The notes under the pieces were generated by a model, which was not told the origin of the DNA, did not search any database, and worked only from the letters and a program-made list of their open reading frames with translations. 64,000 bases of DNA from a virus. Numbering within the stretch: the stretch's first letter is position 1; each line of letters starts with the position of its first letter. The stretch is from the IMG/VR virus record IMGVR_UViG_3300044691_000477, positions 1-64,000 of that record. One strand, given 5' to 3'. Shown here piece by piece: positions 1 to 64,000 of the stretch. The translations under genes and the position numbers were made by a program.

Positions 1-2111
1 CCGAGCACCGCGTTGCTCGAGTCGAGGAACCTGTAGTTGAAACGCCATGCTGTCGTCGGCGGGTTGGCAGGCGTCGTCCAGTTGACCACGCCGTAGGTGA
101 TCGTCGCTCGGTCCGAACCGCCGTCGGATGGGCCGACGGTGATGGGCTGCCACGCCAAGTCAGCCGGTGCGTTACGTGTCGTCGGCGGTGGCGGTGCTCC
201 ACCGCCACCTGTCGTGGGCGCGGGTGCACCCTCGCAGGTGTAGGGCACCTCAGTCGTCGGGCTTCCGACCGGGCCGATGGCGCCGTTGAAGGCGTTGGTG
301 CTGAAAACCATGGACGCTGCCCGTCCTGCTCCGATGAGCTGCAAGTCCAGAACGGCTGCCTCACGGTCGAAGGGACCGATGACGGTGCGCTCGACCTCAG
401 CGCCACTGGCGTCGTGGTAGGACACCACGACGTCCCAGAAGGTGGTGTCGGTGCCGGGGGTCCACTGCAGCTCGACGTGGGTGCTGTTCGGGTCACAGCG
501 GACCAGCGTGAGGACCGGAGAGCCACCCGCCGTCGGGGCTGTGCCAGTTCCCACTCCGATGACGTCTCCCTCGGTTCCAGAGCTGTTCACAACGCCGCCA
601 CTGGCGACCAGGCTGAACGACCCGCCGATCGGCAACTCGTTGTCTCGGAGCACGACGTCTGTGGCTCCGGTGAGCCGGTTGCGGGCGAGCTTGGAGACCA
701 CGACGAAGGAGACGCCAGGGATGCGTGAGACAAGGGTGTAGATGTCGGACAGCGCGATGCGACCACCGAAGTTGACGTTCGCGAAGGCAAGGAACTCAGT
801 CAGCGCGTTGTTGACGGCCTGACGCACCGGGAGTTGTGCGTATCGGTTGTCGACGGTGATCTCGAGAGCGACGTCGATGCTGACGTACTGCGGGTTCGCG
901 GCCACCACGGTGACGTTGGCGAGCTTGCGGGGCTGCAGGTAGGCCACGACGGCGTTGAGGGTGGCCTGGTCGGGCTGAGTGCCGCCTGGGGGCGCGACGT
1001 AGAGCGTGATGTTGGTGTAGACGCTGGCGACCGCCTTGGCCTTGGCGATCTGCACCGTGGGGACCGACAGCGCGAGCGCCTCGAAGTCGGACAGTGTGAT
1101 GGCACGATCATGAGCACGAAGCGCGCGTGGCGCGTTGGTACGGATGCTCTCGAGACTCTCAGCGTCAGTCCCTCCGCTGGCCTCGGTCTGGTTGGTGACC
1201 TCGATGACGACCGGGGTGGAGGGCACGACAGGCGGCAATGTCGTACTGGGCTGCCCGGTGCTCGGGTCGATGGGCGGGAGGTAGACGACATCGCCTGCAT
1301 CCACGACCTCGGTGATGGTGTTCACGAGCACGTTGCCGTCGATGCCACCACCGACGCGGTACTTGGCGTGCACGACGGCACCTCGAGGGGGTACGCGACC
1401 GTTGACACCATCGCCGAAGAGCACAGTGAGTGCTTCGTTCTCATCCATGCTGATGGCGTACGCCAAGTCGTTCGGGCCAGCGTCGAGCAGGTTGTTCACG
1501 AGGAACCAGACCAGCCCGTCGCCGCTGCTTTCCTCGACCACCCGCAACTCGAGCGACTCCGCGACCACCGGGGACTGCTGCAGGGTGTACTGCGCGTCCA
1601 GGTCACCACAACTCGTGGCCACGATCTCGTCATCGACCACGTTGCCTTCGGTGGCCGGCACGCTCAAGGTGATCGCGGCGCCGGAGCCGGGGATGTACAG
1701 GTCACTGTCGGTCTCGAAGGTGAGCTGATCGTTCACACCGTCAGGCGAGGTCTGCACTTCGAAGCCTGCCGGGATGACGACAGGCACTGTGGAGGTGACG
1801 GTGAAGGTGAGCGGCACAGTGGCGCTGGTTGCTGACCTAGGCGTGTAGTCGAGCAGCGCTGCGTGGGAGAGCACGCTGCCCCGCTGAGTGGCTGTCGACA
1901 GGAAGGACTCGTTGGCAATGCGGTCGCCGTAGTAGGACAGGATGTCGCCCTCGTAGGCGAACAACTCGACCAACATGACCCCGAAGTCGTTGAGGTCTCC
2001 GGTGCGGGCACCGCTCCAGTCGGGAGCGACGGTCTGGGCGTAGGCGAGCATGCTTTCGCGCAACCCTGCATAATCTCTGGCTGTGTAGTCGATGGCGCTT
2101 GGGGTGGTCAT
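1..2111 (-). CDS. Baseplate J-like (gp6/gpJ family) protein with C-terminal FN3-like extension; C-terminus lies beyond the left window edge
   Basis: Own translation: frame is open from ATG 2111..2109 (ATGA overlap with the gp25-like stop) to position 1. It is absent from the ORF track because there is no stop in the window. N-terminus TARDYAGLRESMLAYAQ..DFGVMLVELFAYEGDILSYYGDRIANESFLSTA fits the Baseplate_J pattern. Confidence 0.8.
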   Translation of the reverse strand, partial: MTTPSAIDYTARDYAGLRESMLAYAQTVAPDWSGARTGDLNDFGVMLVELFAYEGDILSYYGDRIANESFLSTATQRGSVLSHAALLDYTPRSATSATVPLTFTVTSTVPVVIPAGFEVQTSPDGVNDQLTFETDSDLYIPGSGAAITLSVPATEGNVVDDEIVATSCGDLDAQYTLQQSPVVAESLELRVVEESSGDGLVWFLVNNLLDAGPNDLAYAISMDENEALTVLFGDGVNGRVPPRGAVVHAKYRVGGGIDGNVLVNTITEVVDAGDVVYLPPIDPSTGQPSTTLPPVVPSTPVVIEVTNQTEASGGTDAESLESIRTNAPRALRAHDRAITLSDFEALALSVPTVQIAKAKAVASVYTNITLYVAPPGGTQPDQATLNAVVAYLQPRKLANVTVVAANPQYVSIDVALEITVDNRYAQLPVRQAVNNALTEFLAFANVNFGGRIALSDIYTLVSRIPGVSFVVVSKLARNRLTGATDVVLRDNELPIGGSFSLVASGGVVNSSGTEGDVIGVGTGTAPTAGGSPVLTLVRCDPNSTHVELQWTPGTDTTFWDVVVSYHDASGAEVERTVIGPFDREAAVLDLQLIGAGRAASMVFSTNAFNGAIGPVGSPTTEVPYTCEGAPAPTTGGGGAPPPPTTRNAPADLAWQPITVGPSDGGSDRATITYGVVNWTTPANPPTTAWRFNYRFLDSSNAVL

Positions 2112-2494
2112 ACCCCTCCTTCCAGCGTCATCGTCGTGGAGCGGACCTCTCCTTCGCCGGCTCCCACAGCCAGTGAGAACTGTACGGTCAGACGCACCGC
2201 TGCCTGCTGAGAGTCTTCCTGCGCCGAGATGCCGTGGAAGATGACGTTGGGGACGTCTGCAGCGAGCTTGTCGCTCAGGCGGGCAGCCAGAAGCTGCATC
2301 CGCAGCGGGTCGATGTTCTCGAAGATGAAGTCGCGTGTGTCGCTACCGAATTGCGGGTGCATGACCCGCTCGCCAGGCTGCGTGAACAGGTAGGTCTTGA
2401 GGTGCTGCACGACCGTCTCCACAGGGTCGCTCATCGTGGCTACCCGGCCCTGGCCATCAAGCCGGAATGGCACGCTGATCTCACGGTCGATCAC
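2108..2494 (-). CDS. gp25/GPW-like baseplate wedge protein
   Basis: ORF 2108..2530. Likely GTG start at 2494 (AGGAGG 6 nt upstream, GTGA overlap with upstream stop). FIFENIDPLRMQLLAARL is typical of the GPW_gp25 family. Confidence 0.8.
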   Translation of the reverse strand: MIDREISVPFRLDGQGRVATMSDPVETVVQHLKTYLFTQPGERVMHPQFGSDTRDFIFENIDPLRMQLLAARLSDKLAADVPNVIFHGISAQEDSQQAAVRLTVQFSLAVGAGEGEVRSTTMTLEGGV

Positions 2495-2859
2495 GACGCT
2501 CCTCCTGAGGTCAACCAAGTGCCGAGCCACACTGGGAAGTCGATGCTGCCGTGCTCAAACATCACCCATACGGCATCGCCAACCTTCGGCAGCCGCACTT
2601 TGATCTCGTCCGTCTGGCCGTGGCTGGTGACCGTGAAGGCGTCTGCATGGCTGTCGGTGGAGGCCCCGTTCACCGTCACCAGCGGACGGCGGGTGAGGAA
2701 TGGGATGCAGGGCATCGCCCAACCGAGCGTGCCTTCCCCGTTGAGAGCCGTCACCTTCACCTTGACGCGGCCTGCACCAGTTGGGTCCTGGGGGTCGACA
2801 ACGATGCCGCGGTAGATCCCGGCGAAGACCTCCTCGTGGTTGTGCTCGGGGGTTGTCAT
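2491..2859 (-). CDS. gpV/gp5-type baseplate spike (OB-fold) protein
   Basis: 122 aa. GIYRGIVVDPQDPTGAGRVKVKV...VGDAVWVMFEHGSIDFPVWLG resembles Phage_base_V. Sits between gpD-like and gp25-like genes. Confidence 0.75.
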   Translation of the reverse strand: MTTPEHNHEEVFAGIYRGIVVDPQDPTGAGRVKVKVTALNGEGTLGWAMPCIPFLTRRPLVTVNGASTDSHADAFTVTSHGQTDEIKVRLPKVGDAVWVMFEHGSIDFPVWLGTWLTSGGAS

Positions 2860-4271
2860 CGGGTGATCCGCACGGTGTGCGAACTCGCGCGCCAGCCGGT
2901 CAACTTCGGCTTGGGGGCACTCGCAGGAGTCTGCTTGCCGGCGACCTTGCTGTGTCCCCTGAGCACTGTCTTGGTGCTGTGTGCCGCCGCGGGCTTCTTG
3001 GTCGGCTTCTTGGTGGCAGTGCGGGTCACACTGCGGCGGTGCTTGTCGACGCGACGCGCGATGATGGGGTCGAGCACAAAGGGGAGTGTCACGTCATCAA
3101 GCTGGACTGCCTGCTCGATGGGAACGCAGTCCTCGAGAGGGTCATAGATCGGCTCTGGGGCTGTGGAGACTCGACTGTCGACGCTGACGTCACAGTCGGT
3201 CAGCAGCACCGGGTTGCCACTGTCTGATACCTGCACCGTGTCGCCGAGATCGCCGAGTTGGTCACGAGCTACCTGCGCCTTGAGCCGGTAGTCCGACAAC
3301 GTGATGTGGTGGTCGACGCCCGTGACGTACCAGTAGCCGTCACTGTCCTCATCGGTGCCGCTGAACCGCACTGTGCTGCCTTGGTGGACGCGGGTGTTCC
3401 CGCTCAACTCCGCTTCAGCGATCGTGTTGAAGCGGTGCAGGTCCATCTCGGCCTCGAGTTGTGACTGCGCGGCCAGTGCGGTGAGTGCAGGGCGGCGCAT
3501 GGTGACGCGACCGAATACCGGCTTGGAGATCTTGTGGGTGCCCGCGCCGCTGGCAGTAGCGCTGTGCACGATGCGCTGCAGAGTCGCCCCGGCGTTGGTG
3601 ACGCCGCCGAGCACTCGAGCACGGTTCTCGGTGCCTGGCACGGCCTCGCCGACCTTGTGGTCCACCTTGTAGATGGCTCCACGCTGCCGGTACGTGCCAG
3701 TCGTCAAGGTGAAGGTCGGTCGGTTGCGCGATGCCTTGGTGTCGATGGCGCGTCGGGTGAACACCAGGTCGGTCTTGTTGGCGTAGAAGGTGAAGCCGAC
3801 TCGCTTGCTCAGCCACACCAGGAAGTCCCAGTCGCTGCGCCCGTGCTGGGTGAGTTGCTCGTGGGTGAAGGTGTGCCGCATCGCTGTGAGACTGAAGCGG
3901 TGCTCCTTGGCGATCTGCGTGGCGACCTGGTGAGCGAGTTTGTTGACGAAGCTGCGCAGCCGCACCTGCTTCATGCGGTAGGAGGCGCTCACGCAGTAGA
4001 CCTGCAAGCTGATCAACTTGTGCTGACTCTGCTTCTGCACGACGTGATGGACGTAGCCGTGGAAGTACTCGACGTCATCAGGGCGCCAGCCCCAGGCAAT
4101 GGTGACCGGGGCTCCGTGGGCGTACTTGTTCTGGGCCTTGCTCTCGAGCTCCATGGTGATGATGGCAGTGTCGTGCTTCCACTCCCGCTGACGGATGAGC
4201 ACCTCACGGGGCTGCTTCTGCGGGACCTTTCGGTCGGTCTGGAAGGCGACAGTGGCGAATGGCCTTGACAT
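2856..4271 (-). CDS. Late-control-D/gpD-like baseplate hub protein
   Basis: 471-aa ORF between LysM/gpX-like and gpV-like genes, the canonical P2-type order. Family assignment is from context and general resemblance only. Confidence 0.6.
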   Translation of the reverse strand: MSRPFATVAFQTDRKVPQKQPREVLIRQREWKHDTAIITMELESKAQNKYAHGAPVTIAWGWRPDDVEYFHGYVHHVVQKQSQHKLISLQVYCVSASYRMKQVRLRSFVNKLAHQVATQIAKEHRFSLTAMRHTFTHEQLTQHGRSDWDFLVWLSKRVGFTFYANKTDLVFTRRAIDTKASRNRPTFTLTTGTYRQRGAIYKVDHKVGEAVPGTENRARVLGGVTNAGATLQRIVHSATASGAGTHKISKPVFGRVTMRRPALTALAAQSQLEAEMDLHRFNTIAEAELSGNTRVHQGSTVRFSGTDEDSDGYWYVTGVDHHITLSDYRLKAQVARDQLGDLGDTVQVSDSGNPVLLTDCDVSVDSRVSTAPEPIYDPLEDCVPIEQAVQLDDVTLPFVLDPIIARRVDKHRRSVTRTATKKPTKKPAAAHSTKTVLRGHSKVAGKQTPASAPKPKLTGWRASSHTVRITR

Positions 4272-4558
4272 CAGGCGCTCACCACCACAGGGATCTTCAG
4301 CAACGTGCCGGGCACCAGGTCGTCGGGGTAGGTCACGTTGGGGTTGGCGTCAGCGATGATCCACCAGAACTCTGGGTCGTCATACGCCACGCCGGCGAGT
4401 GAGTCGAAACGGTCGCCGAACACCACGGTGTGCACGGTGTAGGAGTCGGTCGGCGTCACTGTCCTGGTCGGGAACACGGTGGCCCGGTACACGCCGTCAG
4501 CAGCCTGCACGGGTACGACGTCGGCGGTCTCGTAGCGCGACTGCTCGAAGATGGCCAC
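4271..4558 (-). CDS. LysM-like tail protein X (gpX-like)
   Basis: Track ORF 4271..4690 is trimmed to GTG 4558 (GAGGAGG upstream; avoids overlap with the upstream gene). HTVVFGDRFDSLAGVAYDDPEFWWIIADANP..LVPGTLLKIP is LysM-like. Confidence 0.65.
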   Translation of the reverse strand: MAIFEQSRYETADVVPVQAADGVYRATVFPTRTVTPTDSYTVHTVVFGDRFDSLAGVAYDDPEFWWIIADANPNVTYPDDLVPGTLLKIPVVVSA

Positions 4559-4560
4559 GG

Positions 4561-5412
4561 CTACCTCCTCGAGGTCGTGTTGGAGACAGGCGTGCTCTTC
4601 TTGGTGGTGGCGGTCTTCACGCTGCTGTTGCGGGTGTACTTGTCGAAGGTCTGGCCGACGAGCTGCTGGCAGGTGAGCTGCACCCCACACCTCATCGGGA
4701 CCATGCGCTGACTGAACAGCGCGTAGGACACCTGCATGCTCGTGATGTAGGCGACGAAGCCGAGGCCAGAAGCCGCCTTGGTGTTAGCACTGCCGTCGCC
4801 GCCGCCGAAGATGACGTAGACCGGCGTGGCGTACATGTTGCCCTGCTCGGGTCCAACTGCGATCGAGCCGCCAGTCTTTGCGTCTTTGATGGTGCTGGCG
4901 AAGTTGAGTCGAGCACGTGTGACGCTCTCGAGAGCCCAGATGTCTTCGTAGCAGCCGACGTCGCGCAGATCCTTCAGACCCTTCTGCGGACCGTAAGCCA
5001 CCTCATAGGTGCGGTCGAAGAGCAAGCTGAAGGATAGTTGCGTGGTGCCTGGCAGGATGGCTGCGCCTTTTAGTGCCGCCGCAGTGAGGTTGCTTGGGTC
5101 GATCTGGCCTTCATCGATGGAGTAGCCAACGTCGATCTGGCCTGGGTTGAACAAGAAGCGGCAGGCGAACGGGAACTTCTGGTCACCAGCCACCATGTCA
5201 TCGGTCTGGCTGATAACGCCGGTGACGAGCGGGCTGCCCGTCTTCTTCAAGATGCTGTTGAGCCGGGAGTCGGCAGTCTGGTTGATGTAACTGGACGACT
5301 TCGAGGGGTTGGATATCCGACTCGACTGCAGACCTTGCCCCCTGTTGACCGCGACGGTCTTGGGCGCGGTCACGTTGATCGACCCACCACCGCCGTCCGG
5401 GACGAGCGCCAT
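4561..5412 (-). CDS. Tail tube-initiator / baseplate-proximal protein (CIS-tube-like N-domain, tentative)
   Basis: 283 aa directly after the tape measure. The FACRFLFNPGQIDV motif resembles the FxFNP motif of contractile-system tube-like N-domains. Confidence 0.45.
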   Translation of the reverse strand: MALVPDGGGGSINVTAPKTVAVNRGQGLQSSRISNPSKSSSYINQTADSRLNSILKKTGSPLVTGVISQTDDMVAGDQKFPFACRFLFNPGQIDVGYSIDEGQIDPSNLTAAALKGAAILPGTTQLSFSLLFDRTYEVAYGPQKGLKDLRDVGCYEDIWALESVTRARLNFASTIKDAKTGGSIAVGPEQGNMYATPVYVIFGGGDGSANTKAASGLGFVAYITSMQVSYALFSQRMVPMRCGVQLTCQQLVGQTFDKYTRNSSVKTATTKKSTPVSNTTSRR

Positions 5413-8400
5413 CAGCCACTCCCTACGGATTCAAGAGCGTGGTTCTGCTCGATCTCGTCCTTCACCATGGAGAGGAAGTCCTGCGCATCCTTCTGAGTTG
5501 CCTTGCCGACAACAGTGATTGGGGCCTGGATCGTCACGTCACGAAGACCACTACCGCCACTGCCTTGATGACTCTGCACCGTGCCGCCGGCGCGCTGACC
5601 CTTGCGGGCGATCATCGCGCGGACCTTGCGCGCCTCCTGCGCTGGCACAACCATCTCGTCGTTGTGCAGGTAGGCCAGGCCCTCTGCGGTGGAGTAGGAG
5701 CCCTGTGCGTAACCCTTGTACTTACCGCCATGCGTCATACTTTTGATACCGGGAACGTTGTCGAGGCTGCCGTAACGGCCCATCGCGTAACGCGTCCCAG
5801 CGATGATGTTGTCGACCGGGTTCCAGATGTCCCCGTGACCTGGAAGCGCCCAACGACTGAAGGTCGAGTCGATGGTCTGCATCAGACCCTTGGACGGGTG
5901 GCCAGCCTTGGCGTTGGAGTCCCAGTTGTTCTGGGCGTGCGGGTTGCCCCCGCTCTCGTGCTGAATGATGCTCGCGATAGACCCGCCGTACTTGCCGAAG
6001 TCGAGATGCATCAGGCCGAGTGCCGTCTTCACCCAACTTCCGACCGTGCCGCCAGGTGGCGGTCCGGTGGGCGTACCAGCACTCTGCGAGGTTGTCGTCC
6101 TGCCTGACCCTGCACCGCCAGCGCCAGACCGACCACCGCCGAAGTCGCCACCGAACAGCGACGGAGGAGTGAGCACCGAGGCCAGCGCGCTCTGCTCGTC
6201 GCCGAATCCGAAGACCGAGGACAAGTTGGCTGAGGACCGTGTGACCGGGCCGGTGCCACTGTCTCCCTGCGCTGCGGGGTTGCCCGCTGACACAACGCCC
6301 TTCAGCCCAGCGCCTCCACCAGCGACACGCCTGGCGTTGGTGGGAGCCCGAAGCTTGGTGTTGTGGATGTTCGCGCCCGTGTGTGGAGCCTCGACCATCT
6401 GCCCGTTGCCGATGTACATGGCCACGTGGTGAGCCGGGCTGCCGTAGAACACCAGGTCGCCAGGGACGAGCTGGTCTAGCGGGACATCGGCGCCAACCTG
6501 CTGCTGCTGCGCAGCCGTTCGTGGCAACTTGACGCCGTTCTGGCCGAAGGACCACTGCATCAGCCCCGAGCAGTCGAAGGACGTCTTCGGGTTCGAGCCG
6601 CCCCACTTGTACGGCCTGCCGACGAAGGACTCCGCAGTGGAGATGATGCCGCTGACCGAGCTGCTTGCCGCCGTGGGCTTGGTGCTCGACGCCACATTCG
6701 CGCTACCGCCAGCACCAGTCGCTCCACCTGGCTGACCGACGCTGTAAGACATCTGCTGCTGAGCGCTGCTGTTAAACATCACCCGCCCGCTGTCGGACCG
6801 CCCAGCGGCGTTGTTGCTGGCGCTGAGCTTGCTGCGGTACTTGGCCATGAGCTGCGCCAGTGCGTGCAGCGCCTTCAACTCATCGTCCTTCTTGCGACTC
6901 TGGGTGGAGCGCATCACCAACGGGCGAACGGTGCCCTCGTACTCAGCCTGTGCGTCAGGGAGACGACTGAACCCCTCGCTCGCCCAGCGGTGCAACATGC
7001 CTGTCAGGCTGCCGTCGTTGGCGTAGGCGTTCTTCTGCGCGATCTCGGTGTTGCTGGTGGCCCCGAACCAGCCGGCGTGCGCCATACCTGAGAGAGCGTG
7101 CCCTCCTGCGACGGTCACCCCTCCGACAATCGCGCCGGCCAGTGGGTTCACTGCGCCGACAGCTCCGACGACGCCGCCCATCACGCCGGCCTGTGTGCCG
7201 CCGATGCCATCAATCTGGCTGTACCCATACCCCGCTGCAGCCCCTTCCGCAGCACCGGCACCGAGACGACCTGCCAACCGCCCTCGAGGGGACCGCATGA
7301 ACGCCTTGGCGCGCGCGAAGCGACCAGCAGTGGTTCCCTCTTCGCCTGGCAGGCCACCAGGGAGACCGTCTCCTCCTCCCCCTCCACCACCGCCTCCGAA
7401 GCCACCACCTGGCATGTTCGTGACGTAGACCGGAGTGCCCATCAAGCCACTGGCCCCGAGTGCGCCCTTGGCCCCGCCCTTCAGACCGCCCTTGAGCCGA
7501 TTGACAAGCCCACCGCCTCCTCGGACCCCCCCGAAGAACCCACCAATGGTTTCGAGGTTGAAGGTGCTCTGGCCAGCCTGCTCGAGGGCACCCTTTGCGC
7601 CACCCGCACTTCCCGGCAAGAAGCTGGCCAGTGCACTGGCCCCACCAAGATTGACACCGATGTGATTGTTCAGTCCCGCGAATGCCTGCGTCAGTGTGTT
7701 GGTGACATTCGCCAGGTCATTGAACCCTCGCATCAGCGAGTCACGACCCTCTGTCATCGCCTCGGTCGTACGGTTGGTGGTGGCTCGTCCAGCTCGGTTC
7801 TGCGCAGATCTAATGCTGTCGAGGCCACCGAGGCGAGTGTCTCTTGTCTGCCGTCCTGCTGCTGCGTCTGACAGAGCCTTGTTCGTTCTATCGGGACTGC
7901 CGCCAAGGTTCGCCTGCACCAGGGCGTACATGCGGAACTGCTCCATGGCGTTGGCGTCGAGACCGAGACCGACCAGGGTGCGGTAGAGCGGGGCACCCGG
8001 CTGCATGCCCTCACCGATCATGTCCGCAGTGACCTTCTGGCCGCGGAAGACAAGCCGCTGGATCTGCTGGTAGATGCCTTGCGGGGTCTGCATGACGCCG
8101 CGGCTGCCTTGAGGCGTCACCCCAAGGCTGCGCATCCGGTTCTGCGTCTGCGCGCTGTAGAGGCTCGAGACAGCAGCGGCGGACCCCTGGAAGCCGGCTG
8201 AGGGGTTGAGAGCTGAGAGCTGCCCCACCGACTGCAGAGCACGGTTGGTGCGCGCGTTACCCAGACCCGCGCCGAGTGCCCCCTGGATCTGCCCGACACC
8301 ACCCATCAGGTCACTGGCCGACTGGTAGCCGCCGTACCCCTGCAGGGTGCTGATGTTCCCGCGGTAGGCGCCCTGGCTGAAGCCCTGCCCACCGGACAGC

Positions 8401-8900
8401 GTGCTCTGGGTGTACATCAGATCCATGTCACTGACGTCGCCCATGGAGCGCTTGTAGTAGCCACCAGCGGCGTAGGCGACACCAACACCAGCCCCGATGG
8501 CCTTCGTCCTGAAGCTGACACCCCCTCTGCCGCCGCCGCTGAGTTGCGCAGAGGTGGTCGAGGGGGTCGTTGTGCTCGAGCCAGCGGGAGCGCCCGGTTG
8601 CCCAACTTTGGTGGTGGTGGCCCTCGTCGTCGTACTGCTGCCACTGCCTGACCCGCTCGATGCGCCGCCAAAACCAAGGCTCGAGAGCTTGTCATGCAGC
8701 CGGTCGAGAGTCTGGCTGCCCTTCTCGAGAGAGATCAGCCCGGAGTTGAACTTGCCGACATCGGTGGTGAGTTGCTGGAAGACCTTGCTCAGGCTGCGGA
8801 GCGAGGAGTCGTTGACTTGGAAGGTGGCAGCAGTGGCTGACCGCGGGCCACCCGGTGGTCCGCCACCTGGCGCTCCCAGCGGAGTCTCGTTGTCAGCCAT
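5412..8900 (-). CDS. Tape measure protein with embedded NlpC/P60 peptidase and lytic transglycosylase (SLT) domains
   Basis: 1162 aa, Gly-rich, located between chaperone and baseplate genes. RPYKWGGSNPKTSFDCSGLMQW..HHVAMYIGNGQMVEAP is NlpC/P60-like. IIQHESGGNPHAQNN..GLMQTIDSTF..AGTRYAMGRYG is SLT-like. Confidence 0.9.
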   Translation of the reverse strand: MADNETPLGAPGGGPPGGPRSATAATFQVNDSSLRSLSKVFQQLTTDVGKFNSGLISLEKGSQTLDRLHDKLSSLGFGGASSGSGSGSSTTTRATTTKVGQPGAPAGSSTTTPSTTSAQLSGGGRGGVSFRTKAIGAGVGVAYAAGGYYKRSMGDVSDMDLMYTQSTLSGGQGFSQGAYRGNISTLQGYGGYQSASDLMGGVGQIQGALGAGLGNARTNRALQSVGQLSALNPSAGFQGSAAAVSSLYSAQTQNRMRSLGVTPQGSRGVMQTPQGIYQQIQRLVFRGQKVTADMIGEGMQPGAPLYRTLVGLGLDANAMEQFRMYALVQANLGGSPDRTNKALSDAAAGRQTRDTRLGGLDSIRSAQNRAGRATTNRTTEAMTEGRDSLMRGFNDLANVTNTLTQAFAGLNNHIGVNLGGASALASFLPGSAGGAKGALEQAGQSTFNLETIGGFFGGVRGGGGLVNRLKGGLKGGAKGALGASGLMGTPVYVTNMPGGGFGGGGGGGGGDGLPGGLPGEEGTTAGRFARAKAFMRSPRGRLAGRLGAGAAEGAAAGYGYSQIDGIGGTQAGVMGGVVGAVGAVNPLAGAIVGGVTVAGGHALSGMAHAGWFGATSNTEIAQKNAYANDGSLTGMLHRWASEGFSRLPDAQAEYEGTVRPLVMRSTQSRKKDDELKALHALAQLMAKYRSKLSASNNAAGRSDSGRVMFNSSAQQQMSYSVGQPGGATGAGGSANVASSTKPTAASSSVSGIISTAESFVGRPYKWGGSNPKTSFDCSGLMQWSFGQNGVKLPRTAAQQQQVGADVPLDQLVPGDLVFYGSPAHHVAMYIGNGQMVEAPHTGANIHNTKLRAPTNARRVAGGGAGLKGVVSAGNPAAQGDSGTGPVTRSSANLSSVFGFGDEQSALASVLTPPSLFGGDFGGGRSGAGGAGSGRTTTSQSAGTPTGPPPGGTVGSWVKTALGLMHLDFGKYGGSIASIIQHESGGNPHAQNNWDSNAKAGHPSKGLMQTIDSTFSRWALPGHGDIWNPVDNIIAGTRYAMGRYGSLDNVPGIKSMTHGGKYKGYAQGSYSTAEGLAYLHNDEMVVPAQEARKVRAMIARKGQRAGGTVQSHQGSGGSGLRDVTIQAPITVVGKATQKDAQDFLSMVKDEIEQNHALESVGSG

Positions 8901-8909
8901 GCCACCTCC

Positions 8910-8938
8910 TTGTACATCCGTGTTGCGGTTGGTACGAT
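8910..8938 (+). promoter_or_regulatory. Sigma-70-like promoter TTGTAC-N17-TACGAT for the plus-strand moron
   Basis: Read directly. The -10 element ends 30 nt before ATG 8969, and AGGAGC lies in between. Confidence 0.5.
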
Positions 8939-8968
8939 TGGTGTCTCGGATCTCACTAGGAGCAGGAC

Positions 8969-9253
8969 ATGAAGTACAGCCAGGACTACTGGGACTGGTA
9001 CAACTCCCTCGGCCCCATGGACCAGTACTTCGCCGATCTGCGGCGTGATGGCGATTGGTTCATGAAGTGGCTTATCAACCCCGCTTGCTGGCTGTTCGGC
9101 CTCTTCGTGGTCCTGATCATCGTGGCGTCGTTGTTCGGCAGCAGCGGACCATTCGCGCACCAGTCATGCCAGACCCTGCCGACGACGGATGGCAATACAG
9201 GCGTGACCTCCACTTACACATCCTGTGAATCAGTTGGCCCGTTCTGGTGGTAG
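8969..9253 (+). CDS. Small membrane protein (moron, opposite strand to tail genes)
   Basis: 94 aa with one hydrophobic helix (CWLFGLFVVLIIVASLFG). It has its own promoter and RBS and is wedged between the tape measure and the chaperone extension. Confidence 0.7.
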   Translation: MKYSQDYWDWYNSLGPMDQYFADLRRDGDWFMKWLINPACWLFGLFVVLIIVASLFGSSGPFAHQSCQTLPTTDGNTGVTSTYTSCESVGPFWW

Positions 9254-9466
9254 TCACACGGGCATTCCTTCCTCGTCAGTAGTGCCGCTGGTGCGGACGT
9301 CCTGAGACACACGGAACCAGTACTGGCGCTCTCTGCGGTTCAAGCCCTTCACCTCCGTCAGCGTCCACGGGAAGACCCGTGCGATGGCCTCGTACTCCAC
9401 GAACAACGACTGGTAGTTAGTCGCCGCGAAACATGTCCCGCGTCGTGATCGGAAGCGGGAACTCAC
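9254..9466 (-). CDS. Tail assembly chaperone extension frame (T-like part; probably expressed by frameshift from 9417..10376)
   Basis: Overlaps the upstream ORF by 50 nt in the +1 frame. The protein-like sequence FVEYEAIARVFPWTLTEVKGLNRRERQYW begins inside the overlap. Confidence 0.45.
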   Translation of the reverse strand: MSSRFRSRRGTCFAATNYQSLFVEYEAIARVFPWTLTEVKGLNRRERQYWFRVSQDVRTSGTTDEEGMPV

Positions 9467-10376
9467 GAATGCACTCGGGGCACTCCTGCTTCACCTCGAG
9501 GTACTGCGGGCCGGGCTGGCCCTCGCTCACGAACTCGACCAACTTCTTGCGGTCACGCGCCGTCATCTTCAGCACCGGGCTGGGACCGTTGACGGGCTTG
9601 CCATCGATGTTGTCGAGCAACTCGGCGAGCATCAGGGTGTTGAGCTCTTCGGCGGTCTTGGTCAGGTTGTCGGTCGTGTAGACCTTCTTCTGCGCCGTCC
9701 CGTCCATGAGCCTGATCGAGGCCATGGAACCGCTGCTCGGCAACTCGATGTCGAACAGCCGCTGCATCGGGTCGCCAGCGCCCTCGATGTTGAGCCCGCG
9801 GAGCGGCACGTCGTCTGCGAACGAGTAGTCGACCTGGAACTCGTGGTCGCAGAACGGGCAGACGATATCCAGCCGCATAGTGTCGCCGAAGGTCGACCGG
9901 CGAATCTGCATGATGAGCAGGTCGCGGTCGCCGATGAGCAGAGTGTCCAGGGCCTTCAGCAGCTCCTTACGGTCGCTGATCTCCCCGATGCGCACTGTGC
10001 CGACACGGACCAAGGTGTCGACGTAGCGCGCCATGTCCTGCGACGCCAGTGCTCGAGCGATGGCTTCCTCATCGGCGCCGGTCAGCTCCTTAACCTCGGC
10101 GTCGGTGAAGCGCTGGCCATCGGCGACGTAGCCACCGATGAGGGTGACCTTGCCGTCGGGCGGTCCGGTGATGGAGAAGTCCTCCGTGGACTTCTCGAGT
10201 TGCAGCGCAGCCGCTGACAGCGCATTGAACTTCTCAGGGTTCAGGTCGGCATCGACCGTCCCGTCTTCGGTCGGCGGCGGTGGGAAGCCTTGCGCGTCGA
10301 GTTGCACTCCTTCAGCGTCGAGCGCGACCTCCTCACCTCCATTCTCGAAGTCGATGGCCATCAGCGGCTGCGTCAC
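9417..10376 (-). CDS. Tail assembly chaperone (G-like), zinc-ribbon containing
   Basis: 319 aa between the tube and tape measure genes, with CPFC...CPEC. The call rests on position. Confidence 0.55.
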   Translation of the reverse strand: MTQPLMAIDFENGGEEVALDAEGVQLDAQGFPPPPTEDGTVDADLNPEKFNALSAAALQLEKSTEDFSITGPPDGKVTLIGGYVADGQRFTDAEVKELTGADEEAIARALASQDMARYVDTLVRVGTVRIGEISDRKELLKALDTLLIGDRDLLIMQIRRSTFGDTMRLDIVCPFCDHEFQVDYSFADDVPLRGLNIEGAGDPMQRLFDIELPSSGSMASIRLMDGTAQKKVYTTDNLTKTAEELNTLMLAELLDNIDGKPVNGPSPVLKMTARDRKKLVEFVSEGQPGPQYLEVKQECPECIREFPLPITTRDMFRGD

Positions 10377-10416
10377 GATGTTCTCCTCACAGGTGGTGTA
10401 CCGAGTGGTGTGTTGC

Positions 10417-10989
10417 CTAGTAGGACTTGCTCGCCGCGACGTCGCTCTTGCCGTTGTCGGCGGCGTAGACGAGGCCGAAGCCCTCGTGCTGCAGGACCAT
10501 GGACTCCATGATGAGGGCGTTGCCGCCCGCGTCCAGGTCGCTGAAGGCGAGGCTCTGCGGCCACGAGTTGTAGACGTGGTACTTCGCCTTCACGGGCACC
10601 GACGTCCCCTTGGTCCACGGGTGGGCCAGGACGTAGATGTCGATGTCGGCACGGAAGTCCGTGCCGGCGTTGGTTCCCGCTCCAGCAATGACGCTGAAGA
10701 TCTCCTTGAACCAGAGATAGGAGTCGGGCTTGGCGACCATCATCCCGCGGCTGAGTGACAGCGGCGGGAAGTTGGTCTGTCCCGGCATCTTCTGCGTGGT
10801 GGTGTTGAAGCCACCCTGCCGGTAGGCGATGAGGTCGGTCTCGACGCTCAGCCCTGCACACGTCATGAAGCCCAGGCGCGCGGCCATGTTCCCCTTTGAC
10901 GTCGTGTGGTTGATGTTGATCTGGAACCTGAAGTTACGCAGCGGGTCGGTAGCGATGCTCGACCGGCTGTCCTTCACAGTCGCTGGCAT
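10417..10989 (-). CDS. Contractile tail tube protein (T4 gp19-like)
   Basis: 190 aa immediately after the sheath gene. DPLRNFRFQINI...GLSVETD..YRQGG is typical of the phage tail tube family. Confidence 0.85.
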   Translation of the reverse strand: MPATVKDSRSSIATDPLRNFRFQININHTTSKGNMAARLGFMTCAGLSVETDLIAYRQGGFNTTTQKMPGQTNFPPLSLSRGMMVAKPDSYLWFKEIFSVIAGAGTNAGTDFRADIDIYVLAHPWTKGTSVPVKAKYHVYNSWPQSLAFSDLDAGGNALIMESMVLQHEGFGLVYAADNGKSDVAASKSY

Positions 10990-11017
10990 TGGATCTCCTT
11001 CGAGGTGAGGTTGCCGG

Positions 11018-12922
11018 TCAGGCGTTGGTGGTGTCGGACACTGTGGAACCGCCGTCGAACTGGGCGATCTGGATCACCACGAACTCGGCGGGACGCTGAA
11101 GCGCGAGGCCGACCTCGAGGTGCACCTCCCCCTGCTCGATGGTGGCGGCGGTGTTGTTCTCGGCATCGCTCTTGACGTAGTACGCCTGCTCTGCCGTGGC
11201 CCCCTTCAGACCACCCGCGGTGTAGAGCTCCCGGCAGATCTTGTCGGCGATGTCATCGAGCAGCGACCACAGGAACGAGTCGTTGTTCTCGAAGGGCGCG
11301 AACGAGGTTGCGTCGAGCAGCTCCGCGCGCACCTGGATGAGCGTGCGGCGAGGAGCGATGTAGCGGGTGATGAAGTTGGTCTTGCCGGTGCGGGCGCCGA
11401 AGATGCAGAAGCCCTTGTTGGGCACCAGCTTCACGGCGTTGACTCCCGCATCGTTGAGGCGGTCGAGCTGCGGGTTGCGCAGGTCGGCTGCCGGGTCGAG
11501 GGCGACGACCTGGGTGAGCAGCCCGTCGATGGTGCCGGCGGGGGACTTGAAGACACCTCGGGAGGCGTCAGTGGCCATGTACCGCCCGACCACCAGCGGC
11601 CCGACAGGCACGAGCTTGGTGCTACCAGCCACCGAGTTGGACGGGTCGGCGATGACCACGGGCGGGTAGTACGTCGCCCAGTAGTCCGACACTGGGTAGG
11701 TCTTGACCTGGGTGATGGCGTCGTCTGCCACTTCGCCGGGAGAGGTGTCGATGACCAGGAAGACGTCACCGCGTCCCTGCTCGTTGTTGTCCTGCCTGGT
11801 GCGACTCGGGTCGGTGTAGTCCACCAAGGCCGTGATGACGTCGGTCTCGAAGACGCCAGGCAGGTTCAGCACGAAGGGCTGAGTGATCACGTCGAGCGCG
11901 TACACCGAGTCCATCATCTCGCTGGTCGTGGGGGTCGACCCGTCGACACCACCCGTCAACTTGGACCCACCGGCCACTGACGAGGCCACCAGCACGTCTC
12001 CGGTGGCGAAGACGTAGCCACTGTGCACTGCGGCCTCGATGTAGTTGGACGGGCTGATGGCGCTGTTGAGGACACCGATGACGTAGCGCGGGTCTGCCGG
12101 GTTCAGAGACAGATCCGTCCACCGCTCCACGATCTGGGCGTTGGTGAGCACCGTGACGCCGACAGGAACATCACGGATGACGAGGTTGAAGCGCGCTGGG
12201 TCGGTGGCCTCGAGGATCTCGACGTAGAGGCGGTTGCCCCAGACGCCGGGGTTCTTGGCCTTGAAGTCGATGGCGCTGGCCCCGACATCGCTCCCCTGGG
12301 TGCTGGTGCTGACCGTGACGTCAGGAGACGTACCACCCGTCAGCCCGGTCGCGTCCGTGGTGATGGGCGGGACGTTGGTGGCTGCGTAGGTGCCCTGGAA
12401 GGCGGTGCTGTACGGACCGCCTCCTGATCCTGTGACCACGACATCGCCAGGTGCGATGTCGCTCAGCGCGACGAGAGCTGCCTGCACTGCCGACGCGGTG
12501 GCGTTGTAGGCGATGTCCGCTGTGGTCTGACCGGCGAACGTCAGGGTGTAGGTACCGCCCGTCGGCCCCCCTGTGATGGTGATGATCTGGACCTCGTTGT
12601 TCGAGGTCGAGGTGGACGGGTCGAGCGCGAACGGCAGGTTCGCCTTCGCGGCTCCTGCCCCGACCGCGCGGTTGACGTAGATGTCACGGGCGCCGGCAGA
12701 CAGGGCGTTGTAGATGGACTGCAGCAGGTTGTCCGCAGCAGCCACGCCAGTCAGCTTCCCAAACTGCTTGAGCGCGTCGCTCCAGCTCGAGATGAGCGTC
12801 GGCACGACTGGACCGCGAGGTGCGGTCCCGACGAGCGCAGCGACTGCCACTGTCGTGTTGATGGGTGTCGTCGTGGCCAGCAGCTCCTCATCGACGTACT
12901 GGCCTGGGCGGTGGAACGTCAT
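11018..12922 (-). CDS. Contractile tail sheath protein
   Basis: 634 aa. C-terminal GVNAVKLVPNKGFCIFGARTGK..YIAPRRTLI is sheath-like. A tube gene follows. Confidence 0.9.
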   Translation of the reverse strand: MTFHRPGQYVDEELLATTTPINTTVAVAALVGTAPRGPVVPTLISSWSDALKQFGKLTGVAAADNLLQSIYNALSAGARDIYVNRAVGAGAAKANLPFALDPSTSTSNNEVQIITITGGPTGGTYTLTFAGQTTADIAYNATASAVQAALVALSDIAPGDVVVTGSGGGPYSTAFQGTYAATNVPPITTDATGLTGGTSPDVTVSTSTQGSDVGASAIDFKAKNPGVWGNRLYVEILEATDPARFNLVIRDVPVGVTVLTNAQIVERWTDLSLNPADPRYVIGVLNSAISPSNYIEAAVHSGYVFATGDVLVASSVAGGSKLTGGVDGSTPTTSEMMDSVYALDVITQPFVLNLPGVFETDVITALVDYTDPSRTRQDNNEQGRGDVFLVIDTSPGEVADDAITQVKTYPVSDYWATYYPPVVIADPSNSVAGSTKLVPVGPLVVGRYMATDASRGVFKSPAGTIDGLLTQVVALDPAADLRNPQLDRLNDAGVNAVKLVPNKGFCIFGARTGKTNFITRYIAPRRTLIQVRAELLDATSFAPFENNDSFLWSLLDDIADKICRELYTAGGLKGATAEQAYYVKSDAENNTAATIEQGEVHLEVGLALQRPAEFVVIQIAQFDGGSTVSDTTNA

Positions 12923-12977
12923 GCGTGTCTCCTCGCGTAGTTGGCTTGGGTTCCCGAGTGGCGTGGTGCCCGATGAA

Positions 12978-13706
12978 CTACTCCGATTCGATGGCTAGGA
13001 CAGTGAGGTCGACGCGAGCCACCGCGGCAAGGGCAACCAGGTCACTGTGGAACAGCTCGCTGGAGACACCGACCGTGTACATCTTTCGGAACAGACGCTT
13101 GCCGTCACGCTCGCGCATATCCCCGTTCGTGGGACCTGAGAGCAGGTCCAGTCGCCGTGTGCTGTTGTCGTCAGGAGCGGCGGCACTCGCAACCATGTCG
13201 AGGGCGCCGAAGCGTGGCTCGAGCCGGTCGAACATGATCTGCGTCATGATCTCGCGGTCGTGCCGGGCGTAGCGCGCCCACTGCGTGATCTGGTACTGCA
13301 ACGTGAAGGGGATCGGCAACTCCCCTCGGGCGCCGCCTGCAGGCATCCCCATGGGGGTGTAGGCGTTGTCGCTGGTTCCGTAGTCCTGATAGCCACGGTG
13401 CTCACGCTCGGTGTCCCGGATCGGGGTCAGAAAATCGATGGTGATGTAGGGGTAGGTCTGACGGCGCACCTCGTTCTGCGGCAGCCTGAAGAACACCGGC
13501 ACGACACGGAGCTTGGAGTTGAGTACCTCGAGCTCCCCATCGTCATCGCCGTCGGGGTCGATGACACGAGCCTCGTTGGCGACGGGCACCCGGATGCCCT
13601 GGAGCTTGTGCTTCAAGGCAATGTCTTCACGGGTGATCCAGCCGGCGTTCAGCGCGTCGGCGCTGTCGAAGTCGACATCCAGATCAGCACCGACGGGCGT
13701 GGTCAC
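12978..13706 (-). CDS. Hypothetical virion protein upstream of sheath (possible tail terminator/completion)
   Basis: 242-aa ORF with high GC3, overlapping the upstream gene. The function is guessed from position only. Confidence 0.6.
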   Translation of the reverse strand: MTTPVGADLDVDFDSADALNAGWITREDIALKHKLQGIRVPVANEARVIDPDGDDDGELEVLNSKLRVVPVFFRLPQNEVRRQTYPYITIDFLTPIRDTEREHRGYQDYGTSDNAYTPMGMPAGGARGELPIPFTLQYQITQWARYARHDREIMTQIMFDRLEPRFGALDMVASAAAPDDNSTRRLDLLSGPTNGDMRERDGKRLFRKMYTVGVSSELFHSDLVALAAVARVDLTVLAIESE

Positions 13707-14137
13707 CGGATCACCTTGGCGTCGAGTTCACGGGTCATCTCGTTGGACCACATGGTGATGATGTCCTTGGCGACCTTGGCTGCTGTGGTGCGGACCCAGG
13801 CGCTCGGCGGCGAATCCAGCCCACCCCACTCGCGTTCCTCCGCCTCCTCGGCTGCTGGGCTGGTTCCGTCGACACCGACGATGACGTCCCCGAAGGAGCC
13901 ACGCTCACGCATCACCAGGTCGTTCATGTGCCCGTCGTGGACCTTGACGGCACTTACCATGGTGGCACTCCCTCCAGCCCGCCGAGCGGCGTCCTGCAGG
14001 GGCTGCACGAGACGTCCAGCGACCCGTACGGCACTGTCGCGGGCGATGAGGGAGGCGTGTGTTCCTGCCATCCCTGAAGCCCTGCGGGCGAAGTCGGGGG
14101 AGGAGATCAGTGGCTTGTTGGCCATGCTGGCGCTCAC
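13703..14137 (-). CDS. Head-tail connector protein (HK97 gp10-like, tentative)
   Basis: 144 aa. Size and position fit a neck protein. There is only a weak resemblance. Confidence 0.5.
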   Translation of the reverse strand: MSASMANKPLISSPDFARRASGMAGTHASLIARDSAVRVAGRLVQPLQDAARRAGGSATMVSAVKVHDGHMNDLVMRERGSFGDVIVGVDGTSPAAEEAEEREWGGLDSPPSAWVRTTAAKVAKDIITMWSNEMTRELDAKVIR

Positions 14138-14254
14138 CTCCTTGCGCGACGTCGTTCAGCGGGTCTTGCTGCGTGCTCGACGGTACGGGCGAGGTGGCGA
14201 TGCATTGCGTAGAGCACCAGGGCCTGAGATGCTTCTTTCGCTGAAGTAGTGGAT

Positions 14255-14339
14255 GAGAGGCCCCTGGTCGCGGCTGTCACCGCGACGGACTCAGGGGCCT
14301 CTCGCCATGACGAAGGCCCCCTCCCGAAGGAGAGGGCCT
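14255..14339 (-). terminator. Two tandem strong hairpins ending the 14393..14830 transcription unit
   Basis: 12-bp perfect arms GAGAGGCCCCTG/CAGGGGCCTCTC (14255..14266 and 14292..14303). An 11-bp stem at 14314..14324 / 14329..14339 has a UUCG loop on the minus-strand RNA. Confidence 0.6.
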
Positions 14340-14392
14340 CGCCGATCCGAGCCTGCTGCAGTGCGGAGTGTGCCTACCCGGATACGCCGATC

Positions 14393-14830
14393 CTAGTCCA
14401 GGGGCTCCTTCTCGACCCAGACCCAGCCGAAGCCGACGTTGTATTTGCCATTCAGGGTCGGCTCGATGCGCTCCTCTACGACCCACTTCGGTTTGCAGGT
14501 GCCGTCGCAAAACTTGACGCTGCCGATGGCGCCAGAAGTGGACTCATGCCCATCACACTCGCGGTCGTCGTTCAGGGTCTTCAGAACGAGGACGTTACCG
14601 TCGAAGCGCAGGCGCTGCTCGGACCCCTCGGTATTGACCCACGTCGCGATCTTCTCGACCTGCTCGCGGGCGACGTAGGGCGCCGCGATGAAGCCATTCC
14701 AGCGGTCCTTCGGGTCATAGACCGCCTCGACCTCGAGGTTGCCCTCCTCCTCGGGTCCGTCGATGACGATGGTGCCCGCGGTCAGGACGGTGATGTGCGG
14801 ATTGGCATTGAGGCGGTCGATCTCGTTCAT
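14393..14830 (-). CDS. Hypothetical protein (cassette gene A)
   Basis: 145-aa ORF with AGGAGC RBS, its own promoter and its own terminators. Confidence 0.75.
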   Translation of the reverse strand: MNEIDRLNANPHITVLTAGTIVIDGPEEEGNLEVEAVYDPKDRWNGFIAAPYVAREQVEKIATWVNTEGSEQRLRFDGNVLVLKTLNDDRECDGHESTSGAIGSVKFCDGTCKPKWVVEERIEPTLNGKYNVGFGWVWVEKEPLD

Positions 14831-14864
14831 GATCTGCTCCTAGTCGTCGTGCTCCGGTGCCATG

Positions 14865-14915
14865 AGGATAGCACCATGCAACGTTGTTGTACAAGTACGT
14901 TGCACCTGCTACATT
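14865..14915. promoter_or_regulatory. Back-to-back promoters sharing palindromic -35 TTGTACAA, embedded in a 28-bp near-palindrome
   Basis: Plus strand: TTGTAC(14887..92)-N17-TACATT(14910..15). Minus strand: TTGTAC(14894..89)-N18-TATCCT(14870..65). Arms TGCAACGT/ACGTTGCA lie at 14877..84 and 14897..904. Confidence 0.55.
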
Positions 14916-14956
14916 TCACTGCATCGGAGCACAGCGACTACTGGGAGCAGTACGAC

Positions 14957-15343
14957 ATGCGCAACATCGAGTCCAGCCAAATCGACGGCCCCTTCGACCT
15001 TCAACCGAAGAACGACGGCGAACTCACCTTCACGCTCGCCCTCAGACTCTCCAGCAACCACGGCTACGCGACGCTGGTCGACGGCCACTCGCACGCAGGG
15101 CGTCGCTTCAAGGTCAAGCACATCGACGTGCTGGTCACCGTCGTTGCTGGCAAGGTTGAGTACTACATCCGCTCCTCCGCGAGCGGCCCCCTCATCCGCA
15201 AGGATGGCAGCGAGGGCATGATCATCACCACGCATGGTGTCTTCCTCACCGCCGTACAGACCGAAGCTGTGAAGCGCGCCGCTCTCGCCGCCTACACCAC
15301 GGCACTAGAGCAAGCGGCGGTGTACGCGCTCACCCAGGAGTAA
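14957..15343 (+). CDS. Hypothetical protein (cassette gene B)
   Basis: The last 128 codons of track ORF 14249..15343 start at ATG 14957. The upstream part of that ORF is antisense to a real gene. A hairpin follows. Confidence 0.75.
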   Translation: MRNIESSQIDGPFDLQPKNDGELTFTLALRLSSNHGYATLVDGHSHAGRRFKVKHIDVLVTVVAGKVEYYIRSSASGPLIRKDGSEGMIITTHGVFLTAVQTEAVKRAALAAYTTALEQAAVYALTQE

Positions 15344-15352
15344 CCCGCTCAA

Positions 15353-15401
15353 CCAGAAGCCCCGCTGTGCCTGCTCCAAACAGGCGCGGTAGGGCTTCTG
15401 G
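15353..15401. terminator. Bidirectional hairpin between convergent genes
   Basis: 10-bp perfect arms CCAGAAGCCC/GGGCTTCTGG with additional inner pairing. Confidence 0.6.
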
Positions 15402-15412
15402 CGTTGGTGAGG

Positions 15413-15949
15413 TCAGCCGCTCCATCGAGCGAAGGCAGCGCTGTCAACCAGTTCGTCGGGACGAAGTTGGGTGGCTTCGACACGGAGCACAGTGTCGGCA
15501 CTTGCCTGTTCGAAGTGTCCACTGGTCTGCACGGCGTCCACGTCGAATACCCGGTTACGGAAGACGAAGCGGTCGAGTTGGCGCAGTTCACGGTCCTGCA
15601 CCAGATTCCTGTCCAGGCCAGCTCGTCGGACCTGCTCGTAACTCATGACCAGCGTCATGTGGTCGTAGCTGGCGTAGCCACCCTCAGCAGCTTCCTCTTC
15701 GCCCTGCGCTGGCACCGCTGACAGCACTGGGATCCGCAGCGGGCCGATGTAGGAGCGGCCACCGCCGACGAAGCCCTCGTCGTAGATGTCATCGACCTGG
15801 GTGGTTGCGACGTCGAGGAAGAACCACAGCACCTCGGTGCCGTAGACCTGCTGGTAGTCCTCCATGCCGGCGTCGATTCGTCGCCGCTCGTCCTTGACGC
15901 CGAAGAACCGACCTCGAGGTCGGTTGAAGAAGCGGGTTCCTCCGCTCAC
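15413..15949 (-). CDS. Hypothetical head-tail joining protein
   Basis: 178-aa ORF with GTG start, coupled to the upstream small ORF by a GTGA overlap. Confidence 0.7.
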   Translation of the reverse strand: MSGGTRFFNRPRGRFFGVKDERRRIDAGMEDYQQVYGTEVLWFFLDVATTQVDDIYDEGFVGGGRSYIGPLRIPVLSAVPAQGEEEAAEGGYASYDHMTLVMSYEQVRRAGLDRNLVQDRELRQLDRFVFRNRVFDVDAVQTSGHFEQASADTVLRVEATQLRPDELVDSAAFARWSG

Positions 15950-16104
15950 TTCACCACTCGCAGCTTGGGGCGCTTCGGCTTTGGCTTACCGTCGACCAGA
16001 TGCGGGTCGTTCTTCAGAGCCGTGTCGATCTGCTCGTCCAGCGAAGGCTCAGTCGGCAATGAGTCCAACAGCCGGTCGGTCCTCTTCACCTTGAACTGCA
16101 GCAT
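15946..16104 (-). CDS. Small hypothetical protein (52 aa)
   Basis: Own translation: MLQFKVKRTDRLLDSLPTEPSLDEQIDTALKNDPHLVDGKPKPKRPKLRVVK. It fills the gap, has high GC3 and a GTGA overlap downstream. It is below the track cutoff. Confidence 0.45.
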   Translation of the reverse strand: MLQFKVKRTDRLLDSLPTEPSLDEQIDTALKNDPHLVDGKPKPKRPKLRVVK

Positions 16105-16121
16105 GGACAGAACGTCGCCGC

Positions 16122-17273
16122 TCACGGGGTGTTGCCGAAGAACGAGTGCGGGTCTACCTGATCGAAGCCGCTGCCGGTGACGCCGAGGTTGCGAGGAGCG
16201 AAGACGCGAAGGGGGGGAGTCCTCACGTCGTCGTACTCGCGGTCGACGTACACAGGCACCAGCTTGCCGGTCGTCCTCGAGACCCTCCGCAGAGTGAAGA
16301 CCTCCACCCGGCCCAAGCCGACACCCAACTTGGCTGCGAGATCGTCGTACATCGCCTGCTTGGTGGCCATAAGCTGTGCGATGTTGCGGAACCGCTCGGT
16401 GCGCGGCAGCGATGTGCCCTCCGCAGTGGTGACGTCGATGTCGTAGGCGACGTCGGTCTGGATGACCTCGAGGGCTTCGGTGGCAGCGAGCAGCGCGACC
16501 AGGTGGTACTCGACTGGCGCGAGACCGTCGACCGTCTGGTTGGTGTAGAGGAAATGCTTGAAGCCGTCAGGGTCCCGGTAGACCTGGAGATCCTCCGAGC
16601 TGTGTGTGTGCTTCAGCGCCGCTGAACGCAGGAACAGGTCGAGCTCGTCGTCGGTGAAGAACTGGTAGTGCACGCCCGTCATGGTTAGCGTCGACTCGTG
16701 CGCCAGTGCATCGGGCAGCGTGATGACGCCGGCTTGTGCATCCAGGTCGTAGTCGGTGGGCGCCAGGGTCACTGGGTTGCCCTCCTCGTCAGTGAGGATC
16801 ACCGACAGCCCAGTGGTGCTGATGACTTCCTGGGGCAGATCGAAGCGCCGGGTGAAGCCGTCGCCCGTGACCGATGTCTGGAAGCGCTCTTGGTAGTCGC
16901 CGAGCTCCATCCGCAGACGCTTTCGGATCGCGACGGTAGCGGGGCTGGCCGGGTCAGGGACCGGCTCTGGCTGCTCACGTGGCGGGATGACGCCGGCGAG
17001 GGGATCGGGAACGACGAGCGGAGCCGCACTGCTCTGACTGGGGATGTTGTCCAGGGTGCCGAGCACCGGAATGTAGGTACCGTCTGGTAGCAAACGCGGC
17101 ACCGTGATGGTGACGCTGGTGCCACGGTCCACGATGAACTCGCACTCCCACTGCAGTCCGTCGGTGTCGACCAACGCCGCGGAGGAGACTCTTCCGAAGC
17201 CGGTACCGATGAGCTGCAGGGTGTCGGCCCTCACGATGGGACCGCCGTAGCCGGTGATGATCGGCGTCAGCAA
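16122..17273 (-). CDS. Hypothetical virion protein with Ig-like N-terminal domain
   Basis: 383-aa ORF in the head module. The N-terminal ~90 aa look like a beta-rich IPT/TIG-type domain. Confidence 0.7.
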   Translation of the reverse strand: MLTPIITGYGGPIVRADTLQLIGTGFGRVSSAALVDTDGLQWECEFIVDRGTSVTITVPRLLPDGTYIPVLGTLDNIPSQSSAAPLVVPDPLAGVIPPREQPEPVPDPASPATVAIRKRLRMELGDYQERFQTSVTGDGFTRRFDLPQEVISTTGLSVILTDEEGNPVTLAPTDYDLDAQAGVITLPDALAHESTLTMTGVHYQFFTDDELDLFLRSAALKHTHSSEDLQVYRDPDGFKHFLYTNQTVDGLAPVEYHLVALLAATEALEVIQTDVAYDIDVTTAEGTSLPRTERFRNIAQLMATKQAMYDDLAAKLGVGLGRVEVFTLRRVSRTTGKLVPVYVDREYDDVRTPPLRVFAPRNLGVTGSGFDQVDPHSFFGNTP

Positions 17274-17290
17274 CGTAGCCTCCTATCGGT

Positions 17291-17833
17291 TCAGGCGGCG
17301 GTGTCGCCTTCGACCCGCAGCGTGACGCCATCATTGTTCAGCGCGGCGCTGTTGGTCGCGGTACGACGCACCCAGATGGCGACAACCGAGCCCGGAGGGA
17401 TGTCGCCGATGGACAGCCCGGCAGCCTTGGTGGTGGGGGAGCTGAAGGCACCGACGGCTGACGGGGCGGTGTCCTCATTGACGTCAGTCGATGCCTGTGC
17501 GGAGCTCTGCCCCAGCGGGGTGACTCCCACGCTGTCCAGAGCGATGGCGATGTTCGCCCCGCCACCGACCTCTGCGGCCATCCAGACGACGGTGCGCTGC
17601 AGCGTCAGGGTCGCGTGGTTGTTGTGGATGAACAGGCACTTGTAGTCGACCGCCGAGGCTGCGTTCTCGTCGCCCGTGACGTCATCGAAGAGGTTGTCGA
17701 GCGTCGCGTCGATGACGGGTGTGGTGGAGATGTACTTGCCCAAGGAGCCAGCCGCCGTACCTGCCACTGTGTTGCCGGCGGCGCCGGTCGTGACGGAGTA
17801 CTTGTAAAGAATATCCGTCGAGGCGATGGGCAT
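17291..17833 (-). CDS. Hypothetical virion protein
   Basis: 180-aa ORF in the head module. Confidence 0.7.
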   Translation of the reverse strand: MPIASTDILYKYSVTTGAAGNTVAGTAAGSLGKYISTTPVIDATLDNLFDDVTGDENAASAVDYKCLFIHNNHATLTLQRTVVWMAAEVGGGANIAIALDSVGVTPLGQSSAQASTDVNEDTAPSAVGAFSSPTTKAAGLSIGDIPPGSVVAIWVRRTATNSAALNNDGVTLRVEGDTAA

Positions 17834-17883
17834 GTCGGCTGGCTCCTTGGTGACGTCGTTGTGAAGGTGAGGCTACGGCCCGA

Positions 17884-18459
17884 TCAGGCTGGCTGAAGGG
17901 AGAGCACGATGGCGACCCCCTTCTCCTCCAGGTGCGCAGCGACCCACCGCGGCACGCGGTACCGGAAGTCCTGCTTGAAGTTGAAGGTGTTGCCGTAGCC
18001 GATGGTGACGTCCTCGAGGTCGTAGAGCGACTTGATGAGCGTCGGAGCGTCAGAGTTGTCAGCTGTCAGTGCCTGCTTGCTCGCCGACACCCGCTCCTCA
18101 GGCAGCTCGAAGATCTCCATGTCACTGGCGCCCTGCGAGCTGTTAAGCCGGGTCCCCTGCGGGGCGGACTCCCCGGCCTTCTCCGCGACGTCGAGTTGAC
18201 CGTCCTCGGTCTCCACGACGTTGAGCTTCTCGGCGTCGTCCTCGTCCAGGTCAGGGTGCTCGAGCACCGGCTTCCCGCTGGTGAGGTCGATGACGCCCTC
18301 GTCTTTGATGGACGCCTTGCGGTCGGCAGTGATGCCGAGCTCCTCGCGACGAGCCTCGACCTCTTCCTCGTGCTCGGCGATGAGCGCTGCCTTCTTGTTT
18401 CCTGTGAAGTCACCGCGCTTGCTGGCCGGCTGGCTGCCGCGCTGACGTGGGTTTGCCAT
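17884..18459 (-). CDS. Hypothetical acidic protein
   Basis: 191-aa ORF preceded by the GCACTGGACAAC leader motif, which is also found before the scaffold gene. Confidence 0.7.
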   Translation of the reverse strand: MANPRQRGSQPASKRGDFTGNKKAALIAEHEEEVEARREELGITADRKASIKDEGVIDLTSGKPVLEHPDLDEDDAEKLNVVETEDGQLDVAEKAGESAPQGTRLNSSQGASDMEIFELPEERVSASKQALTADNSDAPTLIKSLYDLEDVTIGYGNTFNFKQDFRYRVPRWVAAHLEEKGVAIVLSLQPA

Positions 18460-18549
18460 GATCAGTCTCCTCAGATAGTTGTCCAGTGCGCTCGCTGGCG
18501 CGTTCCCACGAAGCAGTCTGCTACAGCAGTCACCTGAGGACTGGGAGAC

Positions 18550-19311
18550 CTACGCCAGTGCGACAACCTTCACTACAGAGATGGTCACGGCGCCCATCGC
18601 TGCCTCGTCTCCTGGTGAGGTGACGAAGGGGACGATGACGTCGCCCACATCCAAGTGGTACATGGTGTCCACCAGTGCGCTAGCGCCGCTCGCCACGCCG
18701 GCGGCAGAAACGGTTGGTACGAAAGGAGCCCCAATCGGCGACACCACGTTCGGCGAGATGTTGCCAGTTGCGTCGAGAACGTAAATGCCGAGCGAGGGGG
18801 GACCTGTGAAAGTTATGCCGCTGTAGTACGCCACGGTGGACTGGATGAAGTAGACACCGTGCGCACCGACGGCGATCCCACCCATCGGGTAGACGCCATC
18901 GGGATGGTCAAGATCGAAGTTGATGGCGCTGTGCACGTCAACGATGCTGAGTTCGTCACCGATGGTGGGTATCAACTCCGTAAGCCCGGTGCCGATCCCA
19001 CCACCTGTCATGGTGAGCGAGTACGCGAAGACCCTCTGAAGTGTCGAGACACCACCGCCACCACTAGGGGCTGGAGGTGCCTCGAGCGTCACGGTGCGCT
19101 TGTCGGTGCCGTGCCCTCCCTCGTTGAGGACGTAGGTTCCCGGCGCTGCGAAGAAGTTCACGAAGCGGTTGGCGCTAGATGTCAGCGGGTTGGGGAGAGG
19201 GATCGTGCCCTCAGCGTCTGCGAACAGTGAAGCAGCCACACCGTCCAGCAAGACAGTGATCGTGCTCCCGGCAGAACCGAAGTGGTCACCGTACTGGTGC
19301 AGTGTCGTCAT
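18550..19311 (-). CDS. Hypothetical virion protein (possible capsid decoration/fibre)
   Basis: 253-aa ORF directly after the major capsid terminator. Confidence 0.65.
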   Translation of the reverse strand: MTTLHQYGDHFGSAGSTITVLLDGVAASLFADAEGTIPLPNPLTSSANRFVNFFAAPGTYVLNEGGHGTDKRTVTLEAPPAPSGGGGVSTLQRVFAYSLTMTGGGIGTGLTELIPTIGDELSIVDVHSAINFDLDHPDGVYPMGGIAVGAHGVYFIQSTVAYYSGITFTGPPSLGIYVLDATGNISPNVVSPIGAPFVPTVSAAGVASGASALVDTMYHLDVGDVIVPFVTSPGDEAAMGAVTISVVKVVALA

Positions 19312-19364
19312 GCCACGATTCTGCCGTCAGGACGTCCCAGGATCGGGGAGAGGTTCGGTACGCC

Positions 19365-19400
19365 GAGAGGCCGTCCCCGATGCTACGAAGACGGCCCCTC
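19365..19400 (-). terminator. Hairpin downstream of the major capsid gene
   Basis: 11-bp stem (one G-U pair on the minus-strand RNA), arms at 19365..75 and 19390..400. Confidence 0.5.
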
Positions 19401-19420
19401 GGTCGTGCCTAGCCGAACGG

Positions 19421-20404
19421 CTAGTTCGTTTCTGCGACGACCACGGCGTTGTCCGTGATCAGGCCGAAGCCCCAGATGGCGTACCACGCGAGGGCGTGCT
19501 CACGACCGAAGTCGAGGATGCCGCCGTCGCGGAGCTCCACCGGGAGGCTGATCGCGTGCCCGAACGCGTTGTCACCCAGGAAGATCGCCTGGTAGACGTC
19601 GGGGCCAGTCGTGACCTTCTTGACCTGGGTGGTCTCGATGAACACGACGTCGTTGATGCGCCCGATCTCACCAAGCATGAAGTTGCCTGGCGCGGCGTAC
19701 TTGGTGACCTCGAAGAACTCGGGGTCGTCACGCAGACGCCGGCTCTGGTGCGGGTGCACGAAGCAGACGTAGGTCTCGCCGAGACGAGGGACGTTCTTCG
19801 TGGCCAGCGTCTCCACGGCGTCCTTGATGACCGCCATGGACATGTAGAACGAGCCGGTCAGCGCCGCGCGGTTGGCACCAGGAGTGCCGTGCGCGTAGGG
19901 GTTGAACGCCGTGCTCGGCGCTGCCTGGGCCTGCGGGTTGTCGTACCCGAAGATGACCGAGCTGGCCGTGAGGATGGTGTCACGAGCCGACCCGTCCAGG
20001 TACAGCGCCATGTTGCGGCCCAGCAGACGTGAGGCCGAGGCCATCACGTCATCGAAGCTGGCGTTGAGCAGCAGCTCCGAGACCGCGACCGCGTAACCCT
20101 GCTCCGCGACCGTGATCTGGTACTGCGACGCGCTGAGCGCGTTGGTCTGCATGCGCACGCCCTCCACGAGCTGCGAGGCAGCACCGAGGTTGTTGTATCG
20201 CATGAAGTTGATCGTGAGCCCAGGCTGCACACCCAGCTCCGTCTTCTTCACAGCGAACTGCTCGAAGCGGAGGATGGGCATGGACTGGAAGAGGATCTCC
20301 TTCGACCAGATGGTCTGGATGGCCGGTCCGAGCTGCGAGTTCGCACCCGCGTAGGCCGTCGGCGACGCCGAGAGGTACGGCGTCCCGGTGATGGCATTCG
20401 CCAT
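19421..20404 (-). CDS. Major capsid protein (HK97 fold; resembles N4-gp56-type family)
   Basis: 327 aa immediately after the scaffold gene, followed by a hairpin. The general sequence pattern fits this family. Confidence 0.8.
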   Translation of the reverse strand: MANAITGTPYLSASPTAYAGANSQLGPAIQTIWSKEILFQSMPILRFEQFAVKKTELGVQPGLTINFMRYNNLGAASQLVEGVRMQTNALSASQYQITVAEQGYAVAVSELLLNASFDDVMASASRLLGRNMALYLDGSARDTILTASSVIFGYDNPQAQAAPSTAFNPYAHGTPGANRAALTGSFYMSMAVIKDAVETLATKNVPRLGETYVCFVHPHQSRRLRDDPEFFEVTKYAAPGNFMLGEIGRINDVVFIETTQVKKVTTGPDVYQAIFLGDNAFGHAISLPVELRDGGILDFGREHALAWYAIWGFGLITDNAVVVAETN

Positions 20405-20446
20405 GGGGGATGTCTCCTTCGTGACTGTGGTGGGTGCTCGGATGGA

Positions 20447-21355
20447 CTACCCGAACATGCCCCTGCCCTGCTGCTGCTGTGAAGCAGCTCCCAGCAGCCG
20501 TCCCCGAAGTTGTGAATACTGCGTCATGTCCATCGCCTGGAGTTCCTCCAGGCTCAACGTTTGGTATCCCGAGTCGTTGTCCAATGGCCCCACTGGCGGT
20601 GCCGTGACCCCGACACCCCTGGCCGGCGGCAGAGCCGTTCGACCAGCGGTGGCCGTAGCCACATCGCTGAGAATAGACGCGCTCCGCTCCGCAAGTGCGG
20701 AGATGCTCGCCTCGATCTCCTCCCGGTTGTTGCCGAGCACCAGGTCGCGCATCTGCGGGATGATCTGCGGGCCGAGTCCACGACCAGGCCCGTTGGGGTC
20801 CTCGTTGGTCAGCGCGGTGTTGCGGTACTGCATTAGCTCGTTGAACTCGCGCTCCTTGGCGATGATCGCCTGCGACTGCTCGAGCTGCGTCTGCAGACCC
20901 CCGACCTGCTGAGTCATCTGCGCCTGGAACTCGCTGAGCTTCTCGCCGAAAGACAACTCGGCCAGTCGCTTCTCCTCGGCGGCGTCGGCAGCAGCCTTGA
21001 GCGCTGCCTCCTCGGCCTGCTGGCGAGTGGTGAGGTCGGTGCTGAAGGCGCTCATCTGCTGCTCGAGAGCGGCCACTCGCTGCTTCTCGGCTTCGATGGT
21101 CTCGTAGAGCTTGTCCTTCTCCTGCTTGCGCGCAGCCTCGACGGCAGCGGCAACGCGCGGGTCCGCCAAGATGTCAGCAGGGATCTGCTGCACCGTGGGT
21201 GCTGGAGCGGGTGGGGCAGCAGGAATCACCACCGCCGGCTCCGTGGCGGGGATGGTCATGACCATCTCGCCGTATCGGTCACGGTTGAGGGCCAGCAGGC
21301 CCTTGACGTCACCGGCCTCGAGCAGTGCCAGCGTGGTGAGGGCGTGCTTGTTCAT
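20447..21355 (-). CDS. Scaffolding protein
   Basis: Track ORF trimmed to ATG 21355 (GGAGAA RBS). 302 aa, Ala/Glu/Gln-rich coiled coil, upstream of the capsid gene. Confidence 0.75.
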   Translation of the reverse strand: MNKHALTTLALLEAGDVKGLLALNRDRYGEMVMTIPATEPAVVIPAAPPAPAPTVQQIPADILADPRVAAAVEAARKQEKDKLYETIEAEKQRVAALEQQMSAFSTDLTTRQQAEEAALKAAADAAEEKRLAELSFGEKLSEFQAQMTQQVGGLQTQLEQSQAIIAKEREFNELMQYRNTALTNEDPNGPGRGLGPQIIPQMRDLVLGNNREEIEASISALAERSASILSDVATATAGRTALPPARGVGVTAPPVGPLDNDSGYQTLSLEELQAMDMTQYSQLRGRLLGAASQQQQGRGMFG

Positions 21356-21429
21356 CGTTTCTCCAGAGTCGTTGTCCAGTGCCAGCCGAAGCTGGCGGTC
21401 CCATGAGGAGCATCCTGGCCCGACTTCGT

Positions 21430-21654
21430 TCACTCGTTGCGTAGAGTCCACTCCTCGCTCGGCTCCCAGTCGTCCCCCATGACCCGGCGCACGACAAGTT
21501 CTGCAGTCTGGTACTGCCCGTGGCGGATGAGGGCCTTTATCGTGTCGACCTGAGCCTGCAACGCAGCGAACTGCTGCAGGGTGCAGTCGGCTCTGGCGGC
21601 GCCAATGAGCATGACGAACTTGAGCGCCTTGCCGAACTCGTTGACGTCGACCAT
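21430..21654 (-). CDS. Hypothetical protein
   Basis: Track ORF 21430..21669. ATG 21654 shares one base (TGATG) with the stop of the upstream small ORF. Confidence 0.55.
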   Translation of the reverse strand: MVDVNEFGKALKFVMLIGAARADCTLQQFAALQAQVDTIKALIRHGQYQTAELVVRRVMGDDWEPSEEWTLRNE

Positions 21655-21803
21655 CAGCGTTCGACCCATGCATCCCCCTCAGGAACTGGGTCTTCTTCTC
21701 GCTGCTCTGGTATCAGCGCCTCGAGCGCGTGATGCCCAAGTTCTGCATCGTGGAGGGCGCACGCCTCGGCGTACTCCTTCCAAGAGAGCTCGATGAGGTC
21801 CAC
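21654..21803 (-). CDS. Small hypothetical protein (49 aa)
   Basis: Track ORF 21654..21869 trimmed to GTG 21803, just past the portal stop. High GC3, weak RBS. Confidence 0.35.
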   Translation of the reverse strand: MDLIELSWKEYAEACALHDAELGHHALEALIPEQREEDPVPEGDAWVER

Positions 21804-21804
21804 G

Positions 21805-23596
21805 TCATGTCGCGTTATCGGTGTCCGCTGCTGGCGGGCGCCGGGTGGCGAGTTGAGTGCCGTAGGCACGAGTGTTGAGCCTGGTCATGAGCTCCTGAGT
21901 CTCGGACGACATCGGTACACCCATCCCACCCATCGGGGGCATACCCGCTGCGCCAGTACCGGCATCGGTCGCCCCGGCCTGCTGCACATCGCCACCCGCA
22001 CTGGCACCAGACGCTCCTGCCACAGGGGGCGGGAACGGCTGGGGCTGACCGGGAATGAACTGACCCGTCTCCTGCTGCACGATCTGCGAGATCTGCGCAC
22101 GGATCATGTCGAGCGACCCCTGGTCGATGGCGTCCTGCACGAGTTCGAGGAAGGTCTCGCGCAACTTCTCGTTGGGGAAGACCTCACCAAGCTCCTCGAG
22201 GGCGTCCTTCTTCGACACCAGGCCCATCTGCATCTTGAGCATGAGCTCGTTGAGGACAACGATCTTGTCGACCGGCAGCGGCGGCGGGAAGTGCACGACG
22301 GTCACGAAGGTGATCGGGTCATCAACGTCGAGAACTGGCTGCTGGTAGGACTCGAGCTCCTCGTCCTCGGTCGGCGACCAGGAAAACGCCTGTGGCTCGT
22401 TGACAGCCAGTGTCAGCAGGGCCAACTCGTTGATGCGCTTGTAGAGCTTCCCGTAGGTCATCTTCTTGTGGTCATAGCGCTGCATCATCGGCTGATACTG
22501 GATGGCGAGTGCGACGCCGCTGGTGTTGCTGATCGGCTGTACGTCACCGAGTGCGCCCTCAGGTACGCCGGTCAACTCGTGCATGGCCTTCTTGACCATC
22601 TCGAGGTACTTCAGCCCGGCCTCGACACCACCGCCGGCGAGTTCGAGGTTGAAGACGTTGGCGTCCTTGGGAAGCCCGCCCCAGATCTTCTTTGCGCCCT
22701 TCTCGAGCTGCGAGGACTTCGCGCCGGTCATGACTGTCACTGGAGCCGCGTGGTAGTTCACGATGTCAGAGACATCGGTCGCCTTCTCGTTGTACTCACG
22801 GTTGAGAATCGTGATGTCAGCAATGTCGCTCAGGCCCCACGGGCTGCCGCTGACCATGATGTTCGGCGACACCGCAATGGGCACCGTGCCGAGCGGGTTC
22901 GGGCGCGCATCTACGAGTTGGTCGTTGATGTACTCCTCGATGTAGGTCTCGCTGATCAGCTCGGTGTAGGTGAAGACCTGGCGAGTGCCCTCAGGAGATG
23001 TCCCCCAGAAGCGGTACTTCTGCTTGAACCGGAGCAGCCGCTCCTTGTCATGCGGGTGCCACTCAGGGAAGCACTGCGCCGCGTTGAGCGGCATGATGCG
23101 CACTCGCCCTGGGTGGAACCGCTGCAGCACACCGGGAATGGGCTGACCGTCCTGGTCGACGCCCGACATCCAGCCTTCCTCGTAGGCGACCTTGCAGAAG
23201 ACATCGCCTGAAACGCTGCCCTGGTTGCCTAGCTCCCAGATCACCGTCGGCTTGTGGTTGTCGGTCTCCCAGACTCGCTCCATTAGCGCCGGCACGATGT
23301 GCTCGGTCTCCTTGGGACTGCGGAAGTTGACGCCGCGTCCGAAGCAGAAGTTGGTGATGAAGTCAGAGAACGCCTTGACGTAGTTGAAGGTGAGCTGCGG
23401 CTCACCCGGCTCACGGCGGTAAGACCAGTGGTGTCCTAGGTAAAAAGCCCAGCTAATTGTGGGCGTAACGGTTCAGGCGAGGTCCATGGACCTCGAACTC
23501 CTCATCCGCTAGCTCAACCAGTCCCAGGGGACTGATCGCGATGGTGAGGTCTGAACCAGCCGCCCGATACGAGGGGGAACTGAAATCAACTGTCAT
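21805..23596 (-). CDS. Portal protein (SPP1 gp6-like), reading frame broken by an apparent +1 shift at 23456..23472
   Basis: The main frame is open from 23472 but has no start codon before GTG 23295. Those 59 codons are protein-like (AFYLGHHWSYRREPGEPQLTFNYVKAFSDFITNFCFGRGVNF). A 47-codon ORF at 23453..23596 with GGAGGTG RBS supplies the N-terminus. Confidence 0.8.
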
Positions 23597-23902
23597 CTCT
23601 GCTTCACCTCCGACCCGACGATCTGGGCGCTCAGATACTGCGCCGCCCTGACTAGCGTGTCAGGGTCGTCGCCGAAGTAGCCGAGACCCTGGTTGCACCT
23701 GTTGCAGAGTAGGCCGCGCACGGCTCCAGTCGTGTGACAGTGGTCGACGCAGATCTTGCTCACCTCAGCCAGCGGGGTCAGACAGATGCCGCAGCGCCCG
23801 AGTTGCTCGTACGGCAGTGAGACGTGCGTGCTCCCGGTCTTTGCCGATGAACGCGTGCAGCGGGTGCCTGGTCGGGTTCAAGACCTTCGTCTTCGTGGTC
23901 AC
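23593..23902 (-). pseudogene. Endonuclease VII-family (HNH-like) nuclease, frame-disrupted
   Basis: GTG 23902 opens frame A (VTTKTKVLNPTRHPLHAFIGKDREH). The domain LPYEQLGRCGICL..VDHCHTTGAVRGLLCNRCNQGLGYFGDDP lies in the +1 frame, ending at 23593. The span is 310 nt. Confidence 0.6.
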
Positions 23903-23944
23903 GATGTGATGGTCCCCTGAGTCGTGGTCCGAGTGGTGGAGAGG

Positions 23945-24268
23945 CTAGTGGTAGCCGTGCGGCCACCCATATCGGTTGTAGTCGATAACTGGCACGTGGC
24001 TGGCCCCCAGGTCCATCAGCGACGCGGCGCGATGGTGCCCGTCCTTCACCTTCCCGGTCTGCATGTCCATGAGCACAGGATTCTGCACACCGTGCTCTGC
24101 AATGCTGTCGCGCAAGTCGTCATACCCACCTCGAGCACGTACTTCGTTCCAGTCCTTGCCGGCGTCGACGGGCTCACCAGGAACCGCATGCTTGGTGAAG
24201 GTCTTCATGCTCAGGTGATGGACGTCCAGACCCTGCCACTGCCTGCCGAGAGCCCGCGGGGCGCTCAT
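23945..24268 (-). CDS. ParB/Srx-like nuclease-domain protein (paralog 1)
   Basis: ATG 24268 (ATGA coupling). DLRDSIAEHGVQNPV..KVKDGHHRAASLMDLGASHVPV is a ParB N-terminal domain pattern. Confidence 0.75.
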   Translation of the reverse strand: MSAPRALGRQWQGLDVHHLSMKTFTKHAVPGEPVDAGKDWNEVRARGGYDDLRDSIAEHGVQNPVLMDMQTGKVKDGHHRAASLMDLGASHVPVIDYNRYGWPHGYH

Positions 24269-24648
24269 GCGAGCACGCCGTCGTGCAGGAAGCCGTGCCA
24301 CGCCTGCCTCAGCACGACCTCCTCGTCATCCACCATGATCTTGCTCTCGTAGGTCTGAATCGACCCTGCGCCGGCTATGCAGGTGTCTCCGTTCTTGTCG
24401 ACGGTCAGCCGGTCGAGTGGCCCGTGACGCACCCAGCAGCGGTGCGTCCGGTCGTCGGGACTTCCGCAGTTGCTGGCCCGGCGATCGGGGCACCAGGAGT
24501 CGCCGGTCGGCAGAATCACCGTGACATGCGTACCTGAGCAGTTGTCCCAGTCACAGCGGTAGGTGTGCTCCCACTCGTACACCGCTCCCGGCTCGGAGCG
24601 GTTGTCCGCGTCGGCGGTGGTGGCGAAGGTCTGCAGTGGTGCACTCAT
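24265..24648 (-). CDS. Cys/His-rich hypothetical protein
   Basis: 127-aa ORF coupled at both ends to ParB-like genes. Ends in WHGFLHDGVLA. Confidence 0.7.
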   Translation of the reverse strand: MSAPLQTFATTADADNRSEPGAVYEWEHTYRCDWDNCSGTHVTVILPTGDSWCPDRRASNCGSPDDRTHRCWVRHGPLDRLTVDKNGDTCIAGAGSIQTYESKIMVDDEEVVLRQAWHGFLHDGVLA

Positions 24649-24887
24649 CGGATCTTCTCGACCGGGAGGTGTGACAGCCCTGCTTGGGCTGCAGCGTGGA
24701 CACGGTGGTTACCGTTCACCAGTCGGTCGCCGCCGACCAGACGGATGTGGTCGTCGTTGTCGTCGGCCCACTGCGCGTCGTACCCGCTGTCACGCATCTG
24801 CCGGGCGTAGGTCGCGACCTTCTCGTGGTCGACCACGCCACTGTCCAGCAAGTGCGCGAGCGTCAGCAGGTGCCTTACCGGCATCAT
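24645..24887 (-). CDS. ParB/Srx-like nuclease-domain protein (paralog 2)
   Basis: Track ORF 24645..24935; ATG 24887 preferred. LVNGNHRVHAAAQAGLSHLPV. Start is uncertain. Confidence 0.65.
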   Translation of the reverse strand: MMPVRHLLTLAHLLDSGVVDHEKVATYARQMRDSGYDAQWADDNDDHIRLVGGDRLVNGNHRVHAAAQAGLSHLPVEKIR

Positions 24888-24901
24888 GGTGATGTCCCGC
24901 T

Positions 24902-25630
24902 TCACCCCGCAGCTCCGTAACCAGGGAGTTGCCACTGCCGCCCGAGCGCCCGGTGCAGACCTGACCTGGTGAGAAGTTGTGACGTCGGACCAAGGGTCGC
25001 CACCTTCTGCACTGGCTGGCCACCGACAGAGCCGAAGTTGTTGGTGCTGTTCTGGCCGCGGGTCTCGGTCGTCATCGCCTGTCGAGCCAGCGGGGAGTAC
25101 ATCTCGCGGTGCGCGCGGTACGCCGCTTCTTCGCCGTCGGCGCTGAAGTTGCGACCCGTACCGGCGTGGCCGAAGACGTCGTGCACCGCGCGGAAGGCGT
25201 CGTTCTCGTCGTTGGTGAAGAACGGGTGCCCACCCGTGGCCGAGGTGGCCATGCTCTTGATGACACCGTGCTCGTGCACGTCGCGCATCATCGCGAGACT
25301 GTTCGGCGCACCAGAAGCCGTGACGTAGGGATCATTCGGCGTGACCTGGTGGGTGAGCCCGAGGCCCTTGGGCGACGTCATGAACTCGTGCTGGCGCATG
25401 GTCTCGTCGCGCATCGCACGGAAGCTCGGCATCGCCTCCGGCATGTGCTCCGGGGCAGCCTCGTACAGCCCTGCGACGTGCCGAGCGATTACCGGGTCGA
25501 CCGCGACGTGACTGAAGTCGCGTTGCATCGGACCACTGAAGCCGTTCTGGCCCCGGTATCGCTCGGCAGCTTCCTGAACCTGGGGAACAGGACGACCGGC
25601 ACCGACCATGAAGTGCCCAGTGCGACTCAT
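24902..25630 (-). CDS. Hypothetical protein (242 aa)
   Basis: Long ORF with high GC3. Contains FRAVHDVFGHAGTG. The C-terminal RALGRQWQ copies the ParB-paralog N-terminal leader. Confidence 0.7.
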   Translation of the reverse strand: MSRTGHFMVGAGRPVPQVQEAAERYRGQNGFSGPMQRDFSHVAVDPVIARHVAGLYEAAPEHMPEAMPSFRAMRDETMRQHEFMTSPKGLGLTHQVTPNDPYVTASGAPNSLAMMRDVHEHGVIKSMATSATGGHPFFTNDENDAFRAVHDVFGHAGTGRNFSADGEEAAYRAHREMYSPLARQAMTTETRGQNSTNNFGSVGGQPVQKVATLGPTSQLLTRSGLHRALGRQWQLPGYGAAG

Positions 25631-25646
25631 GTTCCCCCCTCAGGGG

Positions 25647-25985
25647 TCAGCGAGGCGAGTAGGCGACCGAGACGTCCAGATCCGAACCGGCGACCGTGCT
25701 GCCGATCTGGGTGACGTTGAGGTCGAAGGTCTGCGCGCTGGCGAAGGTGACGTCGGGGTTGATGTCGAACACCGCCTCGGTGGCGCCGATGGCGAAGGTC
25801 AGCGTGCCGACCACCACGGTGTCGAGCCGCACCTGGACGATGAGAGATGCCCCGGTGGGAGCAGTGCCGACCACGCCGTTGATGGACGTTGCGTCACCGC
25901 TGAAGGCGGTCTCGTAGCGGTCCTTGACGCCCGTGGTGAGCGCACCTGCGGCTTCCAGGGTGAAGGTCTCGCGGACGTCAGGCAT
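25647..25985 (-). CDS. Small beta-rich hypothetical protein
   Basis: 112-aa ORF. Confidence 0.65.
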   Translation of the reverse strand: MPDVRETFTLEAAGALTTGVKDRYETAFSGDATSINGVVGTAPTGASLIVQVRLDTVVVGTLTFAIGATEAVFDINPDVTFASAQTFDLNVTQIGSTVAGSDLDVSVAYSPR

Positions 25986-26048
25986 TCGGGCTCCTTGATC
26001 GGTTGTGGCATGGGGAGTTGCTTGGTACTACGCAGGGCGCGCAGCAGA

Positions 26049-26441
26049 TCAGTCCATCACGACTGCAGCGTTGAGGATCTCGTGGCGGGTGCCGCTGCGG
26101 ATCTCATCGACGTACTCGATGACGTCGCCCTCGCCGGCGCCGGCTGCGAAGGCACCGAGGTAGGGCGGCGAGTCGACCCAGGCAGCGCTACCAGGATGCG
26201 CGCGCTCCTTGAGCACCTGGTCTGCGTGCTTGTAGAGCGTCTCGGGGTTCGGGCCACCGCCCGGACCAGGCGTGCCGCCCTCCATCATCCCCTGCTGGAA
26301 GTCGTTGGGGATGTCGGTGTCGGTGGCCAGGCCCTCCTCGAAGCGAAGCGGCCCCCCGTTGCCAGGCACTGACGGGGCGATCTTGCGCTCGTACATGACA
26401 GGAGCGCGCTCGGGGAACTGTGGTGCAGGAGCGATGGTCAC
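26049..26441 (-). CDS. Hypothetical Gly/Pro-rich protein
   Basis: 130-aa ORF directly downstream of the terminase. Confidence 0.65.
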   Translation of the reverse strand: MTIAPAPQFPERAPVMYERKIAPSVPGNGGPLRFEEGLATDTDIPNDFQQGMMEGGTPGPGGGPNPETLYKHADQVLKERAHPGSAAWVDSPPYLGAFAAGAGEGDVIEYVDEIRSGTRHEILNAAVVMD

Positions 26442-26489
26442 TGGTCCTCCAGGTCGTATGTCGAGCTTCCCCGCGATGGTAGACCGAGC

Positions 26490-28079
26490 TCAGCGGCTGC
26501 CTGCGTAGAGGAAGTTGTTCCCGCTCTGTGCCTCGGGCATCGAGATCTCCCGCGTCATGTAGCAGGCAAGCGCGAGGGAGTCGGCGTAGTCGTCGTGCGC
26601 GTCGGCCTGGTCTGGTGCCGCCGCGAGCAGGTACTTGCCGCGGTACTCCTTCTCGAGGTCGGTCATCTGCTGCACGAAGCGCTGGTAGGTCTTCTTCCTG
26701 CGCACCCGCGCGCCCGCCGGCCAGCCGACAAGACCGAGGTTCATGACCTCCATCAGGTGCTTCCACCTGGCCGACTGCGACGCCGGGTCGCTCATCAGCA
26801 TCTCGACCTGGGACCGCGGCATGAGCCGCTGCAGCCGATCGGCCACGACGTCGCCTACTCCCTGACCGTCGACCGCGACAGCCATCACGTCGTAGTGGCT
26901 GGCGAAGTCAACGATGCGCCCGTACTGCTCCTCCCAGCGGTCGCCGTGCAACTCGAGCCAGTTCAGGACGCGGTGGTCGTAGTAGCCGAACTCGTTAGGG
27001 TTGGCCCAGTCGACCCACAGCGCTGTGACAACGGTGGAGTCCTGCTTCCTGGCCGGGTCGACACCGAGGATGATGGGGCTGTTGTACCAGCGCTCGACCA
27101 CCTGCTGCATCGAGGTGTCGCCGAGTTCCTCGAGCCGCTCGGCGGTCGTGAACATGCCTCGCTCGAGCAGCCACTTCAGGGCATAGGACAGTGCGAACTC
27201 GTCGCTGTCCTCGCCGAGGCGTGACATCTCCTTGCGCACGAACTTCAGGTAGCGCGGGTTGTACTTGGCGCAGCTACGCCAGTCATGCTGGAAGTGGTTC
27301 TGCCGCGCGTTCTTCTTCGTCTGTCGGCGCTTGTTGAGCTGGATGGCCCGGTAGAACACTCCCTTGGTGGTGTCGGGGGTGCCCGTCATCACCGAGGTGG
27401 CGTTGTAGAAGGCGCCCATCGGCATGATGGACTTGTCGACCACCTTGTCATTGGCGCGCTGTGCCTCATCGATCACGATCAGGTGGTAGGACTTCGACTC
27501 GATCTGTGCCTTGGGGTTGGCGGTCTGCATACGGCAGATCGAGCCACTGACCCGCAGTCGCAGCAGTTTGCCGCCACCTTCCACCTTGTCATCGATCTCA
27601 GGATCAGCGAGCAGCTCGGCGGCGGTCTCGGACGTCAGCACCATCTGCACACGCTGGAACAGCGTCTCGGCCTGGCTCTCGACCGGCGCGAACATCCCGA
27701 CCCAGAAGCCGTTCTTGTACTGGCCGAACCAGACCGGCCACATCAGCGCGAGCTTGGGCATCAGAATCATGCAGGCCGCGATGACGTAGGCGATGGCTTG
27801 CGTCTTTCCCGACTGCCGACTGAACAGTGCGGTGATCTGGTCACCGTCGTTGAGCACGATGGACTCGACCACGCGGTACCCGAAGTCGGACTGGTACGGG
27901 AACAGCGGCTCGCCGGCGAGTTCGTCGGCAAACACCAGGATCTTGGTGACGATGTTGTGCACGAAGTCGCTGTCGTCAGGCGACAGCGCACGCTGCGCCT
28001 CGGCCTCCTCGATCTCCGAAACCGTCTCGTCGCGGTCGAAATCCAGGTCGAGGCCAAGCTCCTCAACGATGGCTGTCAC
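26490..28079 (-). CDS. Terminase large subunit
   Basis: 529 aa. Walker A FSRQSGKTQ, Walker B YHLIVIDEAQ, C-terminal nuclease-like GVDPARKQDSTVV..VAVDGQGVG..DDYADS. Confidence 0.9.
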   Translation of the reverse strand: MTAIVEELGLDLDFDRDETVSEIEEAEAQRALSPDDSDFVHNIVTKILVFADELAGEPLFPYQSDFGYRVVESIVLNDGDQITALFSRQSGKTQAIAYVIAACMILMPKLALMWPVWFGQYKNGFWVGMFAPVESQAETLFQRVQMVLTSETAAELLADPEIDDKVEGGGKLLRLRVSGSICRMQTANPKAQIESKSYHLIVIDEAQRANDKVVDKSIMPMGAFYNATSVMTGTPDTTKGVFYRAIQLNKRRQTKKNARQNHFQHDWRSCAKYNPRYLKFVRKEMSRLGEDSDEFALSYALKWLLERGMFTTAERLEELGDTSMQQVVERWYNSPIILGVDPARKQDSTVVTALWVDWANPNEFGYYDHRVLNWLELHGDRWEEQYGRIVDFASHYDVMAVAVDGQGVGDVVADRLQRLMPRSQVEMLMSDPASQSARWKHLMEVMNLGLVGWPAGARVRRKKTYQRFVQQMTDLEKEYRGKYLLAAAPDQADAHDDYADSLALACYMTREISMPEAQSGNNFLYAGSR

Positions 28080-28140
28080 CGGATGAGGGTACGCAGAAGC
28101 CCTGCCTCCTCAATGGGAGACAGGGCGTCTGACGTTTTCG

Positions 28141-28320
28141 TTACGCGGGCTGCAAGGTGGAGATGTCGACGTGCTCGGCGACCTCGGCGACAGAGGTCGT
28201 GTCGGTGACGAAGTACCAGCCTCGTCCGCCGCGTGCCTCCACCCGCAACCGTGCCTGCCCGTCAACCACGACAGGCGTCACGCGCTTGGTGCCGTCCTCA
28301 CTGATCATCGTCACCGCCAT
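28141..28320 (-). CDS. Small hypothetical protein (59 aa)
   Basis: Own translation MAVTMISEDGTKRVTPVVVDGQARLRVEARGGRGWYFVTDTTSVAEVAEHVDISTLQPA. One codon below the track cutoff. Directly upstream of the terminase. Confidence 0.5.
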   Translation of the reverse strand: MAVTMISEDGTKRVTPVVVDGQARLRVEARGGRGWYFVTDTTSVAEVAEHVDISTLQPA

Positions 28321-28559
28321 CCGCCGCCGCCCTGGCGGTGGTAGGGCGAGGACTCGTTTACCTCGTTGACGTTGCTCTTCGGGTAGTCGCTACGGTTGCT
28401 AGCCGTCGGTGTGATTTTGTCGACGGCGGCGTTGTTGCCCACGACGTAGCCCTGGTTGCGACCCTCCTCCCGACCGATCGACAGTCCGATGAAGTAGCCG
28501 ATCACGCCGACGGCGATGACGGCGAACACGATCAAGGTGCTCAACGTATTGGCGTCCAT
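28311..28559 (-). CDS. Small membrane protein
   Basis: 82 aa with N-terminal TM helix LIVFAVIAVGVIGYFIGLSI. Confidence 0.65.
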   Translation of the reverse strand: MDANTLSTLIVFAVIAVGVIGYFIGLSIGREEGRNQGYVVGNNAAVDKITPTASNRSDYPKSNVNEVNESSPYHRQGGGGWR

Positions 28560-28561
28560 CT

Positions 28562-28786
28562 TCAGACCTCCGCAACGTCGGCGTGCTGCAGGGCGACGTG
28601 CACGGCATCGACATCCTCGACGTCGATGATCGGCCTGCGGCCTGCCCTGCCTGTGATGACGGTGACGAAATCCCCGTCGAGTTGCACGGCGCCGAGCCAG
28701 CGGTTGTCCTCTGTGTCTATGACAACCAGCACACCTTCCTGCTCGGCTACTACGAGTTGCTGGCGAGCGTTTCCCATGGTGTTCAC
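28562..28786 (-). CDS. Hypothetical protein
   Basis: 74-aa ORF. Confidence 0.6.
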   Translation of the reverse strand: MNTMGNARQQLVVAEQEGVLVVIDTEDNRWLGAVQLDGDFVTVITGRAGRRPIIDVEDVDAVHVALQHADVAEV

Positions 28787-29010
28787 CCGTTCAAAAAGTC
28801 TTGGAGGAGGATGGTGGGCTTCTGCTGGTGCGTGAGCACGATCCGCACGCTGATGAACTCGGTCTTGGCCGACTCAGCACCGACGTACTTCGCAAGATCG
28901 CGACGTGCCATGTCGCGTGCCTTGTTGGAGTCATAGGCGCGAATGACCCAGCCACGCGGCTCATCGTGGCCAACATTCTCGTTCTTCCGTTTCAGGACGA
29001 AGATCTGCAT
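28783..29010 (-). CDS. Hypothetical protein
   Basis: 75-aa ORF overlapping its neighbours. Confidence 0.6.
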   Translation of the reverse strand: MQIFVLKRKNENVGHDEPRGWVIRAYDSNKARDMARRDLAKYVGAESAKTEFISVRIVLTHQQKPTILLQDFLNG

Positions 29011-29744
29011 CAGATCACCGCTGCGTCGATGACCTCAGCACGGATGCCACGGTCATAGGTATCGACGCCCGTGTCGTCCTGGTCGCTGAAACCTGCGGAC
29101 CCACCGCTGCTCGACCAGACCTCGAGGCCGTTGTCGATGGCTGCGCGAACGATGTCGCTAGCCTCCTGCTCGTTGGCCCCGCCCGTGACCTTCACGGTCA
29201 ACGTGACGAGACGCTCGGTCGGTTCGGTCGCAGCGTTGGTGCGATGAGGAAAGACCTCGATGTTGTGGCCCTTGCGGTAGACGCACCCAACAACGGGACA
29301 CGGCTCGGTGCTGGTCTGGTCCTCGTCGGCGACCTGCTTGTACGACGGGACGATGGCCTCCAGCAGGTAGCGCCAGTTGATGCGCCCGCCTATGTCAGGC
29401 AAGATCAGCCGCAGGGTGTCGACACCGTGTACGAAGTAGTTGACCTCCCCCAGTCGAGCGGCCTTCTTGACACGCCACTGCTCGGGGACCTCTGCGTCGT
29501 CGTCGGGGTCACCGTAGTCTTCGCGGGTCTCGAGTTGCGCATCCTCACCCCCGTAGGAGACGACCTGCCACTGCCCAACCTCGGGGTGTCCGAGGTCGTT
29601 GTTGACGTAGATGGCGAGACCATCACCTCGTGCGTGTGCTCGCTGGCCAAGTTGCTCGACGGCGTTAAGCCAGTCGAGGTCGCCTGCCGCCGCATCGGCG
29701 GCTTTGGTGCGGAACGTGTTGATGTCCCAGACCTGGACGGTCAT
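29010..29744 (-). CDS. Hypothetical protein, first gene of the virion arm
   Basis: 244-aa ORF with GGAGCAC RBS and the conserved leader. Confidence 0.7.
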   Translation of the reverse strand: MTVQVWDINTFRTKAADAAAGDLDWLNAVEQLGQRAHARGDGLAIYVNNDLGHPEVGQWQVVSYGGEDAQLETREDYGDPDDDAEVPEQWRVKKAARLGEVNYFVHGVDTLRLILPDIGGRINWRYLLEAIVPSYKQVADEDQTSTEPCPVVGCVYRKGHNIEVFPHRTNAATEPTERLVTLTVKVTGGANEQEASDIVRAAIDNGLEVWSSSGGSAGFSDQDDTGVDTYDRGIRAEVIDAAVI

Positions 29745-29787
29745 GGTGTGCTCCTTGTCAGTGCTCCGAGTGGGTGGTGCGTTGACT

Positions 29788-29865
29788 ACGGTATCACCTA
29801 CGCAACCAGTATGTACAGCAGCGTTGCGTAGGTGCTATTCTAATTGCACTCGGAACACCTACGCA
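29788..29865. promoter_or_regulatory. Divergent promoter/operator region between the virion arm and the early arm
   Basis: Central palindrome TGTACA (29812..17) can serve as -35 for both strands (plus -10 TATTCT 29836..41; minus -10 TACCGT = 29793..88). The 10-mer CACCTACGCA occurs at 29795..804 and 29856..65, and inverted at 29825..34. Confidence 0.55.
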
Positions 29866-29878
29866 TCTGGAGCACATC

Positions 29879-30259
29879 ATGGGATCACTCGCTGCCGCTG
29901 ATTTCGCCAATCAGGTGAACGAGGGCAACATCCAGCTAAGGACCGCCATCTCGTGGCACCTGACCAGCAACCACTACCCGCCGCACCCGGCCTTCATGGT
30001 CGATCCCGTCGTCGCCGCAGTACTTCTCGCGCGCGACGAGGAGTGGGACACCGAGATTGACCTGCCGAAGGGCTGCGAGACGCACAACGCCCTCGTGCCG
30101 TACGGCCAGGAGCACTGCACCTTCGGCGAGTCCGACGAGGACAAGGCCGACTTCGGTGCCTGCGTGCTGGTGGCCGCTGTCGAGTGGCAGGACCGCACCG
30201 ACGGCAAGGCCAGCGTGAGCGACATCATCGAGTCCTTCCACCTCGACTCGTTCGTCTGA
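29879..30259 (+). CDS. Hypothetical protein
   Basis: 126-aa ORF with GGAGCAC RBS. Confidence 0.7.
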   Translation: MGSLAAADFANQVNEGNIQLRTAISWHLTSNHYPPHPAFMVDPVVAAVLLARDEEWDTEIDLPKGCETHNALVPYGQEHCTFGESDEDKADFGACVLVAAVEWQDRTDGKASVSDIIESFHLDSFV

Positions 30260-30263
30260 CGTC

Positions 30264-31304
30264 ATGCGCATCACCTACGTCAAGAAGAAGTTCACGCCCG
30301 CCCACCAGCAGGTGATCGACCGAGCCAACGAGATCTGCGAGGAGTACGCCGGCAGCGGGCTATCGCTGACGCTGCGTCAGCTCTACTACCAGTTCGTCGC
30401 CCGTGGTCTGCTGCCCAACCGTCAGGAGGAGTACAAGCGACTCGGTGGCATCGTCAACGACGCGCGACTCGCGGGTGAGATCGACTGGGAGTACTTGGTC
30501 GACCGCACACGCAACCTCGTGGCGCCGACAACATGGAGCAGCCCTGCTGCTCTCGTCAAGGCGGCTGCCGAGCAGTACCAGACTGATCTCTGGGCTGGGC
30601 AGCACCACCGGATAGAGGTCTGGATCGAGAAGGACGCCGGCATCGGTGTCATCGAGCGCGTCTGCAACGACAACCTTGTTCCCTACTTCTCCTGCCGCGG
30701 TTACACGTCGGCGAGTGAGTTGTGGAACGGAGCACAACGCATCGGCAACCACCTCTACCGGGGTGATCGGGTCACAGTGCTGCACGTCGGTGACCACGAC
30801 CCCAGCGGCCTGGACATGACGCGCGACATCAAGGAACGGCTCGCGCTGTTCCTGGCCAATGACTGGAACCGCAGTGGTGCGATGTTTGAGTACCTACCAC
30901 CTGTAGGAGTGAGCAACACCAACGAACGCATCCGCTCGAGCATGAGGGAGTGCATCCGGGCACACGGTGGTGAGATCAGCGAGCAGACACTGCCTTGGCG
31001 TGTGAAGCGTATCGCCCTGAACTACGACCAAGTGCAGCAGTACAACCCACCGCCGAACCCGGCCAAGACCACCGACGCGCGCTTCGTCCGCTACCGCGAG
31101 GAGACGGGCCTGAACGAGTCATGGGAACTCGATGCTCTCGACCCGACCGTCCTGCAGGCTCTCATCGACTCGGAGATCAATGCTGTCCGTAACGAGAGTG
31201 CCTGGGATGACGGCCTCGCCGCACTCGACCGCGACCAGCGCGTCCTGATGAACATCGCTGACAACTGGGATGCCGTACGTAATCAGTTCGGAGGATCGAC
31301 ATGA
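30264..31304 (+). CDS. TopoVI-A/Spo11-like protein (5Y-CAP + Toprim; 'Mini-A'-type)
   Basis: LTLRQLYYQFVARGL (catalytic-Tyr-type motif) and VLHVGDHDPSGLDM (Toprim DxD). No B-subunit gene is visible. Confidence 0.6.
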   Translation: MRITYVKKKFTPAHQQVIDRANEICEEYAGSGLSLTLRQLYYQFVARGLLPNRQEEYKRLGGIVNDARLAGEIDWEYLVDRTRNLVAPTTWSSPAALVKAAAEQYQTDLWAGQHHRIEVWIEKDAGIGVIERVCNDNLVPYFSCRGYTSASELWNGAQRIGNHLYRGDRVTVLHVGDHDPSGLDMTRDIKERLALFLANDWNRSGAMFEYLPPVGVSNTNERIRSSMRECIRAHGGEISEQTLPWRVKRIALNYDQVQQYNPPPNPAKTTDARFVRYREETGLNESWELDALDPTVLQALIDSEINAVRNESAWDDGLAALDRDQRVLMNIADNWDAVRNQFGGST

Positions 31305-32233
31305 GCAAGACCCTCGACCGCATCAGCAAGGTTCTCAACCAGGCTGAGAACGCAGGCACGCCAGAAGAGGCTGCGGTCTTCATGGAGAAGGCGCAGGAGT
31401 TGGCCTCGCTTGCGGCCATCGATCTGGCTGTGGCCCGTTCTCACACCGTCAACAAGGAGAAGCGGGAGGAGATCGAAAAGAACGTGGCTGTGTACGTGAA
31501 CTCCTACTCGCGCCGGGCCAACCGCGAGCACTTCATGGACCTGTTCCTCGCAATCGCAGGAACCAACGATCTGCAATGCACGATTGGCGGCAGCAGGTAC
31601 TACGCCTTCGCTACCGGCTTCCCCAGTGACATCGAGATCGCCAAGGCCCTGTTCGGTCAACTCTCCGTGCAGATGGTCAGCGACGCCGATGCCGCCCTGA
31701 AGCGCGGTGCCCACAAGACCGTCCGCCTGGTACCGAAGTACGAGCGCATCAAGCTCGACCCGGATGACCACTACTGGGATACGGACTGGAAGGGTCGCGA
31801 CATCTACCGGACGACTGAGAAAGTTCGCGTTCGTGACGAGAACGGAAACCCAGTGTGGGAGGACCAGGTGGTCAGCAAGGTTGATGGCCGCATCTACCGC
31901 GCCAACTTCTACGCTGGCTTCGTGGCCCGCACCAATAGCCGTCTGTGGGAGGCCAAGCAGCGCGCAGAGAAGGCAGCGGGTGCTGACGTCGAGAACAGCA
32001 GCACCGCTCTCGTACTTCGCGACAAGAAGCAGGAGGTGAAGAAGGCGTTCGAAGAGATTGAGGAGGAGTACAAGGTGCTCAACCACCGCGGCTTCAGCAG
32101 TTATGGGGGCGCTGAGGTAAGCACGCACTCGGTCGATGGATGGCAGCACGGCTCGGACGCCGCCGCCAAAGCAAAACTCGACGCTGACCCAGACAACAGC
32201 GTCGGGGCCACCGTCCGCCAGGAGTTGGCGTGA
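31301..32233 (+). CDS. DUF2786-like N-terminal domain protein
   Basis: LDRISKVLNQAENAGTPEEAAVFMEKAQELAS. 310 aa. Confidence 0.65.
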   Translation: MSKTLDRISKVLNQAENAGTPEEAAVFMEKAQELASLAAIDLAVARSHTVNKEKREEIEKNVAVYVNSYSRRANREHFMDLFLAIAGTNDLQCTIGGSRYYAFATGFPSDIEIAKALFGQLSVQMVSDADAALKRGAHKTVRLVPKYERIKLDPDDHYWDTDWKGRDIYRTTEKVRVRDENGNPVWEDQVVSKVDGRIYRANFYAGFVARTNSRLWEAKQRAEKAAGADVENSSTALVLRDKKQEVKKAFEEIEEEYKVLNHRGFSSYGGAEVSTHSVDGWQHGSDAAAKAKLDADPDNSVGATVRQELA

Positions 32234-32352
32234 CACTGCTTGGTCGACTGCTCTGCGCCGTCGGCCTGCACAACTGCAAGGGCACATCCGTGCCGCACAC
32301 CTACGCCTGCCGTCGGCCTGGCTGCAGCTTCATCACCGGAGGGCACGTATGA
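32230..32352 (+). CDS. Small Cys-rich protein (40 aa)
   Basis: Own translation VTLLGRLLCAVGLHNCKGTSVPHTYACRRPGCSFITGGHV. GTGA and ATGA coupling at both ends. Confidence 0.4.
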   Translation: MTLLGRLLCAVGLHNCKGTSVPHTYACRRPGCSFITGGHV

Positions 32353-32603
32353 CCCCGAGACCAGCACCACGCCCGAAGCAGGAAGAAGTGCCGATCCTGC
32401 GGAAGGTGCTGGCCAGGGTCGTGAAGGCCGATGACCTGGAGGTGCACACCTGCAAGGCAATGCTCGATGGCGTCACTGTCCTCGACATCCGGGACTACAT
32501 CCCCTCCACCGGACTCTACGGTCGCGGCACGACGCTGCCGTGGAACACCGAGACCATCAAGGTGCTGAAGGCCGCGATGATTGAGGCGGCGCGCGATGCG
32601 TGA
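32349..32603 (+). CDS. PC4/YdbC-like ssDNA-binding protein (tentative)
   Basis: ATG 32349 (GGAGGG RBS). EVHTCKAMLDGVTVLDIRDYIPSTGLYGRGTTLPWN resembles the PC4 fold pattern. Confidence 0.5.
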   Translation: MTPRPAPRPKQEEVPILRKVLARVVKADDLEVHTCKAMLDGVTVLDIRDYIPSTGLYGRGTTLPWNTETIKVLKAAMIEAARDA

Positions 32604-32835
32604 GCTCCGCTGTCAAGGCTGCGGTCGGCTGCTCGGCATGACGCCGCGCACCCAGGCCGTCCCGGCGCAGTGCCTGGACCCATTCTGCGCCCACACACCG
32701 GCCATCTCTGGCAACGAGGAGCGTGACGCGTTGATGGCATACCTGGTGAACGTCGAGGAGCGCACGGTGGCCAGCGTGGCGGACCTGTTCGACATCACGC
32801 GCCAGGGCGCCTCGAGAGCACTGGTGGGACGATGA
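32596..32835 (+). CDS. Zinc-ribbon + HTH small protein
   Basis: CQGCGR near the N-terminus; C-terminal TVASVADLFDITRQGASRAL is HTH-like. Confidence 0.55.
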   Translation: MRELRCQGCGRLLGMTPRTQAVPAQCLDPFCAHTPAISGNEERDALMAYLVNVEERTVASVADLFDITRQGASRALVGR

Positions 32836-33008
32836 GTGACCGTGAGGTGGAAAACCCAATGCCCCTCGATGACCGCTGCCAGGAGTGCCTGTGCCCGCTT
32901 TGCCGGTACGGATCGACCTGTCACGTCTGCCACGGCCAGGGCATCGGCCAGCAGGTTCGGAAGATCTTGACCGACGAGCAAGCAGGCGGTAGGAGCAGCG
33001 ATGAGTGA
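32832..33008 (+). CDS. Small Cys-rich protein (58 aa)
   Basis: Own translation MSDREVENPMPLDDRCQECLCPLCRYGSTCHVCHGQG... Coupled starts and stops. Confidence 0.45.
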   Translation: MSDREVENPMPLDDRCQECLCPLCRYGSTCHVCHGQGIGQQVRKILTDEQAGGRSSDE

Positions 33009-33204
33009 CGTTCACGCCGTCAGGCACCTCCACAGGGAGCGTGACGACATTGCCCTGCTGGAACGGCGGCTCAAGGCCGCTCGCGCTCGCAGGAAGGTAC
33101 TCATCGCCAAGTTGCGGTACGCCGGGTGGACGCTCCGACAGATCGAGCCGCACGCTGGGATCAGCAACGTGGCGATCAGCCAGCAGGAGCAGACCGATGT
33201 CTGA
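33001..33204 (+). CDS. HTH-containing small protein
   Basis: 67 aa. GWTLRQIEPHAGISNVAISQ is HTH-like. Confidence 0.6.
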   Translation: MSDVHAVRHLHRERDDIALLERRLKAARARRKVLIAKLRYAGWTLRQIEPHAGISNVAISQQEQTDV

Positions 33205-33382
33205 GCCGACGCCGGGGCGGGTGCGTTGGCCTCGCCCCAAACGTTGCCAAGCCGACAACGGCGGCAAGCATCGTTGGGAGTACGCCAAGGATCGAACGCG
33301 GCGAGAGTGCCGGAAGTGCGGCGCAGGTCAGGTGCCCAAGCAATCGAACGACAGCAGCAGCCAGGAGGCCGACCGTGGCTGA
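33197..33382 (+). CDS. Small zinc-ribbon protein
   Basis: 61 aa starting MSEP and ending KQSNDSSSQEADRG, so it carries the junction cassette. Confidence 0.55.
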   Translation: MSEPTPGRVRWPRPKRCQADNGGKHRWEYAKDRTRRECRKCGAGQVPKQSNDSSSQEADRG

Positions 33383-33653
33383 CTTGCGGTGCCGCTGTGT
33401 CTGGCGCGAGGAACGCTGCCAGAACTCCGCCACGCAGGAGGACGGACTGTGCAACTGGTGCGGCAACGGGCGGACCCCCGAGCAGATGCTGGATGACCCG
33501 AAGGCGCTCATTGGCCCCGACGGGGAGTTCTTCGGTATCGGTGGGGCCGGGCAACTCCACGACTCCCGCCCTGGCTCACCGGGAGCCTGCTGGTACCCCG
33601 ACAGCAACCGGACGATCACGCAATCGAACGGCAGCAACGGGGCGGGGTCGTGA
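33375..33653 (+). CDS. Cys-rich hypothetical protein
   Basis: GTG 33375 (VADLRCRCVW..). Ends TQSNGSNGAGS. Confidence 0.55.
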   Translation: MADLRCRCVWREERCQNSATQEDGLCNWCGNGRTPEQMLDDPKALIGPDGEFFGIGGAGQLHDSRPGSPGACWYPDSNRTITQSNGSNGAGS

Positions 33654-33910
33654 GCATCATCGCCAACGGGGGCGGGATGCCCCCAAGCCAAGCAAGGATC
33701 GACGCCTACTACGAGGCGCGGCGTGCTGAGTACGAACTGAAGCAAGAGCACATCGCCGCCATGAAGGAGCGCGGTTACCATTTCCGGTTCGGCCAGGACT
33801 CCCCGCACATCATTTGGTGCCTGACCTGCGGACTCATGGTTGGCGACTGCGACCTCCACGACGCATCGCCCTGCAAGCAATCGAGCGGCAGTAGTGACGC
33901 TCATGTCTGA
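33650..33910 (+). CDS. Hypothetical protein
   Basis: 86-aa ORF ending KQSSGSSDAHV. Confidence 0.6.
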   Translation: MSIIANGGGMPPSQARIDAYYEARRAEYELKQEHIAAMKERGYHFRFGQDSPHIIWCLTCGLMVGDCDLHDASPCKQSSGSSDAHV

Positions 33911-34160
33911 GCCGCTGCTTGCGCGTCGCGGGCCTCGTGAACGTGTGTCTTGCCCTCGCTGCGGCAAGAGCTACCTGCGCCCGCTGGGGATCGCCCGACC
34001 GCACAGGGACTGCCCTGGCAGCGGGTTGGATGAGTTACGGGAGGCACTGGCGATTCGCCGCGCTGACCTCACCCTGCTCCTATGGTGGACGAAGCAGAAG
34101 CAAGCGAACGAGGCATTCGGCGAGGAGTTAGAGCAGTCCGAGGACGCGACGGCGCTCTAA
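33903..34160 (+). CDS. Small zinc-ribbon protein
   Basis: ATG 33903 (MSEPLL..). Contains CPRCGK. Confidence 0.55.
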   Translation: MSEPLLARRGPRERVSCPRCGKSYLRPLGIARPHRDCPGSGLDELREALAIRRADLTLLLWWTKQKQANEAFGEELEQSEDATAL

Positions 34161-34167
34161 CTCCTCG
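34121..34167. terminator. Bidirectional hairpin at the convergence of arms 2 and 3
   Basis: 14-bp perfect arms CGAGGAGTTAGAGC/GCTCTAACTCCTCG. Each arm contains one gene's TAA stop. Confidence 0.6.
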
Positions 34168-34388
34168 AGTACAACGACCACCGACGCGGCGCCGACGCGG
34201 GCCTCCTGGAGACCATCTAGGAGGCCCTCGCGCTGCCAGTCACCGAATGCCTTGCCGATACCGGCGATGCTGTTCTCGGTCCAGAGCACAAGCTCCTCGC
34301 TCGACAGCGAACCAGCGCGGCGTATCAACCGCTGCTCAGCCGTCTCACCGGCCAGCGCGCGGATGACGTCGAGAGCCTTCCCCATCAA
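34128..34388 (-). CDS. Hypothetical protein
   Basis: 86-aa ORF. Confidence 0.6.
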   Translation of the reverse strand: MMGKALDVIRALAGETAEQRLIRRAGSLSSEELVLWTENSIAGIGKAFGDWQREGLLDGLQEARVGAASVVVVLEELERRRVLGLL

Positions 34389-34618
34389 CGCGTGTACCAG
34401 AAGAGCGGGTGTACGACGTCATCGTCTTGAGGTGTGTCAGACGGTACGACGTCGCAGCGCAGATGCTGACGCCCGATGGACGCGCCGCGTTCCTGCACGC
34501 GCACTGAGGTCACGAGGTACGTCCGCTTGGTGCGGGTGCGGATGAAGTCCCCTACCTGCACCTTCTGCAGCCCGTCGTAGTAGATGCCGACGTTCGCCCC
34601 GACTGCGGCGGTCGGCAT
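34385..34618 (-). CDS. Hypothetical protein
   Basis: 77-aa ORF. Confidence 0.6.
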   Translation of the reverse strand: MPTAAVGANVGIYYDGLQKVQVGDFIRTRTKRTYLVTSVRVQERGASIGRQHLRCDVVPSDTPQDDDVVHPLFWYTR

Positions 34619-35293
34619 CTACCAGCCCTCCTGGTGGTATCGACGCATCGGGCTGCCCTCGGGGTAGAGCGCGGCACGACCCTCCTGCGTCTGCGGGAAG
34701 TTGTCTGCCACTGCTTCGTTCTTCACGCGCGCGTCCTCCAGGTCGAGAATGGTGCCGTCCCACTCGGTGACCTGGTGCTCGGCCATCTTCTCAGTCACGC
34801 TGGTCCAGGAGCCCTGTGTGCTGCCGTCAGCTCGATCGAAGTTGTCGATGATGGGGAACGTCACCGACGGCCCGAAACGGTCGTAGAGGCGCCGCAGCAG
34901 CGGGAACCGGCGCATGAAGAGCTCGATCCACGAGTAACTGCGCGCGCCAGCCCAGAGCTTGATCTCGGTCGCAGTGATGCCGTCGATGTGCGTGCCCTCC
35001 ACTGCCTCGAGCAGCTTGGCGTTCTCCTCCTCCTCGAGCACCGGCTCGAGTTGCGGTACCCAGTAGCCGACGACGAGCGCGCGCCGGGTGAAGGGCAGTC
35101 GAAGGACGTGACCGTGGCCGATGCGGTAGGGGTCTTCCACCTCGCGTGGCCGAGCGGTCTCATGCAGCGGCGGTGTTGCTGGTGCGACCCGGCGCTTCGG
35201 GTAGCGCTGCCAGTGCCAAAACAGGCTCTCGAGAGAGAGGATCAGCGGTCCCTTGGTGAACAAGACGGGCTTCGAGTCGTGGGTCGCAGGCAT
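34619..35293 (-). CDS. Hypothetical protein
   Basis: 224-aa ORF with GGAG RBS, downstream of a hairpin. Confidence 0.7.
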   Translation of the reverse strand: MPATHDSKPVLFTKGPLILSLESLFWHWQRYPKRRVAPATPPLHETARPREVEDPYRIGHGHVLRLPFTRRALVVGYWVPQLEPVLEEEENAKLLEAVEGTHIDGITATEIKLWAGARSYSWIELFMRRFPLLRRLYDRFGPSVTFPIIDNFDRADGSTQGSWTSVTEKMAEHQVTEWDGTILDLEDARVKNEAVADNFPQTQEGRAALYPEGSPMRRYHQEGW

Positions 35294-35558
35294 GGTTCTC
35301 CAGATGAATACGCCGAAGGCCCCTGGGGGATCTTCCAGGGGCCTTCAGCATGTCAGAACGGATCAGTTGGTGGTTGATGAACTGCCCACGCGGCGGGTGG
35401 GTCGGCACCCTAGGCCACCAGAGCCTCCAACGTGGGCTGCGGGCATCGTCACAGTGGTCTCGGTGGCCTCCCACCCTGTTCCACCGGAGGTGATGCTCCG
35501 CAAGGCAGAACGCCGCGGCCACCAAGAGCATCAGTGCGACGAGCAGCAGCCCTGCCAT
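35160..35558 (-). CDS. Possible small membrane protein; 3' end unresolved
   Basis: N-terminal TM helix MAGLLLVALMLLVAAAFCL. The rest of the track ORF is Arg/Trp/His-rich, reads through the hairpin and overlaps the next gene by 134 nt. Confidence 0.25.
   Translation of the reverse strand: MAGLLLVALMLLVAAAFCLAEHHLRWNRVGGHRDHCDDARSPRWRLWWPRVPTHPPRGQFINHQLIRSDMLKAPGRSPRGLRRIHLENHACDPRLEARLVHQGTADPLSREPVLALAALPEAPGRTSNTAAA
35315..35346 (-). terminator. Strong hairpin
   Basis: 12-bp perfect arms GAAGGCCCCTGG/CCAGGGGCCTTC with an 8-nt loop, in a low-GC spacer. Confidence 0.6.
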
Positions 35559-35567
35559 GGAGCGAAC

Positions 35568-35849
35568 CTACAGCCTGGTGCCGCTTCTGGTCCCATAGCC
35601 GCCGAAGACGAACTCGCCGACGATGACGCAGATGATGCCGACGACGAGCAGTGTGCCGGCGGCTGCACCGCCGATAGCGATGACGGCGAGAAACTTCAGC
35701 ACTGCCACGATGATGAGAATGGCCCCGAGGGCTACGAGCAGACGACCGATCACGATGACTCCCTTGTCGATGTCCTCTTGACCTACCCGCGCGCTGACTT
35801 CACCAACATCTCGCACCAGTTCTAGAAGATCAAAAGCTGACCTTCTCAA
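35568..35849 (-). CDS. Membrane protein (2 TM)
   Basis: 93 aa. LLVALGAILIIVAVLKFLAVIAIGGAAAGTLLVVGIICVIV. Confidence 0.65.
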   Translation of the reverse strand: MRRSAFDLLELVRDVGEVSARVGQEDIDKGVIVIGRLLVALGAILIIVAVLKFLAVIAIGGAAAGTLLVVGIICVIVGEFVFGGYGTRSGTRL

Positions 35850-36432
35850 ACTGGTAACTCCCGATGACGAGCCGGTCGAGCGTCTGGCCGAACGACTGGT
35901 TGTTCTTCAGCGCCCGCCAGGTCTGATGCGGGACCTGGAAGTACTCGTAGGAGCCGCCGTTGCGGAACACGACCCGCAGGGTGCCGGTATCGGGGTTGTA
36001 GGTCGCCTCACGTGCTCGAGGTCGGTCTGGGTCGAGGCTCGGCGGCGGTGAGAGGTACTCGGTGCGGTCAATCTTTTCTCCACGCACCACCTCGGCGCCC
36101 TCACCTGAGGTGCTCGCCAACAGTTCAGCGGCAGTGGGCATCGACGGGCTGTCGACCAGCGGTGTACCGGGCTCACGTCGACCCGTACCGAGTGGCTGTG
36201 GAGCAGTGTCATGCAGCAACGCGGCGGCTGACGGCACCTTCGGTGTGCGCCGGATGCGCAGACCCTCGTTGGTGGGGACTCGAGCAGGGTTGTTGCTCGA
36301 GCGCTTGCGCTTGGTGATCCCGGCAGCACGTGCGATCTCACCGAACGCTTGTCCAAGTTCCTTGTTCTGCCCCAGGACGTCGGGGGCCTTGATGCGCTTG
36401 ACACGACCTGGTGGTTTGCCCTTTGTCGTCAC
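35830..36432 (-). CDS. KTSC-domain protein
   Basis: C-terminal ATYNPDTGTLRVVFRNGGSYEYFQVPHQTWRALKNNQSFGQ. Confidence 0.7.
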   Translation of the reverse strand: MTTKGKPPGRVKRIKAPDVLGQNKELGQAFGEIARAAGITKRKRSSNNPARVPTNEGLRIRRTPKVPSAAALLHDTAPQPLGTGRREPGTPLVDSPSMPTAAELLASTSGEGAEVVRGEKIDRTEYLSPPPSLDPDRPRAREATYNPDTGTLRVVFRNGGSYEYFQVPHQTWRALKNNQSFGQTLDRLVIGSYQFEKVSF

Positions 36433-36459
36433 GTCACTGCCTCCTCAGACACCAATCGA

Positions 36460-36483
36460 CCCCCTCCACTGTGGCAGAGGGGG
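36460..36483 (-). terminator. Hairpin
   Basis: 7-bp arms CCCCCTC/GAGGGGG with a 10-nt loop, just downstream of the 36499 stop. Confidence 0.4.
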
Positions 36484-36498
36484 CCGACGGTTGGGTGT

Positions 36499-37116
36499 CT
36501 AGCGGGACTTCTTCTCGCTGGCCTTGCCCTGCGCTGCGGCGGCGTCCGACTGGTCGCCCTGCGTGCCAGCTTCGGTAGCAGAAGCCGCTGGGGTGCTCGA
36601 GCCGGTCGCAGCCTCGGTCGGGGTGGTCGTGGTCTCGGTCTCGTCGCCGGTCCCGCCCTTGATGCCGTTGACGTACACCGTGCTGTCGTCCTTGGCGGAC
36701 GGGTCGCCCACCCCCGCGCCGGTGTTGTCGGCGAAGACCTGCAGCGCGTCGCCGGCGCTGCGGATGGTGTTGTCGTAGGCCAGCGTCGGGTGGCCGAGCT
36801 CCTCGCGGAGCTGGCCGTTGATCGCGTCGAGCGCCGACTTGCCCTGAACGTGCTTGAGGGCGTCGTCAGCGCTGCCGAGGATCAGGTGCTCGGGCACCGT
36901 CACCGGAGGAAGCCCGTAGGCCCGCGCCACGTCGGGGTCGGGGAGCTGGTCGACGGAGAAGACCTGGCCGGGCAGGTCGTCCACCGCCGTCGGGATGCCG
37001 TCCTCGGACTGCACCGTCGACCCAAGCTGGGGGTCGGCGAAGTCCGTGGTCGGGCCGAAGCCGGTCTGGAGACCCCGGCTCTTGGCGAGGTACTCCTCCT
37101 TGGAGAGGGTCGTCAT
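36499..37116 (-). CDS. Hypothetical protein
   Basis: Track ORF trimmed to ATG 37116 (AGGAGG 6 nt upstream). Confidence 0.7.
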   Translation of the reverse strand: MTTLSKEEYLAKSRGLQTGFGPTTDFADPQLGSTVQSEDGIPTAVDDLPGQVFSVDQLPDPDVARAYGLPPVTVPEHLILGSADDALKHVQGKSALDAINGQLREELGHPTLAYDNTIRSAGDALQVFADNTGAGVGDPSAKDDSTVYVNGIKGGTGDETETTTTPTEAATGSSTPAASATEAGTQGDQSDAAAAQGKASEKKSR

Positions 37117-37167
37117 GTTGTTCCTCCTGGTCGGGGTCATGCCTGTCGGGTCGAGAGTAGGACGGTC

Positions 37168-37560
37168 TCAGGCTTCTGGTGCGGAGAGCGTCTTCTGCGC
37201 GTCGAGCCACAGCTCCGGTGCTGTGACCGCCGTGTGCAGGAACGCTGTGCGCTCGCCGCCGCCCTGCAGATGCATGCGCACCCGCTGCAGGGCTACCTCG
37301 AACTCAGCGAACGGACGGTCGGAGACGTACACGATCTCATCGCCGTCAGCGAGAATGACGAAGATCCGCAGTTCGGCGTCGAGTACGACGTCCTGGTTGG
37401 GGGCCGACTCGTGGAACGCCTCAAGCAGGTCGGGTGCGGTCACCTTCGCGGCTGTTCTCGGGTCCATGTGCTGTCCCTCTCGCATTCGGTTCTGGTGTTC
37501 GGCTGACTTCACCGGGTCAATGGGCATGTCCTTGCGGACGTCCTCCCACTTCTCGGCCAT
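37168..37560 (-). CDS. Hypothetical protein
   Basis: ATG 37560 (GGAGG RBS, TGATG coupling). 130 aa. Confidence 0.7.
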   Translation of the reverse strand: MAEKWEDVRKDMPIDPVKSAEHQNRMREGQHMDPRTAAKVTAPDLLEAFHESAPNQDVVLDAELRIFVILADGDEIVYVSDRPFAEFEVALQRVRMHLQGGGERTAFLHTAVTAPELWLDAQKTLSAPEA

Positions 37561-37880
37561 CAGGCTGCCTCCAGGAAGATCGCGACCTTGCACTTGTGGT
37601 CGCGGATGTGGTCGGGGTCGACGGGGCGCCAGCACAACACACAGCCGTGCGTGACAGGACAATCGACGTGATCGAAGGGCTGCTGAGCCGTCCAGCCGCG
37701 GATGTCCTGCTCAGGAGTGTGCACGCCACCGTGGATGCCGTCGAGCGCGTCGCTCCAGGCGCTCTTGTTGCTGCCGAGCAGGCCAGCGTGGATGCCTCCG
37801 CGGGCTTCCAGCTCGAGCATGTCCGCGTCGGTGTGGTACGGCAGCCGGCGGCGACGTGTCGACGGTCCTGGCTGGGTCAT
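37560..37880 (-). CDS. Hypothetical protein
   Basis: 106-aa ORF. Confidence 0.6.
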   Translation of the reverse strand: MTQPGPSTRRRRLPYHTDADMLELEARGGIHAGLLGSNKSAWSDALDGIHGGVHTPEQDIRGWTAQQPFDHVDCPVTHGCVLCWRPVDPDHIRDHKCKVAIFLEAA

Positions 37881-38233
37881 CGCTCTGCATGCCCGAAGTA
37901 GCGAATCTCGACAGGGACATGGCTGTGCCCGAGTTCGACGGCAGCATCCCGGCGATGGTTGCCCTCGGAGAGTTTGGGCTCCTGGTCGTGGTCGACGGTG
38001 ATGAAGAGCGGGTTCTTGATGCCGTGCGTTGCGATGTTTCCCTTGAAGTGGTCCCAGTGCTCGCCCTGCTTGTTGCGGTGCGCGCCAGGCACCTCACCTC
38101 GCGCGCCGGGCATCTTCGCCACTGCCTCGATGGGTAGGTGACCGCGCTGCACCCTCGTGATGTGCGTCGCGTCGCCGACGCGCCCTTCGTAGTCCTTAGT
38201 GCTGCCGACGAACTGGCGCCCGAGCACGCTCAT
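37877..38233 (-). CDS. ParB/Srx-like nuclease-domain protein (paralog 3)
   Basis: ATG 38233 (ATGA coupling). N-terminal SVLGRQFVG; HGIKNPLFITV..SEGNHRRDAAVELGHSHVPV. Confidence 0.75.
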   Translation of the reverse strand: MSVLGRQFVGSTKDYEGRVGDATHITRVQRGHLPIEAVAKMPGARGEVPGAHRNKQGEHWDHFKGNIATHGIKNPLFITVDHDQEPKLSEGNHRRDAAVELGHSHVPVEIRYFGHAER

Positions 38234-38532
38234 GCGTTGATGGGCTTGCACTTCGGGCAGTAGTCACGAGCCGCGTCGCCAGCTCCGACCGTCACCAGCT
38301 CATCGGGCGAGAAACACTCGACGCAGTGCCTGCGCGCAACTTCTCGGACGGGGGGCTGGAGGATCTCGGGGGAGTCCACACCACCGTCAGTCCCTTCGGG
38401 AGCACTGTCCCCGGCGCTGGCCGTCGTCTCGGCCACTGCTTCAAGATCTGGCGCAACTGCTTCTTCCTGCACTTTCTCCTTGGGAGCCGCCACTGTCTTC
38501 TTTGCAGGCGCCTTGCGGGGTCGAGAACTCAC
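38230..38532 (-). CDS. Zinc-ribbon protein
   Basis: 100 aa with CVEC...CPKC. Confidence 0.6.
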   Translation of the reverse strand: MSSRPRKAPAKKTVAAPKEKVQEEAVAPDLEAVAETTASAGDSAPEGTDGGVDSPEILQPPVREVARRHCVECFSPDELVTVGAGDAARDYCPKCKPINA

Positions 38533-38783
38533 GGGGCTCCTCCTCCAGATCCTGCTCCGGTGCTGGCGCTGTCACCACCGTCGCCTGCGCCACTGCCTTC
38601 CGCTGGCGCGGGTGCTGCTCCCCCTCCACCGAACTGGTCCGGGTTGCACGGCGGTGCGTCGTTGGGGGACTGCACACCAGGAATCATCCCGATGGGATAG
38701 CCGAAGCCAGCAACGCCTCCGAACGAGGCGCGGAGGTGCAGCAGCTTCTTGCGGCGCCGACGCTGCTCTTCCTCGCGTGTCAT
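38529..38783 (-). CDS. Gly-rich hypothetical protein
   Basis: 84-aa ORF. Confidence 0.5.
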   Translation of the reverse strand: MTREEEQRRRRKKLLHLRASFGGVAGFGYPIGMIPGVQSPNDAPPCNPDQFGGGGAAPAPAEGSGAGDGGDSASTGAGSGGGAP

Positions 38784-38792
38784 GAGCGAAGG

Positions 38793-39425
38793 CTATCCAC
38801 AATCGACCTGGCTGTTCTTGAGAGCACCCTGCTGCGCCAGCAGGATGAAGCGCTTCAGGATCACATCGTGGTCAATGGTCGGCGAGTTGAGCAACTGGGT
38901 GTAGGCCGGCAACGCCTGCTTACTGATGCGCACCCGGTCCTGGCATGCCTTACGGGCTTGTGCGGTGTTGTCGTTACTCTGCCCGACGACGATGAACCCG
39001 GCGACGATAAGCGCAGTAAGGCTGATGCTGAGCGCGATAAACGACTGGATGAAGCCGCGGCGATTGATGCGTAGACGGAGCTTGATGAGGGCGTCCTGCT
39101 CCTCCTTCCAGCGACGCTCGTGCTCCTCACGAGGGATCGTCAAGGCTTCCAGAGCCTTGATGTCGCCCATAGCCTTCGCGGCATCCCGGATGGCCTGAGA
39201 AGACTGCTGGTCGATGGTCTGCTGCCTGACGGTGAGGTCGTTGACCTGCTGGAAGTTGTTCGACAGTGCCTCAGTACGGCTCGCGAGCATGCCGACAGAA
39301 GTTCGCAACTCGGCTATCTCGACCAGAAGTTCCCGTGCAGAGGTGCGACGGTCGTTGTCGCGACGGTCATCCGGTCCTACCCGACGACCTGGCTCCTGAT
39401 GTGGCTCCTGAACGGGATCAGTCAC
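38793..39425 (-). CDS. Coiled-coil membrane protein
   Basis: 210 aa with TM helix FIQSFIALSISLTALIVAGFIVV. Confidence 0.7.
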   Translation of the reverse strand: MTDPVQEPHQEPGRRVGPDDRRDNDRRTSARELLVEIAELRTSVGMLASRTEALSNNFQQVNDLTVRQQTIDQQSSQAIRDAAKAMGDIKALEALTIPREEHERRWKEEQDALIKLRLRINRRGFIQSFIALSISLTALIVAGFIVVGQSNDNTAQARKACQDRVRISKQALPAYTQLLNSPTIDHDVILKRFILLAQQGALKNSQVDCG

Positions 39426-39598
39426 GTCAACCCCTCTGCTGCATCCTGCAGACGGTCGAGCAACTTCCTTGCCTGCTCGAGTTTCACGTTCAGATCATCT
39501 AGTACAGGCTCGCTTTCTTCGAGGAGAGCGCGGGTCTTCATGCGCGCGTTCACCACATCGAACTCACGGAGTTGCTCTTCGGCATGTGACACGTTCAC
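39422..39598 (-). CDS. Small coiled-coil protein (58 aa)
   Basis: Own translation VNVSHAEEQLREFDVVNARMKTRALLEESEPVLDDLNVKLEQARKLLDRLQDAAEGLT. GTGA coupling at both ends. Confidence 0.45.
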   Translation of the reverse strand: MNVSHAEEQLREFDVVNARMKTRALLEESEPVLDDLNVKLEQARKLLDRLQDAAEGLT

Positions 39599-40014
39599 AC
39601 GTCCCCACCCCGGCGTGCCAACGCTTGGACGTAGGCGGACACGATTCGAGTTGACTCGATCAAAGCGGGCTGAAGTTGTTCACGCTGGTACGTCTGCAGA
39701 TCCTGGTTAAGGCGTTTGTACTCCTCTTCGCGAGTTACCGCTGCCTCCAACTCCCGACGGATCTGAGCTAGTTCACGCTCGTGGCTGGTCTTGAGCTCAA
39801 CCAGTCCCGATGCGTGCACTCTCTCCTGGTCATCGAGCACCCACTTGGGAATGAAGCCCCTCTTGGTGACCGCCATGATGACCAGAGAGACGATGACGCC
39901 CAAGTTGAGGTACGGCACGAAGATGCCGATTGGGTCGGTGGTGGGCGCAGCAGCCAGCCAGACATTGGTGACTCCACCAGCGCTCAGAAGCCCGAAGTAG
40001 ATGGAGGGAGTCAC
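39595..40014 (-). CDS. Membrane + coiled-coil protein (holin-like topology, speculative)
   Basis: 139 aa with two N-terminal hydrophobic segments and a coiled-coil tail. Confidence 0.65.
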   Translation of the reverse strand: MTPSIYFGLLSAGGVTNVWLAAAPTTDPIGIFVPYLNLGVIVSLVIMAVTKRGFIPKWVLDDQERVHASGLVELKTSHERELAQIRRELEAAVTREEEYKRLNQDLQTYQREQLQPALIESTRIVSAYVQALARRGGDV

Positions 40015-40023
40015 CTCAGAAGG

Positions 40024-40350
40024 CTACGATCCAGCGGCCTCTTTGACGGGGACAGCAAGATCTCGGTCAACGAGTTCGGGTGATGTGAAGATCTTGCCCG
40101 AACCGGCTGCGGCTTCCTCGTCCTCGAGGAAGTCGAGCAGACACACCAGGTCGCAGAAGCGACCGGCACTCCACGCCTTGTCCGGTGGCGCGAACGACGC
40201 ACGCAGACACTTCTTCGACGTGAGGTCTACCCCGCACCCACCACAGACGTGGATCTCCCTCGGCGGTGCGCCGCGCTTACGCTCGCGCTGACCTCGGATG
40301 TAAGCCTGCTGCTCCTCGAAGGTCATCCTCGAGAACGTCTTCTTGCCCAT
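40024..40350 (-). CDS. Zinc-finger protein
   Basis: 108 aa with CGGCG..C. Confidence 0.6.
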   Translation of the reverse strand: MGKKTFSRMTFEEQQAYIRGQRERKRGAPPREIHVCGGCGVDLTSKKCLRASFAPPDKAWSAGRFCDLVCLLDFLEDEEAAAGSGKIFTSPELVDRDLAVPVKEAAGS

Positions 40351-40537
40351 CAGGACGTCTTACGCAGCGACGGGGCGGGGGACCTTGGCGTCAGGGTGCT
40401 CGAGCAGGATCTCCTCGCAGACACTGCAGGGATCGAGCAGCACGACACCACGCTCGTCAAAGACGAGTCGCGCACCGTGCGGACAGAACTCCATGCCACA
40501 AGAATACCCAGGTTCGTAGCAGGTGCAACCCTGTTGT

Positions 40538-40723
40538 TCATTCGGGTTGCCTTGGACGCCACGCTTCGACCATCTCTCGGATGACGACTCCCCATCTCGA
40601 GGTGTGCCACCTGCAGGCAGCGCTCATGAACGTGCCGCCCCTCTGTACGTTGATAAGGCTCTCCACAGAGGAGTAGACGTAGGCACCGATGATCGCGTCG
40701 TTGTAGCAAAACTCGCACTTCAT
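40538..40723 (-). CDS. Cys-rich small protein, possibly the 5' part of a frame-broken gene
   Basis: ATG 40723 (MKCEFCYNDAIIG..). The +1 frame continues with NEQQGCTCYEPGYSCGMEFCPHG.. to TAA 40360 and has no start codon of its own before codon Met at 40497. Confidence 0.5.
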   Translation of the reverse strand: MKCEFCYNDAIIGAYVYSSVESLINVQRGGTFMSAACRWHTSRWGVVIREMVEAWRPRQPE

Positions 40724-40760
40724 TCCCTGTCCGTGGAGCGGCCTGACTGTGTAAACCAGC

Positions 40761-42599
40761 TCAGAGCTCGATGGCATCTGCGAACACAGGATTGAGACCC
40801 CACCCTGCAGCGATCTCGAGCTTGCGAAGTTTGGACATCGACGCACTGATGGTGCTGCTCGATGGTGAGTAGCCACACGCCTCCGAAGCAATCGTGTTGT
40901 TGGTGAAGCCCGACGGTCCCTCCTGCTCGTAGATGTCGAGCAGGTGGGTCAGCAGCGCATTCTCGGTCTTGCCGAGTCGGGTCTGCCACCACTTCAGCAG
41001 CGCCGGGCCGCTCGGGAGTTCCTCGTACTCGCCGAGCGCTTCGACTCCTTCCGGGGTCGCCATGATGGGTCCTGAAAGCGTGACGTAGCCCATCTTGCGG
41101 AGCTTGGACAACGAGGCGCTGACGGTCGAACTCTTCGGCGAGTAGCCGGCCTGCATCGCGATCTGGCTCTGCGTACGAACACCGTGGGTGACCAGCACGG
41201 TCAGCACCGAACGCTCGGTCTTGCCGAGTTTCACGTCACTGTCGCCACTGCCTCGCGTGCGGGCGGGGGGTGAGGTGGGAAAGGGGTTGCGCTTCGCAAC
41301 GATGCCACCCAGCCGTCCACCCGCAACCTCGGCCACGTCCAGCAGTCGATCCATCTGCTGCTTCTGCCGGGAGGGGTCGATGCCGACGTTGAGCTTCTCG
41401 CCGGCGAACACCTTGTCCACGATGCTGAGTTGCCACGGCGCCAGCACGACCCCCAAGTCCTTGACGAAGGAGGAGAAGTCCTCCATGAAGCCCTTGAGCT
41501 CGCTGCGCACCTCCTCGACCGTCGGCAGATCAACGCAGTTGTCCTGGGAGTCGATGGCCTGCTCTGCGCTGGCCAACTCGGCCTCAGCCATCTGGGCGTG
41601 CTGCTCAGCCGCCTCAACCTGCTGCTGGAGCATTGCGACATCTCCCTGGAGGGCCTGAATGCGGCGCTTGAGTTCTCGCGGGTCGTTCTCCTTGGCTCGC
41701 TCGACGGTAGCGGCGATCTCGGCTCCGAGCGCGTCCAGGTCAACTTCAGTCGCCATCGTCGGGCTGACGGACCGCTTACCAGGTTCCGGGGTCTTGTGGC
41801 TGTCGAACGTCTCGCAGAGGTTGATGTGAACTCGCTGCAGCGTCTTCAGGAACGCCGGCGACCAGATCCATGCCTCGCCGACCTCTAGTTTGGGCAGCGA
41901 ACCGATGACGGTGGTGTTCTCGTCATCGGCGTTGACCTCGATCCACTCCTTCACCGCCTTGATGCTGCGGGTGCCGGTCATGCCGAGCAGGAAGACCGTC
42001 TCGCACAGCTCGAGCACGCTCTTGGCGATCTCCTGCGGTCGCTGGGTGATGACGGTCAGCCCGAGACCTCGCCCTCGCCCGCGCTTGGCGATGTCCTCCA
42101 TGGCTCCGAGCAGCCGGGCGGTGTCGGCGCTGGCCCGCTGCGGTATCAGCACGTCCGCCTCGTCAATGACGACCATGAGGCTCTCGCGGTTGCGGAAGTA
42201 GAGCCGCTCGGCGAAGTCGGTCGCGAAGCTGCGTGCCTTGGTCTTGGACATGTGGCTCATGTCGAGTACGCACGGGATGCGTCGGTCCACGATGAGGTCG
42301 GCCATCAGCGTGCCGGCTGTCGCCTCGAGCGGGACGTCGGCGTGGTCGCCGCCGAAGATGACGAAGGGGAGTCCTTTGCTCTTGCCGTCACGAGAGCTGC
42401 GCAGCCCCCACCAATCGCCTTTCACGTCGAGAACGACGACTGGCAGTTGCTGGTGGTAGAGCTGCTCCACGATGACGGTGGCTGTGTTGGACTTGCCCTT
42501 GCCCTTGTTCGCCAGGACGGCGAACGTTTCCGTCACTGCCTCCCGCGGCATGCTCAGGTCGGGGGCCAACACAATTCCCCTGCGCCGTCGAGTGGCCAT
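40761..42599 (-). CDS. HerA/FtsK-superfamily ATPase with C-terminal tandem winged-helix repeats
   Basis: ATG 42599. Walker A LANKGKGKSNTA, Walker B LMVVIDEADVL, LTVITQRPQEI. Duplicated GYSPKSSTVSASLSKLRKMGYV / GYSPSSSTISASMSKLRKLEIA. Confidence 0.75.
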   Translation of the reverse strand: MATRRRRGIVLAPDLSMPREAVTETFAVLANKGKGKSNTATVIVEQLYHQQLPVVVLDVKGDWWGLRSSRDGKSKGLPFVIFGGDHADVPLEATAGTLMADLIVDRRIPCVLDMSHMSKTKARSFATDFAERLYFRNRESLMVVIDEADVLIPQRASADTARLLGAMEDIAKRGRGRGLGLTVITQRPQEIAKSVLELCETVFLLGMTGTRSIKAVKEWIEVNADDENTTVIGSLPKLEVGEAWIWSPAFLKTLQRVHINLCETFDSHKTPEPGKRSVSPTMATEVDLDALGAEIAATVERAKENDPRELKRRIQALQGDVAMLQQQVEAAEQHAQMAEAELASAEQAIDSQDNCVDLPTVEEVRSELKGFMEDFSSFVKDLGVVLAPWQLSIVDKVFAGEKLNVGIDPSRQKQQMDRLLDVAEVAGGRLGGIVAKRNPFPTSPPARTRGSGDSDVKLGKTERSVLTVLVTHGVRTQSQIAMQAGYSPKSSTVSASLSKLRKMGYVTLSGPIMATPEGVEALGEYEELPSGPALLKWWQTRLGKTENALLTHLLDIYEQEGPSGFTNNTIASEACGYSPSSSTISASMSKLRKLEIAAGWGLNPVFADAIEL

Positions 42600-42913
42600 C
42601 ACCGACCACGCTTCGGGATGATGATGGTCTCGTGGTTCGCGCTGTAGGGACTGACTCGCCCCGCCATGCTGTCGTCCTGTCCGGTGTAGTCGTCGGTCCA
42701 GAGCAGATGCAGATGCACCTCGGCGTACTGAGCGTCCCACCACTCGAGGGTCTTAAGCCGCTCGATCAGACCCTCGACCCTGCCGTCGTTCGAAATCTTG
42801 CCCTCGAAGTAGTAGCCGTAGGTCACCTCGGGGATCGGCACGAAGCCAAGGTCGGCAAGCTCGTCAGGTCCCCTGTGCACGGTCATCATGACGATGCTGG
42901 TCACGTTGCTCAT
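42599..42913 (-). CDS. Hypothetical protein adjacent to the HerA-like gene (TGATG overlap)
   Basis: ATG 42913. 104 aa. Confidence 0.65.
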   Translation of the reverse strand: MSNVTSIVMMTVHRGPDELADLGFVPIPEVTYGYYFEGKISNDGRVEGLIERLKTLEWWDAQYAEVHLHLLWTDDYTGQDDSMAGRVSPYSANHETIIIPKRGR

Positions 42914-43110
42914 CAGCGCAGCCCCTTGTGGTTGAGCCGGGCGCGCACGCATCCCTCGGCCTTGCATCGCTGGTTGCTGTCCACCAGGTCGAGGTACTTC
43001 TGACTCGGGTTCGGCAAGATATCCAGACCGCACTCAGTCTTGTTGTGGCGCCCGGCGATGTGCCACTTACCGCGGTCGCCGAGTTGCACGGCGATCAGAT
43101 CGTCTGCCAC
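42913..43110 (-). CDS. Hypothetical protein
   Basis: 65-aa ORF. Confidence 0.55.
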   Translation of the reverse strand: MADDLIAVQLGDRGKWHIAGRHNKTECGLDILPNPSQKYLDLVDSNQRCKAEGCVRARLNHKGLR

Positions 43111-43385
43111 TGACCGACCTCTCGCTTCATCATGCGGTAGGACGCCATCTCGGCCTGCTTGCCCAAGGTGATCGAGTTCTCGATCTCCGCATGCTGCTGT
43201 GTGTTGAGGTCGACGCCGCTGTTGAGCACGACCAAGGCGGCGTGCCCAGCCTTGATGGCGCGTTGCTGCGCCTGCTCGAGGCTGTCGATGAACGCGTAGG
43301 CGGCGGTGGGGTCTTTGAAGCTGCGGGCGGGCAGGCCCATCTGGTTCCCGTCCTGGTCAAGGACGGCGTACTCCCATGTGCTCAC
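43095..43385 (-). CDS. Hypothetical protein
   Basis: 96-aa ORF with the conserved leader and GGAGCAC RBS. Confidence 0.65.
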   Translation of the reverse strand: MSTWEYAVLDQDGNQMGLPARSFKDPTAAYAFIDSLEQAQQRAIKAGHAALVVLNSGVDLNTQQHAEIENSITLGKQAEMASYRMMKREVGQWQTI

Positions 43386-43422
43386 GGTGCTCCAGGTTCT
43401 GTGTTCCGAGTGGGTGGTGCCT

Positions 43423-43659
43423 TCAGGGTCTACAGGTCTTGCACGCCTTCACCTTGGGGATGGCCGCTCGAGCCATCCTCTCAGTCGGGTAGTTGCCGAC
43501 CGTGCTCTTGGTCCGGTTCGGGCAGTCCTCCTTCGTGTGCACGAACGCCTGCGCGATGCGAGCACCACCCTCTCCTGGAACGATGCGGCTGTCCACGAAG
43601 ACACCACTGCCAGTTCCTGTCGCGAACTCCGCGAGCCGGGTAGTGGTGGTCATGGACAT
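43423..43659 (-). CDS. Hypothetical protein
   Basis: 78-aa ORF. Confidence 0.6.
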   Translation of the reverse strand: MSMTTTTRLAEFATGTGSGVFVDSRIVPGEGGARIAQAFVHTKEDCPNRTKSTVGNYPTERMARAAIPKVKACKTCRP

Positions 43660-43673
43660 CGATGGTAGGGCCG

Positions 43674-44219
43674 TCAGTAGGTCGTTGGCACGGAAGGCTT
43701 ACGGCGTGGCTCGACGGTGTACCCCATCGTGCGGTTGCCGATGACCTTGTGGGTGGCTGGTGACTGCCCCTTCGCGGGGTCGAGTCGGACGTCGGTGCGG
43801 CTCATCGTCACGTCTCGAGCCCGGCTCATGTCGCGGACAGCGAGTTGCTTGTCAGCTCGTCCTGCTGCCACTGCCTTACGGCGTCCGTTGTTCTTGCCGG
43901 CGTCGGGGGTGACCAGACGGCTGGCGTCGCGATAGACGCGAGCAGACACCGGGTCCTTCCAAGTTCCCTGCAGCGTCGCTGGGTCACTTGCCAGCGTCGG
44001 GTCGGCTGCCATCTTCGCCGCGTGGTGCCTGATCTGGTCACGCGTCACTGGCCCGGGCTTGTTGATCTCGTGGTTCATCGAGGCCGGATGACTCACGGCG
44101 TAGACGCCACGGTTGGCCGGGTCGTTGTCCGGGACGAGTTCACGATCTGCGAGCCGGCGTGAGCCGCCACCCGTGGTCTCGGTGTGTATCGCGAATTGCT
44201 GGTCGTTCAACTCCACCAT
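43674..44219 (-). CDS. Hypothetical protein
   Basis: Track ORF trimmed to ATG 44219. 181 aa. Confidence 0.65.
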   Translation of the reverse strand: MVELNDQQFAIHTETTGGGSRRLADRELVPDNDPANRGVYAVSHPASMNHEINKPGPVTRDQIRHHAAKMAADPTLASDPATLQGTWKDPVSARVYRDASRLVTPDAGKNNGRRKAVAAGRADKQLAVRDMSRARDVTMSRTDVRLDPAKGQSPATHKVIGNRTMGYTVEPRRKPSVPTTY

Positions 44220-44296
44220 GTCCGATACTGTAGATCTCGCCCGTCGATGCCGATGGGAGACACGGAGCACTGATTCGGAGCAAGGGAGGTAGAAGC

Positions 44297-44419
44297 ATGG
44301 CGCCGTCGCAGGACACCGTTCGCAAGGACAGAGCCGAGCACGACGCGAAGCTCGCAGAACGGGCGGCTGCCGAGAAGAAGGAGCAGTCCGGGAAGGAACA
44401 GCAGCAACCCGCGAAGTGA
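44297..44419 (+). CDS. Small Lys/Glu-rich protein (40 aa) on the opposite strand
   Basis: Own translation MAPSQDTVRKDRAEHDAKLAERAAAEKKEQSGKEQQQPAK. GGGAGG lies 7 nt upstream, GC3 is high, and a terminator follows. Confidence 0.5.
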   Translation: MAPSQDTVRKDRAEHDAKLAERAAAEKKEQSGKEQQQPAK

Positions 44420-44425
44420 CTAGGC

Positions 44426-44455
44426 CCCCCGTCCACCACATCAGGTGGGCGGGGG
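44426..44455 (+). terminator. Intrinsic terminator-like hairpin with T-rich tail
   Basis: 12-bp stem (one G-U pair), 6-nt loop, then TTCTTCGTT. Confidence 0.55.
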
Positions 44456-45052
44456 TTCTTCGTTAGCGCCACCACCAGCGGGTAGTTCGAGCATCTCTGC
44501 ACTGGCCTCCGAGCTGTCGCTCGCTTGCTCGTCGGAAGCGGCCCTAACAACAGGCCACCAGCGGTCGATGGTCAGGTCTTGTCCACAGCCCTTGCACTCG
44601 ATCTGGCACCGCTCGCCCGTCGTCAGGACCGCCCACCCGACCGACTCGTGGCACGCCGGGCACCCCCGCTCGGGCACGACCGGCACAAGGGTCCCGCCGC
44701 CTTCGCCCGTGGAGCCGTAGTCGAGGTTGAACGAGATGCCGTTGATGAGCCAGTCGTCGCAGTTCTCCGGGTTCTGCCATGCCGTCCAACGCTCAGCAGG
44801 CCCCAGGAGGTCGATCACGTCGGCGGCATCGTCGGCGAATGCCTGGGCGAACACATCGGTTGTGCGGACGCCGTTGACCGCGGCTGCCAGCACGTAGGCG
44901 AGCACGACAACCTCGGGTGTGTGGACGCCGTGCTCGCCCTCGCAGCCATGCGTCGAGAACTCGTCGGCCAGCGTCGGGTACGCCGTTATGCACAGGCGAC
45001 AGATGATCGGGCTCTGCTGCGCAACCGAGGCCGCATGGTTGGGTTCAGACAT
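44441..45052 (-). CDS. Cys-rich hypothetical protein
   Basis: ATG 45052 (MSEP start, ATGTCTGA junction). Confidence 0.65.
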   Translation of the reverse strand: MSEPNHAASVAQQSPIICRLCITAYPTLADEFSTHGCEGEHGVHTPEVVVLAYVLAAAVNGVRTTDVFAQAFADDAADVIDLLGPAERWTAWQNPENCDDWLINGISFNLDYGSTGEGGGTLVPVVPERGCPACHESVGWAVLTTGERCQIECKGCGQDLTIDRWWPVVRAASDEQASDSSEASAEMLELPAGGGANEEPPPT

Positions 45053-45272
45053 GCGGCTCACCCGCCCCGGTCCTGTCGCTCGATTGCTCGATCAGCCGTT
45101 CGAGTACCTCGACGCTGACGGGTGACAGGTCGTGCTTCTCGATGGCCTCGTACTGGCCGTCCCCGAGATCCTTGTAGCGGAACACGACGTACCACCGATC
45201 GGTCAGGCCACCTCGCATGAGCATGGGTGGTTGCGCTCGTCGGCACCTTCCGCCACAGCACCTGTCAGCCAC
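45045..45272 (-). CDS. Hypothetical protein
   Basis: 75 aa with GTG start in the GACCGTGGCTGAC junction. Ends EQSSDRTGAGEPHV. Confidence 0.6.
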   Translation of the reverse strand: MADRCCGGRCRRAQPPMLMRGGLTDRWYVVFRYKDLGDGQYEAIEKHDLSPVSVEVLERLIEQSSDRTGAGEPHV

Positions 45273-45648
45273 GGTCGTCCTCCTTCTCGCTGTCGCTCGA
45301 TTGCTTTGGGCAGTCGCTGCACGAGTAACCCGTGTCGTTGTCGAAGTCGAAGCCCTCGACCAGCGACAGGAACCGCTGCCCCTTCTCGGTGAGCCATGAG
45401 CCGTTGACCGAACTGCCGTGCTCGATGAGATCAGCGGCGGTCAACTGATCTGCGATGAACTCGAAGCCCGCGCTGGTCAGGCGATCAGAGAAGGCCCGCC
45501 ACCCGCCGTCGTACCAGGGGCAGGCGCGCAGCATCTCCACCACGAGGGCAAGCCGTTCCTCGGGCTGCCCGCACCCGCAGAACCGCAGATCATCGAAGAT
45601 CACGGCGTACAGCCAGTGCTGGTCGGCGTGCGCGTCGGGTTCAGACAT
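45265..45648 (-). CDS. Hypothetical protein
   Basis: 127 aa with MSEP start. Ends KQSSDSEKEDDRG. Confidence 0.65.
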   Translation of the reverse strand: MSEPDAHADQHWLYAVIFDDLRFCGCGQPEERLALVVEMLRACPWYDGGWRAFSDRLTSAGFEFIADQLTAADLIEHGSSVNGSWLTEKGQRFLSLVEGFDFDNDTGYSCSDCPKQSSDSEKEDDRG

Positions 45649-45689
45649 CTAGGGCTCCCGCCTGGTTGCTGTGCTTCTGTTGCGGCGTG

Positions 45690-45971
45690 CTAGATGCGAC
45701 CGAGCCGCTTCTGCTCCCGGCAGGTGCAGTGCAGGGGGTCGTAGGTGCGGTAGGACTTGCAGTCCGTGTTGGTCCAGACGTGTCCGACGCCGAGGCTCGC
45801 GTCCGCCTGGGAGTGGTGCGTGCCGTTGCGTACCTCGCACCAAGCCAGGTGGATGCCTTGCAGGTTGGGGTCGTCGGAGCAGGTCAGACAGCACCGCGTG
45901 CGACCGGGGAGCGGCTCCACCCCGCGCTCGCAACCAAGTGTCGGGCAGACGTCCGACGAGTTGTCAGCCAC
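45690..45971 (-). CDS. Cys-rich hypothetical protein
   Basis: GTG 45971 (VADNSS..) in the junction cassette. Confidence 0.55.
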   Translation of the reverse strand: MADNSSDVCPTLGCERGVEPLPGRTRCCLTCSDDPNLQGIHLAWCEVRNGTHHSQADASLGVGHVWTNTDCKSYRTYDPLHCTCREQKRLGRI

Positions 45972-46194
45972 GGTCGTCCTTCGTTCGTCGCGCCTTTCGC
46001 GCCGCCCGGTCATGCTCTGATCGGCGCAACCGATCAATCTTCTCGTAGCAGCGACGTGCCAGGAAACTATGCAGCGCCGCCTCCATCTCCAACCGCAGGA
46101 TCGAGTATTCCGGCTCAGCGGAGATCATGCGAAGGACGTCTGCTAACGGGCCTTCCTCGGCGGTCCGCCATTCAGTCATTAAGAGTGGCATCAC
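45964..46194 (-). CDS. Hypothetical protein
   Basis: 76 aa ending KDDRG. Confidence 0.6.
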   Translation of the reverse strand: MMPLLMTEWRTAEEGPLADVLRMISAEPEYSILRLEMEAALHSFLARRCYEKIDRLRRSEHDRAARKARRTKDDRG

Positions 46195-46763
46195 AGATCG
46201 ATCCAGAACTGGTCGGCGTACAGCAGTCGTTGCTCGACGGCCTTGAACGCCTCGCGGACCCAGCGCGCGTCCGCCAGCGCGTGGTGCTCGGTGTCCTCCT
46301 GCTTCGGCAGTTCAACCTGGAACATGTCGACGGCATGCTTGATGTCGCGGGTGTACATCGGCATGTGCGTCGGCAGGTCGATCATCGTGCCGAAGAGCTG
46401 CGCGAGTACAACGTGGTCGTAGTCGGCGTAGTACGCCCACAACTCGGCCTGCTCGCCTTCCTTCAAGCCCGCCTTGCAGAACGCCGCCACCTCGGTCGCG
46501 ATGACGCTGCGCTTCTTGTACAGGCCGGTGGACTCGTCAGGGTCGAACGTCCCACCACCGTTGCCGAAGGACTTGATCTCGCCGGGGAGTTGGGTGAGCA
46601 CGTTCTTGCGCAGCCACTCATTCTTGTAGATCGCCCACCACGATGTGCCAATGTCGATGGCGTAGTACTCGCGCCCGTCCTCGGCGACCATGCCGATGCT
46701 GATGAGCCGAATGGGTTGGGTCGGCCCGATCTCGTGGAACTCGGTGTCATACCAGATCCTCAT
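46191..46763 (-). CDS. DEDDh 3'-5' exonuclease (Rv2179c-like)
   Basis: MRIWYDTEFHE..LISIGMVAEDGREYYAI..HHALADARW. Confidence 0.75.
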   Translation of the reverse strand: MRIWYDTEFHEIGPTQPIRLISIGMVAEDGREYYAIDIGTSWWAIYKNEWLRKNVLTQLPGEIKSFGNGGGTFDPDESTGLYKKRSVIATEVAAFCKAGLKEGEQAELWAYYADYDHVVLAQLFGTMIDLPTHMPMYTRDIKHAVDMFQVELPKQEDTEHHALADARWVREAFKAVEQRLLYADQFWIDL

Positions 46764-47125
46764 CTCGACTCCATGCCGCTGACGTACTCACTACCGACGT
46801 AGGTGAAGCGTGGCTTGGTGCGGCAGACCTCAAAGTCTGTCGTCTTCAGTCCGTAGTGATGATGCTCCTTGCTGACGCAGATGTGCGCCCCCCAGTCCTC
46901 CCAGGTCCGCACGGCCAGCCGCGGGCCTTCGTGCGCGGCAGTGAGCTGCAGACCGATGTAGACGACGACCGTGCGGCCCTTCTCGAAGAGGATCTCGGGA
47001 CCGTCCTCTTTGAAGAACGAAGCGTGAAACTCCTCTGCGTTGGCGTCATGCGCGAGACCGAGCACCAGGTACAGCGGCCCCTTCCAGTGCCGGTAGATGC
47101 CGGCCTGAATCTCCTTCGTGGTCAT
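46760..47125 (-). CDS. DUF1653-like protein
   Basis: GIYRHWKGPLYLVLGLAHD..VVVYIGL. Confidence 0.65.
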   Translation of the reverse strand: MTTKEIQAGIYRHWKGPLYLVLGLAHDANAEEFHASFFKEDGPEILFEKGRTVVVYIGLQLTAAHEGPRLAVRTWEDWGAHICVSKEHHHYGLKTTDFEVCRTKPRFTYVGSEYVSGMESR

Positions 47126-47427
47126 TGCGGTTCCTCCTTCTTGGCGAGGTGAGCCAGGAACTCAAGCAGCGAGGCCCGAGTTCCTTCCTTCGTAGTGAGG
47201 AACGGCCCGACCTTCCGCCACGAGTGGGTGATCCTGCCGTAGCGGTTCTCGACCGCCTTCTTCTCCCAGACCTGGGCAGTCTGCACCGTGCCGCTGGCAC
47301 CGAAGGCGAAGCTGAACTCAACCTTGGCTGTGCCGTCCTGCAGCACCCGCTTGATCTCCTGCAGGTGCACTGCCATCTCGACCGCCTCGGCCTGCTCGCG
47401 GATGCCCTCCAACTCGTCGCCACTCAC
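47122..47427 (-). CDS. Hypothetical protein
   Basis: GTG 47427 (GTGA coupling). 101 aa. Confidence 0.55.
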   Translation of the reverse strand: MSGDELEGIREQAEAVEMAVHLQEIKRVLQDGTAKVEFSFAFGASGTVQTAQVWEKKAVENRYGRITHSWRKVGPFLTTKEGTRASLLEFLAHLAKKEEPQ

Positions 47428-48038
47428 GCTGGCACCGCGATGTCGACGCCTGTGCTCAGCAACTTCTGCAGGTGCGGGAAGAGCGACCGCGCTGGGATGT
47501 CGCCGATCCGCACCCACTCGATGGCCGCTATCTTGCCCGGCTCCATGATCTCAGGCATCAGCGAACCGATGATGGGAGCCCGGTAGAACAGGCAGACGCT
47601 GTGCACACCTGCCTCATCGAAGACGTGGTTGGTCACCCCGATGGGTTCGTCGTCGTACATGATGAGGTCGAGGTTGACCTCCTCCTTCACCTCGCGGACG
47701 ACGGCTTCGAGCGGGGTCTCACCGAAGTCCATCCAACCGCCTGGCACTGACCATGTACCGGCGCCGTGGCTGCACTCCGGTCCTCGCTGGATCATCAGCA
47801 CCTCGTCCCACCAGCCGTCGACTGTGCGCGTGATTAGAGCAGCTACACCGACGCCGACGTTGTGCTGCTTGGGCAAACTCGAGTACTCGTTCATGTAGCC
47901 GAGCGCCAGCGAGACACCTTCTCTCTTAGCCCGTAGCCGGTCGCTACGCAGAGCGCCAGGCGCCTCAGACGCCGCGGAGGTGAGCCGGGCGGCGGCGCTG
48001 GCCAACCGCTCCCGGAGGTCGACCCATCGGTCCGTCAT
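47424..48038 (-). CDS. Nudix hydrolase
   Basis: Nudix box GGWMDFGETPLEAVVREVKEEVNL. Confidence 0.8.
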   Translation of the reverse strand: MTDRWVDLRERLASAAARLTSAASEAPGALRSDRLRAKREGVSLALGYMNEYSSLPKQHNVGVGVAALITRTVDGWWDEVLMIQRGPECSHGAGTWSVPGGWMDFGETPLEAVVREVKEEVNLDLIMYDDEPIGVTNHVFDEAGVHSVCLFYRAPIIGSLMPEIMEPGKIAAIEWVRIGDIPARSLFPHLQKLLSTGVDIAVPA

Positions 48039-48331
48039 GGCCCCTCCACCTTGTCTGCAACCCGAGCGACCGCTCCGGTGAGTTCACGTAGTGCATTGAC
48101 GAGGTTGATCTCGTGCTCAGCGGTGGCGTCGACCAACCGCCCTGTCTGCGCAGCCAGCCGTAGCGTTGCCCACACCTGCGCGTCGGCGAGTGCGAGGGCC
48201 TGACATTCGCGCTCCTCCAGGCGCCAACTCCGCGCAAGCGCCTCGATGGCACGTGCACCGAGAGTGGCCGGGTCATCCAGGTCAGCCTCGAAGACCTTGA
48301 TGGCACGTTGTTCAGCGTCGTACTTGGCCAT
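48035..48331 (-). CDS. Hypothetical protein
   Basis: 98-aa ORF. Confidence 0.6.
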   Translation of the reverse strand: MAKYDAEQRAIKVFEADLDDPATLGARAIEALARSWRLEERECQALALADAQVWATLRLAAQTGRLVDATAEHEINLVNALRELTGAVARVADKVEGP

Positions 48332-48969
48332 CAGTCCTGTACCCCTAACCAGCCGAGCAGGTCGTGCAACGACGGGGCGAGGTAGTCAACCAGGCCGTAC
48401 ATCAACTCGGGCTCCATCGGATCCTCGAGCAGAATGGCGGTGCGCTTGCCCATCCCCACAGCCCAGCCGAGCTCGAGGTGCGCCGAGCGGTTGCACGGCA
48501 ACACCAGCACCATGGTGTCTGCCTGCCGCATGGCGCTGTAGTCGCTGCGAAGACCGTCTCTGGCGAGCGAGTTCTTCATGCCGGCGAGGTAGGCGTCGAC
48601 GCTCACCCCGCCGTTGAAGTCGCGGTCCATCGTGATGTCAGCCCAGCGGAAAGGAGACATCTTCCTGTTGGACATGGGGAGCTTCGGGTTCTTGAAGTCG
48701 TAGCACGGCATCCCGGCAGCCTCGAGCGTCTTCACGACACATTCCTGCATCGTGTTGCGCCAGGAGCTGGCCACATAGATGTACTGCGGGTTGGCCGGCA
48801 GCATCGGCACTGCATAGGTCGACAGCGACCCGCAGGCGGCGTAGCCGTTTGGATGCCTCCAGCACACCGGGTCATCCGACGGGTCCCAGTCGGGCTCCCA
48901 GTTCTTGCTGCCATAGGTGCGTTCCTCGATCAAGTCCCTGCAGTTGACGCAGTGGTTGGCGACGGTCAT
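48331..48969 (-). CDS. Nucleoside 2-deoxyribosyltransferase-like protein with N-terminal CxxC
   Basis: YIYVASSWRN..ADTMVLVLPCNRSAHLELGWAVGMGKRTAILL. Confidence 0.6.
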   Translation of the reverse strand: MTVANHCVNCRDLIEERTYGSKNWEPDWDPSDDPVCWRHPNGYAACGSLSTYAVPMLPANPQYIYVASSWRNTMQECVVKTLEAAGMPCYDFKNPKLPMSNRKMSPFRWADITMDRDFNGGVSVDAYLAGMKNSLARDGLRSDYSAMRQADTMVLVLPCNRSAHLELGWAVGMGKRTAILLEDPMEPELMYGLVDYLAPSLHDLLGWLGVQD

Positions 48970-49000
48970 CTTGCTCCTCGTTCGGTTGATGTTCAGCGCT

Positions 49001-49255
49001 CTACGTCAGGGATGGACTTGACCCATCTGGTGTCAGACCCGAGGAACTTGGTGGGTCGAGAAGTGACTGCGCCTGCACCCTGTCATGGTCGTTCCACGCC
49101 TTCAGCGCGACATCGATGGCCTCACGCACCTCAATCAGGAACGTGTTGACCGGGGCTTTGACGATGGTCGCGCGCAAGATGCCGAGATGCGTCCGCGTCA
49201 AGCCGTCCAGGGATGCCGTGACCTGATCAGTCACGATCCCGCCTTCTACCACCAT
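49001..49255 (-). CDS. Hypothetical protein
   Basis: 84-aa ORF. Confidence 0.55.
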   Translation of the reverse strand: MVVEGGIVTDQVTASLDGLTRTHLGILRATIVKAPVNTFLIEVREAIDVALKAWNDHDRVQAQSLLDPPSSSGLTPDGSSPSLT

Positions 49256-49256
49256 C

Positions 49257-49535
49257 TCAGTCCTCCTTCGGATTCAACTCGAACAGATGCCACCAACGGA
49301 GTTCCTCGGTGGGGGCGAGCACGGTCTCGCAGAACCGCATGTTGGAGGGCGCCGCCTGACCGGACCCGAAGACCTGGAAGGAGCGTTGCCGCTTCGGTGT
49401 GTCGTCAGGGAACACGAAGAGGTAGACCACGCGGTTGCCTGCGGAGCAGGTCTCTATCTCGCCGCTGAACTCGACGGTGTGCACCGCGTCATCGACAGGC
49501 ACCCGGAGCCGCCGCAGGAGTGATCCAGCGGTCAC
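49257..49535 (-). CDS. Hypothetical protein, paralog of 49532..49834
   Basis: Shares the pattern VYLFVFPDD..FGSG..WHLFE with RVFVVLGTGHPFPD..VFHVYE in the neighbour. Confidence 0.6.
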   Translation of the reverse strand: MTAGSLLRRLRVPVDDAVHTVEFSGEIETCSAGNRVVYLFVFPDDTPKRQRSFQVFGSGQAAPSNMRFCETVLAPTEELRWWHLFELNPKED

Positions 49536-49834
49536 GTCGGCTTCACTGCGGACTCGCTCACCAGCTCGTAGACGTGGAAGACCAAGCCGCCGCTGATGCC
49601 GTGCGCGGTGCCGAGGTAGTGAAGCATCTTGCCGCTCGGCGTGTCGGGGAACGGGTGGCCAGTGCCGAGCACAACGAAGACTCGCTTTTCGAGACCTACT
49701 GGGGCGTCGTCCACCTCGGCCCAGAACGTGATCTCGTTGGCCTGGTTGGCGACAGTGAGGATGCGAGCGCCGGTCGGCACCCCGACGTTCTGGGTCGGCT
49801 TGTGCAGGACGTATTTCCAGACGACGCGGGCCAT
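49532..49834 (-). CDS. Hypothetical protein (recurrent phage family)
   Basis: ATG 49834 (MARVVWKYVL..). Confidence 0.6.
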   Translation of the reverse strand: MARVVWKYVLHKPTQNVGVPTGARILTVANQANEITFWAEVDDAPVGLEKRVFVVLGTGHPFPDTPSGKMLHYLGTAHGISGGLVFHVYELVSESAVKPT

Positions 49835-50076
49835 CAGCTCTTCACCGTCAGCCGGACGACCTGGAACGACCACTCGAGGGCAGAGGGCGCGCGGCCAAGG
49901 AATGCCTCAGTACCGGGGCCGGCGATGATGCCACCGTTGGGGGACTCGACCAGCCAGCCCTCGTCGTTGTGCCACTCGATCACCCGCCCGTGCACCATGT
50001 CGGTGCCGAGCTCGGTCTCCCGTGTGCAGCGCAGCACGGTCCCCACTGGGAACGGGAGGAACTTCTTCCGCGCCAT
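49834..50076 (-). CDS. Hypothetical protein
   Basis: 80-aa ORF. Confidence 0.6.
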   Translation of the reverse strand: MARKKFLPFPVGTVLRCTRETELGTDMVHGRVIEWHNDEGWLVESPNGGIIAGPGTEAFLGRAPSALEWSFQVVRLTVKS

Positions 50077-50477
50077 CAGTCCTCCACCTCCGTCGGGTCC
50101 TCGGGCCAGAACGCGATCTCACCATCGATCCCAGACAGTGAGAGCACCCAGCGGCCCTTGCCGGGCAACTCGGCGTCGTTCGCGGCGAGGGAGACCCGTG
50201 CCAGCCACGGGCAGCGCGTCGTCTCCTTCGAGCGTAGGCAGACGAGGCTGTGCTCGATCACCCACGCGGGGGCGTCACCCTCGAGGAACAGGATGTCCAC
50301 GGCGTGCCGTCCGCCGCCGAGCTCGGGGGTGCGGAAGACGTCGAGCACCAGTTCGGCGTCGACGCCGATAGCCATCCAGCCCTGGTCGACGTGCAGACCG
50401 CTCTCGGTCATCTGCCGCAACACGGCATTCGTCATCGTCATGTCCTCGCGGAGTTTGAACACCATGACCTTGGTCAT
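50076..50477 (-). CDS. Hypothetical protein
   Basis: 133-aa ORF. Confidence 0.6.
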   Translation of the reverse strand: MTKVMVFKLREDMTMTNAVLRQMTESGLHVDQGWMAIGVDAELVLDVFRTPELGGGRHAVDILFLEGDAPAWVIEHSLVCLRSKETTRCPWLARVSLAANDAELPGKGRWVLSLSGIDGEIAFWPEDPTEVED

Positions 50478-50923
50478 GGCGCCACGTTGCGCAGCGCTGG
50501 CGCGTAGACGAGCGAACGCACTGCGGTGACGAGGCGCTTCTTGGCTGCCGCCGGCATCTTCTCCAGGTGTGCGTGCAACTCCTCTGCGGCGTCGTTGGTC
50601 TTGTACGCCGGCGCTCGCCGATCGGTGGCGTCAAGAGCCAGGCTGAACGCGAGGTCCGCCGCGACCCTGGCGGGCGTCGGAGGAGCCTCGCTGCCGTCGG
50701 TGTCATCAGGGATCAGCAGCTCGGTGAGGAAGTTGCGTGCAGAGGTCGCATCGGTGCGGTCGAGGTGGAAGCCGCACTCGGCGCGCGAGTTGCTGCTCAC
50801 GATGCCGACCCATACGAACGACGACCTCGAACCGCCGTCGGCGCTGATCAGCATCGTGTCGCCGTCGGCGTCGGTGAGGGTCAGCTCGACAACACCGTTC
50901 TCATCAGTGCGGATACTCGCCAT
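50474..50923 (-). CDS. Hypothetical protein
   Basis: ATG 50923 (GAGAGGTGA RBS). 149 aa. Confidence 0.6.
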   Translation of the reverse strand: MASIRTDENGVVELTLTDADGDTMLISADGGSRSSFVWVGIVSSNSRAECGFHLDRTDATSARNFLTELLIPDDTDGSEAPPTPARVAADLAFSLALDATDRRAPAYKTNDAAEELHAHLEKMPAAAKKRLVTAVRSLVYAPALRNVAP

Positions 50924-50927
50924 CAGG

Positions 50928-51029
50928 TCACCTCTCCCGCTCGAGCAACTCGAGCAGCGCCGTCGCCTCCTGCAGGTCCATCGTGACCGTGATCTGCGGT
51001 GAGACCGCCTTGACCGTGCTCTCTGCCAT
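50928..51029 (-). CDS. Very small ORF (33 aa)
   Basis: MAESTVKAVSPQITVTMDLQEATALLELLERER, with GGAGCAC RBS. Confidence 0.35.
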   Translation of the reverse strand: MAESTVKAVSPQITVTMDLQEATALLELLERER

Positions 51030-51093
51030 GTCCGTGCTCCAGGTGAGTGATCCGAAGGGCGCACCGTACCAACTACCGCGACGCCGCGCTGCC

Positions 51094-51474
51094 CTATCGC
51101 AGCTCTGCCACCCACCTCGGCAGCTCGGGCAGCGCCACGTGCTGTGTGGCCAGCGGGTGCGTGCAGTCGCTGAGGAACTGGAAGACACCGGCCACCAGAT
51201 GGCTGTGACAGACGAAATCACCGACATTGTTGCTGCCCTCGACGTCTGCAGCCTTCGTCGTGGTCAGGATGGAAGGCGTGAGGGTCGGCGCCTCGAGGTT
51301 GCCGTCGAAGCCCCAGACAGGGTGCTTGCTGGGGTCACCGCTGATCGGCAGCATGTTCAGCCCGCGCGTGCGCGTCCCGTCAGCGTCGATCCGCTCGCAG
51401 CCCGGGCACCAGAACATCAGCGCAACGTAGCTGCCGCCGGCACCGTCGCTGAGCGAGCGCAGCCTCGACCTCAC
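51094..51474 (-). CDS. Small CxxC/CH-motif protein of a widespread phage family (possibly DUF6527-type; that label is an unchecked recollection)
   Basis: GTG 51474 (GTGA coupling). FWCPGCERI..PVWGFDGNLEAPTLTPSIL..FVCHSHLVAGVFQFLSDCTHPLA. Confidence 0.65.
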   Translation of the reverse strand: MRSRLRSLSDGAGGSYVALMFWCPGCERIDADGTRTRGLNMLPISGDPSKHPVWGFDGNLEAPTLTPSILTTTKAADVEGSNNVGDFVCHSHLVAGVFQFLSDCTHPLATQHVALPELPRWVAELR

Positions 51475-51743
51475 AGCGCACCACGATGCACGTCGAATGT
51501 CGCAGCCGCCGCCTGCTCGTGCGTCAGCCCGGCATCCCTGAACTCGAGGTAGTGCCGCTGCGCCTGCGCCAGCATCGCCCGAGCCCCGAGGAAACTCACC
51601 ACGACCTCGAAGCAGACCACTCCCACAGCAGCGACCCAGCGCCCTCCCATCACCAGGTACGCCGTCCAGGCAACCGTCGCCCACAGCCACACCCGAGGCA
51701 TCCGGTACGCCGGCCACCAGCCCATCCTTCGCATGCCCTCCAT
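51471..51743 (-). CDS. Membrane protein (2 TM), first gene of arm 3; start uncertain (51743-51776)
   Basis: WLWATVAWTAYLVMGGRWVAAVGVVCFEVVVSFLG. Confidence 0.55.
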   Translation of the reverse strand: MEGMRRMGWWPAYRMPRVWLWATVAWTAYLVMGGRWVAAVGVVCFEVVVSFLGARAMLAQAQRHYLEFRDAGLTHEQAAAATFDVHRGAL

Positions 51744-51776
51744 CCTGCCACCCAACTGCCGTAGGACCAGCCACAT

Positions 51777-52669
51777 CCGCGGCAGTTCTGGCTGCGCATG
51801 CGCGCCTTCCCCCGAACTCCCGCAACCGTTTATTGCCGCAATATCCGTCACACATCCGCATAAGCGCATGGACGCATGCCCTCACCTCGACCAGGCGCGC
51901 CACTGCCTCGAATATCCCCGTGATATCACCCCAATTTTCGCCACTGCCTTGTGGGCATGAGCGCCAGGAATCGGTGTGGTCGGGCCGCTCCAGCCGGTGG
52001 AAACGGTTAAGGGTAGGGGGGGGTCCTATTCACGCATGCTCATGGATATTCAGCCTATTTGCTGCGTGCCGGCGTGCATTCCATCTCAGCATGTGGACCA
52101 ATATTCAGCCTATTTAATCCCAGCATGTAGACCATTTATTGCTGTGTTTTATGCAGCCGTGCCACTGTATTTATGCATGGCTGCGCGCGAGTTCGACAGG
52201 CCCGGGCCGGGGCGTCAGAAGGCACGTGGTGTTGTTATGAAGGCACGTGGTGTTGTTACGTATGTTGGTACGTATGTTGGTACGCACCTAGGTGATGCTG
52301 AGCGTGCTGGGCATGTAAATGCAGGCAATAAACATGCACGTGTGAGCGTGTGAGCACAATGAATGTGCTGGTGCGTGCACTGGTGTGAGCGTGAGACAAC
52401 GGTGTTGGTTCGTTGTGTTGTTGTCTCTCTCTTCTCTATGTGTTCATCGCTCTATCGAGCGTTCCTTCGGGCCGCGGATTGGTGCGAGCATGGGTGACCC
52501 GAGCGGTGGTGTGAGCGTGGGCTGGTGTGCACGCTCTACTTCGTACAGACGGGTGCTCTTCTTCCCCGGCCAGCGCGCGGTGCGTCCTTGTGCAACGTCA
52601 TGGTTCTTGGGGGCGCTACTCGCTACGCTGGTGCTTTCCTCTCGGGAGCACTACCTACTAGGAGCACAG
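51777..52669. repeat. Non-coding, locally low-GC, repeat-rich divergent intergenic region
   Basis: Direct and tandem repeats read directly; see the finding for coordinates. Track ORFs here translate the repeats and look non-protein-like. Confidence 0.7.
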
Positions 52670-52957
52670 ATGTGCGCGAAGTGTGAACTCATCGAAGGCT
52701 TGGTTGACCAGATCAACGCCGGCACTCGTCCTATCGACCGCGAGCTGATCAGCGCGATGATCAGCCAGTGGAGCCATGTGTTCGAGGAGATGCAGACGGA
52801 CATCGCCAGCGACAAGCCGTGGCTGCAGTTGCTCGAGGAGCTCGGTGAAACCATGCTCAAGTTGTCGCTGGTGATGCGGTACAACACCGAGAACACAGTG
52901 CTGCGGGCGATGCTCGCCGAGCAGATGCGCATCGCCAACATCGTACGGAGCAACTGA
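52670..52957 (+). CDS. Hypothetical protein
   Basis: ATG 52670 (AGGAGCAC RBS and leader). 95 aa. Confidence 0.7.
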   Translation: MCAKCELIEGLVDQINAGTRPIDRELISAMISQWSHVFEEMQTDIASDKPWLQLLEELGETMLKLSLVMRYNTENTVLRAMLAEQMRIANIVRSN

Positions 52958-52961
52958 ACCG

Positions 52962-53534
52962 ATGGACATCATCATGCGCCCTCGTCAGGGCGGTAAGACC
53001 TACGAGATGGTTCAGCTCCTTGTCGCCGAGGAAGACGCTGTGCTCATCTGCGCCAACTCACAGCACAAGGAGAGCCTGCGCAACCTCGTCCGCCAAGTCG
53101 TGCGCGAGAAGTACACCGCGGGGGGTCATCAGGCTGCCTCCAGGAAGATCGACCTGGTGATGAGCCGTGTCTACGTCGCTCGTGAGTCACGCAACGCGCA
53201 CTACAACGGGCGTGTACTGGTCGATGGCATCGAGTACGTGCTGCAGGCGCTTCTTGGTCCTATCGACGTCGCGACCATGGACATGCCGCGTCGTGCCGGC
53301 AGCGAATACCGCGTGCATTTCGAGGATCAGCGGCTAGCAGCAGCATGGGCGTACGAAGACCAGCACCGTGACGAGCAGCAGATCTACGGCACTGGCACAC
53401 GCACGACGCCGAACACGTTCCTGCAGGCCAGCGCTCCCACCCCTGACGAGATGGTCAAGAAGGTCGCTGAGTTGACAGGCGCCTCCGAGGCTGAGGTGCT
53501 CGGTGTCGCGCTGGGTCTGGACAAGCAGCCGTGA
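52962..53534 (+). CDS. P-loop-containing hypothetical protein
   Basis: MRPRQGGKTYEM is Walker A-like. 190 aa. Confidence 0.6.
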   Translation: MDIIMRPRQGGKTYEMVQLLVAEEDAVLICANSQHKESLRNLVRQVVREKYTAGGHQAASRKIDLVMSRVYVARESRNAHYNGRVLVDGIEYVLQALLGPIDVATMDMPRRAGSEYRVHFEDQRLAAAWAYEDQHRDEQQIYGTGTRTTPNTFLQASAPTPDEMVKKVAELTGASEAEVLGVALGLDKQP

Positions 53535-53547
53535 CTGAGGACAACGC

Positions 53548-54450
53548 ATGACCGCGCTGCTCTGGTTCCACGCCATTGATGACCGACACATCGCCAAGGA
53601 CAACGTGCAACTTGAGGGCACAGCGTGCACTGGGGGTGTCACTGCTGTCCCTGGTGAACGTGATGTCTTCGAGTGCCTCTCTCACGGCCAGCTCGTCTAC
53701 TACATGCAGCGTCCTCGAGCTGAGGATTTCGCTGTCGGGGCGTTCGCACCGCCCGAGATGCAGGCCGAGCTGCAGGAGGATGAGCGGCGCGCTCGGCTGC
53801 AACTTCTGGCTGCCCGGACAGCAGAGACATTCACCAGCAGCGACGTGATGCGCGCACGAGAGCAGCACAAGGTTGACCGCTACACGTTCATGATGGAGCA
53901 ATACGGGTCTGCATGGAAGCAAGTCCTCGACCTCGCCTACTCCGAACAGATCAAGTTCCAGAAGACCGACCCACAGACCAACGCCATGAGTGCGATGAAC
54001 GCTGTTGTCGATGACTTGGCTGAACTTCGCCAAGTTGGTTGGTACTGCGCCGGCGGGCACGACATACCGAGCAAACGCTCTCCAGGCAACACCGTCAAGG
54101 CCAAGCCCTCACTGAGGATGCGAGACAAGCCGCAGTGCTCCTATGCCGAGCCGGTGTTCGTGCTCGTGGCTGGCGCCCGGCATCACGAGGTTCCTATCCC
54201 TGCGCCCGACTACAGCAACGACCACCCTGACCCTGACTGGGTGGCCAACCAGGTCGGGACGATGGTGCGTGTTGGGACGCACAGTGGCGTGGAGTATGTC
54301 GGCCTGTTGTCGATCTACGCCATGGGTAACCCCACCATCAACAAGTCGTCCCGCTACATCGAGCTCGAGAACATCGTGGGCGCGGCTGCTGACAGTCCTC
54401 CCCTGCGTCTGCTGTGGGATGACGTGCACTCCGTAGAGCCTTTGCTGTGA
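53548..54450 (+). CDS. Hypothetical protein
   Basis: 300-aa ORF. Confidence 0.7.
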   Translation: MTALLWFHAIDDRHIAKDNVQLEGTACTGGVTAVPGERDVFECLSHGQLVYYMQRPRAEDFAVGAFAPPEMQAELQEDERRARLQLLAARTAETFTSSDVMRAREQHKVDRYTFMMEQYGSAWKQVLDLAYSEQIKFQKTDPQTNAMSAMNAVVDDLAELRQVGWYCAGGHDIPSKRSPGNTVKAKPSLRMRDKPQCSYAEPVFVLVAGARHHEVPIPAPDYSNDHPDPDWVANQVGTMVRVGTHSGVEYVGLLSIYAMGNPTINKSSRYIELENIVGAAADSPPLRLLWDDVHSVEPLL

Positions 54451-54689
54451 CCACGCTCAAGCGCAGTTCACAGTTCCAGCGCAACAACGCGGTCGCCAAG
54501 CTCGTGCACATCGTGGGTCAGGTCTACAAGGGGCAGGGCACGCTGAAAGGCGCGACTCGTGCAGTTCGGACTGCTGCGCTACGGGTCGAGCCGGGTGTGA
54601 TCGAGATGCTGTGGGACACCGACATGCTTACCCTCGAGGACGCCAAGTTGCTCATGTTCTGGCGCGTCGATGAAGGACTCAAGCCGTGA
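54447..54689 (+). CDS. Hypothetical protein
   Basis: 80 aa starting MTTLKRS. Confidence 0.6.
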   Translation: MTTLKRSSQFQRNNAVAKLVHIVGQVYKGQGTLKGATRAVRTAALRVEPGVIEMLWDTDMLTLEDAKLLMFWRVDEGLKP

Positions 54690-54988
54690 CCGTTCTCAAA
54701 CGACGGTCAAAGCCTGCACCTGAATCACGCGTTGCTCGAGGCCGTCGTGCACCGTTGAGTGATCGCTTCCCTGAAGGCCAGCGGGTGCAGGTCTACGCCG
54801 ACTTCCACGACATGCGGTACGTCGAGAAGTTGGGTGTCGTCGTCAAGACGGTCGCCGAGTCTGACGATCACTACCCGCATGGACGTGTCGGCGTGCTGCT
54901 CGAGTACAACCGACTCGTGCAGAAGTTGTTCGGTGGCCCGGCGCCGAACGCTGTCTGGTTCCGCCCCTCCGACTTGGAGCGTCTATGA
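54686..54988 (+). CDS. Hypothetical protein
   Basis: 100 aa starting MTVLKRRS. Confidence 0.6.
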   Translation: MTVLKRRSKPAPESRVARGRRAPLSDRFPEGQRVQVYADFHDMRYVEKLGVVVKTVAESDDHYPHGRVGVLLEYNRLVQKLFGGPAPNAVWFRPSDLERL

Positions 54989-55128
54989 CCACCATCAACT
55001 GCGGTGACCGTGACCTGCACGACCAACACGGTCACATCTCCACACCACCGAGCACCAAGGGCAGAGCGCTTGCTGCCTGGGAGAAGCGCATCGCCCGACA
55101 CCTCGCCGAGCACCGGAAGACATCATGA
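54985..55128 (+). CDS. Small protein (47 aa)
   Basis: Own translation MTTINCGDRDLHDQHGHISTPPSTKGRALAAWEKRIARHLAEHRKTS. ATGA coupling at both ends. Confidence 0.45.
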   Translation: MTTINCGDRDLHDQHGHISTPPSTKGRALAAWEKRIARHLAEHRKTS

Positions 55129-55451
55129 CCACCCCCACCAACCCGATGGAGCTGTTCGACCTACTCAGTGCCAAGGGCCTCGACATGCTCAAGATCGCGT
55201 TCATGGAGAGCGAGAAGCCATGGCCTGGTGACGACGATCCGGTGGTGGTCGGCCTGCTCAAGCCGGCGCTGCACATCGGCATCGCGTGCACGACCGAGTA
55301 CATGGCCAAGAACCCTGAGACTCTCGCTCTCGCCGGGCAGCCGATCTGCACCCAGTGCCGTGAGCCCGTGCAGACGCTGCAGGTCGGTGCGCAGGACGGC
55401 ATCGACGGTCCGGTCAAGGTGGCATGGCCATGTGGCCACACCCAGTCATGA
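55125..55451 (+). CDS. Hypothetical protein
   Basis: 108-aa ORF. Confidence 0.6.
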   Translation: MTTPTNPMELFDLLSAKGLDMLKIAFMESEKPWPGDDDPVVVGLLKPALHIGIACTTEYMAKNPETLALAGQPICTQCREPVQTLQVGAQDGIDGPVKVAWPCGHTQS

Positions 55452-55756
55452 GCTGCCAAGTGCGGGTCGACTCGAGTCACCAGAGTTGGGTGCGCACCCC
55501 CTCGTACGGCAGGACCATCACGCGCGGTTGTACGCAGCCCGCGTACTACGTGGCGTCGTTCCTCTACAACGGCGAGGTCATCACCGCCCGGCTATGCATC
55601 GATCACGGCATCGAGGCGCGCTACCCGCTCGGGCACGACATCCCACCACCGGGTGCTGCTACCCCTGCGCTGGTCAGGATCAGATCACTCGAGCCCCAGG
55701 TACGCCGGGCCGCGGCTGCTGCAGCGGAACTCCATGAACTCAGTCTGGCGCCATGA
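55448..55756 (+). CDS. Hypothetical protein
   Basis: ATG 55448 (ATGA coupling). 102 aa. Confidence 0.55.
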   Translation: MSCQVRVDSSHQSWVRTPSYGRTITRGCTQPAYYVASFLYNGEVITARLCIDHGIEARYPLGHDIPPPGAATPALVRIRSLEPQVRRAAAAAAELHELSLAP

Positions 55757-56007
55757 CCACCCTGAAGCGCTCGGCCAAGCCGACGACGCGGGCGCCGAAA
55801 GCGAAGGCCAAGCACGAGGTGCGTTGCGCCATCCTCAATGGCAGTGCGTCCTCGGTGGCGCCCATCTGCAGGATCCTGCGGTTGGCTGACGAGGCGAGCG
55901 AGGCGCGGCAGGACGATGTGCTAACTGGGCTGCTGATGGCGCTCGAGGTGCTGACCTGTCTCCCGTTCGAGGAGCTCCAGCGTCAACTCACTTTGCCGAG
56001 GGAGTGA
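55753..56007 (+). CDS. Hypothetical protein
   Basis: 84 aa starting MTTLKRS. Confidence 0.6.
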   Translation: MTTLKRSAKPTTRAPKAKAKHEVRCAILNGSASSVAPICRILRLADEASEARQDDVLTGLLMALEVLTCLPFEELQRQLTLPRE

Positions 56008-56143
56008 ACACCTTCGTCGGCATGGGCTGACCGAGCTTGATGAGCAGGTGAGCCTGCAGGACACGCCTCGTCTCCAGGTCAGCGAGTGCGCTGAAGTCCG
56101 CGTCTGGGATGCGGCCCTCGAGGATGTGCAGGATTGCGCTCAT
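55988..56143 (-). CDS. Small hypothetical protein
   Basis: Track ORF trimmed to ATG 56143. Convergent with arm 4 and overlaps it by 20 nt. Confidence 0.45.
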   Translation of the reverse strand: MSAILHILEGRIPDADFSALADLETRRVLQAHLLIKLGQPMPTKVFTPSAK

Positions 56144-56219
56144 GGTCCTCTTCTCCCCGCCACGGTGGGTGCTCAAGCATGTGTGCGTGCTTCCTGGATC
56201 TGATGACCTTTCGTACCTA

Positions 56220-57722
56220 CTACGTTACGCGCTTCCCGTCCACAATGCGTGTCGCCAAGATGTCGGTCTGCTGTGGGTCTTGATGGTCGATCTGCGCAAC
56301 TGGCGGCGCCGCTCCGAACAGCCGGGACAGCGCGCCGGTCTTGCCGCGCGCTTCGATGCTCACCTTGAGGAAGTCGCGGTTGTCCTCGAGGTCGGCCTGT
56401 ACCTGCATAGCCTTCAGGAAGCGGTCGTACTCCTGGCTCAGGTTGGGGTCGGGATACCCGCCGTTCATCTGCTCCACGAAGTAGCCGAACTGCACTCGTT
56501 GCGCCTGCATCTCGAGCATTCCGGTCATGAACGCCTTGCGCTGCTCAGGCGTCTTGATCTCGGTCGGGATGTCGTAGGCGCACGTCGAGTTGGCCTTGGC
56601 CTTGTCACACTTGTCCCTCACCACACACGAGTCACAACGCCTCGAGCTCTTTCCCCGGACCTCGAGAAGTGGGATGGAGACCACTTCGCCCTGCTGCCCT
56701 GTGAGCACCGTCTCGACCATCCGGGTCCCGAACATCGGCAACGTCGTGCTGTCGCCCTCAGCGCGCTCCAGGAGTGCAGGACGGGCCACCTGCGTCTTCC
56801 CGTCCCCGGAACCTTGCGTACCAACTACGTCAGTGCCTGTTGCCGTGTTGTCGTCCCCACCCTCCCACTCAACGTAGTTACTACGTTCGGTCTCCCAGTT
56901 GGTACGAAACGCCTTGAGAGCCTTCTCCTGCTCGAGCCACGACCACACGGCCAGCCGCAACACCTCGTTCTTGTCGTCGGCAGCGATCTTGTCAGCGTCG
57001 AAGTCCTCGTCCTCGAACAGCGCGCGGTGCCGCATCCGTGCCTGGTCCTTCATCCGCTTGGGGTAGCGCTGGAGCTGGTTGTTGACCCAGACGATGGTGT
57101 CGCCGTACTGACCTGGTGACAGCCACGAGGTGCTGGCGGCAGTGGCGAAGGCCACCTGTCGCAGCATCGTGGGCTTGGTCATGGCCACCCCGTGCAGCTT
57201 CACGCCCTTGCGGACGAGCGCGTTGAGTTGAGGGGTGATGTTGAGGCCCTGGCTGGTCATGGCGGTCTCGGTGATGCCGATGCGTCGGTAGTTGTCCCCG
57301 AGCTCCTCCAGGGCCGGGAGACCCTGCTCTGGGTGCCAGATCGGCATGAACTTCTCAGGGTCGATCTGGCTCCACGCCTCACGGCGCATCATCTTGATCC
57401 ACTCCGGTCCCAGGACCATGGCGTCGAACTCAGTCACCAGTGCCAGGTCATCGATGTGGGTGATCGCGAAGTCGACGTAGCCCTCGCCGTACTTCTTCCA
57501 CTCGCCGACGGTGAGCTGGTTGGGGTCCTTGTTGGCACTGAAGCCGCCGCTGTCGAGCAGGATGGACTCGAAGTCGAACCGGCTCAGGTCCACGCTGTCC
57601 AGGCTCTTGCGGCGCTTCTTCCAGCTCCAGTACGAGATCCCGAGGTTCTGGACACCACACTCGCTCAGCAGGGTCCTCCAGCCGGCCTGTTCGCCGCCCA
57701 TGAAAAACAAAGAGAAACTCAT
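56220..57722 (-). CDS. tRNA-guanine-transglycosylase-fold / DpdA-like DNA transglycosylase with an unrecognised ~250-aa C-terminal extension
   Basis: ILLDSGGFSA (TGT DSGGF motif) and VKLHGVAMTKPTMLRQVAFATAASTSWLSP. The C-terminal half includes RRCDSCVVRDKCDKAKANSTCAYD. Confidence 0.65.
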   Translation of the reverse strand: MSFSLFFMGGEQAGWRTLLSECGVQNLGISYWSWKKRRKSLDSVDLSRFDFESILLDSGGFSANKDPNQLTVGEWKKYGEGYVDFAITHIDDLALVTEFDAMVLGPEWIKMMRREAWSQIDPEKFMPIWHPEQGLPALEELGDNYRRIGITETAMTSQGLNITPQLNALVRKGVKLHGVAMTKPTMLRQVAFATAASTSWLSPGQYGDTIVWVNNQLQRYPKRMKDQARMRHRALFEDEDFDADKIAADDKNEVLRLAVWSWLEQEKALKAFRTNWETERSNYVEWEGGDDNTATGTDVVGTQGSGDGKTQVARPALLERAEGDSTTLPMFGTRMVETVLTGQQGEVVSIPLLEVRGKSSRRCDSCVVRDKCDKAKANSTCAYDIPTEIKTPEQRKAFMTGMLEMQAQRVQFGYFVEQMNGGYPDPNLSQEYDRFLKAMQVQADLEDNRDFLKVSIEARGKTGALSRLFGAAPPVAQIDHQDPQQTDILATRIVDGKRVT

Positions 57723-57779
57723 GATGCCTCCGTGTAGTGGTCCGAGTGGTGTTGCCCCAAACGCTAGGCGAGAGCGCTC

Positions 57780-58127
57780 TCAGCGACGGTCGTTGAAGCC
57801 CATCCGCTGGGTGGTGAAGTGGGAGTGCACCTCGTCCTCAACACGTGCGGCGGTCAGCGTCTTGGCGTTCGGGTTGGCACCCCGCTGAGCGGCTCGCTCG
57901 GTGTTGGCGTGCGGGCCATGCTCGTGCACGGATGTACGGCCACCTGGGTAGGTGATCGTGAAGCGTCCCGTCGTGGCGCCGGCGACGCGTTTGTTGTTGT
58001 CACCGTACGACGGCTCGTCGTCATAGCGCACATGCACCGCGTGCGCTTCCCCCTGCGTCGCGTCCTCGAAAGGACTGTTGACCATCCGCAGCGACTGGCC
58101 GCTCTTCAATGCATAGACACCGCTCAT
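57780..58127 (-). CDS. Hypothetical protein
   Basis: 115-aa ORF between the PP-loop and DpdA-like genes. Confidence 0.6.
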   Translation of the reverse strand: MSGVYALKSGQSLRMVNSPFEDATQGEAHAVHVRYDDEPSYGDNNKRVAGATTGRFTITYPGGRTSVHEHGPHANTERAAQRGANPNAKTLTAARVEDEVHSHFTTQRMGFNDRR

Positions 58128-58146
58128 GGGTCAGATCCTCGCAGGA

Positions 58147-58959
58147 TCAACCCAGTGCGACGCGTAGAGCCTGGTCCTGCTCGAAATCACCGACAGCACA
58201 CGCGCAGCCACCGATGTCGTCCACGTCGATGGTGTTGTCACCTGTCTCGATGCGACGGCGCAGCACGGTGAGTGGCAGCGGCTTGGTCTTCCCTCCGCGA
58301 CGGTCTCGCAGGATGGCAACGTCGCCGAGAACCTCCCGTAGATCGCGTTCCTTCTGCTCCCACCTGGCGTAGGTCTCGGGGCGCTTCTCGAGCAGCATCT
58401 TGAAGTGGCCTTGGCCCCCCTTGACGCAGCCGCCTCCGCAGTTGTTATGAGGGAAGCCCTCTCGTGTCAGCGCTGGTAGAGCAATGCCATAGCGAGCGAG
58501 TTCGGCGTTGATGTTGTCCTTGGTGTAGTAGGGCGGGTCGCATAGAGGCGCCTCGACCCGCCAGGGCGCCCAGTACTTCTGCGCCTTCTCGAAGCGGTGC
58601 GATTCGGTCCAGTCGATGCCGAGGTAGCAGACCGTGTTCCTGAATCCGCAGTGGGCTTCCAGCCACTCACGCATCGGCACCCGCTTGAGGTAGTACGAGC
58701 AGGGGTCGATGCGGGTGTTGCCGATGTACCGCTTGCGCGCGAAGACGTCCCAGATGTCTTCGCCCTGATCAAGTAGTACCTGCTTCGCTCGGGGCATGAG
58801 GTGACTGCTCTCCTCGAGGAATCGGTAGAGGTCGATGTCCTCCTCGCGGGTGTCCGCGTACAGCAGCGTCATGCTGTCGTTCCACTTCAGCCTGGCATGG
58901 ACGAGCATGCCGGTGAACCAGCTCCCCGTACCGCCCGAGGTCATCACAACGTGGTGCAT
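58147..58959 (-). CDS. PAPS-reductase-like PP-loop ATPase (DndC/IbrA-type superfamily)
   Basis: VVMTSGGTGSW (PP-loop SGGxxS), CSYYLKRVPMREWL, HNNCGGGCVKGG. Confidence 0.7.
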   Translation of the reverse strand: MHHVVMTSGGTGSWFTGMLVHARLKWNDSMTLLYADTREEDIDLYRFLEESSHLMPRAKQVLLDQGEDIWDVFARKRYIGNTRIDPCSYYLKRVPMREWLEAHCGFRNTVCYLGIDWTESHRFEKAQKYWAPWRVEAPLCDPPYYTKDNINAELARYGIALPALTREGFPHNNCGGGCVKGGQGHFKMLLEKRPETYARWEQKERDLREVLGDVAILRDRRGGKTKPLPLTVLRRRIETGDNTIDVDDIGGCACAVGDFEQDQALRVALG

Positions 58960-59010
58960 GGTGCTCCTGGTCTGCTGCTCCGAGACTCCACAACGTAGTC
59001 GAGTGGTCCG

Positions 59011-59484
59011 TCAGTCGTCGTCCACGATGGGTCGTGACCGCGCTTCTCTCTGAGCTGCCTGCTCGGCGATGATGGCTGCGAACGGTCGCTGCAGCCCAGG
59101 GAGGTCACTGCGCTGAAACCCTGCGCGAGCGAACATCGGCTTGACGTAGAGCATGGTCTGCACGCCGTCCTTCACAGCCTGGGCCGCGCGCTCGCTGTGC
59201 CAGTCGATGTAGAGGTCGGGTGTCTCGCCGGCAGCTCGCATGCGCCGGATGATCTGCGCGTCGAGCGGGTAGACGGCGGCGTGGTTGCGCATGCCGTTGA
59301 CCGAGCACCAGTGGTCGACCAGTGAGCGGTTCTGCTTGGTGCACAGCACGACCCTGCCTACCCTGGCCAGCGCGAGGTACAACGCCTGCCCCATCGGGTC
59401 ACACATCGCTTGTGAGAGCTCAATGTCGTCGTCTCGCCCGGCGATCACACCCTCGAGCACCATCACGAACGTGGTGGACGCCAT
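59011..59484 (-). CDS. Hypothetical protein
   Basis: 157-aa ORF. Confidence 0.6.
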   Translation of the reverse strand: MASTTFVMVLEGVIAGRDDDIELSQAMCDPMGQALYLALARVGRVVLCTKQNRSLVDHWCSVNGMRNHAAVYPLDAQIIRRMRAAGETPDLYIDWHSERAAQAVKDGVQTMLYVKPMFARAGFQRSDLPGLQRPFAAIIAEQAAQREARSRPIVDDD

Positions 59485-59798
59485 CAGTAGGGCCTCGGCA
59501 TTCCGTCCGCGGTGGTGCTCCTCTTGCGCTGCTGTTCAGCACGCATCACGCCAGCGTGGTCAGGCAGGTGGCTCGGGATGATGGGGTGTAGCTGCGCATG
59601 GTTCTTCTGCACTGCGTAGACAGTGAACGGCTTGAGGCACATCGGGCAGTCAACCTTCGGCATGGCGTCGTAGTCGGCCACATCGATGTCGTTGACCTGC
59701 ATCATCGAACCGCGGCAGTTCTGCCGAGCGTGCGGTGACCTGGAGCGTGCTCGAGCGACATCATCGGCATCCACGAAGTCGCTCGGGGAGTACCTCAC
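59484..59798 (-). CDS. Hypothetical protein
   Basis: 104-aa ORF. Confidence 0.55.
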   Translation of the reverse strand: MRYSPSDFVDADDVARARSRSPHARQNCRGSMMQVNDIDVADYDAMPKVDCPMCLKPFTVYAVQKNHAQLHPIIPSHLPDHAGVMRAEQQRKRSTTADGMPRPY

Positions 59799-60259
59799 TT
59801 CTTCATGGGCCGGTAGATCTGGATGTAGCGGAGCCGCTCGAGGGTGTCCTGGCCGTAGTCGTGGCCAGTGGTGAACTGGTCGGAGTTGTTAGTCGCCCGC
59901 AGTCCCCGCTCCGCACCACCGACACCAGCGTTGTAAGCCGACACAGCGCTCTTGACGTTGCCCTTGAAGTGCGCGATCAGGTCCGACAGCAACTGAGCCG
60001 CCATGTCCGCCTGCAGTGCCATCGGGAATGGGCTGGGGATCTTGTGACTGCGGTCATCCAACTGCCAGGTGCCGTGACCATGCCCGCCGTCACCAGGGGT
60101 CTGCTCCCAGTGCTCGGCCAAGTTCGTCTCTCGACTGCCCACAGCGTAGAGAAGCCGGTGAGGCAACTTGTGCTTCGCCTCAGCGGCGTTGACGACACCA
60201 GGATGACGCTGATAGAAGGCGTCAACCTCATTGAGCAACTCGAGTATTGAGACCTTCAT
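59795..60259 (-). CDS. Lysozyme-like / lytic transglycosylase (SLT-type)
   Basis: GSRETN..GHGTWQLD..SAYNAG. Confidence 0.7.
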   Translation of the reverse strand: MKVSILELLNEVDAFYQRHPGVVNAAEAKHKLPHRLLYAVGSRETNLAEHWEQTPGDGGHGHGTWQLDDRSHKIPSPFPMALQADMAAQLLSDLIAHFKGNVKSAVSAYNAGVGGAERGLRATNNSDQFTTGHDYGQDTLERLRYIQIYRPMKK

Positions 60260-61242
60260 CGGTACTTCCCTCCGTTCGCCAGCGCTGAGACCAGCAGTAG
60301 ATGCTGCACATTGGTGCAGGGCATGCCAGTGTCCTTGTGCGCCTGCTCATCGAGTTGCTTGAGCGCACGCAGCACACTGATGGCGCCGTTGCCCTTGCCG
60401 GCCTGCCACCTGAAGTTGGCGACGTCGAAGTAGCCCTTGCCACCCGGTGCGAACGCGGTCTTGCGCCCGTCGTGGATGGAGTCGAAGAGTTTCGCGCCGT
60501 CACGCACCACTTCGTGCAGGGTGCGCAGCGCTGCCACCTCACGTGGGTGCCGCTGTACGCGGTCGCGCGCCCATTGGAACTGAGCGAGCACCTCCCGTGC
60601 ACCTGTGAGGTCGTCTTCGACCTGGGCGCGGTCGCTTGAGCTGAAGTAGTCAGCGCTGAACCCTTCGGGCACCTGCACCGGATGCAACGTCCATACGTCG
60701 TTCGTCACGTTGTAGGCGGCGTAGGGGTTGATGGCCAGCAGATCGTTCGGCCCGGCGCCGACACCAGGATTGACGTAGTACGTCAACTCGTAGGTGTTGC
60801 CATGGATGACGGACTTGGCGGTGTGGGGCCATAGGTGCTGATGCATCAAATTGTTCAACTCGTGCGCGATGGCATCATCCGGGCTGCCCCGCCAGTAGGG
60901 GTTGGAGGTGGTGAAACGCAGGTAGTCCAGACCGACCATGACATCGAGGTCCCCTGGCTCACCGCCACTCTCACGGTCTGCGTTCCACGCGGTGGTGATG
61001 CCGCTGCCTGCGATCCAGAGTTGCGTGCACTCCTCCATATCGTGCAACCGCGCCATACGGCACCACGAGTAGAAGTGATCAGCGATGAAACGGCGCACGT
61101 CTGGGCGCAGATGGTCACTCTCCTCGAACAGCGACGGGTCGAGTGTCGTGCCTCGCTTCGCGAAGTAACCACTGCCGCCGGCGAACAGCGGCTGGGTGGC
61201 AGCAGCGCGACGTGCGAGGGCCTCTTCGTAGCCGTAGGTCAT
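60256..61242 (-). CDS. Putative Pol-beta-fold nucleotidyltransferase
   Basis: WIAGSGITTAWN..GEPGDLDVMVGL (GS...DxD). 328 aa. Confidence 0.45.
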   Translation of the reverse strand: MTYGYEEALARRAAATQPLFAGGSGYFAKRGTTLDPSLFEESDHLRPDVRRFIADHFYSWCRMARLHDMEECTQLWIAGSGITTAWNADRESGGEPGDLDVMVGLDYLRFTTSNPYWRGSPDDAIAHELNNLMHQHLWPHTAKSVIHGNTYELTYYVNPGVGAGPNDLLAINPYAAYNVTNDVWTLHPVQVPEGFSADYFSSSDRAQVEDDLTGAREVLAQFQWARDRVQRHPREVAALRTLHEVVRDGAKLFDSIHDGRKTAFAPGGKGYFDVANFRWQAGKGNGAISVLRALKQLDEQAHKDTGMPCTNVQHLLLVSALANGGKYR

Positions 61243-61282
61243 GTGTCCAGTCTCCTACCTGTAGAGGCCATCGCGGTCGAGA

Positions 61283-61903
61283 TCAGCGCCTACGTGGTGC
61301 CTGCATCTGCTGAGCCATCCGCATCGCCTGGGCCTTCTCACCCATGGCCTGGGCGCTGACTTGGAGCCCGAACACGACCTGCTTTGCGGTCATGGACGCC
61401 TGAATGTCGCGCCGCACGAGAGCGCAACCTGAGTCCATGTCGTCCACAGTGGCCAGCCGGTCGAGTGACATCAGCAGGTTCACGTCGTGGGTGGCGGTTG
61501 CTGTGCCGTCGTGGCCGATGATGACAAGGAAGGCCGTGAGCGCTGGCGTGACTTGGTTCTCCTCGTCCAGCCCCTGCTCCTCCGCGGCCTGCAGACGGAG
61601 TAACTCACCGGCCTGCTCAGCAGTGAGTTGAGCCTCCCGGCCCATCTCACGCAACTCTTCGATGCGCTGCTGGCGGTAGGTCTTGTCTCCCTCCTCGCTG
61701 TCACCGGGGAGGACGAGTTTTGGATTCCCCTCCTCATCGACTTGCTCGAGCGCATCCTTCTCGGCCTCGAGAGCCTTGAGCTCAGCAGCAGCGCGGGCTT
61801 CGGCGCGCTTGTCCGTGACCGTCACGGTGACGGCAGGACAGTTTTCGGCGTGCGGCTCTGAAGGCCCGGCGCCGCAACCCTCACACCTCTCACTGCTGGG
61901 CAT
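61283..61903 (-). CDS. Hypothetical coiled-coil protein
   Basis: ATG 61903. 206 aa. Confidence 0.6.
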   Translation of the reverse strand: MPSSERCEGCGAGPSEPHAENCPAVTVTVTDKRAEARAAAELKALEAEKDALEQVDEEGNPKLVLPGDSEEGDKTYRQQRIEELREMGREAQLTAEQAGELLRLQAAEEQGLDEENQVTPALTAFLVIIGHDGTATATHDVNLLMSLDRLATVDDMDSGCALVRRDIQASMTAKQVVFGLQVSAQAMGEKAQAMRMAQQMQAPRRR

Positions 61904-62345
61904 GAATGATCTCCTCGATGTTGTGGGTGTAGGCGAACACGGCCTGTGTGCTGGCGGCGTGCAAGGTGCGCATGGCAGTGGTGCGATCAGCACTCGAGGG
62001 GATCAGCGCAAGCAACTCCACCACGGTGGCCTTGAAGCAGTCGCGGATGTGCTGGACGTCGCGCCCTTGCCCCTCATCGAGTACCACATTGTCGAACCAG
62101 TGCAGGATCTCGTCTCGGCTCGGTCCGAACGAACTTGCTGTCGTGACAAGCTCGACGGTCTCGAAGGGTTGTGTGTTGGGCCAACGATAGGTCTCGTTAT
62201 TCCACCTGAAGGCATGGTCCGACTCATGCTGACCGAACTTGTCGACAGCCATGCCGCAGAACATGAACTGGACATCAGGGCCACCGTCGCCAGGGGCTGC
62301 TGTCTGTCCGCAGACGTTGACGGCTTGCTTCAGGGCAATGGTCAT
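61890..62345 (-). CDS. Hypothetical protein
   Basis: 151-aa ORF. Confidence 0.65.
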   Translation of the reverse strand: MTIALKQAVNVCGQTAAPGDGGPDVQFMFCGMAVDKFGQHESDHAFRWNNETYRWPNTQPFETVELVTTASSFGPSRDEILHWFDNVVLDEGQGRDVQHIRDCFKATVVELLALIPSSADRTTAMRTLHAASTQAVFAYTHNIEEIIHAQQ

Positions 62346-62959
62346 TCCTCGCCTCTCATCATGCGCTTCTTGTGATCCACGACGGTCTGGTACGGGCAGA
62401 ACGAACAGAGGTAGAGCTTCGGCATGTCGTTGGCCAGCCGGTCCAGATCGATGTTGTTGCGCTGACCAGCCAGCTCGAGTTCCCTGGCCATCTGCTTGCG
62501 GTCCTTGCGTGTCGGTGGCCTGATGATCTTCGAGTTGTCGCGGTAGTCGAGACAGGGCTGCTCGCTGTTGGGCTTGCGATGTTCGTTCCAGCAGATCACA
62601 GCGTCATCGCGCATCTGGTCCTTTACGTCGTAGTACGACGGCGTGAATCCTGTGGTGCCCTTCCACATCTCGTCCACGATCTGACGCTTGGCGGCGCGGT
62701 CCTCCCATACCCGCTTCTCGATGCGGTGCAGTGCACCGTTGTGCGGGTTCTGTGTCTCACCACCGTGCTTCTCGTTGACGTAGTGCAGCGAGGCATCGTC
62801 TTGTGGGTTGGCAGCCTGTGGATAGTCAGGCAGTACCTCGAGGGTCTTGCAGGTGAAGCACTGCAACAGGCGGATGCATTCACCGATCGGCTTGCTGCCT
62901 TGGGCTGCTTCGGCTTCCGCAGCGGCAGCGAGCATCTCCTCGATCTCACTGCTGGGCAT
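62342..62959 (-). CDS. Hypothetical protein
   Basis: 205-aa ORF. Confidence 0.65.
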   Translation of the reverse strand: MPSSEIEEMLAAAAEAEAAQGSKPIGECIRLLQCFTCKTLEVLPDYPQAANPQDDASLHYVNEKHGGETQNPHNGALHRIEKRVWEDRAAKRQIVDEMWKGTTGFTPSYYDVKDQMRDDAVICWNEHRKPNSEQPCLDYRDNSKIIRPPTRKDRKQMARELELAGQRNNIDLDRLANDMPKLYLCSFCPYQTVVDHKKRMMRGEE

Positions 62960-63281
62960 CTGCCCTCTCCTTCGCCAGCCGGTCGACCTCGCGGCTCAGG
63001 TACCACAGAGCCTTTTTGAGGTCTTCGAGTTCCTTCTCGGGACCGCCCTTCTTCCCAGCGCGCCAGATGTACTTCATGGTCGTGCCGCAGTTGAAGCTGA
63101 AGTGCTCTAGGAAGTCGATGCAGTCGACGCCGCCGATGAGGTCATAGTGCTTGGGGCTGTTAATGGCCCCGCCGATCTCCTCGCCGGCGACGCGTTCGAA
63201 ACCATGCTTCAGGGGGTCGTTAACTGGCGACGGCACCGCCTTGGGGTGGTCGGCCCACTGAAGACGATCGTCAGCAACCAT
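62946..63281 (-). CDS. DUF3310-like protein
   Basis: INSPKHYDL..IDFLE..GTTMKYIWRAGKKGG..EDLKKALWYL. Confidence 0.7.
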   Translation of the reverse strand: MVADDRLQWADHPKAVPSPVNDPLKHGFERVAGEEIGGAINSPKHYDLIGGVDCIDFLEHFSFNCGTTMKYIWRAGKKGGPEKELEDLKKALWYLSREVDRLAKERADAQQ

Positions 63282-63756
63282 TCGAATCCACCTCGAGCAC
63301 AGCAGCAACGTCAGGTGGCGTCCAGCCCTCGGGCTTCAGCACCTTGCCGTCGGGGCTGACGACGCAAAAGCCGGTGCTCTCGTCCACCTTGAGCATGTTG
63401 CTGCGGTGGACCTCATCGAACACGTCCTGCAGCGGCAGGCCGAGCGTCCACCCTGAGCCGAGGGTGACGTACTCGAGGTCGGCCAGTGCGTCCGCCGCCT
63501 CCACGATGTCGACGTCCTCATCCTCGATGATCTCGACTTGGATGGAATGCTCGTTGAGGGCGTGCAGATCGGTGGCGATGCCAGTCACGCGCACACCCAT
63601 GGCGGCGGCGAACTCCATGGCCTCCTCGACCACCAGCCGCACCCGCAGCAGCCGCTCAGCCTCGGTAGGCGCGGTGATCTCGGTGCGCACTGGCTGCCGA
63701 GCTGCGCGCATGAACTCGGCGACCTTCATGCTGTTGGTCTTGCACAGGCAGGTCAC
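63271..63756 (-). CDS. MazG-like nucleotide pyrophosphohydrolase
   Basis: LRVRLVVEEAMEFAAA..DIVEAADALADLEYVTLG..FDEVHRSNMLK. Confidence 0.7.
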   Translation of the reverse strand: MTCLCKTNSMKVAEFMRAARQPVRTEITAPTEAERLLRVRLVVEEAMEFAAAMGVRVTGIATDLHALNEHSIQVEIIEDEDVDIVEAADALADLEYVTLGSGWTLGLPLQDVFDEVHRSNMLKVDESTGFCVVSPDGKVLKPEGWTPPDVAAVLEVDSNGC

Positions 63757-64000
63757 GCCACCGCTCCCATCAGGTCAAATCGGTGCTGGTGGTAGCCGGT
63801 GAGGTTGCCGTACCTCGGCCCGACGTACTCGTAGCGGCCTCGCCCGGTCTGAAAGCGCGGGTAGATGCCCACCGACTGGACGTTGAACAGGTCGGGCACG
63901 CAGGGGTGCTCAGCCGGTGAGTAGTGCACCGGACTGGCCGCAACGAGCCGGTCGTACAGCGCCATGTCCTCGGCGATGTCGCGTTTGCCTTCCTGCGTGA
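63753..64000 (-). CDS. Hypothetical protein; N-terminus may lie beyond the right window edge
   Basis: Track ORF 63753..63965. The same frame stays open up to position 64000. Confidence 0.55.
   Translation of the reverse strand, partial: TQEGKRDIAEDMALYDRLVAASPVHYSPAEHPCVPDLFNVQSVGIYPRFQTGRGRYEYVGPRYGNLTGYHQHRFDLMGAVA

Follow-up and report, generated by a model that had tools for sequence, protein, structure and literature searches.

A gene-free divergent junction in a high-GC myophage genome probably marks joined genome ends with a collapsed terminal repeat

The window analyzed here, a stretch of 64,000 nucleotides (positions 1 to 64,000 of IMG/VR record IMGVR_UViG_3300044691_000477), contains a gene-free gap at 51735 to 52669 between a reverse-strand and a forward-strand arm of genes. 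This gap was found to be the most repeat-dense part of the window and to occupy the position that corresponds to the physical genome ends of the closest known phages. We consider it probable that the gap represents the two physical ends of a linear phage DNA joined by the assembler, comprising a short direct terminal repeat (DTR) that would serve cutting and packaging and, next to it, the leader ahead of the first genes. Such a feature is ordinary for a phage with short DTRs. An earlier note on this DNA had proposed a candidate origin, iteron array or packaging/regulatory hub; the packaging role is retained on comparative evidence, in the form of joined termini, while no specific support was obtained for an iteron array or origin. 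The parts of the junction are listed below.

51735..51980, plus strand: non-coding spacer flanking the predicted terminus on its right-end side (gene calls, repeats, collinearity with the metagenome contig L136).
51981..52203, plus strand: predicted DTR of ~223 bp, present as one collapsed copy (two spacing rules, DTR lengths of the relatives, synteny with phage BRock).
52007..52025, plus strand: terminal box TTAAGGGTAGGGGGGGGTC, including the G8 run (the window's single match, shared with the relatives).
52046..52134, plus strand: internal repeats A, ATATTCAGCCTATTT (52046, 52101), and B, CAGCATGTRGACCA (52087, 52121), in the order A..B A..B.
52162..52203, plus strand: putative right-end box, CCACTG and 36 nt ending ...CGACAGGCCC, with the boundary predicted at 52203|52204 (spacing rule).
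52218..52286, plus strand: GT-rich tandem repeats just outside the predicted DTR, 21 bp in 2 copies and 12 bp in 2.8 copies (copy number polymorphic between strains).
52340..52519, plus strand: dispersed GTGTGAGCGTG (three copies) and GTGTGAGC in the leader of the forward arm, candidate regulatory sites (pattern search).
52388..52441, plus strand: perfect 8-bp hairpin GAGACAAC/GTTGTCTC, then the pyrimidine box TCTCTTCTCTATGT (52428-52441) (inverted repeat, terminator-like match).
52657..52672, plus strand: ribosome-binding site ACTAGGAGCAC and ATG (52670) of the 95-aa first forward gene (11-mer identical in L136).

The gap is 935 nt long and non-coding. In a sliding scan of 900-nt segments, 177 nt fell within repeated 10-mers at 51701-52600, which was the maximum for the window (median, 24; standard deviation, 27). 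The repeats were checked by direct reading, with repeat finders and by pattern searches with shuffled controls, and those listed in the earlier note were all recovered at their positions by the repeat finders and pattern searches. The 12-bp tandem, given there as two copies, is present with a copy number of 2.8 at 52251-52284, and of the four motif positions given there, three (52340, 52383, and 52509) have exact GTGTGAGCGTG and the one at 52348 has GTGTGAGC. Within the window, exact copies of GTGTGAGCGTG are confined to this gap. The 15-mer pair (repeat A) had a chance expectation of 0.09, and the exact 21-bp tandem, which occupies 52218-52258 in two copies and includes CACGTG, had an expectation of 0. 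The G8 run occupies 52016-52023, and the patch at 52040-52190 is AT-richer, with a GC content of 0.48 against ~0.64 for the window. The predicted DTR takes in the G8 run, both the 15-mer and the 14-mer pair, and the AT-rich patch. Short direct repeats flank it on both sides, with the 21-bp (two copies) and 12-bp (2.8 copies) tandems and the three GTGTGAGCGTG copies to the right and two copies of CGCCACTGCCT (51898 and 51939) to the left, where the spacer also contains a near-palindrome (51909-51940) and the box AATCGGTGTG (51969-51978). The A/B repeats, which are lineage specific and would lie inside the terminal repeat, are candidate binding sites for proteins of the packaging machinery; a related CCTATTCAC was found at 52025.

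No database gene calls were present inside 51735-52669 (corresponding to L001 9066-10000). This is the largest called gap on L001, the matching public contig, and the other apparent gaps of our crude gene map were filled by long ORFs or database gene calls. In a ~98% identical strain (L002, with a fragment, L003), the gap differed from that of the window by indels of 1, 2, 3, 5, and 8 nt; L002 also exhibited a G8 versus G5 difference and a rearranged tandem array of other copy number, and both L002 and L003 had three copies resembling the 21-mer and differed from the window in the 12-mer array. Since such indels break the reading frame between near-identical strains, no ORF drawn through the gap can be real, and together with the empty gene calls this confirmed the view that the region lacks a convincing ORF. 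It is, in our view, very improbable that this stretch specifies a structured non-coding RNA or any small conserved proteins. Several ORFs of 75 to 125 aa can be drawn, but the 1-, 2-, 5-, and 8-nt indels break every one of them and gene callers leave the gap empty. Similarly, the perfect 8-bp hairpin (52388-52432), in which L002 has changes in the loop only, would suit a structured RNA, but the gap had no Rfam match (gathering threshold; E<=1) and its folding was no better than that of shuffled sequence (z = +0.61 and +0.53). No relevant RNA gene was detected by Rfam at the gathering threshold over the whole window, by Rfam at E<=1 over the region, or by a tRNA/tmRNA search. The earlier note had named conserved small proteins or RNAs as an outcome that would count against its proposal; these were looked for through Rfam, folding, indels and gene calls and were not found.

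The window derives from a ~108-kb high-GC myophage genome, and its distant relatives include Streptomyces phage BRock and the phages of cluster BS. Genes of the window encode the large terminase, a portal of the SPP1 type, a transglycosylase similar to DpdA, and a HerA/FtsK ATPase that carries fused winged-helix domains. The closest deposited relatives were BRock, LuckySocke, Alone3, GiJojo, and pSt2308, which are myophages of 112 to 116 kb (cluster BS, genus Borockvirus); their large terminases were 49.6 to 51.6% identical to that of the window over 93 to 98% of the length, and DpdA was 36 to 38% identical. At the DNA level, megablast and blastn revealed no similarity to the region among 50,697 phage records. 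Apart from the near-identical strain, the 300-aa forward-arm protein had no match in the protein database, nor any in IMG/VR, and a search of IMG/VR with DpdA found no relatives. Bacillus phage BCD7, which has a circular record and a large terminase of 39% identity, was considered and set aside; the segment expected to hold its ends did not contain the box described below.

Local tblastx against a rebuilt BRock genome produced two collinear blocks. In the first, window 0.7-28 kb corresponded to BRock 65.4-90.0 kb (tail, capsid, portal, and terminase), with the major capsid and portal proteins in collinear positions; in the second, window 56.3-60.5 kb corresponded to BRock 16.1-19.6 kb (the DpdA block). 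The ends of BRock must therefore map between 28 and 56 kb of the window. The first 221 nt of the linear BRock record are identical to the last 221 nt, and this DTR was reported on the basis of a sharply delimited doubling of read coverage (PMC7453282). The left end of BRock has 868 gene-free nt followed by a forward arm (gp1-gp27) that converges head-on with the reverse-strand DpdA block, and the right end has reverse-strand genes followed by 412 gene-free nt. When these ends are joined and the DTR is counted once, the result is a divergent, gene-free junction of ~1.06 kb. Within 28-56 kb of the window, this order of a reverse arm, a gap and a forward arm that meets the DpdA block at a convergent junction was found only at 51735-52669. 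Two other records show the appearance of such ends after assembly: in the rotated record of pSt2308, the junction is internal (15902-17055) with a single DTR copy, and the same was observed in an IMG/VR contig that is ~100% identical to LuckySocke (L046).

The assembly itself was also consistent with joined ends. A Logan contig of 107,496 bp is identical to parts of the window at each of its ends; the window joins these with 350 extra nt, and the map is thus a circle of 107,846 bp. A circular assembly of this kind is as expected for a collapsed DTR, and headful packaging is equally compatible with it. The Logan contig end (window 33247/33598) was considered as a terminus and rejected, being apparently coding, bridged by the 350 nt, and devoid of the terminal box.

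Exact DTRs were found in the linear records of BRock (221 bp), LuckySocke (344 bp), GiJojo (197 bp), and Alone3 (197 bp); the 197-bp DTR of GiJojo has been published (PMC11465772). Spacing rules for the two boundaries were derived from these four DTRs, each present at both record ends and two of them confirmed by published read coverage, and from pSt2308 by homology. In the orientation of the window, the DTR of all five relatives starts with GG[CG][CG]..CC, and TTAAAGGT(A)GGGGG(G)(T)C begins at a distance of exactly 26 nt; this left rule applies to the four linear records and to the junction inside the pSt2308 record. Near the other end, all five have GGCTACTG followed by exactly 36 nt ending CC(A/C)CCC, the boundary, and TAGT. 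The resulting rule, CYACTG-N36-boundary, applies to BRock, LuckySocke, GiJojo, and Alone3 and by homology to pSt2308. BRock has this terminal box in both copies of its DTR and nowhere else.

The window has one copy of the terminal box in the same orientation as in the relatives (0.03 expected). The pattern TTAARGGT(R)GGGGG is located at 52007-52020, 25 to 26 nt from |(C)GGGCC. A profile of the five left ends had its best match in the window at 52001-52033; this match was weak alone (E=0.1 over the 128 kb searched), with a far smaller E value if restricted to the syntenic 1 kb. By the 26-nt rule, we infer that the left boundary lies at 51981 (|CGGGCCGC), or at 51982 if the repeat starts with GGGCC, with a margin of about +/-3 nt. 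In the 520 nt after the box there is a single CYACTG, at 52162-52167, and the position 36 nt on is ...CGACAGGCCC|GGGCC, at 52203|52204. The predicted DTR of 223 bp is close in length to that of BRock (221 bp) and within the 197 to 344 bp of the relatives. The spacing thus lands after GGCCC at 52203, where CCACCC|TAG is not present, and a profile built on the right ends of the five BS relatives had no significant match in the window or in L136. The right boundary is therefore tentative, being suggested by the spacing rule and one relative. A second site, 52288|52289, could serve as the right boundary, since its CGCACC|TAGGTGATGC resembles CCACCC|TAGTAATGC.

Similarities to the relatives extend to other parts of the junction. 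Their DTRs also contain repeats, namely, CTATTCA in BRock, TTTGCA/GCAAT in other BS phages and ATATGTCC in one group of IMG/VR contigs (group C, see below). Downstream of the DTR, (G)CTGTGAG or GTGTGAG motifs were found in BRock, pSt2308, GiJojo, and LuckySocke. The 14-mer TCTCTTCTCTATGT of the window is identical in BRock, ~220 nt past the DTR, and takes the form CTCTCTCTTGTATGT in L136 and TCTCTCTATGG in LuckySocke and pSt2308.

We considered whether the gap might instead be only a divergent regulatory region, with early promoters and operator-like repeats, in which case the genome ends would lie elsewhere or be undefined (headful packaging, permuted) and the box would be a transcription signal. 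The divergent arrangement of the flanking genes fits this, as does the need for a promoter ahead of the first forward gene; the corresponding leader of BRock contains a near-consensus promoter, and a circular assembly suits a DTR and permutation alike. However, a regulatory role would leave unexplained the fixed 26 nt between the box and the DTR edge in every relative with both copies, as well as the restriction of the BRock box to the DTR copies. Furthermore, the closest known large terminases belong to relatives with measured DTRs, and there is no sigma-70-like site in the window or L136: a scan for promoters of the sigma-70 type, to which other promoter types are not visible, found none at 51000-53500 or in L136. 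A purely regulatory region is thus unlikely in our judgment, and joined genome ends are preferred.

A replication origin was judged slightly less likely again, although it could coexist with a terminus. In such an origin the direct repeats would be iterons and the AT-richer stretch at 52040-52190 an unwinding element. Consistent with this, the direct repeats adjoin the AT-richer stretch (GC, 0.48), and the GC skew changes sign locally at 51-53 kb. However, the skew change, which was seen with 64 of ~108 kb analyzed, coincides with the switch of coding strand, which would explain it. The repeats are irregular and have two to three copies each, and the families longer than 14 nt have two exact copies, with spacings of 55, 34, 21, and 12 nt, short of the three or more evenly spaced copies of one 17- to 22-bp unit looked for in an iteron array. 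No initiator, helicase, or primase gene is adjacent: on the minus arm, an 87-aa gene (51471-51734) starts at 51734, and on the plus arm, a 95-aa gene starts at the ATG at 52670, preceded by an AGGAG ribosome-binding site. The neighbors of the gap (the membrane-like 87-aa protein, BubE/DUF6527, and the orphan genes of 95, 190, and 300 aa) gave no Pfam or PHROG replication matches. The BRock genes for the polymerase, primase, DnaB, and DnaC are 40 to 56 kb from its left end, and the window does not include their counterparts.

Additional evidence for joined genome ends came from L136, an ENA metagenome contig of 6,067 bp with a GC content of 0.67, which was found through its BubE/DUF6527 protein (60% identity) and not through the motif. 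L136 is syntenic with the window from BubE across the gap and forward arm through the end of DpdA. Its gap is 757 nt long and has its elements in the same order as the window. The first part contains two copies of GCCACTG, then AATCGGTGTGACCGGGCC, 20 nt and GGTTAAGGGTGGGGGGG; the middle contains two copies of a direct repeat of its own, GAGAGTTGCTGTGTAsCAGGCA, an AT-rich patch, and GCCACTG with 36 nt ending CGACGGGCCC; and the last part contains GT-rich tandem repeats, CTCTCTCTTGTATGT, a hairpin and ACTAGGAGCAC before the first forward gene. The two gaps were compared by collinear short matches (a MAFFT alignment misplaced the anchors). The comparison showed that AATCGGTGTG, GGTTAAGGGTRGGGGGG, the CCACTG-N36 ending GGCCC, the CTCTCTCTT box and the ribosome-binding site are common to both. 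The GCCACTG pair and AATCGGTGTG of the spacer are collinear with L136, as is CGACRGGCCCGG of the right-end box. No relation was detectable between the small genes flanking the gap in the window phage and those in L136, indicating that the non-coding boxes are better conserved than the flanking genes. Among the six contigs looked up, the junction was present only in L136; in the other BubE contigs (L135 and L137-L141), BubE was in other contexts.

When IMG/VR was scanned with the terminal box alone, the matches were mostly due to chance. Nevertheless, at least 25 loci from several lineages exhibited the same context, which consists of a G/C-rich edge, 26 to 28 nt and the box. These loci comprised groups A and B (GC, 0.67 in each), group C (GC, 0.51; contigs of ~111 kb) and L038. 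In groups A and B, GGCCACTG-N30-AGGCCC, which is similar to the right-end box, was found ~255 nt downstream. Metagenome and viral contigs were also scanned with AATCGGTGTGRYCGGGCC, the box of the window and L136; none of the resulting 125 loci had a terminal box downstream, and these were dismissed as chance matches.

On this basis, it is possible that TTAARGGTAGGGGGG, placed at a fixed 25 to 28 nt from one edge of the DTR, and CYACTG-N36 at the opposite edge jointly constitute a previously undescribed conserved signal for end recognition and cleavage in several otherwise diverged lineages and that the repeats between the boxes are co-evolving binding sites. We propose this tentatively, with less confidence than the joined ends themselves. 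The lineages concerned are cluster BS, the window and L136, and at least three IMG/VR groups, and they cover phages of ~45 to 115 kb with a GC content of 50 to 68%.

The arrangement expected from joined genome ends can be outlined as follows. Virion DNA would have an exact DTR of ~223 bp (predicted at 51981-52203) at both ends, and the assembler would merge the two copies, yielding an internal, gene-free, divergent junction. The repeat would contain the box TTAAGGGTAGGGGGGGG at 26 nt from its left boundary, the right-end CCACTG-N36 and the lineage-specific 15-mer and 14-mer pairs. Replication would produce concatemers with one repeat copy per junction. The terminase complex may recognize the concatemer junction by means of the conserved boxes and the internal repeats and would then cut at the two boundaries, with duplication of the repeat as in T7-type phages. 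The segment 52204-52669 would be the untranslated left-end leader, carrying the variable GT-rich tandems, three GTGTGAGCGTG copies, the CTCT...TATGT box and the ribosome-binding site. The forward arm would then be the first DNA transcribed from the left end, and its transcription would have to begin inside the leader.

Joined ends would account for the one large gene-free region of this genome without a new element, and the positions of the ends would fix the true gene order, including the first genes to enter the cell and the start of packaging. The conserved boxes may allow termini to be placed from sequence alone in BRock-like phages known only from metagenomes, and they offer concrete sites for experiments on terminase binding and cleavage. 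If the shared end signal is real, short DTRs and exact ends would be predictable in the same way for the metagenomic assemblies of this group.

Compared with known systems, the gap resembles iteron origins (plasmid and lambda-like ori) in being non-coding and in having direct repeats beside an AT-richer patch. It differs in that its repeat copies are too few and irregular, no initiator is adjacent, and its position is that of the genome ends in the relatives. Another parallel is the T7/T3 concatemer junction, in which a terminal repeat of 160 to 230 bp is flanked by arrays of short repeats and followed by the early promoters; this layout was reportedly described by Dunn and Studier in 1983 and in later packaging work. 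The features in common are a short terminal repeat (predicted in the window), adjoining short direct repeats, a left end with a long untranslated stretch ahead of the first gene, and a single repeat copy per junction, in T7/T3 concatemers as in assemblies. The lineage and terminase, however, are unrelated, and no T7-type or sigma-70 promoters were recognized in the window.

The closest system is that of cluster BS and BRock, from which the window is nevertheless well separated. Its GC content is 64% rather than 52 to 54%, the large terminases are ~50% identical, and there is no DNA similarity detectable by BLAST. The forward "early" arm is 3.3 kb long in the window and ~12 kb in cluster BS/BRock, and the end in the window has neither a tRNA block nor the HNH gene that adjoins the end in cluster BS phages. 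The BRock leader contains a sigma-70-like TTGACA-17-TACAAT (663-691; 11/12 match), which the window and L136 do not. The boundaries also differ, being GGGCC.../...GGCCC (predicted) in the window and CTA|GG.../...CCACCC|TAG in cluster BS/BRock. Despite these differences, the window shares with this group a homologous myophage backbone, the architecture of the arms at the ends and a gene-free joined junction of ~1 kb. It also shares the box at ~26 nt from the left boundary and, tentatively, CYACTG placed 36 nt ahead of the right one (both boundaries being predicted in the window), short repeats filling the DTR, and, downstream, GT-rich (G)TGTGAG motifs and a CTCT..TATG box.

Both ends of a public assembly, Logan contig SRR24887436_7214 (107,496 bp), are bridged by window 33248-33597. 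This bridge comprises 350 nt that are absent from the contig, and the sequence on either side of it is 100% identical to the contig, so that the map closes into a circle of 107,846 bp. The contig break is situated among small Cys-rich ORFs and close to one repeat:

33340 and 33621, repeat of ~20 nt, GCAATCGAACGrCAGCA.

The terminal box, a conserved motif just inside the left boundary of the predicted terminal repeat, was also present in other phages. TTAAGGGTAGGGGGGG was found in phage contigs at five IMG/VR loci, L020 and L047 (both ~100 kb), L082 (42 kb), L024 and L127, in each case with CCTGGC(G/C)GA plus ~20 nt upstream and CGGACAAA-type repeats downstream, and the box may mark the termini in these additional lineages. 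Its G-run (window 52016-52023) was variable between near-identical strains, being G8 in the window and G5 at the equivalent position of L002, a ~98% identical variant, and ranged from G5 to G8 across lineages. The difference in length could be real variation or a homopolymer assembly error.

The predicted terminal repeat is flanked, at distances of ~145 and 120 nt, by the arms of a perfect 10-nt inverted repeat, GTTTATTGCC / GGCAATAAAC, at 51828-51837 and 52324-52333. This inverted repeat may have arisen by chance, given that random sequence would yield ~0.5 pairs of this kind per kb.

GCCACTG was enriched across the window, with 36 copies against an expectation of 19, and most copies are on the plus strand. 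One cluster of copies lies in a lower-GC stretch (GC of 0.59-0.60 at 39-41 kb), together with a tandem repeat:

38118-38595, four clustered copies of GCCACTG.
38470-38512, 21-bp tandem repeat.

The window also carries a group of genes for DNA handling and DNA modification, distributed over 40761-42599, 48331-48969 and 56220-57722, with the following members:

HerA/FtsK-type ATPase with two fused winged-helix domains.
Nucleoside 2-deoxyribosyltransferase-like protein.
DpdA-like transglycosylase.

The last of these suggests 7-deazaguanine DNA modification.

Separately, the portal gene appeared to be interrupted:

21805-23946, minus strand, apparently interrupted portal gene.
Within this region, directly upstream of the BRock-like portal extension, Endonuclease-VII/HNH-like ORF.

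Either a mobile HNH insertion or an intron in the portal gene may account for the interruption; an Rfam search returned no group I intron. Gene callers left 23296-23944 empty, and the match of the called ORF (21805-23295) to the SPP1 portal profile begins only at profile position 84. Upstream of this ORF, portal sequence resembling that of the distantly related Streptomyces phage BRock continues in the same frame, without a start codon, to ~23470.
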